Shown: positions 1 through 64,000 of the stretch, in pieces | How the letters are laid out: each line of letters starts with the position of its first letter | Numbering within the stretch: the stretch's first letter is position 1 | Origin: Vitrella brassicaformis CCMP3155 | Taxonomy: Eukaryota > Protista > Chromerida | Assembly (NCBI GenBank): GCA_001179505.1 | Contig: CDMY01000271.1 | Location: 1-64,000, forward strand | DNA: 64,000 bases | Direction of reading: 5' to 3' | The notes under the pieces: model-generated | The model's database searches: none | Seen by the model: the letters and a program-made list of their open reading frames with translations, nothing else | Told to the model about the DNA's origin: nothing | Program-made: the position numbers and the translations under genes

Positions 1-417
1 GGAAAGACAAGGAAAGCATTCTGAGGAGACACGATCTTATCAGCCATCACCGAAGTGAGATCTGTGTTGACCACCCTTCATGATGCCATACATGGACAGA
101 AACAACTTTGACTGACTGGCCAGTCCATCGGTCTTATTAAAGTAAAAGCACTCTTACTCTGGGACTTACCGCCCAGCAGATCCTCTATTCAGCTAACTAC
201 AGGAAAGGTCCTCACCGGCCTTTTCGCACACAATCAACTGGCGCCCTTTGCAGCAGGGGATATGCAGCGTCCCTTCGCAAGTTTAGCTCGCAACCTCCTC
301 GCGGCGCCTAGGACATTGCGTAAAACTGGACGCCGGGTCGTGTTGAAACCGCTCTCTCCCTCAGCGGGCCATTCCCGTTTCATATCAGTTCAGTGGCCAC
401 TGAATTTCCCAGGCAGA

Positions 418-2154
418 ATGGACCTGTTAGCTGACTACGGCTCGGACGAGGAGAAGGAAGCGGCAACCACAGCCAAGGACATCAAGCTTACCGACGTCAA
501 GCCCTCCCCGCCAGCCGCAGTGAGGCCAAAGGCCAAGAAGGTGATCGACTACTCGGCTCTCACGAGCTTCAAGAACCTTCCCGCGCCGTTCGCATCGCCC
601 AGCGAGTCAGCGACGTCAGGGAAGCACGACCACCACGACCAGGAGGATGCCGGTGAGGCTCCCTTGAAGCAGAAGGCGCTGGAGGCGGCGGCCAATCGCA
701 GGAAGAGGAAGGCTGTTGGGTTGCTGAGCGCGTTGCCGAAGCCGAAGAGGGTCAGCCATGAGGAGGAGGTCCTCAGGGTCAAGCTTACAGCCGCTGACAA
801 GGCGGGCAAGAATGGGCGAGAGGAGCAGGCGGCGGCGGGGGGTGCGGAGGGTGTGGAGGGTGAAAGGCGGCGGGGTGGCCAGGTGGATGAGGATGAGGAA
901 GAGGAAGATGGGCATGAGGATGTGATCTTCGGTAATGGTGGTGGCCTGCCTGCCGCTGATGCTGACGCGGATCGTGGCGATGATGGTGGAGAGGAGGAGA
1001 AGAAGAGCGTCTCCAAGGATAAGGGGACAGGTACGCCACGCCCGCTGCAGGAACACAAGCACACCACAACCATAGCCCATAGCATCATCTGCCTGACCTT
1101 TCTGACTGTCTGTCTGTCTGTCTGATCAGTGTTGGACAGCGGTTTCTTCACGCTGGTCGACCCTGACTATGGCGACGATGACGAACAAGACGACGAACCA
1201 CAACAGCCACAGCCACAGCCTACCCTGCCCCCTGGCCCCTCCCTCCCATCTCACCCGTTGATCCCAACCGCCGTCGCGTCATCCTCTTCTGCTTCAGCAG
1301 CAGCAGCAGCAGGAGGGCCACTGGAGGGCCCGTCTCTGCCCGTCGCCGCGGGCCATATGGGCATGCCGCCGCTGGCACCACCCATGGCCTGGGGGGACCC
1401 CGCTGCCATGATGGGCATGGGCATGGCCATGGGCGTGGCTGCCAGCGACCCATGGGCAGACCAGCCAGACGAGAAGAAGGCGCCACGAGTAAGTCAGCCA
1501 GCGGCGAGAGAGCATGCAGGCAGAAGCGGTGCAGCGGGGCGATGGGTGGATGTGATGTTGTCTGTGTGTGTCGCGTGTCGCGTGTCGTGTGTGTATGTCA
1601 GTATGGCGAGTTGCCGGTGGATATGCGCAAGTTTGAGAACGTGCAGACCATCAACGCCGATGACCTCAGAGACAAAGACTGGTAAGACAAGACAAGTCAG
1701 GTCACACCACACCCTTCCCAGGGCACATTTGTTTGTCACAAACACCATACACACCATACCTGTGTCTGTCTATGGTGTGCCAGGCGTCTGAAGAATTCGG
1801 TGGCGGAGGGCGCCAAGGGCGTGTTGGGCATGGGCAGGGAGAAGGCGCCCTGGAACGCCAAGTACTACGACCCCAACTCGGGCAGCACACTCATGAGCCA
1901 CGACCCCACCAAACACCAGAAACGAAAACACCAGGTAGGCACCTACCATAGACATCACAACAATGGCCGGCCACACCATCCATCCATCCATCCATCAGGG
2001 CCGCTTCGCATTCTCTGGCTGTGTGGTTGTGATTGTCGTCACACAGATTGGATACCTTGCCCACGAGGCTCAGGAGAGGGAGCTGGAGTTGTTCGAGGCC
2101 ACTGCACACACGCGGCAGTCCAAGTACCAGACACAGATGAAGTACGGATGGTAG
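418..2154 (+). CDS. PRCC: PRCC-family proline-rich nuclear protein (spliced, 5 exons)
   Basis: Starts MDLLADYGSDEE at ATG 418. GT-AG introns (first 1031-1129) give a C-terminus ...KHQKRKHQ|IGYLAHEAQERELELFEATAHTRQSKYQTQMKYGW* (stop 2152-2154), matching the PRCC C-terminal signature (KHQI-YLA-A-ERE-EL...TQ-KYG). Confidence 0.85.
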
Positions 2155-2800
2155 ACAGACAGAACAGACGACCTGTAGGGGGATCGGTGTGGGTGTCGGT
2201 CGATGTGCGTGCATCTTTTTTCATTCGCTGCGATCGAGTGCTTTCGTTGTGCGCTGCTTTGACCGTGGTGGTTGGACTGAGTCAAGGACCGGGGGATGCA
2301 CTTTGTTGTGGGGTGGGTGGGTGCATCACTCATCCATCCATCCATCAACGTGGCGAGTGTGATGTACCTGATCGGTCTGCACAAGCGACCCCCATATATG
2401 CACAGCACAGACAGACAGACACCAGCCAGAGTATACACAGCCACCCACCCTTCTGTCTGTCTGTCTATAGACACCTTACACACTACAAAACACATCCATC
2501 ACCCCAGCAGGCACGGCAGCATCTCTCTACCTACACATCCATACCCTCCCATCCATCCCATGCATGCACTCATGTCATGCAGCCATCTCCCTCCCTCCCT
2601 CCCTCCCCAAACCAACCCTCCCATCTACATGTACACCGCCCCCCGCGACGAGAACAAGATCGACAGGCCGGGTATCTTGGCCGCCCCGCCTGACGTGACG
2701 CCATGGCATGCCATGGCATGCACACCAATGAAACAATCAAAACAGCCAAGAGAACACACCATACCATCAATCAGACTCTTGCTATGTCAAGTGATTCTTG

Positions 2801-5800
2801 CTATTTACTTGGGAGCCGTGGCCGCTTGTTCTCAGGTGTGCCTCTGCCCATGCCTCCTCCACTGGCTGCCGGTCGCTTCTTGCTGGGCGAGACGGGGCCG
2901 TCGTTGAAGAGCAGCGGTGAGCGGGGAGGGACGCCCGGGACGGAGGGCAGGGAGGGCACAGACGACACGGATGGCGTCGGGGAACCGCCCCTGCTGTCAT
3001 CTTCCTCCTCCTCGTCTTCCTCCAGCCGCTCCCCTTGTTGCTGCTGCTGCTGCCGCTGCTGTGGTGGTGGTGGTGGTGGTTGGTCGTGTGGTGGGATTGG
3101 CATTGGTGTGGGTGTGGGTGTGGGTGTGGGTGCGGTTGATGGTGTCGGCACGGCGGGGGACCAGTGGAGGGCCTGGCAGTCCGGATCGCTACACTCGCCT
3201 GCACACATGGATGGATGGAAGGAAACAAGGACATCATCCGTCCATCCGCTGCCTACCTATTGCGAGATAAGTGGGGCAGAGCTTCGCACGATGCGCAGGG
3301 TCCAGGGGAACCTGTAAGTCCGACAACCACACCAGCGGACACACAGAGAGAGAGACATAACGACTTGGACAGTGAGGTCTTTGTTTGTCCGTCGTTTGTC
3401 GTGAACTGGTGATAGACAGACAGACCCTGGGATGCACGAGCAAAGCCTGGCACTCCGGCGTGCAGAGCTCAGCTGCGGACAAGAGATCCGACATGGATGG
3501 TGGATGCGGAGAGAGAATGTGTTGTGACGCCAATCAATCAGTGTGCCGTCGCGTCGCTTACGTGCTACGAGTGCCGTGAGGCACATGTGGCGGCCTGTGT
3601 TGGGGTCTATCAGATGGGGCGACACGTCCATCGGCACACCCACATCGTACAAACAGTACGCCACCTGACACACAACACACAACACAACACAACACAACAC
3701 AAGACACTCAAGAGCCCACGTGCGGCAGAGAGCAGACATCCATGGAGCCATCCATGTATCTCTGTGTGTGTGTGTGCGCCGGGGAATCAGGGCAAGGATG
3801 ACTACAGGATATGAGTATCAGCATCTGCGGCCCTCCCACTCTCTCTGAGAGAGATGATGGCAGGGGTCTAAGTCGGGGGCAATCCGATTCATCCTCTCCC
3901 CCACACACACACGTCTATTCACCACACACACACCCTCCCCTCCCCTCCCCCACTCGTACCTTGACAATGTCATCCTCTACGTCTGCATACGGAGGCTCCT
4001 CGCCCCGCAGCACGCTCAGCTCGTCAAAGTACCGACGCCACCCCTCCAGCACCACCGTCTGCTCGTCCTCACTGAGGCGCGTCAGTGCCGCCAGGAACGA
4101 CCGGATGCTCCTGGGGCGGCGCAGCGGCGACTCGACTATCAACACGTCACCAGAGCACACGCCCTCCTGCATGAGACAGGTGTGTTGGCGAGAGATGGAT
4201 GAATAGATTGGTGATTGGTGGATTGCGTCCGTGGGTCACCTCACCTACCTTGCTGTGTATTGGCACCAGGTCTTTGGTCGTTCGTTGCCCCACATCGCCG
4301 CACAGCTCGTCCGCTACCGAGACGCGTGAAGTGAAGTCACCATATCTGGCCAGGGCCCGCTCCAGCAGTGCCCTCAGCTTGGCATACGGCGGGCGCCTCG
4401 CCGCTGCCGCATCGACACTTGACGCGCTGCTACTGCTACTGCCGCCCTCTGCATCGTCCGCCTCCAACAACGGCACCCACTCCAGCTGCATTGCACACAC
4501 ACACACCTACAGATGGACTGACTTGTCTCTGGTTCACTGATCGATGGCACGCTGACCAATTCGATCGGTAGGGCATTGGGTATGTCGCTAGCGGGGAGGG
4601 AGAGGGGTCTGAGGTCTCTGGCTGTGGTGTGGTGGTGGGCCGTGCTGGCAAACAGTGGGGGCGGGACGTGGGCATGGCCGTGGTGGTGGGTGTCGGTGCT
4701 GTCCTCGCGCCTCGCTGGGCGTTGGAGGCGTCTGATGGCGTTGACGAGGAAGAGCTTCTTGTCCGCCATGATGCAAAACTTGTCATCGTCCTGCAAAACA
4801 GGAACGGGTGGAGACACACAAGCGAATTCAATTGCCCACATGACACCCAGGTCGCTGACTGACGTCCGTGCATACGTACGTGGTATCGTTGCCACGGCAG
4901 AGTGCCCAGCATGAGCTCCGCCAGCAGAAACAGCAGCGACCTGTGGAGGAAGGCGGGCAGACATCGACCAAAGCACATCCTGTCCCTCCTGACTGATTGT
5001 CTTCATCCTACCAGAGATCGTCTATGCGTGTGAGTGCCTCCAGTTGGTGTGCGGCGATCGAGCAGTACTTGGGGGCGCCGTGGAAGGGCGGGGGCCGCTT
5101 CTCGCGACGACGACTAACACACCTGCATACTCATCGAATGCATGCCTTGCCATCGCCTCCGCATGAACACACGAGTGCGACATAGTACCTGTCTGTGTCT
5201 GTGTAGTCTTTGGCCGAGCGGAAGTCTATCAGATGGACAGAGTCACGGGACGCACCTGACCCATCACACACAGATATCACATCGTCCGTGTCGTGCAAGT
5301 GCATTGCAGCCAGCATTTGTTTGCCCATCCATCCCTACCTCTGCCCATGACGAGATGCCCAGGCTTGACGTCCCTTGGCAATCCACACACACAGACCAAT
5401 GAATGCACAGACGTTCACACACAAACGGGTCATTCATTCGGCTCTCGTCGTAGGTATACCTGTGTATCAGCCCTCGGTCATGAACGCTCTTGAGTGTGTC
5501 CAGGACCATGCACTGATTGATTGATCACATTGAAGGAAAGGAAGAAGCACACAACGGAGAATATTCAGTCGAACCATCAGCTCACATCATCCCTTCTGTG
5601 CAGTCAGTCAGTGCGTTCGTTGTTTCTTCTTCCTCACCCCCAGCCTCATTGTGGTTGGGATGGAGAGCCTCTCCCGCGCGGCGCACACGAGGGACAGCGA
5701 GGGGCCGCCCAGCTCCATCACCACAGATGCGCAGCCTCTGACACGACACGACACGCATCGCGACAAAGATAAAATAAAAACACGGGCCGTCCGAGCATCC

Positions 5801-6328
5801 ATCACTGAGTGCCGGGGTCGGGTTATATATATACCCTTGTTCGCTGCGTTGGTAGAACCCATGGACCTTCAAGATACCAACACAACCTGGCATGGCAACA
5901 CGACACCCGCAGTTACACCCACAGCACTCCTCCTGTTGCATCCCCTGCCTCCCCTGTCTGCTCACCCACCTTCGAGCGCGACCATGCACTCGGCCTCGTG
6001 TGCCAGTGCATCGTCAGCGCCGCAGCCCCCCTCGCTCCCGCCCTGCGCGCACTTGATGGCCACGAACGATTCCCCACACCCATCGTTGCGCTCATCGTAT
6101 GCAGCAAAGACCGACGCTGGTCAGGTCAGAGAAGGAAGAATGGATCGATCCATCCATCCATCCATCCATCAATGGGTCGTGCATCTCTCATGTGGCGTGG
6201 TGGCGCTTACATGCTCTGTCTATCTGCCGCATGATGCGGTATCTGCCGTGCAGGACGGGCTCCTCCTCATCGGGTGGCGCTTCGAGGATGGAGTCGTTGA
6301 TGAGCTCCTGGCTGTAGAGCTCGCCCAT
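2801..6328 (-). CDS. Casein kinase 1/TTBK-family kinase-like protein with degenerate catalytic motifs and a C-terminal CCCH zinc finger (multi-exon)
   Basis: Spliced translation: MGELYSQ...YRIMRQIDRA..VF...FVAIK...HEAECM...VVMELGGPSL...VHDRGLIHRDVKPGHLVMGR...HLIDFRSAKDY...FHGAPKYCSIAAHQLEALTRIDDLWSLLFLLAELMLGTLPW. Later exons give LCPTYLAIGECSDPDCQALH (C-x8-C-x4-C-x3-H) and a low-complexity tail ending KRPRLPSK* at 2801. Confidence 0.8.
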
Positions 6329-6407
6329 CTCAGCGCATCGATGCGCCCTCTGGCTGAGTGCGTTTCACGCAACTTGAAGGCCTGAAACTTGGGGCAACGC
6401 AGGAAAG
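6329..6407. promoter_or_regulatory. Putative compact bidirectional promoter between divergent start codons
   Basis: Only 79 bp separate the kinase-like ATG (6328, -) and the RING gene ATG (6408, +). The spacer contains the perfect palindrome GCGCATCGATGCGC at 6333-6346. Promoter function is inferred. Confidence 0.5.
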
Positions 6408-7747
6408 ATGACGGAGGTGCTTAATTTCGGTAGGTGGCGCGGGCACACCTTTGAAGATGCACGAGGTAAGGGTGAAGCACAAGAAAGCCCCTTCTCCTTT
6501 CGTCCTTTCCTGTCATCCTGTTGTCGTACGTGTTGTCATGTTTTGTAGACCGTGACCCCGAGTACTGTGAATGGGTGCTCAGTCAGCGCCCTCTCCCCAA
6601 CAACACCAACTTTGCTAGTTTTCGTGGGTGGCTACAAGCGAACCCGCCGGCTATTGATGTTGACGACGACGACTTTGGCTTTGCTATGGCTATGCTGGCC
6701 CCATCGCCTGCGCCTGCTGATTATGGATCTGCACGGCAGGAGAGGGCGGGTCCGATGCCCAGCGCCGGGCCATACAACGGCTGTCATCGCACGCTGACGC
6801 ACGGGTAGGATGAATGAACGAGTGCCTCTCTCCTCATGCCCTCATGCTGGTTGGCTGTGCTTGTTTGCGTTCTTGGCTCCCTTTTCTTCTCAGGGATGTG
6901 TGTCGGAACACGACTTTGAGGGTTCATGGCATGTCGCGAGTAGAGAGGCTCCTTTCTTCTCGTCCGCCAGAGGACTTCACGCCGTTTCTTGCCACCAAAG
7001 GCACCAGCGGCGGCCGCAGCGGATGGTGACGGACAAGCAGCGGCGGCGGCGGCGAGCGGCTCAGCGACTGCCGGTGGACAGCAGGGTATTGGCGAGGGGG
7101 CGATAGTTGGGACGGCTGGGAGGATTCAGTTTGAACAAACCATCGCGAACGGAGTACCTTTGAATGTCGCCCCCTACCACCCGAACTTCCGACACTTGCC
7201 CCTGCCTGGTAGGCATGAATCTCCGTGTGGTCGATCAGCAGTCACGTGTTGTGATGGTTTTGTTGTCGGTGTTGTTCAGTTTGTGGCATCCCTGTAGAAA
7301 CAGCATACACAGCCCCAGTCGCAGTGGCGACAACTCCCGCTTCCAGGCCGAGTCCGCCTCCTGAGCCCGAGCAGGATGTGTGTAGTATCTGTCAAGACGA
7401 GCTTCGTTCGCTGCAGGTGCTGAGACAGATCAACGGATGTGGGCATGCCTTCCACGGTACGCGCGAGGGGGAAAAATGAGTGTCTTCCTTGCACATGGAA
7501 TCTGCTGCGTGTTCTCTTCTCATGTGTTCATTTCCCTCTTTGATTCAGCCGAGTGTTTGGATGGTTGGTTGAAGACGCATTCGACGTGCCCGATGTGTCG
7601 GCTCTCGCTGCACAACAGTCACACGGTGAGCAACCTTTCATTTTCCATTCACCCGAGGATCATGCGCGCACCTTTGGTTGCATCTGTCGGTGTCTGCAGT
7701 CGCACGCAAGTAGGGCTCAGCGGACGAGCGAACGGGCGCATCGTTGA
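6408..7747 (+). CDS. RING-H2 E3 ligase with an N-terminal FG-R/K-x-x-G (ExoX C-terminal-like) domain
   Basis: Exons 1+2 give MTEVLNFGRWRGHTFEDARDRDPEYCEWVL. Later exons give CSICQDELRSLQVLRQINGCGHAFHAECLDGWLKTHSTCPMCR, a canonical C3H2C3 RING-H2. Confidence 0.8.
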
Positions 7748-8725
7748 GTTCACTGAATGGAGAAGACAGAGTGAATGCCGAGACAAGAAGCGTCTCTGCA
7801 CTGACTGTGTCAACTTCAAGCGCGGCACGTGTGCGACTCGCTCGCGTCGTTTGTCTATCGCCCTCGCGCGTGCAACTAGCTACTGTCTGCGTGGGGGAGG
7901 GAGGGGTGGTTTGCTGGGCTGGGGTGTGTGATGGGGCGGGGATCGATCCCTCCTCCCCTCGAGCTTGCTTGACTCTGCGTGCTCAGGGAACTGTTTATTT
8001 ATGGGTGTCGCGGACACACAGATGAGGGTTACGGGTAGTGCAAGTTGTCACATAGAAGACAGAGTTTGTGGCGCCGGCCTGGGTGGTGTTGGTGTGGAAG
8101 GTGGACTGCTTGCTTGTGATGAGCAAGGATGTGCGTGTGGTGATTCTTCGTGTCGTGGATCTGTATCAAATGTGTATTTGGGCCCGGGATGGGTACGAAT
8201 AGTACGTTGACTGCAGCCCTACCCTGCCCTGCAGTACGACGTCCCATCACTCAACACGCGGGCAAAACATAACTGACAATGACAATCTAGTGGTGCCAAC
8301 CATCATCGACATACATCGATCTCTCTCATTTCACCCCCAACACACAGGACGCAAGACACAAGACACATAGCATGAGTCGTGCATGTATGTCTCGGCCTGT
8401 CCTCTGGTGAGGAAGAGCAGTCACGCAATGGCCGACATTCCGCAGTTATGTACACATGGAAAGTACAGCCAGGAATTGCATCAACGGACATACACCAGAT
8501 AAGAGGAAAAACGGCATGTATATAAAAAAGTGCACAGACAAGGGCTTTATCTGCATGTGTCATGCAATCATGACATTGCACCACACCCAAGGAACACCTA
8601 CTCTCTCTCTCTCTCTCTTGTGAGGGAACAGCACAGCCCAGCACAGCACGGTAGGTCACTTAGCACGTGCAGACGTTGAGCTCATACTTCAGCAAGGAGG
8701 TTGCCGCGCGCGTTGATGGGTGTAT

Positions 8726-10570
8726 TCAGAGCAATATAAAGATAGACAGACACCAAGACAGTCGTATGCGCGTGGATGCCTTTCTGCACGCAGGTGCCTG
8801 CCCACCTGAGCCAGGATTGGGCTTGTTGACACAGCCGGTCGCATACGAGCCATGGATGCCAAAATGTGCGTTGCCAGACATAGAGTGCTGACGACAGAAG
8901 TGGACAAATGACGAGTGTGACGATTTGTTCTCAGCCTGAGTCACATACTCACGTCAGTGCTCTTGATAAGCTGCCCGCAATGGTTGCAAAAGCTCGTCTG
9001 ACTACGGCACTGACGAGTCTGACCACATCAATTGACCCAGTGAGAAGGCGCATGTGTGTGGTCGTGTGTCATTCTCACCTGACACCTAATACAGTTACAG
9101 CCATCACCCGGGCCGAGCTTGCCCCACGCCTTGCACGTCGGGCATCGCTGCACAAGACAATCCGAAACAATGCTCTCTGCACGAACACATGCCGCGGATG
9201 CCGCGTACTCACCTGGCAGTTTTCCTTCTGTGTGAACTGAACGAACTTCTCGTCCGCCTGTGAGTTCTCTGCCTTCCACTTCTGATACTCCTCACACGTG
9301 CCGGTGTGAGCCTCTGCCATGCAGGCAAGGCAGATGGTTTTTTCACACGTGGGACACGTCACCTGCATGAATCAGCATACATGGAATGTTGCCTGTATGT
9401 GTGTGTGCAACTTCAATGCATCCATCGTCGGTATCCGTACCTTCTTCTGGTCCTTGCCGATAATGAACAGAGCACCACACGAGGCCTTGTTGACCATGAT
9501 CGGGCACTCGCTGCAGCATGAATACATGTACAGGTGATTGACGTGTCCACTGTCGCATGACGTGTCACATGCACGGATATGTGAGGGCGCTTGCCGACAT
9601 TCTCTCTTCGTCTTCTCCGAATGACAGGTTCCTGATGCTGAAGACGACAGACAGACAGAGAGACCAAACGATGCGCCGTGTGCCCATGTCAGACGTCCCT
9701 GTTTGCGCGTACCGAAGCCTGTTGAATCTCTCGTACTGCTTTGGGGTGAGAAGGAGCTGAAGCTGCTCCTCGGTCATCGGCTGGCGACAGACAGACACGC
9801 AAGCAATCACACGATGCGCATAAGTGTGTGTGAGTGTTGACGCTGAGTGACGGTGCTTGCCGACCGACCTCGCCGCATCTCTTCATCTCGTCGTTGACCT
9901 CAGGACATGAAAGATCCGACGCTGGTCATGCAAGGCAAGCACAGACAGGGAATGGATTGTGTGCGCTCGTGCGGCCATGTGCCGGGGCGGGCGAGGGGCA
10001 GGAGTCATACCAGAGCCGGTTCCGTGGTCGATGACACTCTCGACGAAATCAAGGGAGCAATCCCTGAACTCGCAAAGGACAGAGCAAGGACACCCGTGAG
10101 CTGCGTCTTGCAGCCATCAGTCCTGCACCACCCCTACTTGCACAGGCGATGCCCGCACTTGAACTCAGTCAGGCATTTGTCGAGGCTGCACTCTTCCTTG
10201 CATAACAAGCCTGGGTGGACAGAGTTCAAAGTTAATGCACGCTCTGACTCATGTGGCATTAGTCCTCATTACACGTGAAGCAGCCGAGCGCGGATATCAT
10301 CCGAGAGTTGTCTGCACAACACAGCCGAGCGCAGCGGGCACACACTCATGTTACTGACACGTACGGCTGGCGTCCAGCCGCTCACCTGCCATCGCTTGCA
10401 ACTTCATAGCCATCTCTCTGTCTGTTTCTATCTGCTCTTGCAGCTGCACAGAGGAACGCCCATCCAGGAACATGCACACACCAGCAGTACAGCAATGGTC
10501 AAGAGGATCTATCGATGTATGTGATTTCCTTATCGTCCTTCCCGTTGACCTCTTGTGACGGTGAGTCCAT
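8726..10570 (-). CDS. RBR (RING1-IBR-RING2) E3 ubiquitin ligase; ends approximate
   Basis: RING1 fragment LCKEECSLDKCLTEFKCGHRLC; IBR QVTCPTCEKTICLACMAEAHTGTCEEYQKW; RING2 RCPTCKAWGKLGPGDGCNCIRCQCRSQTSFCNHCG. Putative start MDSPSQE at 10570; the last exon is uncertain. Confidence 0.8.
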
Positions 10571-11038
10571 AGCGCAGAGGCTGAGGCTGCGGAGGCACGC
10601 CTGGAACAGCATTGAAAAAAGGCGACGCAGACGAACAAGACTCAGGCACGTGCACTGACCGCGGGGAGGAAGACTAGGGAAAGAAAGAGTGGACAAAGCA
10701 AAGTGTTTTGCCTCTAGCGTACTTTTTTGCTTGCCCTAACTCACAAATGGATTGACCGTTTCGGATGAGCACGAACGCGAAGTTCATTCATTCATGGCCA
10801 TGCACATATGTAGTCAATCGACACACACATGTAAGAGGTCCACACCCACCTTCCCCTCACAGCTGTGAGTCTGTACAGCAATCACCCCAGCAAGTACTGT
10901 AAGTGAGTTTCTCCCCCCGCTCAGCACCGACCAGCGGTAGCGGAGCAGCCCTCGGCGCACCCGGCAAAGCAAGAGAGGCAAAAACAGCAAGCAGCCATCG
11001 ACGCAACCAAGCGATGGCTAGCTCGATGCATCCATCAA

Positions 11039-11314
11039 TCACGGCACAGTGGTGGAGATGCATTGGCTTGGGATGGTGGGCAGGTCCATCTCTCCGGCGA
11101 TTCGCAGGTTGGTGTCGTACATGATGGCCATGGCCTGGTATGTGGCCCACACGGCGATGGCCAGCAGCAGGAACAGCTGCGGCCGGTCGATCATCAGCTG
11201 ACGCGCACTGTCATCCAGCTGCTCCACGAAGTTCATGTGTGAACGGCCGCTGTCCTGGCGGCCAAAGGTCACGGCGTCTGCACAACACACCACAGCACAG
11301 CAGAGACACAGGTT

Positions 11315-11349
<35 letters not shown>

Positions 11350-14300
11350 TGTGGCCTTGTGCGTCTCGCCAACCTTGCCCCCATGCAGTGGGCCTCGCTG
11401 CCGAAGGGGAGCTGTCACTGCACCCCAGCAGTAAGTTGAATATGCAGACACATCTAGCTATGTCCATTGACGATGTGCGAATTAGGTTAGGTACCTTGAC
11501 GATGCGAATGAAGCTCCGTATGGATCCTGTGCGTCGTCAAGGTTCTGGCCGAAGAAGCCGCCGCCCCGCCACTCTGCCGGCATTATCACCGCACTCCCCC
11601 GCATCTTTCGCGTCTGCAGACACCGCACACCGGCAGAAAAAGGGAGACAGACACGTGACAGCGGGACACACAACGCTTTGTCGACATATGTATTGATTCT
11701 TCACCTGTATCATCCTGACGAGTATCAGGCCGACATAGACAAGGACCATGAAGATGACCCCCTGCAGGACTGCAAAGCGCCTCAGGTCCTCCTGCACCCT
11801 CCAGCCCTCCGCATCGACCTTCCGGCAATCGTTGCGCAAAAGGACGTCATCGCCGTCATCCGTTGTGGTGGTGGGCGGGGCCGCCATGAGGTTCACCAGG
11901 TGCAGCATGGGCGTGCGGAACTTGCTGTTGGCATCGCCACCGTAACACAGCCAGGTCTCAAGAGTCACCAACACGACCGGAAAGATCGCCACTGAGCACC
12001 AGGCAGGCAGGGCAGGCAAGAAAAGAAATTTGTTTGACCAGATTCAAGGATGCAGATATATGCTGCTCTTGTGTGTGCGTGTGTCTGCGCTGACTTGCGT
12101 GCTGTGCGAGAATGTGCGCTTGGGCGATATGGAAGTGGTCCATCCTCCGGTCCTCGTCCGTGTCATAGGCACCGAACCAGCCAAAAGCCGACCGCATTCG
12201 CGACAGGAACTGGCCCCACCTCCCCTGCACCGCAGCGCACACACAGCCATCCCATCTATCTATCGTTGTTCACAGCCTCTGCCTGATTTGGCTGTCGGTG
12301 CTTGCCTGCGGTCTGACGGTGGCGTCACAGAATCCGAAGCACGTCCGTGTGAGCATGGGCATCGGTGGGCAGAAGTAGTTGTTCATCCTGCACGTGTTCC
12401 AGCCGGCCAGAGAGGTCTCGCCGATGTCGTCACCCAGACATCCGTCGCGAATGATGTTGCGGATCAGTATGGCAAAGGACAGCACCCAGAAGGCGGCTGA
12501 CGGCCGCACACTCACCTCCGTCACCCTGGCAGAGAAGACAATGGGACATTTGCTCTATCTATGTGTCCCTCTCTGATGACATACACGTGTCTCGGCTTAC
12601 GGTGGCCGCTCTGCCTCCACTGCGGACGGGTCGGTGCTCACTCTCGGGTCCACATCCACGTCAATGGCGAGGGCCACGGGCGGCGAGCACACCACCCACA
12701 TGGCCAGCAGGAGGTCGCCGAAGTACGTCACGCCCACACCCACAGTGGCCGCCACTTTCCGCATGAACAGCGACCGTCGGCTGAGCCTGTTGAGTCCCGA
12801 CCGTAGGATGGCTTGCAGGATGATGAACAGCACGAAGGTGAGGAAGAAGTAGCCCGAGAAGGTGGTGTCCCGCCGCTCCATGATGAACCAGTCGTGCTTT
12901 CGGAAGCCGGGAAGCCGGTCAACCAAGAGGTCAACCCCCAAAGTATAGATTTCGCCTGCAGGGGAGGAGGGACACCAACATTACATTGTCATCGATACTT
13001 TGTCGTGGTGCATCTTCATTCTTCTGTACCGACCGAGAAGAATAGGCGTGACAGCGATGACAATGAAAGGCAGAAGGAAGAGTGGCGTGGGGTCCCGCAG
13101 CCTGCCCATGGACTTGCCCGACCATGTGTACGCCCCAAGCACCATCCACAGTGTGAGGAAAAAGAGCCCCACCCACACGTTGCCCGACATGCCCGACAGA
13201 TCGGATACCGACACGTCCTCCCCCGGGTCGAGAGCACCGATGATCGTCCCCTCCAGCCCCCTCAGCGCGCAGAAGCCGCCCACGCCCGGGATCAGGAAGA
13301 TCGCCACAAAGATGCACCTCTGTTGGAGGTGTTTCTTTGCCCGGTTTGGGTAGACTTGGTGCGCCCAGAAGAAGTAGACGGCCATGAGCAGCGGCAGGGT
13401 GACAGCGAGGAGAGACGGCTGGTATAGGGGGAAGTCCGACATGGCGATCGACAGGCCGATGGACACGGCACCGTATGCGACGACCAGTGCGAGGGCGACG
13501 CCGAGGAGTGCCCATGGAGGAGGCGGGGCGCCTTCCTTCCAGAGGTTGATGTAGAAGACCAGCTGGGTGAAGCACGCCAGCAGCAGGAAGTCACCGATGC
13601 CTTGCATGAGCTTGGTCAGGGTGTCGATGGTGGTTCTAGCGTCCTTTTCAAGCACCACGGCGCCGTCGAAGATGGAGGTCCAGAGGATGATGGACACCAG
13701 GACGATGAAGGTAGTGGCAAGCTGGACGCGCGAAAACTTGACGTGCCTGTAGCCGCCCTGCAGGTACATGCTCAGCTGAGACGACTGGGAGAGAGACCGG
13801 GATGGCCGGCCGCTGCTGGCACTGCTGCTATGTGCATCAGTTATCGCCCTGACAGTCAGTCACACACACACACACAAAGAGAGAAAGGAGACATCAGGCA
13901 CTCGTGCCACCAACAGCTGCACCCCCCGCTCACCTCTGTGGAATGCTGATGACAACAGAAGACCGCTCCTTGCTCTCGGCGTCCACCGTGCTAACACTAA
14001 CAATCGCCCTGAAGGGGTCGACCGCCACCACCTCCGCCGGTTCAGCAGCACTGGAAGGGCTCTCCTCACCGAATTTCACCGCTTTTCTCGCAGCTGTGCG
14101 CGGGCTGTCGGCCGGCACTACACCTGGCGGAGGCAGCAATGACGCACCGTAGCTGCTCGGCGAACGATCTTGTCCCGCCTCCTCGAGCATCTCTTGGGCC
14201 GTCTCGAGAGCAGACGGTCCCTCTGTGCGTGCGGTGGGTGACTCCTCGCCGACGGAGTCGTCCAGCAAAGGGGCGGCGTCTTGGTGGGGCGCGCTTGCGA

Positions 14301-15267
14301 GGTGCTCCTCAGCCTCCTCCTCTTCAGGCGGGGGCTCTCTGTCTTCTGCCTCTTCTGCCTCAACGTCCTCCTCGTCGTGAGGCGCACGAACAAAGGGGGT
14401 TGCCTCAACACCTTCGTCCTGAGTTGGCTCGGCCTCGGCTGCAGTGGCCTCAGCATAAGCGTCCTCCTCTTCTCCATGACCGATCTCCTGGCCCTCCTCG
14501 AGCTGGCCCATCTCCCTCTCAGCAGCGTCCTCGCGCTCGGCTTCACCATATGGCTCCACGTCCTCTTTCTCACCACCAGCCGCCCGCAATATGTCCTCAA
14601 CAGTTTGCTCAGCCTCGGCATAGGCCAAGGCAGAGTCTTCTAGTGGCGGTGGCGGAGCTTCCCTCTCTTCGTCAGCCTCCCTTTCAACATGGTGTGGTTG
14701 TTCCCTCTCCGCTTCTGCCACCGCCTCGCCCGCCCCCTCCCCCACCCCTGCGATTTCTTGATCAGCAGGCCTCGGTAGCCCCTCATCTACAGGCCCCTCT
14801 CCCTCAAACGTCTCAGGCATCCCCTCAGCGCCGTGCTCCACGACATCCGTCTCGTGTGGGCGCGGAATATCGCTGACGGGCTCCATCTCTGCTTCGTGTG
14901 GAGCCGGTTCAGCGGGCTGCTCGGCCTCGTCGGCGGGCTGCTCAGCAACGGGGAAGTCTTCATGAGGCTGCTCCCTCTCCATCGTGTCTTCATCGACTTG
15001 GGGCTCTTCCCCTTCAGGCGGCTGCTGCACCTCCCCAACTCCCTCTGCCCCTCCTTGCCCTTCTTCCTCTTCCTCCTGCTGCTGCGGTTGTTGTGTGTCT
15101 TGCTGCTCCTCTTCAGCGGCAGCGTCGCCTCCTCCAGCCTCCACAGGAACCGTGCTGGGCTCGTCCATTTCTTCGCCGTGGGGCTCTTGCCCCTCGGCCG
15201 CCCCGGCCTCGTCTCCTTCAGTTGCCTCTGGGGGCTGCTGCGATTCGGGAACAGGCTCCTCGTCCAT
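11039..15267 (-). CDS. Large polytopic membrane protein with a ~440-aa Glu-rich disordered N-terminus, function unknown
   Basis: The acidic exon (MDEEPVP...SIPQR) splices in frame (ag|gtgagc...gtcag|g) to the hydrophobic exon ending at ~12981. Further hydrophobic exons at ~12600-12940, 12270-12520, 11690-12000 and 11039-11280 give well over 10 TM-like segments. I recognise no family motif. Confidence 0.7.
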
Positions 15268-15448
15268 TATCAGAGAGAGGGGGAAAAGCGACAAAAAAAC
15301 ACTCTGCGAGCTTGGGTTGAATTAATAGTACGAAATTGTGAGTGGTCCTCTAGTACTGTGTTTGTGCCGTAGACCAACGCGTCTGTGGCCCCCGGCGCAT
15401 CGTTGCACATCAACCATCAGCCACATCGTAGTTGTGTGTGCAGGAAAA

Positions 15449-17193
15449 ATGCGGCAATGCGCGACAATGTACACCGCGTTAAGTTCAGTGGCACTCCTGG
15501 TCTCTGGCGCCTCAGCAGCAGCCTATGAGGTGAGGAGTGAGCACATGTTGGATCCGATAAAGAACGTCGCCTTCATCAACGACACAGGCAAATTCTGGGA
15601 GGCACAGAAGGACAATGATGGCTTTTTCAGCGTCATCGGCCGGGAAGGAGCTGTCCTTGAGGCGGATCTGAAAGGCGTCGTGATGCACAGCCGCCTCGCG
15701 TACGGATTATCCCGGGCCTTCATGGCGACAGGCGACGAGAAGCACCTGCAATTGGCAAGCCAGGCACTGAACTTCATCTACGAGCACGGTCATGATGAGG
15801 TGTACGGCGGGTGGCACACCCAGACAGACAGCCGAGGAAATCGAATACCAACTGGGTGGGGTGGGAGAGAGTGAAAGAAAGAAACATGTGTCGAAGTGCC
15901 CTGACGCTCTGGTTCTGGCTGTTTGCCTACTTTTCAGGTCAGAAGACAACGAGAAGTGGCTCCTCGTGCAGACGTACGCACTTCTGGGGATGGTCGCTAT
16001 GTGTGAGGCGACCAATGACCCTGCTGTCCACTGCGAAACGCTCGACAAATCCATTCAAGAGTACGACCAGCTACTCTGGGACACCGAGACGAAGGAGGGC
16101 GGGTACTTCGAGAAGAACAGCCGGGATTTCTCAAGGCAGTTTGGCAAGGGCATTGGTGGCGTCCTGGACGTCCTGAATGTGTGGGCGATGCCGAGGCTGT
16201 TGATCAATCATGGGGCGGGCGAGGGGGCCGGCGGCAAGGAGGGCAACGCTGCGCACCAGCTGACTATGCAGAGATATAGCAACCTCAGTGACCTGCTCGT
16301 AAGTGCATGGAAATGTGACTGACGAGGCGCACGCTCCACTACACGTGTCTGTGCCTTGCTTCTCCTCTCACGCACAGATGACAAAGGTAGTGGCCTCGAT
16401 GGACAGCCCATCCGTCAAGTACGGTGTCGCCAGCGGCTTCTACACCAACTGGACAATTGCCGAGAGCGACACGACCACACAAGTCGGCCATCTGTATAAG
16501 ATCATCTGGACGCTGGCCCGCATGTATGCCCTCAGCCCATCATCCACCGAATACCTCGACGCCATTGACAAGCTGTGGAGAGAAAACAAAATGCTTGGAG
16601 CTTTCGACGAACAAGTGGGCTCTCCTCATGCCTTGCTCGACTGGCGAAAGGGCATCACGTCGAGACAAAAGGGGTATTGGCAAGCGGAGCAGAGCTTCAT
16701 GGCTGGCATGACGGTTCTCACACTGGACCGGCAGATGGGCGAAGCAGAGAGGGACGAGTACCTCGAAGTCATCGACAAGAGCCTGATGTTCTTCTACGAC
16801 AGGCTGGTTGACCCTGTCCACGGTGATGTCTTCAGCCAACTGGATGAGACGGGAAAGACCGTGGTCAAGGGCGACAAGGGCAGCATATACAAGTCTTGTT
16901 TCCACAGCATGGAGTTGGCCTTCTATGCCTATGTCTACAGCATGCTGTTCCGCAACGACGTCAGCAAGAGGCGGGTGCCTTTGTTCTATCGGCTGCACAA
17001 CCGAGACGAGACCAAAGAGGAGCTGCTTGTCGTTCTGACGCCGATTCCAATCGAAAAGGGACGACTGGTGATTGAGTCCGTCGACAGGGACGGAGAAGCA
17101 TACACTGATTTCGACAGCAATTCGCGCACAGTGAGGGTCAGGAGGGGGGAGGGAGGCGTGTTTCGAGTCGTCTTCGGTATCCATGACAAATGA
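15449..17193 (+). CDS. AGE/cellobiose 2-epimerase (N-acylglucosamine 2-epimerase superfamily) protein with signal peptide, 3 exons
   Basis: Signal-like MYTALSSVALLVSGASA. Family motifs SRLAYGLSRAFMATGD..HL, GHDEVYGGWH, QVGHLYKIIW, KGYWQAEQ, FYDRLVDPVHGDVF and KGSIYKSCFHSME. Introns ~15859-15937 and ~16300-16378; stop at 17193. Confidence 0.85.
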
Positions 17194-17458
17194 GTGCATC
17201 AGCCCTCTGACGATTCGACCATTGGCTGCCGACGATGCTGTCACTGCTGCTTCGAATGTAGGAGCCAGAGGACTTTCGTGTATTTGTCGACAGCCGTTTG
17301 TGTGAGGACAAATACTCAATTGAGACGCATACATCCGCACACAGGCACACATTGTCCGATAAATAAATGGCACAACGAGGGAAAGCAGACCATAGGTCAC
17401 AGCATTATGATGCATAGAGTGGCCAGCCACCACAAAACGTATATCGCATGGATAATGG

Positions 17459-20400
17459 TCACACATGTGCGCTCCACAAGAGGGGAACAAACGCGAGAGC
17501 TAATGAGAGAAGACCAGCAATTGACCTATACCTATATGTCTTTGTAGTGTGTGCGCCGCTGAATTCCTCTATAGACGTTTGTGAGACCTCTGCGACGGCA
17601 TGAGCGGCCGTGAAGAGCTCTGTCCCACCGGGGCTCTCGTACGTGACATCCACTGACGCAGGGCCGAACCTGGTGCCCAGCTCCTCGGGATCGCCCTCCC
17701 TCGGAAGCAGCAACAGACTGAAAGACAGCTCAATAGCCATCTGCTGGCCCGCCTGCAGGCAGCCAACATCCACAGGGAACAAGGGGCATTCACGAAGCAT
17801 AGGAGACACCAGCTCGTACCTGTTCCGGCGCGAGGGCGAATGTGAGTTGTATGACGCCGCTCTCTGTTTGTGAGAGACTGCATGTGATGTAGGCCGCTAC
17901 ATAGCCGTTGATCGATGGGCTGCAGGGGCCCAGCTGCTGTGATACCACGGGCGGCACGCCAAATGGGCCCTTGACCAAAAGCCGCAGCACAGTGGCTGAT
18001 GCATCGTGACATCAGAGAAAAGGCAAGACACTCGCGTGAGTGACTGGTGGGCGATGGTCGTCCTACATACTTGCATCGGTTGTCGGCAAGGTCTCCACAT
18101 CAATGGCGACTGTGACTCTCACCACAGCACCGTCAAGGAAAGGCCTGCACACAACAATATATGGAGAAGTGGACCGTGGTGTTTTTGCGCCTCTTCTACG
18201 TGTCCATCCTTCCTTCTTACCCTGTGATGACGACTCTTGGCACTCCCCGCAGCAGCGATGCGACCGGCTTGCCCTTGATGGCATTATTACCCATGATAAT
18301 CATCCCGCCTTCGTCCAGCTGACAGAACACGCGAGCACACACATGTCTGTCTGATTGATGTGAGTGATGTGCTTGTGACATATATGTTTGGCTGGCTCCT
18401 GTCTCATTCATTGGTTACGATGTTGATGCCAAAAGTAGGTGCATCTCCCGAGGCGGGGATACTCATGGCCATGCTGACATGCACCTCCGCGCTCGTGTCC
18501 TCTATGTACACACTCGCGACTTCCTGCGCCTGTACACAGCACAGAGGCACATACGCAAAGGCATGGCTGTCTTTGATCCTTCTTGCGCAGAGACTCACGT
18601 GTGTACCTGTATGTCGATGGTTGCGTTGGGTCCCAAATCGCCCAGGTATGGAAGGGGCCTGTTGGACGAGTCCCTCATGCCGATGCCGCCCGCTAACACA
18701 TAGTCGGCCGGAACCGTCAGCTTGAGAGTGCCATCAAGAACAGGCATAGTCGGCTTGAAGGTCAAGGTCACAGGAACTATCTCTTTGGCTATGGGAGTAT
18801 AATGAGCCTGCAATGTGGACAAAAGAAATAACACCAGAGACGGCATGGCATTCTCCAGTGTAAGTACCGAGGTTTCGGTGACCACGACGCTCGGCGGCGA
18901 GGCCTCTGTGGTGATTGCCCTCTCTTTCGGCTCACCACCTGTTGCTGACGGCTCATAGACCAGGATAGTCCATGGGTTCATCGTGTTGGCGGTGATGTTG
19001 GCTGGATGATTCATGCGAAAAGAGAAGGAGAGCGTCTTGTGTGGGCTGTCGGCAATGCTGACGCCCTTGGACACGACAGCATAGGTGCCCCCTGCCATCC
19101 CCACGCAGCTGCCCGTGTCATTGGCTCCTGTACATATGGGCGAGAAGGACCATCCTCCGCCTCCCGGTGTGATCTTGGCTTGGTAGCCCGCCTCTGACAC
19201 TGCGTCAACAGCAAACAGCATTGGAAAGAAAATGTATCGGTTGTGTTGCATACCGATGCCAGTTCCCTGTATCTCCAGTGTGACGTCCCACTCCGCGCCC
19301 ATAGCGCCGACAGCAGTGCTGCCCCCGACGGCTGCCATGGTGAAGGTACTCGTCAACGGAGACACAGGGCTGCCGATCGACGTCAAAAACTGCATGCATC
19401 GACAGGGTAAGTAAGATGGAGAGACAAGATTCGTCCAGCGCGGGTCTTTATCCTTTTCCTCACGGTCAGGCTTGGCATGACTTTGTGGGTGACGGGCAGC
19501 GTCCCCTTAACGCCTTCAATAGCCCACTCGAAATCCTTGTCTGTCTCATGAATGGTCGGCTGTCTTCCGAGGACCCAGAGCCAGTCCATTCCGATGGACC
19601 CATCGACCATCGAGTCGTTTGGGAGGGTCACGTCCGTTAGCTCCAATGTATTTCGGACAGCGGACACCGAGGGTAATACATACGTGTATATCATCCGCTC
19701 GGGGTCGGTGTACTGCCCTGAGCTGTTGATGGGGATCGTAGAGTCTCCGACAGCGATAGTACCCATGGCAAATCCTTTTACGGCACATGCGGAGGAAGGT
19801 GCACAGTGGATAAACACACAAATGAGGCAGGTGGGTTGGGTGACCTGGTGGTGGGACGACGATAAGAAGGGGCATTTGTGCAGGTGTGATGGCGACATCG
19901 GAAGTGAAGGTCAGCACAGGTGGGGGACTGATTTTGGCGTTGGGCGGTGGGCGTTCTGTACTCGCCTAGGAGCCAGCAAACCGAACGGATGCTTACATAC
20001 CGTCTGCGTGCTGTACTGTTTCCATACATCCATCCGTCCGTCCGTTACCCGTGTGATGGCGACGTCTGCCCACTCGCCAAGGACGCATGCCTCGATCCCC
20101 TCAGTATAGTCAGTCAGCCGGTCACGCTGTGTCGTGCCAAACACCGTACTGAGACTCCACAGCGAGCCCTCTGGGAAAGCGTCTTCAGGCAAAGCCACGT
20201 TGGTCAGCGCGAGGGAAAACAATGTGAACATGCCTCCTTCACTCTTCACCCTCAGTCCAGTGACGGTGACCTCGTCTGCCGCCTTTGAAACCACCTCTGC
20301 GTTGGGATGGTCTGCAAGGGACTCTTCAGCCACTTCAACCTTGCTGAGGTCGAAATCGGATGCCGATTGGATGGTGATCTGGTCGAAGGCCTGGACCGGC

Positions 20401-23400
20401 GTGAAGCTGACGTTGAGGACTGCTGAATCGGCCTTCTTGAGCCGGGTGCGTTGGGAGCCCTTCACCCCCAGGGGATCGTACACACCGAGGTCGAAAGCCA
20501 CGTCGGGAAGCTGAACGAACGGAACAGATGAGATGGCAAAGCAGTCGTGTCTCTCATGCCATGTCTTCGCCTGTGCCGCTCTTACTCACCGCTGGACTGA
20601 TCAGCCATCCAGAAACTGTGTTCTGATAGATCTTGCCAGAGGCTCGTGTGTACTGACAGCAAGACAGCAGCCAGATGCGTCAGCACCTGACTATCCCTTT
20701 TGTATCTCACCGTGACTGTCCACATATTCACGACAGCCGCATTCGGGTTCTTGCCGCCCACTGTCACGTTGAGAGTAAGGCCGTCAGCCGTGCCGTTGAC
20801 CGATACACGGAAGACTGGGGCTGCCGTCCTGCCGTCGCCTGCAGCCACGCATGTGGCTGCCCGCTGGACGGCGCTGTCGACCACAGTATTGCCGCCAACA
20901 TCGGTCACGGGGACAGCACTACAACAGATGGAGAATACTGATTCGTGTGCCTATGGCTGTCACGCTATGTTGTCCGCGTACTTGGCTTGGGGCATCACCC
21001 AAAAGGCACGGTCGTCGTCTGGGTCATTTGGCAGGTCTGGGCTTGACAGCGCTGGGTCACAAATAGGCCCAAATGCAGGAGGCATTTTGATGTCGATCAC
21101 GTCGTCGTTGGACGGAGGCAGCAAGGACGAGTCGAGCGTCACCAGCAAGATCGCTGTGAAACTCTGCTCACCCTCGCCTTCTATCGACCTGCATGTTAAG
21201 ACACGTCATATGCTTGAGCGTGTTTCATGATGTTCAGTCATCTATCTCATATATCAGAGTCTCACTCTTCTCCTTCTGGCGGCCTCCACTCGACACCAAC
21301 TTGTGATAGCAGCCCAAAGCCGGGGATCACTGCGTAATCGAGAGACGCCTCAGACGCGAGGAAGGCAGGTAGCCCGTCGACGCCGCATGGTTTGGCGGGC
21401 AAGCCCTTTGGAGCGCACGACCATGCCGCGAAGCTCGGGAGAGCGGGGCTGGCAATATTCGGGTTCATTACGTCGAAGGCGATACTGCGAGACACACATA
21501 GAGGCATATGAGAGGGTGTGTGGAGCACAAGCTCTGTGTGTGTCATGTGGATGCCGTCTATTACGAGATATGTGTTCCCGGGGGCCAGTCGATGTCGTCG
21601 TCGACAATCAGAAACACGAGCCAACCGCCCTCGGACACACAGATGATGGACGTGCCTGACTTTATGTCGGTCAGCTGGGCCAGGGATGAGTCGAATAGGG
21701 TCGCAAGAGACATAGTCCCAGCGCTTGCGTTGTAGACGGAATACTCGGTCGAGACTGATGACTGTGTTAGATTGTCTGGCTTGCTGATAGTGACGGACGC
21801 CTGGGGACACATCTTGTTGGCGGTCCCTGTGGTGGTGGACGACGAATAATCTGGCGGCACTTTGATAGTCAGAGAGCTCATGGGGCCGGTGATCGTCTGC
21901 GTTGTGTTCAGGTCAAAGGTCAGTCTGTTGGGGCTGCCGACCACCTACACCGGCCAAACAAACGGAGAGACACATTTTTGTAAAGGAGGCACCTAGTCTT
22001 TGCACTGTGCGTACAGGATTCGAGGCCGTCAGGGGGGGTATCTTAACCGTATCGACGACAACAGGCATGAACATGTCGAGCTCAGTGCCCGCGAAGGTGC
22101 CGCCAGCCACATTGTCCAGGACAATGCTAAATGCATTAAGGCCGGGGTAGCTAGTGGGATTGCTGACATTGATGGAGAAGGCGTAGGTCTTCTGCGTCTT
22201 GTCGGACCAGTCGGCGAAGATCAAAGTGACGACTGACCGCATCTGCGCGTCGGCAGTGCACGAGTCGACTGCGAAGGACTCCCCAAAGTCTGAGTACTCT
22301 CCAGATGGGTCTGTCCCATTGAACGGCTGGAGGCTGTGCTCGTCGTCGCACACAAGAGGGAATACGTACCTGATGCAGACATCAATGCATTGATGGGTCC
22401 AATTTGTGGGCACTTTACCATGTTTTGCTTTATTGTATATACCCGTCTGGTGCGATAATCACCAACTCGTGTGGTGCATTACTGAGAGCGCTGAGTGTTG
22501 CTGAGGACGTCTCGAAGCCGAATACGAGCTCGGAGACATCCCCTGGCTTGGAGCTGTTGGACGACAGCAGGGCGGCCTTGGTAAAGGGGGCAACGATGGG
22601 CTTCGACACGATGCTCGTGCTCTTGTCGAGCTCAAAAAGCCCCGAAGGAACATCCTCGTCAGGGGCCACATCCTTCAGCTGCGTAAAATACAGCGGCAAA
22701 TTTGTGTGATGCTGCCTGTGCACTTTGGCTTGTCTGCCTGACCAGAGTCTCGTCACATTCCTTGAACGAGTAGAAGTAGAAAATATCTGTTGCGCTGTCG
22801 AGGCCCGCTTCATCCGGGTTGGCCACTTCAAAGCCGAAGCGATAGCTGAGGAAGACCAGGTAAAACAATTGGGCCGTGTATCGACGATGTCGGTCTGTCC
22901 TTACCGTCCAGGCGGCAGCTCGCCCTCCGTTGGGGTCATCGTCACTTCCATGATGGTGGTCCCATCGACACCGAAAGAGCACTTCATTTTGTCATGGAAC
23001 GGAGCTGGAGGTGTATAACTGCACATACCATAGCAAACTATAACTACTCTGCTTGCGTCTTGTTGTTGGCTTACAAGTCTGTGGGTCCGACATGTTGCAG
23101 CAGGCAGTCGCCTTTAGCTTTGAATTTCTGGCCGTCAGCACTCTTGCTGGGAGGGAATTTCATGTGCAGGCAGCCTCCTGCGGGGATTCCTGCAAATGTC
23201 TGGATGCCAAAGCCGAGTAGATTGTCCGCGCTCCTGCCAGGAGTGCTGAATGAGACGTCGGCGTTCATTAACATATTGATTGGCTGGGCAGGGTGGCTCA
23301 CAGCCGCAAAGAGACGTTTCGAAGGATCCCTGAACTCTGCATGAAGAAACAGATGAAAGGCATAGGGCCGGAGACCTCAGTGACCACCATGCCATGCAAG

Positions 23401-26400
23401 ATGTAGCGTCGCATACCGTCCTCTATCAAAGTCGGATCCCCGGTGTAGCTGAATATGAAGAAGGTGTTTGGTGTCGGGTAGGCGACCAAAGGGCTGTAGC
23501 TGTCCGCAACCTCCACCATGAAGTTAAGGTAGTAAATGCCGCTGGTGTCGGTGAAGCCGCCGTCATCGTTTGCGAGGGTGATGGCCCATGCATTGATGTC
23601 CACCCACCAGCCGCTTGCCGTCCGACTGCACATGGCCAAGTGACAGCCACGCTGCTCCGGCCTTGTTTCGCCTTACTCGATTGGTTCTCTGCCGGGCGAC
23701 CGGTCATAGAATCCCTCACGCACCACGGCATCGTATATTTCAATCTGGGCAACGTCTGTGACGGCTTGCGCCGGCCCCCTGGGCTTGAAGTGTCTCGGCA
23801 TCGTAATGCATAGCTTGTCGGCTGGGTCCAGGGCCTCCTTGAGCATAAACTTGGCGAGCGCAGTCACCTCAGCGCCATCACTGGGCCTCGCATCCGTGAT
23901 CAACACCTCAAACAGCATCTCGCCCGCCGCTGCAGCCTGACCGACATAACCAACCGCCACCAAAACCTGCAGCATATTTAAGCCCAGTACCTTGCTGAAC
24001 GTGTGGAACGGCGGTATGAGTTGGGATGGGGTCGAGGTCAAAGGCCACATGTTGATGCCCTGAACTGGTGTCGTCTGCGTGTCGATATCCATGCCATCTA
24101 CGTCTTGGCAGCCCAATATGCCGCTGGCGTCCAGCGTGCAGGGACCGTCGTGTGTGTATATCTCCCAATAGTCCCTCGTTGAGTAGCCGGTGTTAGCATT
24201 TTCCATCTCGACAGTGAAGCCGTAGTTGACCGGCTGCAGGGACTCGCCCTTTGCAAGCGCAACGTTCATCCTTGAAGCATGCGTCATAAGCAGCACACCG
24301 ATGATTTGCGGGTGAAGTCTCTCTCGTTGCGTGCCGATGTCTCACATGTTTTTGTAGCACGAGATGGACTCGAGGGCGGGCAGCCACGTGCTGCGGTCGT
24401 TGGGATCTGCATTGCCCACCGCCACTGATGCTGCTGACGTGCACGTGAAGTCCGTGAAGCGGAAGTCTTCGGGCGCCATAAGCGTGATCGAGCCCCACTG
24501 AGGGACGACATACATGCAGTGAATCCTGCTCTGTTTTCGTTCTGCACACGTTGTTACCTTTCTGCCTTGTGCCGCTGGGTCAGTGGAGGTCGTCACGCCG
24601 GTTTCCTGAATGGGCTTGAAATACACCTGTACCTTCCCCACCGCCCCCGGTCGGAACGTGTCAATGGGACTGACGGACGCCTCCGAAGAAGACATCTTGC
24701 CGAGGACGGGGACATTTTTGGAGAAGCGCATGTCGTTGTCGTCTGCCTTGAAAAGCGTCTTGGCGCTCTCAACCAGGGCAGAAGGTGTGCCGTCCTGGTT
24801 GGACAGGCCCTGTGCAGAGAGCCATGGAAGGTCAAGAGTATGTTCGCTTGTCGGCACTCGTGCATTTGTTTGTATTACCGACGCGACAAAGACCTTCCAC
24901 ACATTGTTAGGATCCGATGCCTTGATATACGTGTCGGGATTCTGCACAATGACCTTCAACAGCAAAGTGCTGCCTGGAACAGGGGAGACAGTATGCAAAC
25001 GACGCATCCCGCCAGTCTGCCCTTCTTATCAGCTCACCAGCGGGGATCATCTGCCCTTCAGCCAGCTTGACGGCACAAACGCTCTCCGTGTATGGCGGGT
25101 TCGGTGGTGCCTCCCACGATCCCTCGAGCATGCTGTACTGGGTCGGCTCTGTATAAATGTCGCCAGCAAGGCTACTGTATTTGAGAAGGTGCACGGGCTC
25201 GGCTGGCGTGTCGGTCACCTGCACACACGCAGGCCCAATACGGGCGCAATCGCGTGTCTCGCAAGGCCCATTGGCGTCACCCTCACCTTCACAGGGTCGC
25301 CCGTCACGCGCTCGAAGTAATGTCGATCGTTGCCGACACCCCAGTCGGGCAGGGCGATGAAGAGATACGAATAATAGGTGGTAGGATTGATGCTGCCGTA
25401 CAGAGCAGTGCCTGCGCGAATCGAACAAGACGGGCGTGTATTATATGCGCCTTTCTCCTATTCTCTCGATTCAGGCAGCGTGTCCCACCCATTTTGACTT
25501 TGACGAATAGGGTGTTTGTCTGATCTGCATAGCGCTTCCCATTGTTGCCATCCGTCCATCGATAAGTGGCTATAGTCGCCAGCGGCCCATCCCTCTTCCA
25601 CTGCACGCGATCCGATTTTTCCATGTCGACCCCGTACCACCGCGCCTTGTTGTTGGCAATGTCGTCACCTTCCACAAGCTGACAAATGCAGAACAGATAC
25701 ACTGAATGTTGTGCTGTCCGTGATTGTCGTTCACAGCTGTACCAAGGCGCCATAGAATGGGATGAGGGGCTGAAAGCCATAGTGGCCCTCGCTGCGGCGG
25801 TTCACTGTCACGGAGATAGTCACGCTTCCGCCTGTGAAGCCGCCGCTTCTTGTCGCTTTCATCTTGAGAGTCTGCCTGTATTCGCTTTCTGGGCCGCTGC
25901 TCATGTAGAAGAAATCCACGTAAGAGCAGGCGAAGTCGGCTCCACAGTCTGGATCGCCCTGCAGGTCCCAGAAGGTCAGTGGATACAGGAACACGTACAG
26001 CGCCTGCAAGCGCACGAGACACACCAGGGCTGCTGGCCGTTAGCTAAGCAAAGTCCCTTGCCTACGTCTCCCTCTTGGATTCTGGTGATTTTGATGTGAA
26101 TGTGCAGCGGACAGCCAGTCGTGTCGTCACATTGCACCTGCCAGCCCATAACTCCAGGTATTTTGATCATTGCCGACGCTGCGTCGAATATTTACGATGG
26201 AGACAGTTGAGTCTGGTGTGGCGTCGCTCGCGTCTAGATTGGCCAACGGGGCGGCATCGGTGAGTCCACTTGGGTCGGAACCTGCGTCTTGATTCACAGT
26301 CGCGACACTGTAGGCATCTGAGTGCACACACACACACGAGCAATGAGGCCTGGACGGAATTTGTTTTTTCTCTTTTCTCGGGTCACATGTCGATGATGTC

Positions 26401-29400
26401 TGCTTTGTGTGGTCGTATGTGAGCGCCTTGCTCTCGATGATGCCGAGTGAGGGGTCAGCGAGATCGCTTAGAGTGGCTATCTCCACTGAGATGTAGCTGA
26501 AACACACACACGGACAGACAGACAGACAGACAGACTGCCACCTTGCAGGTCAGGCAGAATCCTTCCTTACTCGTCCGCCACAAGAGAGTTGGCCTCGATG
26601 GCTGCCTTCATGACCACCCAATATTTGACCCCTGACTTTATGGCCGCTGTCTGACAGCCATGGAGAGGGTAGCAACACATACAGAAGAGGAGTGTTCCCA
26701 CACATTCGTTTCCGCTCACCTTCGACAGTTCCATGATCACATCCACTGTCTTGGAGGGGCCACTGCCAAGTGTGTTTCCTGCAGACTCCACCCTGCACTC
26801 ATCAGACAGGAAAGTGAAGGCCAATCAAGACTATGCATCACAGCGCTGACCAACATCTCGCTGGAAGCGGGAAGCCGTCCCCGTCGGCCGTCCACATCTC
26901 GTAGAAGACTTTGCCACAGTTCGCTTGTGCTGCGTTCATGGTGCCTCTGAGATTTGCCACGTCCGTATAGGGGGTGGCGTCGCCGCTGCTCCAAGGGTTT
27001 GTCAAGACCGGGAAGAACTTATCCGAGGATGGGAAGCGCACGCGGACCCTGGAGACACCAACACACAGAAAGATGGATGCGACAGCCGACCATACACACC
27101 CATCTTCCCCGGTGTCCAGCCAGTGGTCGGTCCACAGCTTCCTCTTGCCTGAATGACTTGCCCATCTGGTGTGTCTTGTAAATGTACGCCGTCGATTTCA
27201 TGCCGTCGCCCAGCTTGACGTCGTCGCTCTCAGACCCAGAAGGCGTGAATGACAGCACCAGAGGGCCCGCTTTGCCCTTTTCAGGTGTACCGAAAAACAT
27301 GGTCGGTGCCGTGTCGAATGCTCGTGGGCCCGTGACGCGGAGCGTTGCCCACTTGTGCCACTTGTTGTCGTTTGCAGTGGAGTCGCCGGTCCAGCAGATA
27401 GACAGCTCAGTTGAAATGGCGTCCGTGTAGATAAAAGCGTACATTTCGGCACTCGCTGCCTGGATCTGGTGCTGTGTGGGGTCCCACGTCGGACGGTTGA
27501 CGTCGGCATAGATACTCGGGAAGGCATCATAAGTCTGTATGTCGATCTCAGCAGCGCCGCCGCTCACGTCCCTTGGGCCGCCGACGACCTTGTAGAAGGT
27601 CCGACCTAGAACTGTCTCCGTGGTCTTCGTGGGCGATGTCGACCATGTGCGAAATAGCTCGTCAGGTGTGTAAGTCGCCTCACTCGTTATCGTGGCGGGC
27701 GAGCCAGACTGCAGCGACTTTGCAAACGACACGAAGCCTCCCGTCTCGATGCCTCCTGCCTCCAGTGTCTCCTTAGTTGCGGGAAGACTGAGTGTCACTT
27801 CGGAGCCGTTGTGGGAGACATAGGTGGCGGGCAGTGGTGGACCAAGGACGTCTTCACTTGTGAGGGTCCCGGCTGATGAGCCCTCTGGGTAGGAGTACAC
27901 AAGACCTGATGCTGTCATGTCTGCCATGCAGCTGGAGCCCTCGACAATCCTCAACCTAATCAAGGAATGAGACACAGTCACAGCTTGGTGCACCGGGGCG
28001 TGTTTGCTGCCTCACTTGTGGCCTGAGTTTCCCCCGAGTCCGTATCCCCTCAGAATAACTGAAAACGGCTCGTTGGCTGCCGCCTCGTAGAAGTAGTTCC
28101 CATCTTCCTTTGGGAGGCCTTCTTTGCTGGGGCCTTCAACAACCATAATGCCGGCCGAGGCCTTGAAGTGCTCGTCGGCAGTGCAGTCGTCGCGGTTAGT
28201 CTCCTTCTGTGCATCAATGCATGCTGTATTGATGCACATCTTCACTAAAACACGAGAAAAGAAGGCAGTGACCAGCTAGATGTATGACAGGGCTTCTCCT
28301 TTTGGTGTGGTTGTGCTCACAAGGGCAGTAGCACAGCTCATACACTCCAGGGTCCAGGTCGGCCGTGTCCACGTCAAAGACAAGCTTCCCCGTGTCTTCT
28401 CTGATGGTGAATTCGAAGCTATTGCTGGCTTTGGACACGCCCTCTTCGCCACAGGATGTGGCCCATGGTGACTGACTCATGAGGCCGTCGTTCCTGACCC
28501 CGATGAGCAAGTCGTTCTCGGCGATGCCGACGGCGAGCAATTTGGTGTGGTCGATCGACGAGGGAGTCGACGCCGTTGTCCACTCTTCTTGGGTGATCTG
28601 CAAGGGGACAAATGGAGGGTGCTTATGTCTCACTGTCTCAGTACATGTCTCGCACTCTGCTCACGGTGCAGGTTGAGGATTTGTCCATCTTCTTGCAGGC
28701 CATAAAATTCTCGCGTGACGGTCCATAAACAGTGAAGATGTGGCTGGCAGCCAGAGTTGGGGTCTCTGTGTCGTTGTCACCGTGGATCATATCAAAGTCA
28801 CTCGCTGGCTGAACACCATTCCTGACACGAAAGCCCCCTGATGGCATAGTGTCACTCATCTTGTCTCGCGCACCAGCAGAGCACGTGTCTGCCGCTGTTG
28901 CCGTATTCGACTGTCACGTCCTTAGGAAATGGGTCGAACAGATACCCAATGCTCTCGCTGAACAGACAAGGATACGCAGGCATCGCCAAGATCTTGCTGG
29001 CAGACATCAGACGTGCGTTTGCACTCACATCTGCGGAGGATTGCCGCTGCCCACGTTTGGCGTCGGTGTGGCGGTATTGGCATACTTTGTCGAGCTGGAG
29101 CAAACGAAAGATAATAGTCACTGTACGACGATCGGCGCCATTCTCTCACGGTTTCACTTACTGTGTGTCTGACGCGCCGCAATTCAGCTCGTGGTAAACG
29201 ATTTTTGACGCATCACCGTCGTACTCCCAAATGTTCCGCCTCACCACACTGATGACCTTCCCTCTGACAGACTCGTCTGTATGGCCAGGGAAGTCGGCCG
29301 CGTCGATAGTGATGCTGCACCGGGACCCCGGGTAGCACACAACGCCTCCAGTGGCGATCCTAGGACCGGGGACCAGCAGAGTGCCTGAAGGATGTATATG

Positions 29401-31914
29401 CATGCAAGCCACAATACATCACCAATCGAAATGGTGCGTGCTGCACATGGAAGCGGCGCACCTGCCTCATAGAGGTAATCTTTCGGCTGCTCGCTTGTTT
29501 CGTCGCACATGGCACCAGAAATGTCTGCCCCGGGGCACCAGCAGAGAAGGTACTCCCCCTGCAGGCCAAAATTGCCGGCAGGGATCTTAACGTGCCACTC
29601 GGGTTCCGTCGGATTTTCACTCGTCAGCAGAGGCAACTGAAGGAAGCGACCGAGAGCGGGGTGAGTATGGATGAAGCTGCTAGATAGCACACACGTACCG
29701 CAGGTCCTGGCGGGTCGCCACTCCAGATGCTTGTGGTCCTGAATGTTATCACGCCCCCATTGTTGCTCGGCCCACACTCACTGTTTTCGTCCGTCTTTCT
29801 AACGAGAAGCAGCTGATCGCCTTGCTGATATAAAACGAAGTCACGACTATCGTAAGTCGTCGGGATCTTCAGGGCTGTGCCGACGGTCACTGTCTGATCC
29901 ATCTTGCTGTTCGGAACCTTCGGGCCTTGACGAGATACAAGGACAAAAGATACACACAGACCAGTGCGGCTGTGGTGCACACACTCACTCACCGGCAATG
30001 GCGAGCATCGCCGCGGGAAACTTGAAGAGGCCGTCAGGCGGGGACTTGACATCTGCAATGATGCCTATCGGATATGTGGCGTACGGAAGCCAACACAGAA
30101 AGTGACCCGCCAGGGGAGACACTGATACAGACCTACGACACGCACAGATAATTCAGGGGACAGATGAATTGCATGCACAACGCTCAATTGCCACCCTTAC
30201 GTGGCATCGATCTCCACTGGCTGTTCCAAGATGTTGTCAGTGGCTGCAAGATCGCCCGTTGTAAAGGTCCATGTGACCTTGTCGCCAGTCATGTCTGCGC
30301 TGGCCTGAGCTGTGAATCACAGACGAATGCAGGTGCAGCACCCGCCTGTTTGCTTGACATACCGCGAAAGTAATCCCCCGCTGTTGGCAATTCGATTAGC
30401 GAGGACCTGATACTGCAGTAGTCGGGATCCGCTGCGTCAGAGATGTACAGCTGTAGACGACCGAAATACGTGCCAGGTGAGACATTCACTGAAAGAGACG
30501 TGGAAGCTCTATGGCCTGCACCTGGTCGACATGCGTAGTATCGTCCCCTCTGCTCACTCCACCATTGGCCGTATTATGAACTACATACACACACTCCGCG
30601 AATGCAAAAGTGATTTGCAGCCGATCGATTCATTTCGACATACATGTGGTGACATCGGTCAGCACGCTATTGCCAGCAGCCGATGTGGTGATGTCGAATG
30701 ACAACCGGCACTTGTAGTGCGCCGCACAGTACACCACATCGAAGGATGGACTTCTCCGGAAGCCGGCTACTTGTACAGTCTTGCCCAAATCAACATTGTA
30801 GTTTTCCCTTATTTGGCCACACGAGTTCCCGAGACACATGCACAGCTTGTAAAAGCCGGGGAAAGGGATCGCCATCTGCGAAGGAGACAAGAAAAGAGTT
30901 CAGACAACAGAGGACATACGCTTTTTAAGTGCATCTATCTCACTTGCTATGTGAGAAAGACATACTTCGTGGACGGTGCTGAAATCTTCTGTAGGGGCGC
31001 TGCCAGCGACTTCAGTCGCCTGTCCGAGCACGCAATAATCGCCATCGATGGTACAAGTGGCGTATCCTGCACGCATGTAAGGGGGACCGACATCAGAACG
31101 TCTGTTGCATCTACCGCCCTGTCATCATGGCTGACCGAAAATTGAGGAGGCCCCCTTTATCTTGCCTTCGTATCCCTTCATCTCGCTCAGTGCGGGAGGC
31201 AGTCGTTTGTTGCCCTTTGCCCATGGCGCATCATAGGCGATAAGAGCGGGCCTCCGGTCGGTTGAGCTGCCCTCTGCTGGCGTGAGCGACAAAGCCCCCT
31301 GCTCGCAACTGCGTGCATGGATGACCAAAGAGCCTCGCATTACAGCAACCACTATTCTGCGGGCCTAAATGCATGCCTACGGACGTCTTGGACGCGTCAG
31401 CGAAGGTGAGGGCCATTGTCGTTGTCCAGTTGTAGGTGCCTGTGTCCTTGTTCTCGATTGACACAGAAAAGGGGGCACCTACAGAATGCGGAACAGCCTA
31501 GTGACGACCGTGTGAGCGGCTTTCTGGCCCGATGCTTTCCTGGGCTCGCTCTGTACCTGCGATGAGTGACTTTTCATCTTCGGAGACGGCGTTGCCATCA
31601 ATCTTGTATTCGCTCTTTATGTGAATCTCGCCGATGGCACTCTCGTCCATCTGTAGGTGACGCCTCTGACGACAGACATCAACAGCAAACCAATGGCAGC
31701 AAGCATTCATCGCGCCGTTTGTGTACCCTGATCATGGCGTTGCGACGACCCTTCTCGTGAAGACTGAGGAGACAGCAGACACAGTCGCAGAACCAGGACA
31801 TGATCTATTTCCATAACCCCGGCTTGGCTGTTGTGTCCACCTGAGGTCATGCTCTTGTCCTCCGCCGAGCGAAAGGCACAGAACCGCAACGGTGACCACC
31901 AGAGTTTGCCACAT
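17459..31914 (-). CDS. Giant secreted, probably GPI-anchored surface protein with two repeat families (dozens of exons; roughly 3,000+ aa, estimated)
   Basis: N-terminal signal MWQTLVVTVAVLCLSLGGG (ATG 31914). Coding exons run continuously on the - strand down to a C-terminal GPI-like tail ...EEFSGAHTTKTYRYRSIAGLLSLALAFVPLLWSAHV* (17459). I checked only some junctions, so a split into two genes is possible. Confidence 0.65.
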
Positions 31915-32285
31915 CGCATTCAGCGATTCAGCGACTTGTTTAGCGATAGCGTTTGATTCGTTGCCCGCCCCCACGCTATTCCCTCTCCTCAGCAAACGAT
32001 TCTGGAGAGGCAAATCATTTCGTACATTTGTTGGTCTGGCCTTTGAAAAACGATTCCATCGATGATTCATGCATCCCCTATTTGTGGATCCACATGTGCA
32101 TGGATGATTTCTGCGTGATCTGTTGTGTGCACCATGATGGATGAATGTGTTGTCTTCTATATGTGGGGTCTGTCTGTGTGACTGCTTGTGTCCTTGGAAC
32201 TTTGGCTAACCTCACTCACTCACCACTCACTCACCAATTGAAACTCCCCGTCCATTCAGTCCGCAGACTGGGTGAAACATGATCA

Positions 32286-33623
32286 TCAAATGTAGTCAAA
32301 GCGCGACGCATGGTAACTATCTCCTGTCTCTCGCTCCCCCCTGGCCTTCCGAAAATCGGCCACTATCACGCCAAGTGCCCCCTGCTCGCCCATCTTGTCC
32401 ATGTCAATCCAGCGGAAGCACGCCTCATCCTTGCTGCGGAACCACGTCAGCTGACGCTTGGCGAAGCGATACGTGTCAGTGACGATGCGCTCTCGCAGGG
32501 CCGTCAGCTCTTCGCCGTTCAGCACACCGTCTGGACTCTTGCACTCTGCCAAAGCGGCGAGCACTTGCCTGTAGCCGACGGCCTTGGATAGCGATATGTT
32601 GTCTTCCAGGCCGCTGTTCTTGAGCTGCTTCACTTCATCGACCAGGCCGTCGGCGAGCATGCCGTCGAGGCGGGCGGCGATGCGCGTGCGCAATACGTCC
32701 CGCGGCCGCACGAGGAACCAGCCCCTGACGTCCCACGTGCCTTGATCGACTAGGAAGCCGCGACGCCACTCCTCATCGGCCAGTGGTGGTGGCGCATCAT
32801 CCCTTGACTCCTCAATCAGGGTATCCGTTGCCCCGAAAGGGAAGTCGCTGACGCGCTTGTTGGACGACAGACATATCTCCAGTCCCCGCAGTATTCTCTT
32901 GCGGTCGTTGACGCTCAGTTTGGCGGCATAGAGGGGGTCGATAGCATTCAGTCTGTCCCACATGGCGGTCGTGCCCTCCTCGTCCGCCTCATCCTCCAGT
33001 TGGGACCGCAGCGCCATGTCGGGTCCAGGAGCCTCCGACGGTCCCCATAGCAGCATGCGTGTGTACAGCCCAGTTCCCCCGACGAAGATGGGCGTCTTGC
33101 CCCGAGCCAACACACCGGGCAACACCTCCTTCCTGACCATCTCACACACATCAAAGGCCGTCACGTTGCGCTCCGACGGCTCGAAGGTGTCGATGAGATG
33201 GTGTGGGAGGCCGCGCCGCTGCGAGGGATGGATCTTGCCCGAGCCGATGTCGGCACCCTTGTAGATTTGCACTGAGTCGAGAGAGATGAGCTCGCCGTCG
33301 AGGGCTTCAGCGAGGTCAAGGGAGAGGTCCGTCTTGCCCGCCGCCGTCACGCCGGCAATCATCAACACCTTCGTTGGCGGCTTCCCTGCTGACAGTGACT
33401 CATCAGCCGCATCCAGAAAAGCCGAACTCTTTTCTGTGGTCATCAGGTATAGCGAGGAATGATGTTGTCCTGCACTTTTCCGTCCTCTCAGCAACAAGGG
33501 CAGCGGACGGGAGAAGGATGCGGGGCAGCGGGAGAACGCAGTTTGTGATGAATCAGAGAAAGGAGAGGCTTGTCGGACGGCCACAGTGAGCGTCAACCAA
33601 AGGACGGAGGGCCATTTCCTCAT
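32286..33623 (-). CDS. miaA: tRNA dimethylallyltransferase (MiaA/tRNA-IPT), probably plastid-targeted, single exon
   Basis: 445-aa ORF with IAGVTAAGKT P-loop, ELISLDSVQIYKGADIGSGK, PHHLID, PIFVGGTGLY, DRKRILRGLEI, KAVGYRQ and YRFAKRQLTWFR. The N-terminal signal peptide plus Ser-rich transit-like segment (ASPF...) fits bipartite targeting. Confidence 0.92.
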   Translation of the reverse strand: MRKWPSVLWLTLTVAVRQASPFSDSSQTAFSRCPASFSRPLPLLLRGRKSAGQHHSSLYLMTTEKSSAFLDAADESLSAGKPPTKVLMIAGVTAAGKTDLSLDLAEALDGELISLDSVQIYKGADIGSGKIHPSQRRGLPHHLIDTFEPSERNVTAFDVCEMVRKEVLPGVLARGKTPIFVGGTGLYTRMLLWGPSEAPGPDMALRSQLEDEADEEGTTAMWDRLNAIDPLYAAKLSVNDRKRILRGLEICLSSNKRVSDFPFGATDTLIEESRDDAPPPLADEEWRRGFLVDQGTWDVRGWFLVRPRDVLRTRIAARLDGMLADGLVDEVKQLKNSGLEDNISLSKAVGYRQVLAALAECKSPDGVLNGEELTALRERIVTDTYRFAKRQLTWFRSKDEACFRWIDMDKMGEQGALGVIVADFRKARGERETGDSYHASRFDYI

Positions 33624-34631
33624 CTCTGCCCCAACTCATCTTTCGTGTAACAAAACGACGGGATGCACTGAGGGCAGGGCATAGATCTTGCGTCCGTGGA
33701 CTCTTAGATCTGCCCGATGACGCGAGGCCGGGCAGCAGGGCAGCGTAGCGCCGCCGAGCGGTCTTTTTTCTTTGGCCTCTTGCGGCCGGACATTGAGGCT
33801 GAGGTGCGCCGGGAGGCGAAGGCAGTCTCGTGTTTGGCAGTCTGTTGTCTGCAGGTGCGTGCGCTTCCAGAGGCCAACCAGGCCCTTGCGGTCGAATCGA
33901 TGAAGAGTATGTAGCACAAGGATGCCGCCGCCAGCACCTGTGACACGGATGTCCTGTCAGGTTCCATAATACAGCGAACGACAATGGCCGCCACCTCGAA
34001 GTCAACGCGCAGGGCGGGGTAAGGAAAGAATAAGCCGCACCTCCGCCCACGCTACTTGTTGGTCTCCTTTGTCTTGTTTCCAGGCCAATGGACCCGGGCA
34101 ACATCACCGTGGAGCAGTGCCGGGCGGCCATGAATGTAAGATCTGGCAAAACACACGGTCTCTCACAGATATGCCGATCCGCGATGATTTGATGCTCCAT
34201 TACAGTACGCCAACAAGAGTGCAGCACCGATGGAGCGCACACTGAGCGCTGATTTCCATCCGTGCGTAGGCGGCTTGCTCAACTCGTTTAGCAAGTGTAA
34301 GTGAACACACACGCAGGCAGACAGGCAGACAGACAGGCAGGCAGGCAGGCATTGCACATGGCATGCATCAGGGAACCGACGCATTTCTTTCATTAATGAA
34401 ACGTTGTGTGTCATGTCTGTCCATTTCCCATGGCGCGTGTTGTGTGGCGATCCACGTATCGATGCACATGTCAGGGGGTACTCACAGTGCCGACGAGATT
34501 ATCGCACATCAACACGCGTTCCTGCTGCAGAAGTTCATGATCAAGACGCAGTGAGTACACATCCGGGCGCCATGCATACTTGATTGTGCTTTGTTGATCG
34601 TCGAAAATACAGGGGTTTGCACGAGTTTGGG

Positions 34632-37600
34632 ATGACCGATGCGTCCGTGAGGAGCCGTGTGACGTACGGTTCGGCCACATCGTTCGCTGGTGCGTATTCG
34701 AAAGACGAAGACGCACACAAAGCACAAAGCTCAATCTCTTTCCCCGTAACGCACGCAGGTCTGGAGCGCATCCGTGTGAGAGAGATGTTGCTGTGGCAGA
34801 GCCACCCTGGTCGCGTGTTGGTCGTCAACATCGTGACACGACCCCTGAAGCAGACCTGTGTGGGGTTCATAGGAAAGGATGAAGAGGGCACACCCATATT
34901 GGTACGACGGACATGGGACGCACACGGTAGAGAAAGAGATTTACTGGTGGGTCCATTCGCTGTAGGTGGCCATGTACAACTGTGGAATGTACAGCCAGGA
35001 GGATGCCGACGAGAAGATCAAACCCGACACATGGTGTGCAATCGCAAACCCATTCTACAAGGTCATCGCAACCTACACCGAGATCTTCTCATGTATCCGT
35101 CTCTGTCATATCTCTGTCCTCTCTTGCCGTATCCACAGATCGCAGGCGACGGCTTTCGGGCTGTTCGTATTGATGATCCGAGCCAGGTGAGGCTCGATGT
35201 GAGCCCTCGCGACGCGTCATTCCAAGCGGAGGCCAACAAGGTGCGTGCCGCGGATCCGTCCACAGCTGAGGGCTGGAAGGCCAAGGGCAATTCGCACTTT
35301 GGCAAGAGGGAGTTTCTCGACGCATACATAGCTTATATGAAGGTGGGAAGAGGAACAACGAGATATGCAGCTGAGCTCAGCTGCCATCATGTGCACTGAC
35401 TGACGCTACTGCTGTTCCTTCCGTATTCTTGTCTACAGGGTATTCGACTGGGCGTGCATCAGGTCGTCTGTGAGGTGCTGATGAGGCGAGCGAAGTGCCG
35501 CATCGGATGCGGGGAGTACCTCGGCGCCTTCATGGACGTCTTCACCGTGCTGCGGCTGCTACCACACCCCACCAGTAAGTGGGGGAGGACAGCAATCCAC
35601 TGCATGGACATGCAACCTCCGTACAAACGCGTTTCCGTCTCGTTTGTGTGTTTGGATGCAGGCGTCGAGAAGGACAGCAAGGTGCACGTCATCCAGCAGG
35701 CAGCACTGGACATCTACGGCGTGATGATGCAGTGGCTGACAGCCTCGCAGGGCGACACATCCACATCCACCAGCAGCAACGGCAACAGCGGCATTGAAGT
35801 GCCCATCCCAACGAGAGAGACCATGACGGCATTTGTCACGGATGTCGTCACGCATCTGTGCACAGCCAGAGGGCCAGAGGGTGTGGAGGGTCGCGACATC
35901 AGCGAGGCGCTTCAGGCAGGCGAGGTGCTGCAAGATGATGACGAGAATTACGCCGAGGCCGCGGACGTCTTCACGGCCGGACTGGCGGAAGCGGATCTTG
36001 ACACACTCATGGTGGGCGAGGCGGGATACGTACGGTGTTCACCACCGAACGACGCTTGTGTCCCTTTCAGATTCTCCTGAGCAATGCATCCGCCTGTTTG
36101 CTGAAGCCAGAGCTGGTCAAGGAGGGCGGTCCGGACGCCATGTGCTGCGCGGCAGCGGCACTGCACATCAGCTGCTTGAAGCCGTGTGCTGAATTTACCC
36201 CCATCCAGCAGAAGGTGCGTACCCACCCCGAATCAACCCACAAGCTTCCTGCCAATTTTCCCTGCCTGCTGTGCTTACCCCCTGTATAGGTACTCGTCCG
36301 GCTGGGCCAGGCCCTACTCGCAGAGCGGCTTTTTGATGCTGCCGACGTAGTCGTCGAAACGCTGGGGCAACAGGTATCAAACACCAGCGGACATCCATCA
36401 ACAGATGGACAATGTCATCACGTCTGTGTGTCTGTTGAGCCCGCCAGGATCTCACTGAGCCAATCAAGGGCCAGGTAGATGCCTTATCTGACCGTCTGAC
36501 GGCCCACAAGGCGCAGGCCAAGGGCGACTTTGACTGGCCATCGATCTACGCGTGTCACCTGGCCAACGCCAAGGCCAGGCAAGATGGCAAGCCGCCGACA
36601 CCGCTTGATTTGGCCGAGTATGCCGGGCCCATCACCGTGAAGCAGGCGGAGGGCAAGGGCAGGGGGCTCTTCGCGACTCGGAACATCCAGCCAGGGGAGC
36701 TGCTCATCGTTCAGAAGGTGAGATGCTTCACTGACCGATGCCCGGAAGAGGAGTGACACACATCGGCCTTCTGTGCCTTGTCTGTTTGACGTGCAGCCGC
36801 TCATATTGGAGACCGGTGCCGCGGTCTTTGAGATCGAAGGCAATCGGCTGACACGTGGGTCACAGCACCGAGCATACGAGAAGTTGGTCAAGCTCGCCGT
36901 TGACGGCTGGCATCCACGGCTGGTGTCGCAACTGGGCTGTCTGTCCGAGGGCCCAGACCATTTGCCCACGTATGAGGCCCCGGTGAGAAGAGAAGATGCC
37001 CCTTGGCCCATTGATTTCACTTCCTCTTTCGATATGCGTTTTTCAGAGCGTTGATAGGACCATGGGCCTTGGACCAACCGCGTTTCCATTCCTCCCGCGG
37101 CTCTACATGGGTGCGCTCAAAGGCGGCAAGGGCGACCTGAGGGAGTTCGGTGCGCCTTTCGTCCAACTCCACCCAGACCAAGTTCGCAATCTGGTCGGTC
37201 AGCATCACACTGTACCACACGATGCCAATGGTAATAGTCCTTTCTTTGTGTTGATATCAGTGTGACAACAACATCCACGATGCCCACGGCATCCTGGCAC
37301 GGACGCCGAAGAAACCACGATCAGGTAAGTGATCATGCAAGCAAGCTCGTGGTTTCTGCTGATGGTACCACAGTGTATTTGCCGTCTTGTATCGGTCCGC
37401 GTCCGCAGAGGGCGACAAGAATGGGTGGGACAACAAAAGTGGTCTCTGGGTCTTGCCGTCCTTGATGAATCACGACGGCACGTGCAGGAACGCCATGTGG
37501 TACGCAACACTCGCTCTCTTCATTCTGCCTGACACACACTGCTCTGACGCGATGCAGGGTTGCTATTGATGAGTGGATGGTGGTGCGAGCTACCAGGCCC

Positions 37601-38465
37601 ATCGCTGAAGGAGCAGAGGTACTGACTGCCTACTACCCGTGTTTCGGCGAGATCCCGCCGAAGAAGGAGGCCGACTTCGCCAAGGTAGGTGAGCAAACAA
37701 CCTTCCTTCATCCATCCCTCTGTGTGCGCGATGGATGCACAGAAGTGGTCCATCCCGTCTGCGTACGACAACGACACGTACAAGGCACTCGAGGTACGAA
37801 GATGATGTCAGCGTCAGCTGTACCTCGAGTGCCTTGTGTACTTGTGTTCCTTCTATTTTGGCTGCAGGATGGTGAGAAGCGCTTCAAGGTGATTGATTCC
37901 ATGTTCAACACCTCCATCGAGCCATCGGGGCGGCCGGCGAAAGACGCGGCCACCAAGATCACCACGGGGCTGCTGGAGTGCGACAAGCTGCAGATCAAGA
38001 TAGAGGACCTCAACGTGCCTACCCTGCTCATCTCCAGAGTACACAAGGTGAGTCGTAGCGAGCGAATGAATGAGTGAGATGGTGGAGGGCGCGTGCCGCC
38101 TGTTGTCCCTGTCAGCTGCGTGGGATGCTGTTGAGCCGGCTGCTGTCGTGGGACGAGGTGGCCAGGTGCTTCATGCAGTCCATCGAGGCGTCACGCGCCA
38201 TCCGCGGACCCCACGAAGACGACCTGGCGACCATGGCCAACTTCACCATGTTCGTCAAGAGCGGCCCCGCACACAAGAGGATGGTGGGCTGATGCCACTT
38301 GACACACGGACACCACGCGCGGCATGAAGGAATGAGTGTGCGTGTGCGTCATGGTGTACACAGGTCACGGAGATGAAGAAGACCTGTGAGGTGCTGTACG
38401 GCACAAGCGAAGCGGCCAACGTGCTCTTCCTCGGCGAGTGCGACCTTCCTCCTTTCCGCACCTGA
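34632..38465 (+). CDS. TPR- and SET-domain protein (putative lysine methyltransferase)
   Basis: TPR-like helices (AEGWKAKGNSHFGKREFLDAYIAY; VLMRRAKCRIGCGEY). SET motifs GKGRGLFATRNIQPGELLIVQK, GLWVLPSLMNH and MVVRATRPIAEGAEVLTAYY. Last exon ends ...DLPPFRT* at 38465. Confidence 0.85.
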
Positions 38466-39051
38466 CGGACCCATTGATTAGCAGCGGTAGATAGACGGTA
38501 GATAGACGAGCCGAGCAAAAGTGGCCGGCCGACGTCCGTAGCTGGCCTTCCTTTGTGTGTGTGTGTGTGTGTGTAATGGGCATGGCGTGTTGAGATGGAA
38601 TCTGCGGACGGAAGGACAACAGATATGTGCGACTGAATGAATGAATGAATGTGTGTGGTTCAATTGGTGAGTGGATGAGATCAGCCAGCCAACAGTCCAA
38701 AGACACAAGGAGTCAGACAGGCAGACAAGACAGATGGAGAGACAGACATCGGGGGAGGCGAGCCAGCGACAGAAGTCTAAGTGTGTGTGTAGGTATACAT
38801 CAATCAGTCTGTGGACAGATGGACAGACTACAACACCACCACTACAACCAACCAACATCACTCATCACTCTAACCACCACCAACCGTATACACATCAATC
38901 AATCGTCCACACCGACAACGCCGCACCGCACCTATTTATCCATACAGCCATTCAATCCAGCCACATACACACACTCTCAACTGACCGAAATGCCCCTGCC
39001 TTCTCTGTCTCCCTCCTCCCCCCTGTAAACCCCTGCCTGTGTCTGTCCCTA

Positions 39052-40943
39052 TCATATGGATAATGTCCTCAGGCCGACCTCGGGAAGCGAAGCTCGGAAT
39101 GCCTTGCCGATCCCCTCGATGAAGTCGGTGGGCAGCTCGTCATCCCCGCCGTCATCACGGCCGCCACCCCGCTCACGGTCACGCTCACCGCGTCTCGATG
39201 AGCGACGCGACCGATCGTGCCTCGACGAGTCGTCGTGTCGCTCACCTGACGAGCGGCGCTCACGGGACTGACGAGACGACGAGCGGTCGCGGTCGCGTCG
39301 CTTCTCCCGGCGCTCGCGGCGGTGTGTGTACCGCTGGAGGGCGTGGCCATCTCCCTCGTGACGTGCCTGGCCCTGATCCTCGGGAAGCAGGTCTCGCAAC
39401 GCGGGGATGCCGTTCTTGTCGTCCCTCTCGCGGCTGCGGTGTCTGCCGCTCTTGTGCCGTTGCACCTTGTGCGGATTGCCGCGCTGGCGAGAATACGACG
39501 AAGACGCCTGCGACAATGCACGCTGGTTCTCGGCCTCGACGTGGTCGGTGAGACTGCGAGTGCCGCTGTAGCTGTCGCGGTGCATGTGGTGCGTGCGGGA
39601 GGAGCCGCGCGGGGCGTGCTGACGGTCCTTGAGGATCGAGTACTCGTGCGCCGCCTCCAGGTCGTCGGGGTGTCCTGAGCTGCTCTCCGTCTTGGCACCG
39701 CCCCCGCGATGCTTGTCGTGCTTGCCGGACAGATGGAGGGGCATCTGACGCGCGTGTGGCGTGAGGGCGAACGCATTGGTGGAGGAAGGCGGCGGCGGCG
39801 GCGTGCTCCACTTGTGTGGCCCGCCGCCTCCGTCGCTGCCTGGTGTGAGCGATGGGGTGTTGGGGATGCGCGTGGTGCCGGTGTTGCCCTCGGCGGGTGT
39901 GCTGTTGGAGCTGCCGTTGCTGTAGCGGCTCTTGTTGGTCGCAGGCGTCTTGGGCCCCTTCTTGCCGCCCCGGTCCTTCTCGTCACTGTTCTCATTGTTG
40001 ACGGTGACTTGGTCCTCCTCGTGGCCCTCGCCGTGAGGCTTCTCCATGGTGCCGACAAGCGATAGGATAACGGGCAGAAGGATGATGCCGTGCGCGACGC
40101 CGAAGCCCACCACGAGTGTCATCATCTTGAAGAAGACGCGGAAGAGGTATGACGCCGAGAAGGCCATGCCGAAGATGCCGATCTGTGTGGACACGGCGCC
40201 GTGGAAGATCGGATTGCCCATCAGCACAAGAGACTCGACCACCCTGCATAGTGCAGTGCATCGGACGGAGGCACAGGCGAAGGGTCGGCACTTTTTCGCT
40301 GTATCAGTTAGCTAGTTGTGTGCGTGTCTATCGTGTCGTGTTGGTTGCTTATTCTTACCTGAGGTTTCTGGTTTCGCCTTCACAGTGTGTGAATGTGTGA
40401 ATGATGTGCGCGGAATAGTCGACCGAAAACCCAATAGACATGACCAAATTGATCTGCACACCACACACAGCACACACACAGAGACTTTCATGTCATGCGG
40501 ACGGACCTGTTTCTGTGCAAGCGCTTGCTCGCTGTGGGCTGTTTGCGTACCATCGTCAACATATTCAGCTGAGACACAGGCAGACAGACAGACACAGTCA
40601 ATCAATGGCGACATGCCGATGAGTGAATGAGTCGTTGTGTGTTTGCTGTGCTGTGCTGTGCGTCCTTCGCTGGTTTACTGACTGGTTGGCTGTCTGTCTG
40701 TCTGTCTGACCTGCAGTCCCCAGAAGGACATGAATCCGATGACTACGATATCGATCATCCCCATGATCAGCAGCACCAGCAGTGCTGACGCCACATTGGG
40801 AATCAACACTGTCGCTACCTACACACACACACACACACACAACACACACACACACACACACAACACACACACACAACACACACACACACACACACACACA
40901 ACACACACACACACACACACACAACACACACACAGACACACAG

Positions 40944-40974
<31 letters not shown>

Positions 40975-43900
40975 CACACACACACAGACGTCCCAACATC
41001 ACAACGGCCACGCGTGGCATCCATCCGTCTCTGCTGTGGTACCTACCATGAACATGACGAATCCAGCGATGGTGAGGTTCTGTATGAGTGAGGGGACGAT
41101 CTGCAGGTCGCCCTCAAAGAATATCATCAACACGTTGAAAGGAATCGCTGTCAGCGGCTCCTCGCTGTCCTCCGCCTGCTTCGCGCAGTAATCACTGCAC
41201 ACTCACACACACACACACACACAGACACACACAGATGTCTTCTGTGAGCAGATCGGTTGTCTCGCTTCTGACCGAATGGTTTGCATCCACTTGGCCCGTA
41301 TCTCCGAGTTGGGGAGGAATTCGGTCATGACGAACATGCGAAACGAGACGAGCTCCTCCCCCTCCCACACAAACTCATGCTCGAAGATCTTGTACAGGCT
41401 GTCCTTCGCCTCCAGCACGCGCTTCAGGTTACGATTGAACTCCTGAACCCACACACGCCCGAACATTGTGGTGGCTGGACAGGCTGTGTCTCGTGTTTGT
41501 CTCACGGTTTTGTTGTTTTGGTTCTTGAGTGAGGGTCCGATGTCGGGATCGTCGAGGATGCGCTTCAGCGGATTCAACACGAGTATCGTCCGCTCCTCAC
41601 CTGCACCCATACATATCACACACACAGACATCCCACACCTGTTCGTTCCACCCACCCCCCCGTGAGTCTTACTATAGAGTCGATTGTGGAGCCGGTCGAG
41701 TGACCGCTGCGTCTCAGGTCTGGACCAGTCCTCGCGGGATTCAAAGAAGACCTCCGTGGGCGCCAGCTCGTAGGTGGTGAAGAACTCCTCGAGGTCCTGG
41801 TCGAAGGGCTTGAGGTAGGAGTCGTCGGGCGACAGCAGGCTCAGCTCCAGGCCCCTCTCGAGCTTGGTCACGCCGTAGATGGCGATGCACACGAGCGTCA
41901 GGAAGAAGAGCAGGATCGTCACCTTGGCCACCGGGTGAGTGATGAACTGTCCGTAGTAGTACAGGAAGAACAAACGCCACTTGCGACCCACGTTGCCTGA
42001 GGTAGACAGACAAAAGGCAGGCACCGCCCACAACACAACACAACCACGTGTCGCGCAACGCAATGCCACCCCCTCCCATGCCCCTCTGTCTGTGTGTACC
42101 CTTGGGTTCCTCGAAGAGTTCTGCGTCCATTCCGGGCGGTATGTGATCCATCGAGTCCTCCCGTGCGCCCTTGTGCGGTCCCTCCTCGGGTATCTCACTG
42201 AGTGGTGGGTTGCGTGAGCCGGCTGAACCGCTGCTCTTGGTGCTCTTGGGCGTCACGGTCATCATGGTGGCGGTGCTCTTGGGTGTGCCTGCGTTGGCCA
42301 TCTGCTGCTGGGAGCGGCTGGAGCTGGAGCGGCCATTGGTGGTGCTGCCAGGCATGGGATTGTTGGCTGTGGGTGGACGCTTGCGGCCGCCAGGAACGGT
42401 CGACACGGGCGGATTGGACGGCCGGGCGGGATGCTCCTCCTTGTGAGTGTACCTGCCATCGCATCGACGGAGGAGAGAGAAGGTTGGGCCTTTTGGTGAT
42501 TGTCGGTGTGGGTACCTATCCTACCTGAGCTGCTTCCTCTTTGCGAGTGCTTTGGCCTTAAAAGACACGAGTGAGAATGTCGACAGGTCGGGGTCGAGAG
42601 GGGGTTGGTAGCCTGGAGCCGACTCACGCGCCTCGACGCGCTCATCGACCTGAATGGATCGATGTGCGGCACAGACACGTGAAGGTGTGCAGAAGCAGCG
42701 CGTGTGCGCTGCATCCTTACCGGTGTCTTTTTCGGCAGGAAGAAGGGGCAGACTTGCAGGGCCTCTTCTCGCTTGGCGTCGAGACACAGCACGGCCAGGA
42801 AGATCGTCAACGCACACACATACCCGCAAAGCAACCCTGATGGATGTCATGTGCACACAAGGAGAGGAGAGGAGAGGGATGGATGGCGATCCAGCCGGCC
42901 AACTTTCTGCCAACCGAAGAATGAGTAGAGGCAGAAGTTGCGAATGGAGAGGTAGGGGCTGAAGGATCCGATAAACAGCGCCAGCAGATTCGTCACCGTC
43001 GTGATGGTGATGGATATCCCTATATGCACACAAGACACGGCACGGTGCAAACAGACCCTCTGTCTCCAGCCAGCCTCCCCTCCCTGCCTGTCCCACCCAC
43101 CGCAGTCGCGCATTGCGACGGCCATTCTTTCGTGTGCCCTTTCGACCATGTAGGCCAGGGCGTAGCTATTGATGATGACGAAGACGTCGTCCGCACCGAT
43201 ACCCATGATGAGGAAGATCGACACGAGCGCCGTCGGCACGAACTCCACACCCATGTGGGAGCACAGCCCCATCCCACCCAACACGGCCAGCAGGGCCGAG
43301 CAACAACCTGCAAACGCGGGCATCGCCCTGACAAACCAGACAGGCGAGGGGCCAGTTGCAAGGCGTTCATTGGTGCGGTGTCTCGACACAGGTGTTTGTG
43401 TGTGGGGATGACTTTGATTTGAAGAGGTCGCATGAGAAGTTTTGCCAGGTTGCGTATATGATGAGGACGAAAAAGGTGATGACGACAAAGATGATGTCCG
43501 ACGCACTCCGCGTCGCACGCGCCAGCTCGTCGTCTGCACACACGCACACACAAAGCCACACACTGCCTTTCTCTCTTCTAGAGGCTCTTCTGCGGTGTCC
43601 CGTCCCACCTCTGCTCCGGAAAGCCATGAAAGAGACCTCCAGCCCCGGGAAGTCCTTGCCGGGCTTCTCGAGGTTGGTGTAGTCGGACATGACTTCGATG
43701 AAGGCCTGCTCCCACTGATTGGTGCGCTCCAGGGCCGTGTCCGTGCCGATCTCGAGATCGTAGCTGAACATCAGGGCTGATGGACGGGACGGACGGACAC
43801 ACAGCCCCAGACAAGACACATTGCATGCAATGGGAGCCGATTCTCTGTCCGGTGATGTATGTGATAAGGCATGGTGTTGATTGACGCACCCACCTTGTGC

Positions 43901-44974
43901 CTCCTTGACGCATGTGAAGTTCAGCGTGACTCTGCCTTGGTCGTCCCGGTCCTCGGGAATGACGATGCCGGGTACGTCCTTGAAGAGCTCCGGGGGCACC
44001 GACCTCCTGCACGTCTCCTTCTTGACGCCGCCCAGGTAGTACTCGATGGGGAAGAACTGACGCTGCTGGTTGAACGTGACCCCCTCTTCAAATTCGTATA
44101 TCTCGGGCGTGTCGGTCTGGTCCCCTAACAGCAATTTCAAGTCCAGCGCGCCCATCTCCAATATCGAGTTGACCGAGCATGTCCCGTCCGGCCGTTTGAA
44201 GCACAGCTGATCATCGAAGGTGTACTGCTTGGTGGCCTCACCCCCGAAGCCGTCGGGCTCGTCGACGGGGATGGATATGCGTCGTCGGGTCTTGGGCTCG
44301 ACATTGATGCCGCGTATGAGGAGGTTGAGCTCCTGGAGCTTCTCGAGGTTCTTCCAGGTGAGGATGTTCTTGCCCCTGTTCTTGCCCTTGCCGGTGACGA
44401 TGACGAACTCCCGGTTGTAGTTGCGCTCGCCGAAGAGGGAGGTGTGGATCGCCTGGTGCTGCTTGGCCAGACTGTCGGGCAGCGCATAGTTCCTCTCAGC
44501 CCCCTCAACCCTTACCAAGATGCCAGGCAGCAGACCTGATTGATTATCGACACACACAAACACAGACACATGGGTGCATGAATCTCGACTGGTGGGTTTG
44601 GATGCGCACCTGTGCCCAGGCAGCCCATGACGAGCAGCGTGCCTGCTATCACCTGACAGACACCCACACACATTGAGAATGGAATGGCTGCCCCCCGTGC
44701 AGCGTCCCACACTCTCCCTCTCTCTCTCTCTTGTCGGTGACTGACTCACCACCCATGGGTATCTGTAGACGGATGCGGCCCACCAGCAGAAACCGTCGTT
44801 AATCTTCTCGATGAAGTACTCCTTCCATTCCCCCACCGCCACCATGAACGCCTTCCATGACCAGGAAGGGGAACGGCCCTCCTCGGCTGCTTCCCCACCG
44901 CCACCATGTCGGCCCTCCTCTGGTGCTTTCCCACCGCCACCATGTCGGGAGGGCCGTTGACTGGAATCTTCCAT
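39052..44974 (-). CDS. Patched/NPC1-like sterol-sensing-domain RND transporter (NCR1-like)
   Basis: SSD motif IMGIGADDVFVIINSY, ISITITTVTNLLALFIG, second-half motif INLVMSIGFSVDYSAH, and FFKMMTLVVGFGVAHGIILLPVILS. The C-terminal tail is long and R/S/D-rich. Confidence 0.9.
40821..40985. repeat. Compound (CA)n/(GA)n microsatellite in an intron of the Patched-like gene
   Basis: Direct reading: about 165 bp of acacac interrupted by aa/ag, ending in an (AG)n run. Confidence 0.95.
44875..44946. repeat. Two imperfect 36-bp tandem copies encoding RHGGGG(K/E)A(P/A)EEG at the N-terminus of the Patched-like protein
   Basis: ggccctcctcggctgcttccccaccgccaccatgtc is followed by ggccctcctctggtgctttcccaccgccaccatgtc. 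Confidence 0.85.
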
Positions 44975-45324
44975 ACGAGCGGGAGGCGAGCTGGGAGGGG
45001 AGGGAGGGGAGAAACCACCGGTCAATCGAACGACAATGAAAAACTCTCAGGTCTGCCAGCCGTGTGTGTGTTCTCGTCCCCTCTGTGTGCCGATTGTTTG
45101 TCGGTGTGCTCTTCACAGCGATGGGAGACGAGGTGACAGATGGGCAGCAATGCGATACATGGCTGGTCCTCTTGCCGTGGGGCTCACTCCACTGGCGCGT
45201 CCGCACCTCCTCGGCATCGAGGGAAGTCAACAAACTTCGCCTCTGCACTCTCCCGTGCCCTACAGCGCGCGTACATAACGGCCCGGTCGACCTTGCGAGC
45301 TCTTTGTGATTTTCCAAAGGACCA

Positions 45325-46345
45325 ATGTCCTCGTCTGCCGGGTTTCGCTTCTCGCGTCGTAAGCAGGACATCGAATGACATCGGTTTTCGTGGCTTGTGG
45401 CTTGCAACCACATTTCAGCCCATTTCTGTGTGCCGCGTGTGTCTGGCAGCGTATGAAGACGACATCCCAGACGGATGGACCTTGCCAGAAGGCTCCACCA
45501 AAAGGGGCGCAAAGGTGGGTGGGTGGGACCAGTGCTTCCCTCGTTCCTGCGTGATCTCTGCAGCACTCTCTTGAGTCGTCCTTGTTTGTGCTCGTCAGGC
45601 CTTCAAGAAGCATTGTGCGCAGTGCCATTCCATCTACCCGGTGAGCGCGAGGCGATAGTATGTATGGCTTACTCTGTGTGTGGCCCTCCACTTGTGAGGA
45701 CGTTCGCGCGTATCTCTATCTGATGTGTCAGGATGGTCGTGTGCCTTTTGCGGGCGCCGCTGCGTGGGGGCCGACGATGTGGCAGGTGTGCAACAGGACG
45801 GCCGGCGCAGTGATCATTACAGGCAACGCACACATCTCCAAATATCTCAAAGTGAGAGAGAGCGCTCGCTACTCAGGCATTTTTGGCTACAGTGAAAATG
45901 GTGCGGCGTGCCGCCTGTTTGCAGGACTCAGGTGTCGTGTGGACGGACGCCAATCTGATGAGATACATGAAAAACCCCCGGGTGCGTGAAATGAGAGAGG
46001 ACGACGTTCAGAGAGCTGTGTGTTCGATTGTTTGCCGTGCTGTGGCCTGTGTGCAGGCGTTCACTGAGTCGCCTGTTCAGGTCGATATCAGACCGATGGA
46101 TGCAGCATTGTACGTTCACCGAGTTGGGTTTCCCTGCTGCATACTTGCTTCAGATGAACTTTGCGGGCATCAACGACGTGCAGATGCGCGTCGACATCTG
46201 CCACTACCTGCACACACTATGTCCCGAGCACCCAGACGGGCGGGCGATCATGGCGGCCACCGAAACAACGCCCCTGCCAACTCTTAAGGAGTTCGGCGCC
46301 GCACTGGGGCTGGCGGGCAGGGCAGCCTCGCCACCCGCTGCATGA
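45325..46345 (+). CDS. Divergent cytochrome c of the apicomplexan cytochrome c-2 type (multi-exon)
   Basis: Spliced MSSSAGFRFSRPYEDDIPDGWTLPEGSTKRGAKAFKKHCAQCHSIYP...AWGPTMWQVCNRTAG...DSGVVWTDANLMRYMKNPRAFTESPVQMNFAGINDVQMRVDICHYLHTL. CxxCH heme motif; the WGP-x4-NRTAG and W-x3-NLM-YMKNP patterns recall Plasmodium cyt c-2 (from memory). Confidence 0.85.
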
Positions 46346-46976
46346 AACAACCGGCGGAATGGGGACAGGGAGGGGGGAGGGGCGGGTGTTCGGGTGTATC
46401 GACCGAGTCCACATACGGTTCGCACTGTTGGATGTGGGCGGCATGTGGGTACTGTTGTGCCATGTGCAATTTGTCATAGTATGCTTCGTGTTGACGGAGC
46501 ACGGGACTGATGGTGCAGTGCAGTATGCGCCTGTGGGGTAGCAGCAGGGGCGGGTCGGTTCGGCTCGGCTCGGGTGTATGATGGACAGTACGTATCTGAA
46601 CTCACAATATGACCCGCAGGATGAAGTCGGCTAAGTGCCATTTTTGGGCTTTGCAGCACTGCCAAGATCTCTGCCTGCACATACGTCGCAACCGACGACC
46701 ACTATTCACATCGACACACACACACACACACACATACATACGTATGTATGGTCACACAAAACAGCTGCCTGCCTGCCTGCCTGATGTCCAGACAGAGGCA
46801 AACATGGAACCACATCTGACCATGCTGCTTCGCAGCGCACTCCGACAACCACCAGGAGAGAGTGATGCTGTGCGGGTGAAAAACCCAACTCACGTTTGTG
46901 AGGGCCGCACAGCCACTCCATATCTCCCCCCTCTCCCCCCACCACCCCCCCAGAGATCCCTTGCTCAGCCTGCGAA

Positions 46977-49900
46977 CTAGTCTTCCGAGACGTGCAATGC
47001 ATCAGCCAGTGAGAAGCGATGGCCGCACTCGGTGCAAAGGAGCCAGGAGGTCTCTTCCATCTCTGTGGAGATCCACCCGCCCCTGAGGCCAGCCGTGTTG
47101 ATGAGGCACTTCCTCGACGAGCAGTTCGGGCACTTGTAGTTGGTCGTGTTCCCCTCGTGCATCCTCGACGTCGCCCACCTGCACAAATCAGAACGCATTG
47201 CAAACAATCATGAAGACACGCATCCATCCTTCCTGCGCGTTCCACGACTGACTTACTCTTCGAGTCGTTTCAGCTCCTTCTGGTTGGCTTCCTCTCTCTT
47301 CTGCTTGAGCTCGTCCCTTGCCATGTCCTTGGCGTCCATCTTGGCCAGCTGGCTGGGCGGCAACCGCCCCTCATGCAGCTCGATCGTCAGCTTCGGATTG
47401 TCCTTGAGGTTCGAGCACAGAGAGCGGCAGAAGCGCTTGTAGGCCTCCGTGACGCCACCATGCTCCGATAAGATTGCCGTCTCGACATTCTGAGCCAAGG
47501 CGTGGAGAGACGCTCTGAAGGCAGACACAAGCATCGCACCCAGTGCTCGTGTGTGTCGGTCACCTTTTTGTGCCTTTCTTTCGGCATGCTCACTTGTGTG
47601 CGTCGACCACGCCGTCCTCGCTGCCTGCCTTCGGTTTCAGCAGGTGCTTCTGCATGGTCTCTGCCACCTTGGCCACCACCTTCTGCCTCATGGCCAGCTC
47701 GGCTGCCGTCTGCTTGCCGATGGATGCCACGCCGCCGCTGGCAGCTGGGGCCGTGGCAGGCAGCGCATAGCTCTTGTCAGCAACAGCCTTCCACCTGGCC
47801 ACCAGGGCCTTGGCGAGACTCACCACCTGAAGGGAAACATTGACATGGCTGTGGTTGTCTGTTCTTCGTTGCTGTTGACGTACGTACCTCTTTGTCTGTG
47901 TGTCTCTTGGCTAGGTCGTTGACGGTCCTGCCTATGAGGCTCTCCTTGAGGAAGAATAGGGTGATGTCAAGAACGGAGAGACGGCGAAGGGCGTTGAGAA
48001 TGAGGCTGCTGTCGGTGCCTGACGAGTCTTCCAGCTGAGACCGCAGCTCCTTCAGACACCGCAATCGCACCTAAGAGAGAAAGAAACAAATCGATCATGG
48101 GACATCACGGCCTTTCTCTTGTTGACAGTTTCGCTCACGTCGACGGTCTGTGTGGCCCCTAGCCGCTCAACCATGTCGCCGAGCGACAGGCTCTGGCCGC
48201 TGAGCCACCTCTGCATGCCCTCAGACGCACCCTTGACGCCCCGAACGCCCTTGGCCTCCTTGTCTGAAACACAGCAGCATAATAAATGCAGTGGTTAGGC
48301 AACTCTCCGCGGACTCCCGTCTGTCTCACCTGCGTCGAGAGGCACCAGTGGAGTGCCTCTCCGCTGCATTTTCGAAGGGACCTTGATCTCGCCACTGTGC
48401 GTCTTTTTCAGCCCCTTCACCCTCACAGACAAGGCGTGTTTCGCCAGCAGGCGATCAGATGTTGCCAAGCCCTCCTCCTCGTCACTGGGCTCGTCTGACT
48501 CGCCGTCGATGGAGGGAATCTTGGGCAACCGACCGGACGATGAGGAGCCACTTCCTGACCGACTCGATCGGGGAATGGACGAGAGGGCGTTTCTCAGCAT
48601 GAGGGCGTATCGATAGGGCAGCTCCGTCTTCTGCTGCCTCAGCTCTTCACATGTGCTGAGGTAGGTCTGGAGGTCGCTCTCGAGGGCCTGCTGTGCGTCA
48701 CCGTCGAGATGCCGCGCGTGAGCGGCCGCCTCGCCGGCCTTGAGCTGCCTGAGTGTAGGTAGGGTGAGGAAGGAAGAATAGGCAGACAAAACGCAAAGAA
48801 TGAGATGCTGCATTCAATTCAGCAGGCTCGTGTTGTGCATTCCTGACCCCAGGTTGGGTAGGGCTTCGAAGAGGCGTGAGATGACGCATTCCAGGCGAAG
48901 GTCCAGCTTGCCCTCAGCCCACAGCCGATCCGCACGCCACGTCGTCTCATCCCAAAACTGCACGACGTCACACAGCAACGGAGAGGCATCATGGAGGACA
49001 CGTGGCGGAGTGAGGTGGTGCGTACTTACCTCTTGGAACGCCTCTCGTATCCCCTCCGCAGTGTTGACGAAGTCGACCACCTCTGTAGGTTTGGGGGTCA
49101 GTTTTGGGTGCAGACGATTGAGGCGCGACAGCACCTGCACCGCTCGTGCGCCGTTGAGCGGTTTGTCCACGTACATGACGCACAGACGCGGTTCGTTATA
49201 ACCTGATGCAGAAAGGGAGAGAGAGCGGGACAATGCGCATGAGAATCACCGATTCCCTCTCGTGCGTCCGCGGATCCGATCCAGGTACGTGCCTGTCTCG
49301 AGTTTGTTGCATACGACAAGCAGGTCGGCCCTGTGGAGTGCCAAGCCTCCGTTGATGGACGCTTCGGTCCACCTCTTGCACACCAGCCTCGCACTGCCAT
49401 CCTCAGCCGCTGATGGGGTCGTGAGGTTCACCTCCCCCGAGAATGCCCCATAGACCGTCAAGTTGCTCACCACCAGTGTCGACGCATCCTCTGCCATGGC
49501 CTCACGGGCATCTGAACAGGACAGGCAGAAAGTGACAAGTGGCGTTCTTGCCGATCGCCATCTGCATCGCCTTGCCTTGCCTTACCCTGTATCCTTTGTT
49601 GCAGTACGCGAGTGACGAGGGCCACGTGCTCTCGCGATCGGCAGACAACCATGCCCTTGATCATAGGCTCAGCTCTCGGAGCCAAGCTGCCCCACGATGA
49701 AGTGTCCACTGAGCTGGCTGTGGGCTCATCTGTCACCGAATGGCGCTCGCGAAACCGCACGAAATGCCTGACGAACAGAAAGAATGACCCGATTGAGAGC
49801 GTGTGGCGGTGCAGGTGCTCTCACTTGAGTACGAAGTCGGCTTTGTAGACACACACGTCGTGGTGCTTGACGGCCGCCTTCATGACATCACTCCATGGGG

Positions 49901-51435
49901 TGCTGGCTGGCGACGGGGCAGGCGCCTTGTCCTCTGGTGTCTTCTTCTCCACATCGATGACAGGTCTGGCTGTGGTGTACTCCTTGAGCACATTGACGAT
50001 CACCCCATCGTGCACCGCCTGCACACAGGTACGCAGGCATCACCACACGTCAGAGGTGGTTTCTGTAATGTCTGTTTTGCGCTGACCCGTGCCATGGAGT
50101 AGCTGTGAACGGGCCCATAGGTCGTCTGGCTGGTCGACCTGCTGATCACGCCAAAGAGCTTGAGAGCGTCAGGCGATGGTGTGGCTGTGAAGCCAAAATA
50201 CGTCACGCCCAGGGGCTGGTGCTCCCTGCCGCCCAAGAGCTCATGCAGCTTCACACTGGTTGCCTTGCCGTGGGACCTAATGACGGAACACAAGGCCAGC
50301 CAGACACGTCATATAGGGTGTGAACATTTCATCACCTTTTTGTCACCTGTGTGCTTCGTCGGCGATGAGGGCGACCCGGCCTCGGCTGAGCAGCCGCTTG
50401 AGGCCACTGCGGGGCATGTTCTTGATGCACGGAAACTTCTGCAGTGTCGAGAACACAACCAACTGCTTGGTCTTCGCACCGGGACCATCTGCCGAGGGTT
50501 GGTCGGGGCCGTCAGTGAGCTCCGCTGCGACGTCCGAGTGGGTGGGCGAGGCGGCTGGCGACGGTGTGACGGCGGCGTCACACGCAGACGATAGAACAAG
50601 TGGCGACGGGTCGACCTCCATCGACGAAGGCGCGGCAGCTGCAACATTCGACGAGTCATCCTTTGCGTTGGCGGCCTCCTCTGTCTTCCTGGCCTTTGCC
50701 TTGCTCCAGAAGCTCTCCAGCGAGGGCTGCATCAGCTTGGCCGCTTTCCTCTTGCCGCCCACTTGAGGCTGCTGGGGGCTCGTCGATGATCCTACAGAGG
50801 CGGGTGGTTCCACTGACGGAGCGGGGCTGCACGTTGGTGCGGTGTTGGTGGATGAGAGCAGCTGCTGGAGCTCCTCGGACGTCCTTGCCCTCCTGATCTG
50901 GCGGCTGGGGAGGCCATTGCTGGTGAGGTACCGATGGACAACACGATATAGCTGGTCGTCCAGCTGCAACCTGCAAAACACAAAGACGTGAAAGCGTCCC
51001 CACCCTGAATGAACGCCCACGGCTGGTCTGTCTGTCTGCATGGAACGCACCTGTCATTGAGGATGAGTATGAGTGCGAAGTGCTGCCCGGCATCATCCCG
51101 CAGGTGGATCAGGGCGTGCACCAGTGCCGCTATGGTGAGGCTCTTGCCGCTGCCGGTGCAGTGCTGGAGGAGGTAGTTGGTGGGCGCTGTCAGACAAGCA
51201 TCATGTCGAACCAGGCCACAAACCTGCTGGACTGCTTCCACCTGAAACAAACAGAACGTCAAGCAATGCAAGTGCAAAGCGATGGCTGCCTGTGGTGCGC
51301 TACCTGATGTGCATTTGGTTTCAGCCCAGCTCCCTTCGGGAAGGCCTCAGACAAGTCCACAGGCTCTGAGTCATCTGGCTGTTTTTGAACTGATTTCTGT
51401 TCTTTTCGCTTCAGACCCTCCTCGAGGCTCGTCAT
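46977..51435 (-). CDS. Fusion protein: type I restriction enzyme R-subunit (HsdR)-like SF2 ATPase/translocase + TFIIS-like N-terminal, central and zinc-ribbon domains (15 exons, ~1,150 aa)
   Basis: HsdR motifs PNAHQ, YLLQHCTGSGKS, NDRLQLDDQL, FSTLQKF, IADEAHRSHG, YFGFTATP, HSYSMARAVHDGVIVNVL, KGMVVCRSR, GAFSGEV, LLVVCNKLETGYNEPRLCVMYVDKPL, AVQVLSRLNR, VVDFVN. These splice in phase to TFIIS-like ESLIGRTVNDL...AKALVARWK, YKRFCRSLCSNLKDNPKL...LAKMDAKDMA and CPNC...CTECGHRF. Confidence 0.8.
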
Positions 51436-51606
51436 CAGCGCCGGAAGATTCGTGAAGACACTTGTTCAAACTGGTGGTAGTGGTTAAGGGTAAGATTGTC
51501 CGTCCAAACCACTTGCGAGCTTGAAATGTCGGCGAGCTTCCAAAGTGAGCAGGAATAGGATTTGATCTGAGGAAGTAGGCAGAGTGGAGCTTTCAGAATG
51601 TCGCCA
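51436..51606. promoter_or_regulatory. Putative bidirectional promoter between the HsdR-TFIIS fusion and the Ubl-CCCH-RING gene
   Basis: Divergent ATGs at 51435 (-) and 51607 (+) are 171 bp apart. The in-frame stop just upstream of 51435 limits N-terminal extension within that exon. Confidence 0.45.
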
Positions 51607-53733
51607 ATGGAAGCGGTGCGTGTGTGCATTCGTCTGGAGGGCCACGATGAGCAAGTCCTGGCTGGCCCTGTGCCTGTAGAGATAGATCCTTTGTGGACTG
51701 TCAACGAGACCAAACGAAGACTCATGGCGGTGCTGCCCATGTCGGCTTCACAGCATCCTGACCCAAAGTAAGCACAAGCCGAAGGCCGTGGGTGGAATGC
51801 TCTGCAGCTAGTGTGCGCCGTGTGGCTCCTGGTCCTCTGCTTTGTCGCAGGATGTATCAAATCTACCGCCGAGATGCTCACGATGAGGCACTCGTCCACG
51901 GCCCGATAAAGGACATGAGGAGCTTCAGATATGCTTCATCAGACGATACGGTCATTTTGAGACGCAAAACCGCCGGCACCCATGCAAGCAGGCAGTGCTG
52001 CGTTCGTGGTTCCCTGTCCCTCTCATTCGCATTGCTGTGTTGGGGATGCAGGGCACTCCCACTCCCACTACCGTCACGGTTGCCGAAGATGAGCCTTCAG
52101 TGGAAGATAACCAAGCCAATGAAGATGAGGACCAGCCCTCAGACGCCGTCAACGCCACGGCCTTATACGATGCAGCCACACGCCACGAGAATATACTCTA
52201 CAAGCTCAAGCCCTGCGACCATTTCGAGCAGGTACGTACGGCAAGGCAACACGCCAAGAACGAAGCCATCAATTCCTCGTGTGCGCATTCATTCGGTGCA
52301 CTTGCAGGGGTATTGCCCAGGGGGTGACACGTGTACCTTCGCCCACGGACCCGCGGAGCAGCGGTGCTACCGCTGGCTCGTCAAGGTGAACGGACATCTG
52401 ACGCACGCAACAACTGGGGCATTCCATTCTGTTGGTACGGCTGAACTCCCGCCATTGTTGGCTGTTGTTTTGACGTTTCAGGGCACGTGTGTGGAGGGCG
52501 GGAGGTGCTCGCTGATACACGCCCGCCCTCCCATGTTCATGCCGCTCATCGGCCCCCGCCTGCGGCCATGCAGCTTCATCTACCCAGACGGTAGGCACAA
52601 GAGAAGCGTAGCGAAGGAATGCTGGTTGGGTGGCACGGTGCAGACTGGCTTGGTGTGTTTGCCTTGCAGGCTCGGGATGTAAATACGGCGTCACGTGTTG
52701 GTTCACGCACTCGAGGGACGAGGAGAGACTGGCTGAGCGGTAAGCAATGCATCACACAGCCCGTCTGCACTCGTCCATGCGCCTCTCTCCATGTGTGCGT
52801 GTGGATGTCAACTGTCAAACAAACAGTGCACTAGGGTCCAACAGTGCGGCCCCACCGGACGGACAGGAAAGGTTAGGTCGGGAATGACGGGCGAGGGTGC
52901 CTGAATCACGAGCCGTGTGCCTCGGTGTCGGTGCGTGTTGTGCAGGCTGGCGACATTTGCCCCTCCGACCTTCGGCGATGACGACGTGGCCCCTCCTCCT
53001 CCCCTATCTCCGATGTTCGAGTATGAGGAGTCGGATGCGATCAATGATGGCACTGCTGCTCTCGTCCTGCCTCCCCGGCCCAGCTACCCCGCACCTACTC
53101 GTGACAGCAACGGAGTTAGCGGAACGGCGTCGGGACCTGAGGGGTGAGCGAGACGGAGGGAAGGGAAGGGGAGAGGAGAGAGTGAGTGAGTGATGTGTAT
53201 GAAATGCATTCGTTGCAGAGATGTGGTGGATGAGGCCTCGAGAGTGAGCAAGCTCGAGAGGGAGGTGGCCGCACTGTCGGCGGAGCTGGCGAGGGAGCGA
53301 CAGGCAAAGGAAGACGAAAAGGACAAACGGTGAGATAAGATAAGTGGCTGGCTGTCGAAGACAGACAGCACAGTCTCAGCTTGATTGACACATGAATTAT
53401 GCGCTGATCGATGGATGCCTTGCTCGCTCTTCTCTGTCTGTCTGTCTGTCTGTCTGTCAGGATGTGCAAGATTTGCCACGAGCGGCTGCTGTCGGTGCTC
53501 CTTCTGCCTTGCAAGCATCTCGTTATGTGCACACGTAGGCGAGGCGCAATCAATGTGATTGATGTGCACACAAACAAGAGCGTACACGCACGCCCACCCG
53601 ATGCTCTTCTTTTTGGGTCGTCTCTTCCTTCTCTCTGGGGATAGGTTGCTGTGTGGAAGACTTCAAGGGCACATTATGCATCCTGTGTCGGCAGGAGTTC
53701 ACGGATAAGATCATGATCCAGCCGTTCGACTGA
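51607..53733 (+). CDS. Multi-CCCH zinc-finger, coiled-coil and C-terminal RING-HC protein with a possible N-terminal ubiquitin-like domain
   Basis: CCCH fingers KLKPCDHFEQGYCPGGDTCTFAH, a second ending GTCVEGGRCSLIH, and RPCSFIYPDGSGCKYGVTCWFTH. Coiled coil VSKLEREVAALSAELARERQ. RING MCKICHERLLSVLLLPCKHLVMC...C...LCILCRQ, ending QPFD* at 53733. Confidence 0.8.
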
Positions 53734-54829
53734 GACAAGCGGAGGCCAGCCGGTGCAGTGCAGTGCAGGGCAGCCAGCGAGTGCACGTGCCTTATGCCTG
53801 TAAACATACAAACATACAATTGTGGAGTGATTGTGGTTGATACATCGTTATTTTCTTTATCGAATGTATGTGTGATCGTGATGCCGATGCAATACATGCC
53901 TCCGTACTTCGCATGTGCCCGTTGCCTGCCTGCCTGCCTTTGTGCCTGCCTGCCTGCCTTTATTTCCATGTGTGTGTGCGCATGGGCGGATGGGGAGAGC
54001 TCGCGAGGGAGGGGAGAGGGGCGCATGCCATTACATACATTACATTACGACCATACATTACGACCTGCGTGCCGTGTGTGCGCTGCCTCTCTGGCTTACG
54101 GGAGAAAGAGGGCAGCCAGAGAGGCATCGACACATGGAGGGATGGATGGATGGATCGATGGATCGTTCTGTGTGTCTTGTGATGGGGGATAGAGGGAGGG
54201 GGGAGAGTACGATGGATTGATGGTTCATCAGCGGCAGAGTGTGATGCGATGCGAGTTCAAAATCAATAGTACAAGTAAGTCATGTTCTCTGTGTCTGTGT
54301 TTTATCGATGTGCGTGTTGCCCGATTACGTCGACGCTTTAGCCTGTGTCGTAATTTTTGAAGCAACGCATTCACAACGACACTCAGCGCGTGTCGGGCAC
54401 GCCACCTTTGTGTTGACACGCCGTCATTAGTGCAAATCCAAGTTACGCGCACACACTGTGGTCCCACCAGTGAACGCATGACGAAAAACGTTCCAATCAA
54501 CGATCGATCCATCCCCACCAGATCCACCCCCACTGTCACACAGACCACTGTACATACCATCAACCGGCTGCTGGTCAGCCGCTGCCAAAGGGTGCAAGGG
54601 CATCAACTCATCCGCCCCTTCGCCGCCTGTCAAGAAACCAACCATCCATCCACTCAGTCAGTCAAGCCAACATCGAGCAACGCCTGTGCACACACACACA
54701 CGCACGACAACAGGGAAGAGAGAATCGACTATGCCTGGCTGCCTGGCCTGCACCGCCATAGCAAGCGGCGGATGAATGAAAACGCAAACCAACTCACTCA
54801 CTTACGTCTAGTCGGGCCTGGCTGCGCCT

Positions 54830-55670
54830 GATGCTCTCGTTGAACCGAGACTGATGGCTGCGAAGCCATGAGCACGCGGGGTCACACACATGAGCTTCGG
54901 ACCTTTCGGCGCTGCTCCTCCTCTCACCGTTGTCTGGCACGTTTTGCAGCTTGAACGTGTGTCTGCAGCAGCTCCTCAGCGGTCATGAAGTGAACGCTGT
55001 CTTCTCGGCCTGCAGCAAGACCTGGAGGCATGCATAAATCAGCGAGTGAACGAGTGAATGAGTGAATTCGGTGTGGTCCGTCTGTCCGCCGGCTGGCGTA
55101 CTGTACCCACCTTCGCCAGTGGCGGTAGTGTCGGTGTCTGTCTTGAGGCGCTTGGCCTCCCGCGGCTTATCATCATCACCACCGCCGCCACCGCCTGCGA
55201 TTGGCGAATGCAGTGGCGGCAGCGGGAGGGGCTCAGCCTCAGCTTCCCGATGGCCCTGGGGTACATGGGATGGACCGAGAGCCTGCAAACATATATGGAC
55301 AACCATCCATTCATATGCCTATGCCCTTCTCTCCCTCCCCCTCCTCTCCTCTCCTCTCGTGTGCTGACTGACCCATAGCTCAAGTGAGGCGTAGAGGGGC
55401 CGAGCGGCCGACACGCTGATGGGCAGACCACGGACCGACACCATGCGCTCTGGCTCCTCAGCCCCGCGCCTGTCCAAGACAAAATGCATGACAACAAACA
55501 AACAATGATGAAATTCGCCTCCAGTCCTGGCTGCAGGCCTTACTGATCTGCCATTTGGCCGGCAAATGCAAATGCTCTTCTTCCGAATCGAACGCGAGTG
55601 CGAGCTTGAAGTAGGTCGACAAGGGCAGAGGTGAGCAGAGGCTGCTTAGAGAGTGCACTGGGCGTTTCAT
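54830..55670 (-). CDS. Small hypothetical spliced gene, divergent from PI4K; structure uncertain
   Basis: ATG at 55670 (MKRPVHSLSSLC...PAKWQI) followed by a gtaagg donor, then short ORF-like segments bounded by GT/AG and microsatellite-type introns. I recognise no domain. Confidence 0.3.
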
Positions 55671-55796
55671 CTCCCACAGGAGGTGTCATTGACACAGCTG
55701 TAGCAAGGGCCGACAGACGCCCCTTCAGAGGAATCGCTCACAGAGGATCCACACCAACGAGCACTGTGGTTGTGAAGCGCAAGCACGCGTCAGAGG

Positions 55797-61475
<5,679 letters not shown>

Positions 61476-62511
61476 CCAACCAGTCAATCAATGATTGCAG
61501 ACAGACAGCCAAACCCACCCACCACCGACCCACAGCCGCCCCGCCCTCCTGTCGTGTGTGTACGACATACCCACCCATCGCTCCCAGCTATGCGGAAGGA
61601 AGTGTATTGGTAACTAACAGGAAGGGGATGTGCTGGATGGGCGACAGAGTAAGTGGCATTTGTGACCTACCGTTGAGGGCGCGGCGCGGCGCGGCGCGTC
61701 GCATGGTGGGGGCGGCTGTGTCTCTCGTGGAATGGATGGTGTATGCTGTGACCAGGTGGGGGATGGGATGGTCGGTCGGGGGGGCGGAGTTTTCCAGCTG
61801 GCTGACTTGCTGCTTACAGGGAGGGATAGTAGGTTGGGTGCGGGGCGGTGGGGTGGTGTCAGCTCACTTTTTTTCAGTCTCTCTCTCTCTCTCTCTCTCG
61901 TGTGAATGCATTCATTCAGTGATGAAAGAATGAGCGGAATGAAATGCCCACCCACGATGGATGGATAGATGCCCACACGAGTCAGTCAGTCGTGTGTATT
62001 TTCATGCATGCATTGATTCGTGTACACCTACTTCATGTGTGTGTCAGTGATTGATTGCCCCATTCATTGCCCCATCCATCCCCATGCACGCCTCTGTGTC
62101 CCCATGCGTGTGTGGTGTGTACAATGGTTGGTTGGTTGGTGGCTGGCTGGCTGGGTGGATGGATTGCTGGGGTGGTGGTGGTGGCTGTATGCATGCACTG
62201 TTTCGGCTGCAGTTTTGCCACGTTTGCTACGCATTCGCGACAGACACACAGACAGACACACATAGACAGAGAGGTGGATGGACTGACTCCACACACCCAC
62301 ACTTGCGTGTCCGGTACATTGATGACTGTCAATGTGCTGATGGACGGATGGGATGGATGGATGGGCACGGATGAAGACCCGACGGGTGTGGATCAATCCA
62401 AGGAAGAAGGTGTCTGTCGACCATCACACACACACACAGCACCTCATCAATGAGCTGCAAAGCATGCAGCACTAATCACCGGGCCTAGTATTCACAGCAC
62501 AACACCCAACT

Positions 62512-64000
62512 CTACTCTGGCCGAAAGTAATCGGTGATCCGCCGCTGCCGTGGTGGGACATGCACACCAACGGGGCGGATCTCAAGGCGATAGTCGAACT
62601 CTAGCTGCGACAGCTCAACCATCTCGTAACCTCTATTGCGCAGGAGGGCGTAAAACTGCCCCCTCTCCTCACCGTACGTCACCCAGACAGACTCGATGAC
62701 ATGGTCGAGTGGGGGCGGGTCAGCCCATGTGTGTGCCTGTCTCATCTCCCTCTCCTGCCTCGCACGCCGTCTCTCTCTCCAAACCGCCTCCCTGTCGAAC
62801 CTCTGCCTCTCTGCCGCCCACACATGACGGTTGGCTATCTCTTCCTCGATGAATGCGGTCATGTGTGCACGTGCAGCGTCTGAATCTGGGTGCATGCCGT
62901 CGCCTGCGTCCTCCATCTCATCATCAAGATCATCCGGATGATGACCAGAGGAGGATGCACACGACGGCATGGATGCGTCGCTGTCGCTCAGCTCAGTGGC
63001 ACACTCATCGTCAGTGTATATGTGGTCGAGCCGCTCTTCCACTCTGCACTCCAGCACAAGTGAAGGCAGACGGGGAAACGCATCGAGGGCAGACAGGCAG
63101 ACAGGCGCTAGCTCGTGCACGTAGGCCTGCTCTGCGTAGTGCTCCAACGGCACGTCAGCTACCCGCAGTGACACCTGGCTGATCCTGTCGACCACCCGGC
63201 CCTCTGTCTGCATCTCGTCTGCTCCTTCCTGGTCCCCCCTGCCCACACACAGTGACCACTCGTTGGCCTGTGACCTCCTCTCTCTCTGTGAGGAATGCGC
63301 TCGCAGATGGAGTGAGGGGCGCTCGCTGACACACTCACGCAGGCAAAGTGGCACGGCGCTAGGGAAGCGCATGTCGCCGTCAGACCTCTCTGGGAGGAAG
63401 GTGACGGTCTGCAGCTTCGGCAAGCGACTAAAGGCTACCTGCACCACCCCCTGGCCAATCATAATGGTGCCCCCTGCCCTCTGCGCCTGGCTCAGATCGA
63501 GACAAGTGACACGCGGGAAGAGAGAGCCGCGAAAAGACTCCAAGAGGGCGTCCGGCAGGGGAGACCAGCCCTCACGAGTCCTGTCTACACTCAGGCGTGT
63601 GACTCGCGGAAAAGTGAGACCAGACACGACAGTGGATAGGGTAAGGGCAGACGAGTAGGAGTAGGTGGGCGACGGGAAAGGGTCGAGGCCGCTCGGAATG
63701 GACGCTTCTGTCGCCAGAGAGGCCAGCAGCTTGACCGTGGTCGCCCGATCCCAGAGGTCGCTGGCGGAGAAATTGAACAGCTTTCTCATGGGGAATGAGA
63801 AGCTGCGGGTGGTTGTGTAGTCCTCGCGAGCGCCTGGGGCCAGCCAGTACTGCCGAATCGAATGCAACTCCTGCACCAAGAAGCAAGCGCACAGCCTGTC
63901 TTTGCCTTCGCAGTGCCGCCAAGAAGCAAGGCTCACTCACCTTAATACAGCAGAAGGTGACCTCCTTGATGTCTATCTCGGCCGTGAGCTCCTCCAGCTT
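62512..64000 (-). CDS. Partial (5' end beyond window) LRR-like repeat protein with acidic region and C-terminal PCNA-interacting (PIP) box
   Basis: A long exon (62512-~63873) carries repeated FPRVTRLSV / FPRVTCLDL / LPKLQTVTF / FPRLPSLVL segments and an acidic stretch, ending ...PPRQRRITDYFRPE*. An upstream exon (KLEELTAEIDIKEVTFCCIK|gtgag) runs off the window end. Confidence 0.6.

What the first reader, a model, noticed from the sequence alone, without database searches (positions are those of the whole stretch)
46977..51435. Bacterial type I restriction-enzyme motor (HsdR) fused in frame to a TFIIS-like RNA polymerase II-binding module in a eukaryote
Seen: all SF2 motifs of HsdR appear in order and intact (QHCTGSGKS, DEAHRSHG, GFTATP, YSMARAVHDG, KGMVVCRSR, AFSGEV, NKLETGYNEP, QVLSRLNR, DFVN). 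HsdR-like C-terminal sequence continues to ~48370 (ESDLQTYL...LKKTHSGEI). I traced every junction (exons 51435-51304, 51241-51051, 50970-50347, 50276-~50087, ..., 49202-49030, 48957-48848, 48748-48330, 48263-48139, 48070-47888, 47826-47594, 47514-~47257, ~47179-46977). All phases are compatible, with no intergenic gap, giving one ~1,150-aa ORF that ends in TFIIS N-terminal, central and Zn-ribbon domains. Known: HsdR is an ATP-driven dsDNA translocase of prokaryotic R-M systems, and TFIIS domains bind Pol II. Inference: a domesticated restriction motor tethered to Pol II, a possible Mfd/CSB-like factor that pushes, rescues or removes stalled polymerase. I know of no described protein with this architecture.
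Basis: partly seen in the sequence, partly recalled or inferred. Interest (0 to 1): 0.92.

Follow-up and report, generated by a model that had tools for sequence, protein, structure and literature searches.

The report
HsdR-type DNA motor fused to TFIIS
This is a real, expressed eukaryotic gene that joins a bacterial-restriction-type DNA motor (without its nuclease) to a cleavage-dead copy of the RNA polymerase II factor TFIIS, and it belongs to an uncharacterised family also found in green algae.

Summary
A 15-exon minus-strand model (51435-46977) gives one 1144-aa ORF. Assembled RNA contigs from two independent studies carry all 14 splice junctions in one contig, including the junctions that link the helicase to the TFIIS part.

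The N-terminal 640 aa form an SF2 motor with intact ATPase motifs. Its closest relatives outside eukaryotes are bacterial type I restriction R subunits (HsdR). It lacks the HsdR nuclease domain.

The C-terminus carries TFIIS domain I, domain II and a four-cysteine zinc ribbon. The ribbon's catalytic acidic hairpin (RSADE) is replaced.

The architecture is not unique. It recurs in Chlamydomonas incerta, Pleodorina, Edaphochlamys, Cymbomonas and many marine picoeukaryote contigs. All TFIIS-linked helicases form one well-supported clade, inside a eukaryote-type clade separated from bacterial HsdR. It is therefore an old, conserved fusion, not a recent domestication in this organism.

I found no paper describing it. 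The function is inferred only: an ATP-driven duplex-DNA translocase docked on Pol II.

Earlier notes of this scan cover only sub-features of this same gene. None reports the fusion on other DNA.

The parts
46977..51435 (-). Complete CDS: 15 exons, 1144 aa, ATG at 51435, TAG at 46979-46977
   Evidence: Translation has no stop. One spliced RNA contig spans it in X7 and in X8.
51304..51435 (-). Exon 1 (aa 1-44). Short N-terminus running straight into the Q motif; no nuclease domain.
   Evidence: the ORF listing starts the ORF at this ATG, the first start codon after an upstream in-frame stop. RNA contigs end about 26-45 nt upstream. It matches the family N-terminal consensus F..G..G..PR.HQ.
51051..51241 (-). 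Exon 2. Motif I (Walker A, GSGKS at 51154-51140) and motif Ia.
   Evidence: ResIII and PF18766 hits. Junctions seen in RNA.
50347..50970 (-). Exon 3. Rest of RecA1 up to DEAH (50360-50349). Holds a 112-aa low-complexity insert (50846-50508) with the PIP-like QPSLESFW (50729-50706).
   Evidence: No relative has the insert.
50087..50276 (-). Exon 4. End of motif II and motif III (TATP at 50188-50177).
49825..50018 (-). Inter-lobe region.
49586..49767 (-). Motif IV (49658-49632).
49293..49511 (-). AFSG block and start of motif V. Its donor is GC, so intron 49292-49203 is GC-AG.
   Evidence: RNA joint 49201/49292 has 4 nt of slack, which fits CT..GC on the + strand.
49030..49202 (-). Exon 8. End of motif V, motif VI (QVLSRLNR at 49137-49114) and DFVN.
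   Evidence: T1R_D3-like hit. This stretch is about 50% identical to bacterial HsdR.
48848..48957 (-). Exon 9. Start of the post-motor helical region.
48330..48748 (-). Exon 10. Helical region and acidic/Ser-rich linker, with family-conserved motifs DL..Y...CE......ELPY (48675-48604) and T.SGEI (48402-48385).
   Evidence: These columns are conserved across the fusion family. The 48330/48263 junction is seen in RNA.
48139..48263 (-). Exon 11. Linker.
   Evidence: Junctions on both sides are in X7 and X8, and the 3' one also in X1 and X2.
47888..48070 (-). Exon 12. TFIIS domain I (TFIIS N-terminal / Med26 helical bundle), first part.
   Evidence: PF08711 at 2.5e-5, 24.4 bits against a cut-off of 20.6.
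47594..47826 (-). Exon 13. End of domain I, linker, start of domain II.
47257..47514 (-). Exon 14. TFIIS domain II (central domain).
   Evidence: PF07500 at 1.2e-21. PDB matches: TCEA1 at 2.6e-8 and the Bye1 TFIIS-like domain at 6.6e-7.
46977..47178 (-). Exon 15. Four-cysteine zinc ribbon (CPNC at 47132-47121, CTEC at 47036-47025). The hairpin GLRGGWISTEMEETSW (47090-47043) stands in place of the RSADE loop.
   Evidence: PF01096 at 22.6 bits. It aligns to the RPA12 and TFIIS ribbons with a 4-residue longer loop. A variant loop is seen family-wide.
46645..46976 (-). 3' UTR, at least 330 nt, containing microsatellite tracts.
   Evidence: The X7 contig reaches 46645 and the X8 contig reaches the edge of the laid stretch.

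Best explanation
SHOWN. One expressed, spliced nuclear gene encodes a 1144-aa protein of a conserved but uncharacterised eukaryotic family. Its parts, in order:
- aa 28-640: an SF2 motor of the bacterial HsdR (type I restriction R subunit) kind. All ATPase and translocase motifs are intact, and the HsdR PD-(D/E)xK nuclease domain is absent.
- aa 641-860: a helical region and linker with family-specific conserved motifs.
- aa 880-1140: a TFIIS-like module with domain I (the TFIIS N-terminal / Med26 helical bundle), domain II and a domain III zinc ribbon. The ribbon's catalytic acidic hairpin is replaced.

INFERRED mechanism.
- Domain II docks the protein on the Pol II Rpb1 jaw/funnel, as it does in TFIIS and Bye1.
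- Domain I links it to other elongation factors.
- The ribbon may enter the pore but cannot stimulate transcript cleavage.
- The motor hydrolyses ATP and tracks along duplex DNA beside the polymerase without unwinding it. HsdR does this while anchored to its methyltransferase.
- The likely outcome is reeling template DNA towards or away from a paused or arrested Pol II, to restart it, clear obstacles or dislodge it.

HISTORY, also inferred. A single ancient fusion arose in a eukaryotic lineage of nuclease-less HsdR-like helicases, which came from a bacterial R-M gene.
For: Gene and transcript:
- Stop-free 15-exon model.
- All 14 junctions lie in single RNA contigs from two studies. Intron depth is zero there, while a DNA run covers the introns.

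Motor identity:
- The exon 8-9 query finds about 1000 relatives, and the full-length ones carry HSDR_N plus PF18766 plus T1R_D3.
- The window protein scores 256 bits against a bacterial-HsdR-only HMM and 515 bits against the eukaryote-clade HMM.
- Its motifs match the bacterial consensus almost letter for letter.
- The eukaryote-only profile hits EcoR124I HsdR at 5e-31, against RadD at 2e-6.
- The AF2 model of relative P0320 has EcoR124I HsdR as its top 15 Foldseek hits.

TFIIS module.

Conservation of the fusion:
- Same domain order in P0014, P0182, P0183, P0297, P0320, P0410 (Cymbomonas), P0179-P0181 (Volvocales) and P0003/P0028/P0150.
- In Tara contigs the helicase ORF is directly followed by a Med26+TFIIS_M ORF. 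In L001 a 52-nt GT..AG intron joins the two frames.

Phylogeny and linker:
- All 13 TFIIS-linked rows fall in one 17-row clade (UFBoot 99 / SH-aLRT 97), inside a eukaryote-type clade split from bacterial HsdR at 100/100.
- The linker carries invariant family columns.

Known biology used:
- EcoR124I HsdR is a dsDNA translocase (PMC2291450 abstract, listed).
- The TFIIS middle domain is a common Pol II-interacting domain (PMC12139180 abstract).
Against: - No experiment or co-complex prediction here shows Pol II binding, ATPase activity or DNA translocation.
- The ribbon is divergent: its Pfam score is barely above the cut-off, and the loop is 4 residues longer and not conserved across the family. 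Pore insertion is therefore uncertain.
- Logan contigs are assemblies, not single molecules. An extra internal start site or poly(A) site inside exon 10 or 11 cannot be excluded.
- The spliced window protein could not be given whole to Pfam, PDB or AlphaFold. The whole-protein statements rest on local HMMs and on relatives.
- The structural model is of a relative and of moderate quality (pLDDT 67, pTM 0.45).
- The tree is unrooted, so the direction of transfer is inferred from distribution only.
Confidence: 0.6

Rival explanations
1. The TFIIS-like module does not target elongating Pol II. It serves as a general protein-interaction scaffold. Domain I could bind the disordered interaction motifs of other factors, or domains II and III could bind Pol I, Pol III or another partner. 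The motor would then work in chromatin remodelling, repair or replication. In this species that work could be PCNA-linked through the PIP-like insert.
For: - The ribbon hairpin is not conserved and lacks the D-E pair.
- The best PDB match of the ribbon among polymerase factors is Pol I subunit RPA12, at a non-significant E of 0.023.
- The window protein carries QPSLESFW flanked by basic clusters.
- Unfused or differently fused relatives (Surp or SAM domains) show that the motor is used in other contexts.
Against: - Domain II is the best-conserved part of the module (1.2e-21). It keeps the YK..RS..SNLKD and MA.DELK blocks shared with TCEA1.
- The full I-II-III domain order of TFIIS is kept in every lineage.
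- The PIP-like motif is found only in the window protein.
Confidence: 0.2
2. The protein keeps a genome-defence role from its restriction ancestry. It would act on foreign or repetitive DNA (viruses, transposons) that is being transcribed, rather than on ordinary genes.
For: - It has HsdR ancestry.
- Its distribution among eukaryotes is patchy, which is typical of conflict genes.
Against: - It has no nuclease domain, and no methyltransferase or specificity partner lies nearby.
- It shows steady expression in ordinary culture RNA runs.
- No relative was found in the viral contig collection.
Confidence: 0.1
3. These are two adjacent genes, a helicase and a TFIIS paralogue, wrongly joined by the model and by transcript assembly.
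For: - Assembled contigs can chain overlapping transcripts.
- One earlier lay of reads showed a loose-end contig at 48232, inside exon 11.
Against: - There is no intergenic gap. Every gap is a 57-99 nt intron that is spliced in RNA, and the frame stays open across all junctions.
- The loose-end sequence is not in the window and did not reappear in the narrower lay.
- The same linkage is conserved in at least 13 divergent relatives, including intron-poor picoeukaryotes where it is one ORF.
Confidence: 0.03
4. It is bacterial contamination, or a very recent horizontal transfer of an hsdR gene into this genome.
For: The nearest non-eukaryotic relatives are bacterial HsdR, about 30% identical overall and about 50% in motifs V-VI.
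Against: - It has fourteen spliceosomal introns, spliced mRNA and eukaryotic neighbours (Patched/sterol-sensing-domain and CCCH genes).
- It sits deep inside a eukaryote-type clade at 100/100.
Confidence: 0.01

Closest known systems
Uncharacterised database proteins with the same architecture: Chlamydomonas incerta KAG2423130.1 (UniRef100 id A0A835VPP4, 'TFIIS N-terminal domain-containing protein'), Pleodorina starrii GLC56404.1, Edaphochlamys debaryana KAG2501461.1, Cymbomonas tetramitiformis KAK3262227.1, plus Tara Oceans picoeukaryote contigs
   Same: - Same domain order: PF18766/ResIII, then T1R_D3-like, then conserved linker motifs, then Med26, TFIIS_M and a CxxC...CxxC ribbon without RSADE.
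- Same helicase clade.
   Different: - Only about 28-46% identical to the window protein.
- The Volvocales versions are 1744-1933 aa with large inserts.
- None has the window protein's 112-aa insert with the PIP-like motif.
- No function has been published for any of them, as far as I could find.
Bacterial type I restriction R subunit, HsdR (EcoR124I, PDB 2W00; TIGR00348)
   Same: - Same SF2 motor, with motifs Q, I, Ia, II, III, IV, V and VI and the following DFVN block near-identical to the bacterial consensus.
- T1R_D3-like domain and part of the following helical domain.
   Different: - No N-terminal PD-(D/E)xK nuclease (HSDR_N).
- Relatives score below the TIGR00348 cut-off.
- No HsdM or HsdS partner nearby.
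- It is an intron-bearing eukaryotic gene with a C-terminal TFIIS module in place of the methyltransferase-contacting end.
TFIIS (Dst1 / TCEA1; TIGR01385)
   Same: Three domains in the canonical order. Domain II is clearly homologous. The ribbon has four cysteines.
   Different: - The invariant acidic hairpin (RSADE) is absent and the loop is 4 residues longer.
- The module is preceded by 860 aa of motor and linker.
[quoted passage not shown] A similar effect here is only a possibility.
Bye1 / PHF3 / DIDO / SPOCD1 (proteins carrying a TFIIS-like domain)
   Same: They follow the same logic. A TFIIS middle domain is used as a Pol II docking module and joined to an unrelated effector domain (PMC12139180). 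Exon 14 matches the Bye1 TFIIS-like domain at 6.6e-7.
   Different: - Their effectors are PHD and SPOC reader domains, whereas here the effector is an ATPase motor.
- No PHD or SPOC hit was found here.
- The 2025 review of this superfamily contains none of the words helicase, ATPase or restriction.
Mfd (bacteria) and CSB/Rad26 (eukaryotes): functional analogues only
   Same: They are SF2 duplex-DNA translocases that bind an RNA polymerase and push or dislodge it. This comparison rests on established knowledge.
   Different: - They belong to different SF2 families (RecG-like and Snf2). Neither appears among the best solved-structure matches.
- They bind the polymerase by other modules and from upstream DNA.
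- There is no evidence here for the same activity.
Unfused eukaryotic HsdR-like helicases: Entamoeba histolytica EHI_046680, Thecamoeba, and Tieghemostelium DLAC_05281 (with a Surp domain)
   Same: Same nuclease-less motor. They are the sister group of the fusion clade within the eukaryote-type clade.
   Different: They have no TFIIS module.

Membership tests
HsdR (type I restriction R subunit) | SF2 motor of HsdR type (Pfam PF18766/PF04851 plus PF22679 T1R_D3-like; motifs Q to VI) | tested here: met
   - Exon-level Pfam hits.
- 256 bits against a bacterial-HsdR-only HMM.
- Motif-by-motif agreement with the bacterial consensus.
- The clade profile hits EcoR124I HsdR at 5e-31.
- Fold of a relative matches HsdR.
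HsdR (type I restriction R subunit) | N-terminal PD-(D/E)xK endonuclease domain (PF04313 HSDR_N) | tested here: not met
   - Only about 27 aa precede the conserved N-terminal block.
- The ORF listing starts the ORF at this ATG, the first start codon after an upstream in-frame stop.
- RNA contigs end just upstream of the ATG.
- No family member has PF04313.
HsdR (type I restriction R subunit) | Whole-protein score above the curated cut-off of TIGR00348 (284.55 bits) | tested here: not met
   Relatives P0151, P0014, P0178 and P0183 score 82-107 bits, matching only model positions from about 273 to 670. The spliced window protein could not be submitted itself.
HsdR (type I restriction R subunit) | Works with HsdM/HsdS, which are encoded next to it | tested here: not met
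   The neighbours are a Patched/sterol-sensing-domain gene and a CCCH zinc-finger gene. The rest of the genome was not searched.
HsdR (type I restriction R subunit) | C-terminal helical domain | tested here: inconclusive
   BLAST similarity to bacterial HsdR runs to about aa 730. Beyond that, only family-specific motifs are conserved.
TFIIS (TFSII) | Domain I (TFIIS N-terminal / Med26 helical bundle, PF08711) | tested here: met
   24.4 bits against a cut-off of 20.6, on exon 12 alone.
TFIIS (TFSII) | Domain II (PF07500) | tested here: met
   77.7 bits, 1.2e-21. PDB matches to TCEA1 and Dst1.
TFIIS (TFSII) | Domain III four-cysteine zinc ribbon (PF01096) | tested here: met
   22.6 bits against a cut-off of 21. 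It aligns to the RPA12 and TFIIS ribbons. The cysteines are invariant in the family.
TFIIS (TFSII) | Acidic hairpin (RSADE, the D-E pair) that stimulates transcript cleavage | tested here: not met
   The loop reads LRGGWISTEMEE, which is 4 residues longer. No conserved acidic pair is seen across the family.
Bye1/PHF3-type TFIIS-like-domain proteins | TFIIS middle domain combined with SPOC (and PHD) | tested here: not met
   The middle domain is present, but no exon gives a SPOC or PHD hit.
Mfd / CSB (polymerase-displacing translocases) | RecG-like (Mfd) or Snf2-family (CSB) motor | tested here: not met
   HsdR is the top solved relative by sequence profile and by fold. Neither Mfd nor CSB/Rad26 is among the listed matches; Snf2-type chains (Chd1, Rad54) appear only weakly, from rank 33 on.
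HsdR-like helicase-TFIIS fusion family (uncharacterised; e.g. UniRef100 id A0A835VPP4) | Nuclease-less HsdR-type motor, then conserved linker motifs, then TFIIS domains I and II and a variant ribbon, with the helicase inside the fusion clade | tested here: met
   Domain order. Linker motifs. Clade support 99/97.

The most novel reading that the evidence does not exclude
This family is a eukaryotic counterpart of Mfd built from different parts. The cleavage-dead TFIIS ribbon occupies the pore of an arrested or backtracked Pol II and blocks rescue by transcript cleavage. The HsdR-type motor, held at the jaw beside the DNA, then uses ATP to push the polymerase on or strip it off the template. In the window's species the PIP-like insert would couple this to PCNA, to clear Pol II ahead of replication forks.
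Probability: 0.2. Interest if true: 0.85.

Novelty: new variant of a known kind. Interest (0 to 1): 0.62.

Why it matters
Proteins that carry a TFIIS-like domain are currently seen as Pol II-docking modules joined to reader domains (PHD, SPOC). Here the partner is an ATP-driven DNA motor of restriction-enzyme ancestry, and it is conserved across distant algae and protists. If it acts on Pol II, it would be a new way of handling stalled or obstructed transcription. It would also be a clear case of a bacterial defence motor re-used in the eukaryotic nucleus. The family has members in the Chlamydomonas group, where genetic tools exist, so the question may be open to experiment. Whether C. reinhardtii itself has an orthologue was not checked.

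Tried and rejected
- The spliced protein has no reference, so it could not be sent whole to Pfam, PDB, AlphaFold or the big protein searches. I used exon pieces, local HMMs and relatives instead.
- phmmer of single exons against PDB gave nothing for the helicase. Full-length relative P0151 alone against PDB also gave nothing. Only profiles worked.
- The window's own protein was not found in the protein libraries. The best identity over exon 8-9 was 54-73%, in fragments.
- The third homology search, with the TFIIS-part ORF of L001, returned only 2 hits and no names.
- The viral contig scan found no relative.
- Loose-end contigs at 48232 and 51026 looked like a possible alternative 5' end for a TFIIS-only isoform. 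Their sequences are not in the window, and the 48232 one did not recur in the narrower lay. I rejected them as evidence for a separate transcript, but they remain unexplained.
- Literature: no paper held both HsdR and TFIIS in a relevant sense. The 'HsdR' hits in the Entamoeba Dicer paper are 'HsDrosha'. The Aravind 2012 review discusses SWI2/SNF2 origins from R-M systems but not this fusion.
- I did not determine the organism.

Full report
**1. Gene model and observation**

Reading the minus strand from 51435 to 46977, I rebuilt the exon chain. The exons are:
- 51435-51304
- 51241-51051
- 50970-50347
- 50276-50087
- 50018-49825
- 49767-49586
- 49511-49293
- 49202-49030
- 48957-48848
- 48748-48330
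- 48263-48139
- 48070-47888
- 47826-47594
- 47514-47257
- 47178-46977

Joined, they give 3435 nt and a 1144-aa ORF without a stop. Thirteen introns are GT-AG and 57-99 nt long. Intron 7 (49292-49203) needs a GC donor. It left three exons unspecified, and the ORF is 1144 aa rather than about 1150.

**2. One transcript or two?**

Public runs that hold this DNA were found and laid on the locus.
- Runs X7 and X8 come from different samples and studies. Each has a single assembled contig (3793 and 4066 nt) running from the 3' UTR (at or below 46645) to just upstream of the ATG.
- Both contigs have all 14 introns removed at exactly the predicted positions. That includes the GC-AG intron and the three junctions that connect the helicase half to the TFIIS half (48848/48748, 48330/48263, 48139/48070).
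- Intron depth is zero in X7 and X8, while DNA run X5 covers the introns. X7 and X8 therefore behave as RNA.
- X1 and X2 independently show the 3' junctions.
- There is no intergenic space. Every gap between coding blocks is a spliced intron and the frame stays open.
- Assembled contigs are not single molecules, so an additional internal start or poly(A) site cannot be excluded. Nothing points to one.
- Loose-end contigs at 48232 and 51026 in the first lay are not from this window. The 48232 one did not recur.

**3. Domains**

Pfam on single exons gave the following:
- TFIIS_M: 1.2e-21 on exon 14.
- Med26/TFIIS-N: 2.5e-5 on exon 12, above the cut-off.
- Zn_ribbon_TFIIS: 22.6 bits on exon 15, just above the cut-off.
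- ResIII, PF18766 'SWI2_SNF2' and T1R_D3-like: weak but consistent hits on the helicase exons.

Exon 14 matches solved TCEA1, Dst1 and the Bye1 TFIIS-like domain.

The ribbon aligns to the RPA12 and TFIIS ribbons. In place of the ...RSADE... hairpin it has LRGGWISTEMEE, which is four residues longer.

Nothing precedes the helicase except about 27 residues, which match the family's N-terminal consensus. The HsdR nuclease domain is absent.

**4. Relatives**

Intron 8 is in frame and stop-free, so window:48848-49200:- served as a legal 117-aa query for the exhaustive representative search. It found 1031 proteins.
- Full-length bacterial hits are genuine HsdR, with HSDR_N plus PF18766 plus T1R_D3. 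Examples are Corynebacterium and Acidimicrobiia entries.
- Several of the best hits (P0003, P0014, P0028, P0150) carry Med26 and/or TFIIS_M behind the helicase, and P0150 also has the ribbon.
- Searches with P0014 and P0178 added more. These are Chlamydomonas incerta KAG2423130.1, Pleodorina starrii GLC56404.1, Edaphochlamys debaryana KAG2501461.1, Cymbomonas tetramitiformis KAK3262227.1, the EukProt protein P0297, and the environmental proteins P0182, P0183 and P0320 (73 cluster members).
- All of these have the order PF18766/ResIII, T1R_D3, Med26, TFIIS_M.
- In Tara Oceans contigs a prokaryote-style gene caller split the gene. The 650-724-aa 'type I restriction enzyme R subunit' ORFs P0151, P0007 and P0185 are each directly followed by, or overlap, a Med26+TFIIS_M ORF. 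In L001 a 52-nt GT...AG intron joins the two frames exactly.
- The ESM Atlas has a 53-member, all-eukaryote cluster with this domain set.
- The viral contig collection has none.
- The window's own protein is not in these libraries. Its nearest relatives are only 28-46% identical.

**5. Is the motor HsdR-type?**

- A local HMM built from bacterial HsdR cores alone scores the window protein at 256 bits. The eukaryote-clade HMM scores it at 515 bits.
- Column by column, the window protein agrees with the bacterial consensus at the Q motif, I, Ia, TLQKFP, DEAH.S, FTATP, PFH.YSM, IV, AFSG, V, MYVDK, VI and DFVN.
- A profile made only from the eukaryote-type clade finds EcoR124I HsdR at 5e-31 in the PDB. 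The runner-up is RadD at 2e-6.
- An AlphaFold2 model of relative P0320 (pLDDT 67) has EcoR124I HsdR chains as its first 15 Foldseek hits.
- NCBIfam TIGR00348 (hsdR) matches relatives at 1e-23 to 1e-31. These scores are below the curated cut-off, because only the motor half of the model is covered.

This is homology to HsdR. It is not membership of the functional restriction-subunit family.

**6. Phylogeny**

I built a careful IQ-TREE tree of 56 motor cores on 479 columns. Three long-branch rows (P0209, P0034, P0193) were left out. A quick tree with all 59 rows is.
- A 22-row eukaryote-type clade separates from 34 bacterial HsdR rows at 100/100.
- Within it, a 17-row clade (99/97) holds all 13 rows known to be TFIIS-linked. 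It also holds four rows whose contigs are too short, or were not examined, to tell.
- Its sister group holds unfused or differently fused proteins. These are Entamoeba EHI_046680, Thecamoeba, and Tieghemostelium DLAC_05281 with a Surp domain.
- The window protein groups with the Tara picoeukaryote pair P0151/P0007, inside an 11-row clade (97/89) that also holds Cymbomonas and the Volvocales.
- The alignment of full-length fusions shows invariant columns in the linker too: Y, C, L-P and G in DL..Y...CE......ELPY and T.SG.I. The corresponding window positions are 48675-48604 and 48402-48385. Selection on the linker is what one expects of a single polypeptide.

The simplest reading is one ancient fusion inside an already eukaryotic, nuclease-less HsdR-like lineage. 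The tree is unrooted, so bacterial-to-eukaryote direction is inferred from distribution.

**7. The ribbon**

Across the family the CxxC...CxxC cysteines are invariant, but the hairpin between them varies and nowhere keeps RSADE. The cleavage-stimulating function of TFIIS is therefore not a conserved property of this family. [quoted passage not shown] What a naturally cleavage-dead ribbon does here is unknown.

**8. Mechanism (inferred)**

The known parts:
- HsdR is a duplex-DNA translocase that tracks along intact dsDNA while anchored to another protein (PMC2291450 abstract).
- The TFIIS middle domain is a common Pol II-interacting domain re-used by Bye1 and its relatives (PMC12139180).

Putting these together, the most likely function is an ATP-driven DNA translocase anchored to Pol II through the TFIIS-like module. 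It would act on paused, obstructed or arrested polymerase. I give this about 0.6.

The main rival, at about 0.2, is that the module is a scaffold for other partners and the motor works in chromatin, repair or replication. A retained defence role gets about 0.1. A mis-joined gene pair or contamination is effectively excluded.

**9. Novelty**

I found no paper that describes an HsdR-TFIIS protein. The 2025 review of domain acquisition in the TFIIS superfamily contains none of the words helicase, ATPase or restriction. The architecture is nevertheless already in public protein databases under automatic names such as 'TFIIS N-terminal domain-containing protein'. The window gene is therefore a new and divergent member of an existing but unstudied family. 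As a kind, it is a new variant of the TFIIS-like-domain proteins, with a motor as the effector.

**10. Surroundings**

- Upstream, a divergently transcribed + strand gene with a CCCH zinc finger starts about 80-100 nt from the 5' end of this transcript.
- Downstream on the minus strand lies a Patched/sterol-sensing-domain gene.
- No methyltransferase-like or specificity-subunit-like gene is adjacent.

Noticed in passing
window 50846-50508 (motif at 50729-50706), minus strand: A 112-aa Ala/Ser/Pro-rich insert sits inside RecA lobe 1. It carries QPSLESFW, which fits the PCNA-interacting PIP-box pattern Q..[ILMV]..[FYW][FYW], and is flanked by the basic clusters KRKAAK and KAKARK. No relative examined has the insert or the motif, so conservation cannot back it up.
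   Followed up: partly
window 49292-49203, minus strand: Intron 7 is a GC-AG intron. RNA contigs in two runs confirm the junction.
   Followed up: yes
window 51560-52700, plus strand: A divergently transcribed neighbour. Its RNA contig starts at about 51560 with a GT..AG intron at 51768-51850, and the ORF 51792-52682 has a CCCH zinc-finger hit. The two transcripts start within about 100 nt of each other, which suggests a bidirectional promoter.
   Followed up: partly
window 42847-43608, minus strand: An ORF with Patched / sterol-sensing-domain hits (6e-19). It is probably an exon of an NPC1/Patched-like gene downstream of the finding.
   Followed up: no
window 46700-46790 and 46926-46951: Microsatellite tracts, (GT)n and (CAGG)n-like, and a G-rich run in the 3' UTR. 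Read laying skipped them as repeats.
   Followed up: no
window 48232 and 51026: RNA-run contigs fit the locus up to these points and then continue for 255 nt with sequence not found in the window. Their origin is unexplained. They could come from a paralogue or be an assembly chimera.
   Followed up: partly
L001 6330-6390 (Tara/JGI picoeukaryote contig); also L006 and L007: Database entries named 'type I restriction enzyme R subunit' (P0151, P0007, P0185) are really the first half of a eukaryotic helicase-TFIIS gene. A prokaryotic gene caller split it at a small intron of 52 nt in L001.
   Followed up: yes
P0362 (Tieghemostelium lacteum KYQ93880.1) and P0393: The same nuclease-less HsdR-like motor occurs with other partners. 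P0362 (Tieghemostelium lacteum, a dictyostelid) has a Surp (splicing-associated) domain, and the environmental protein P0393 has SAM domains.
   Followed up: no
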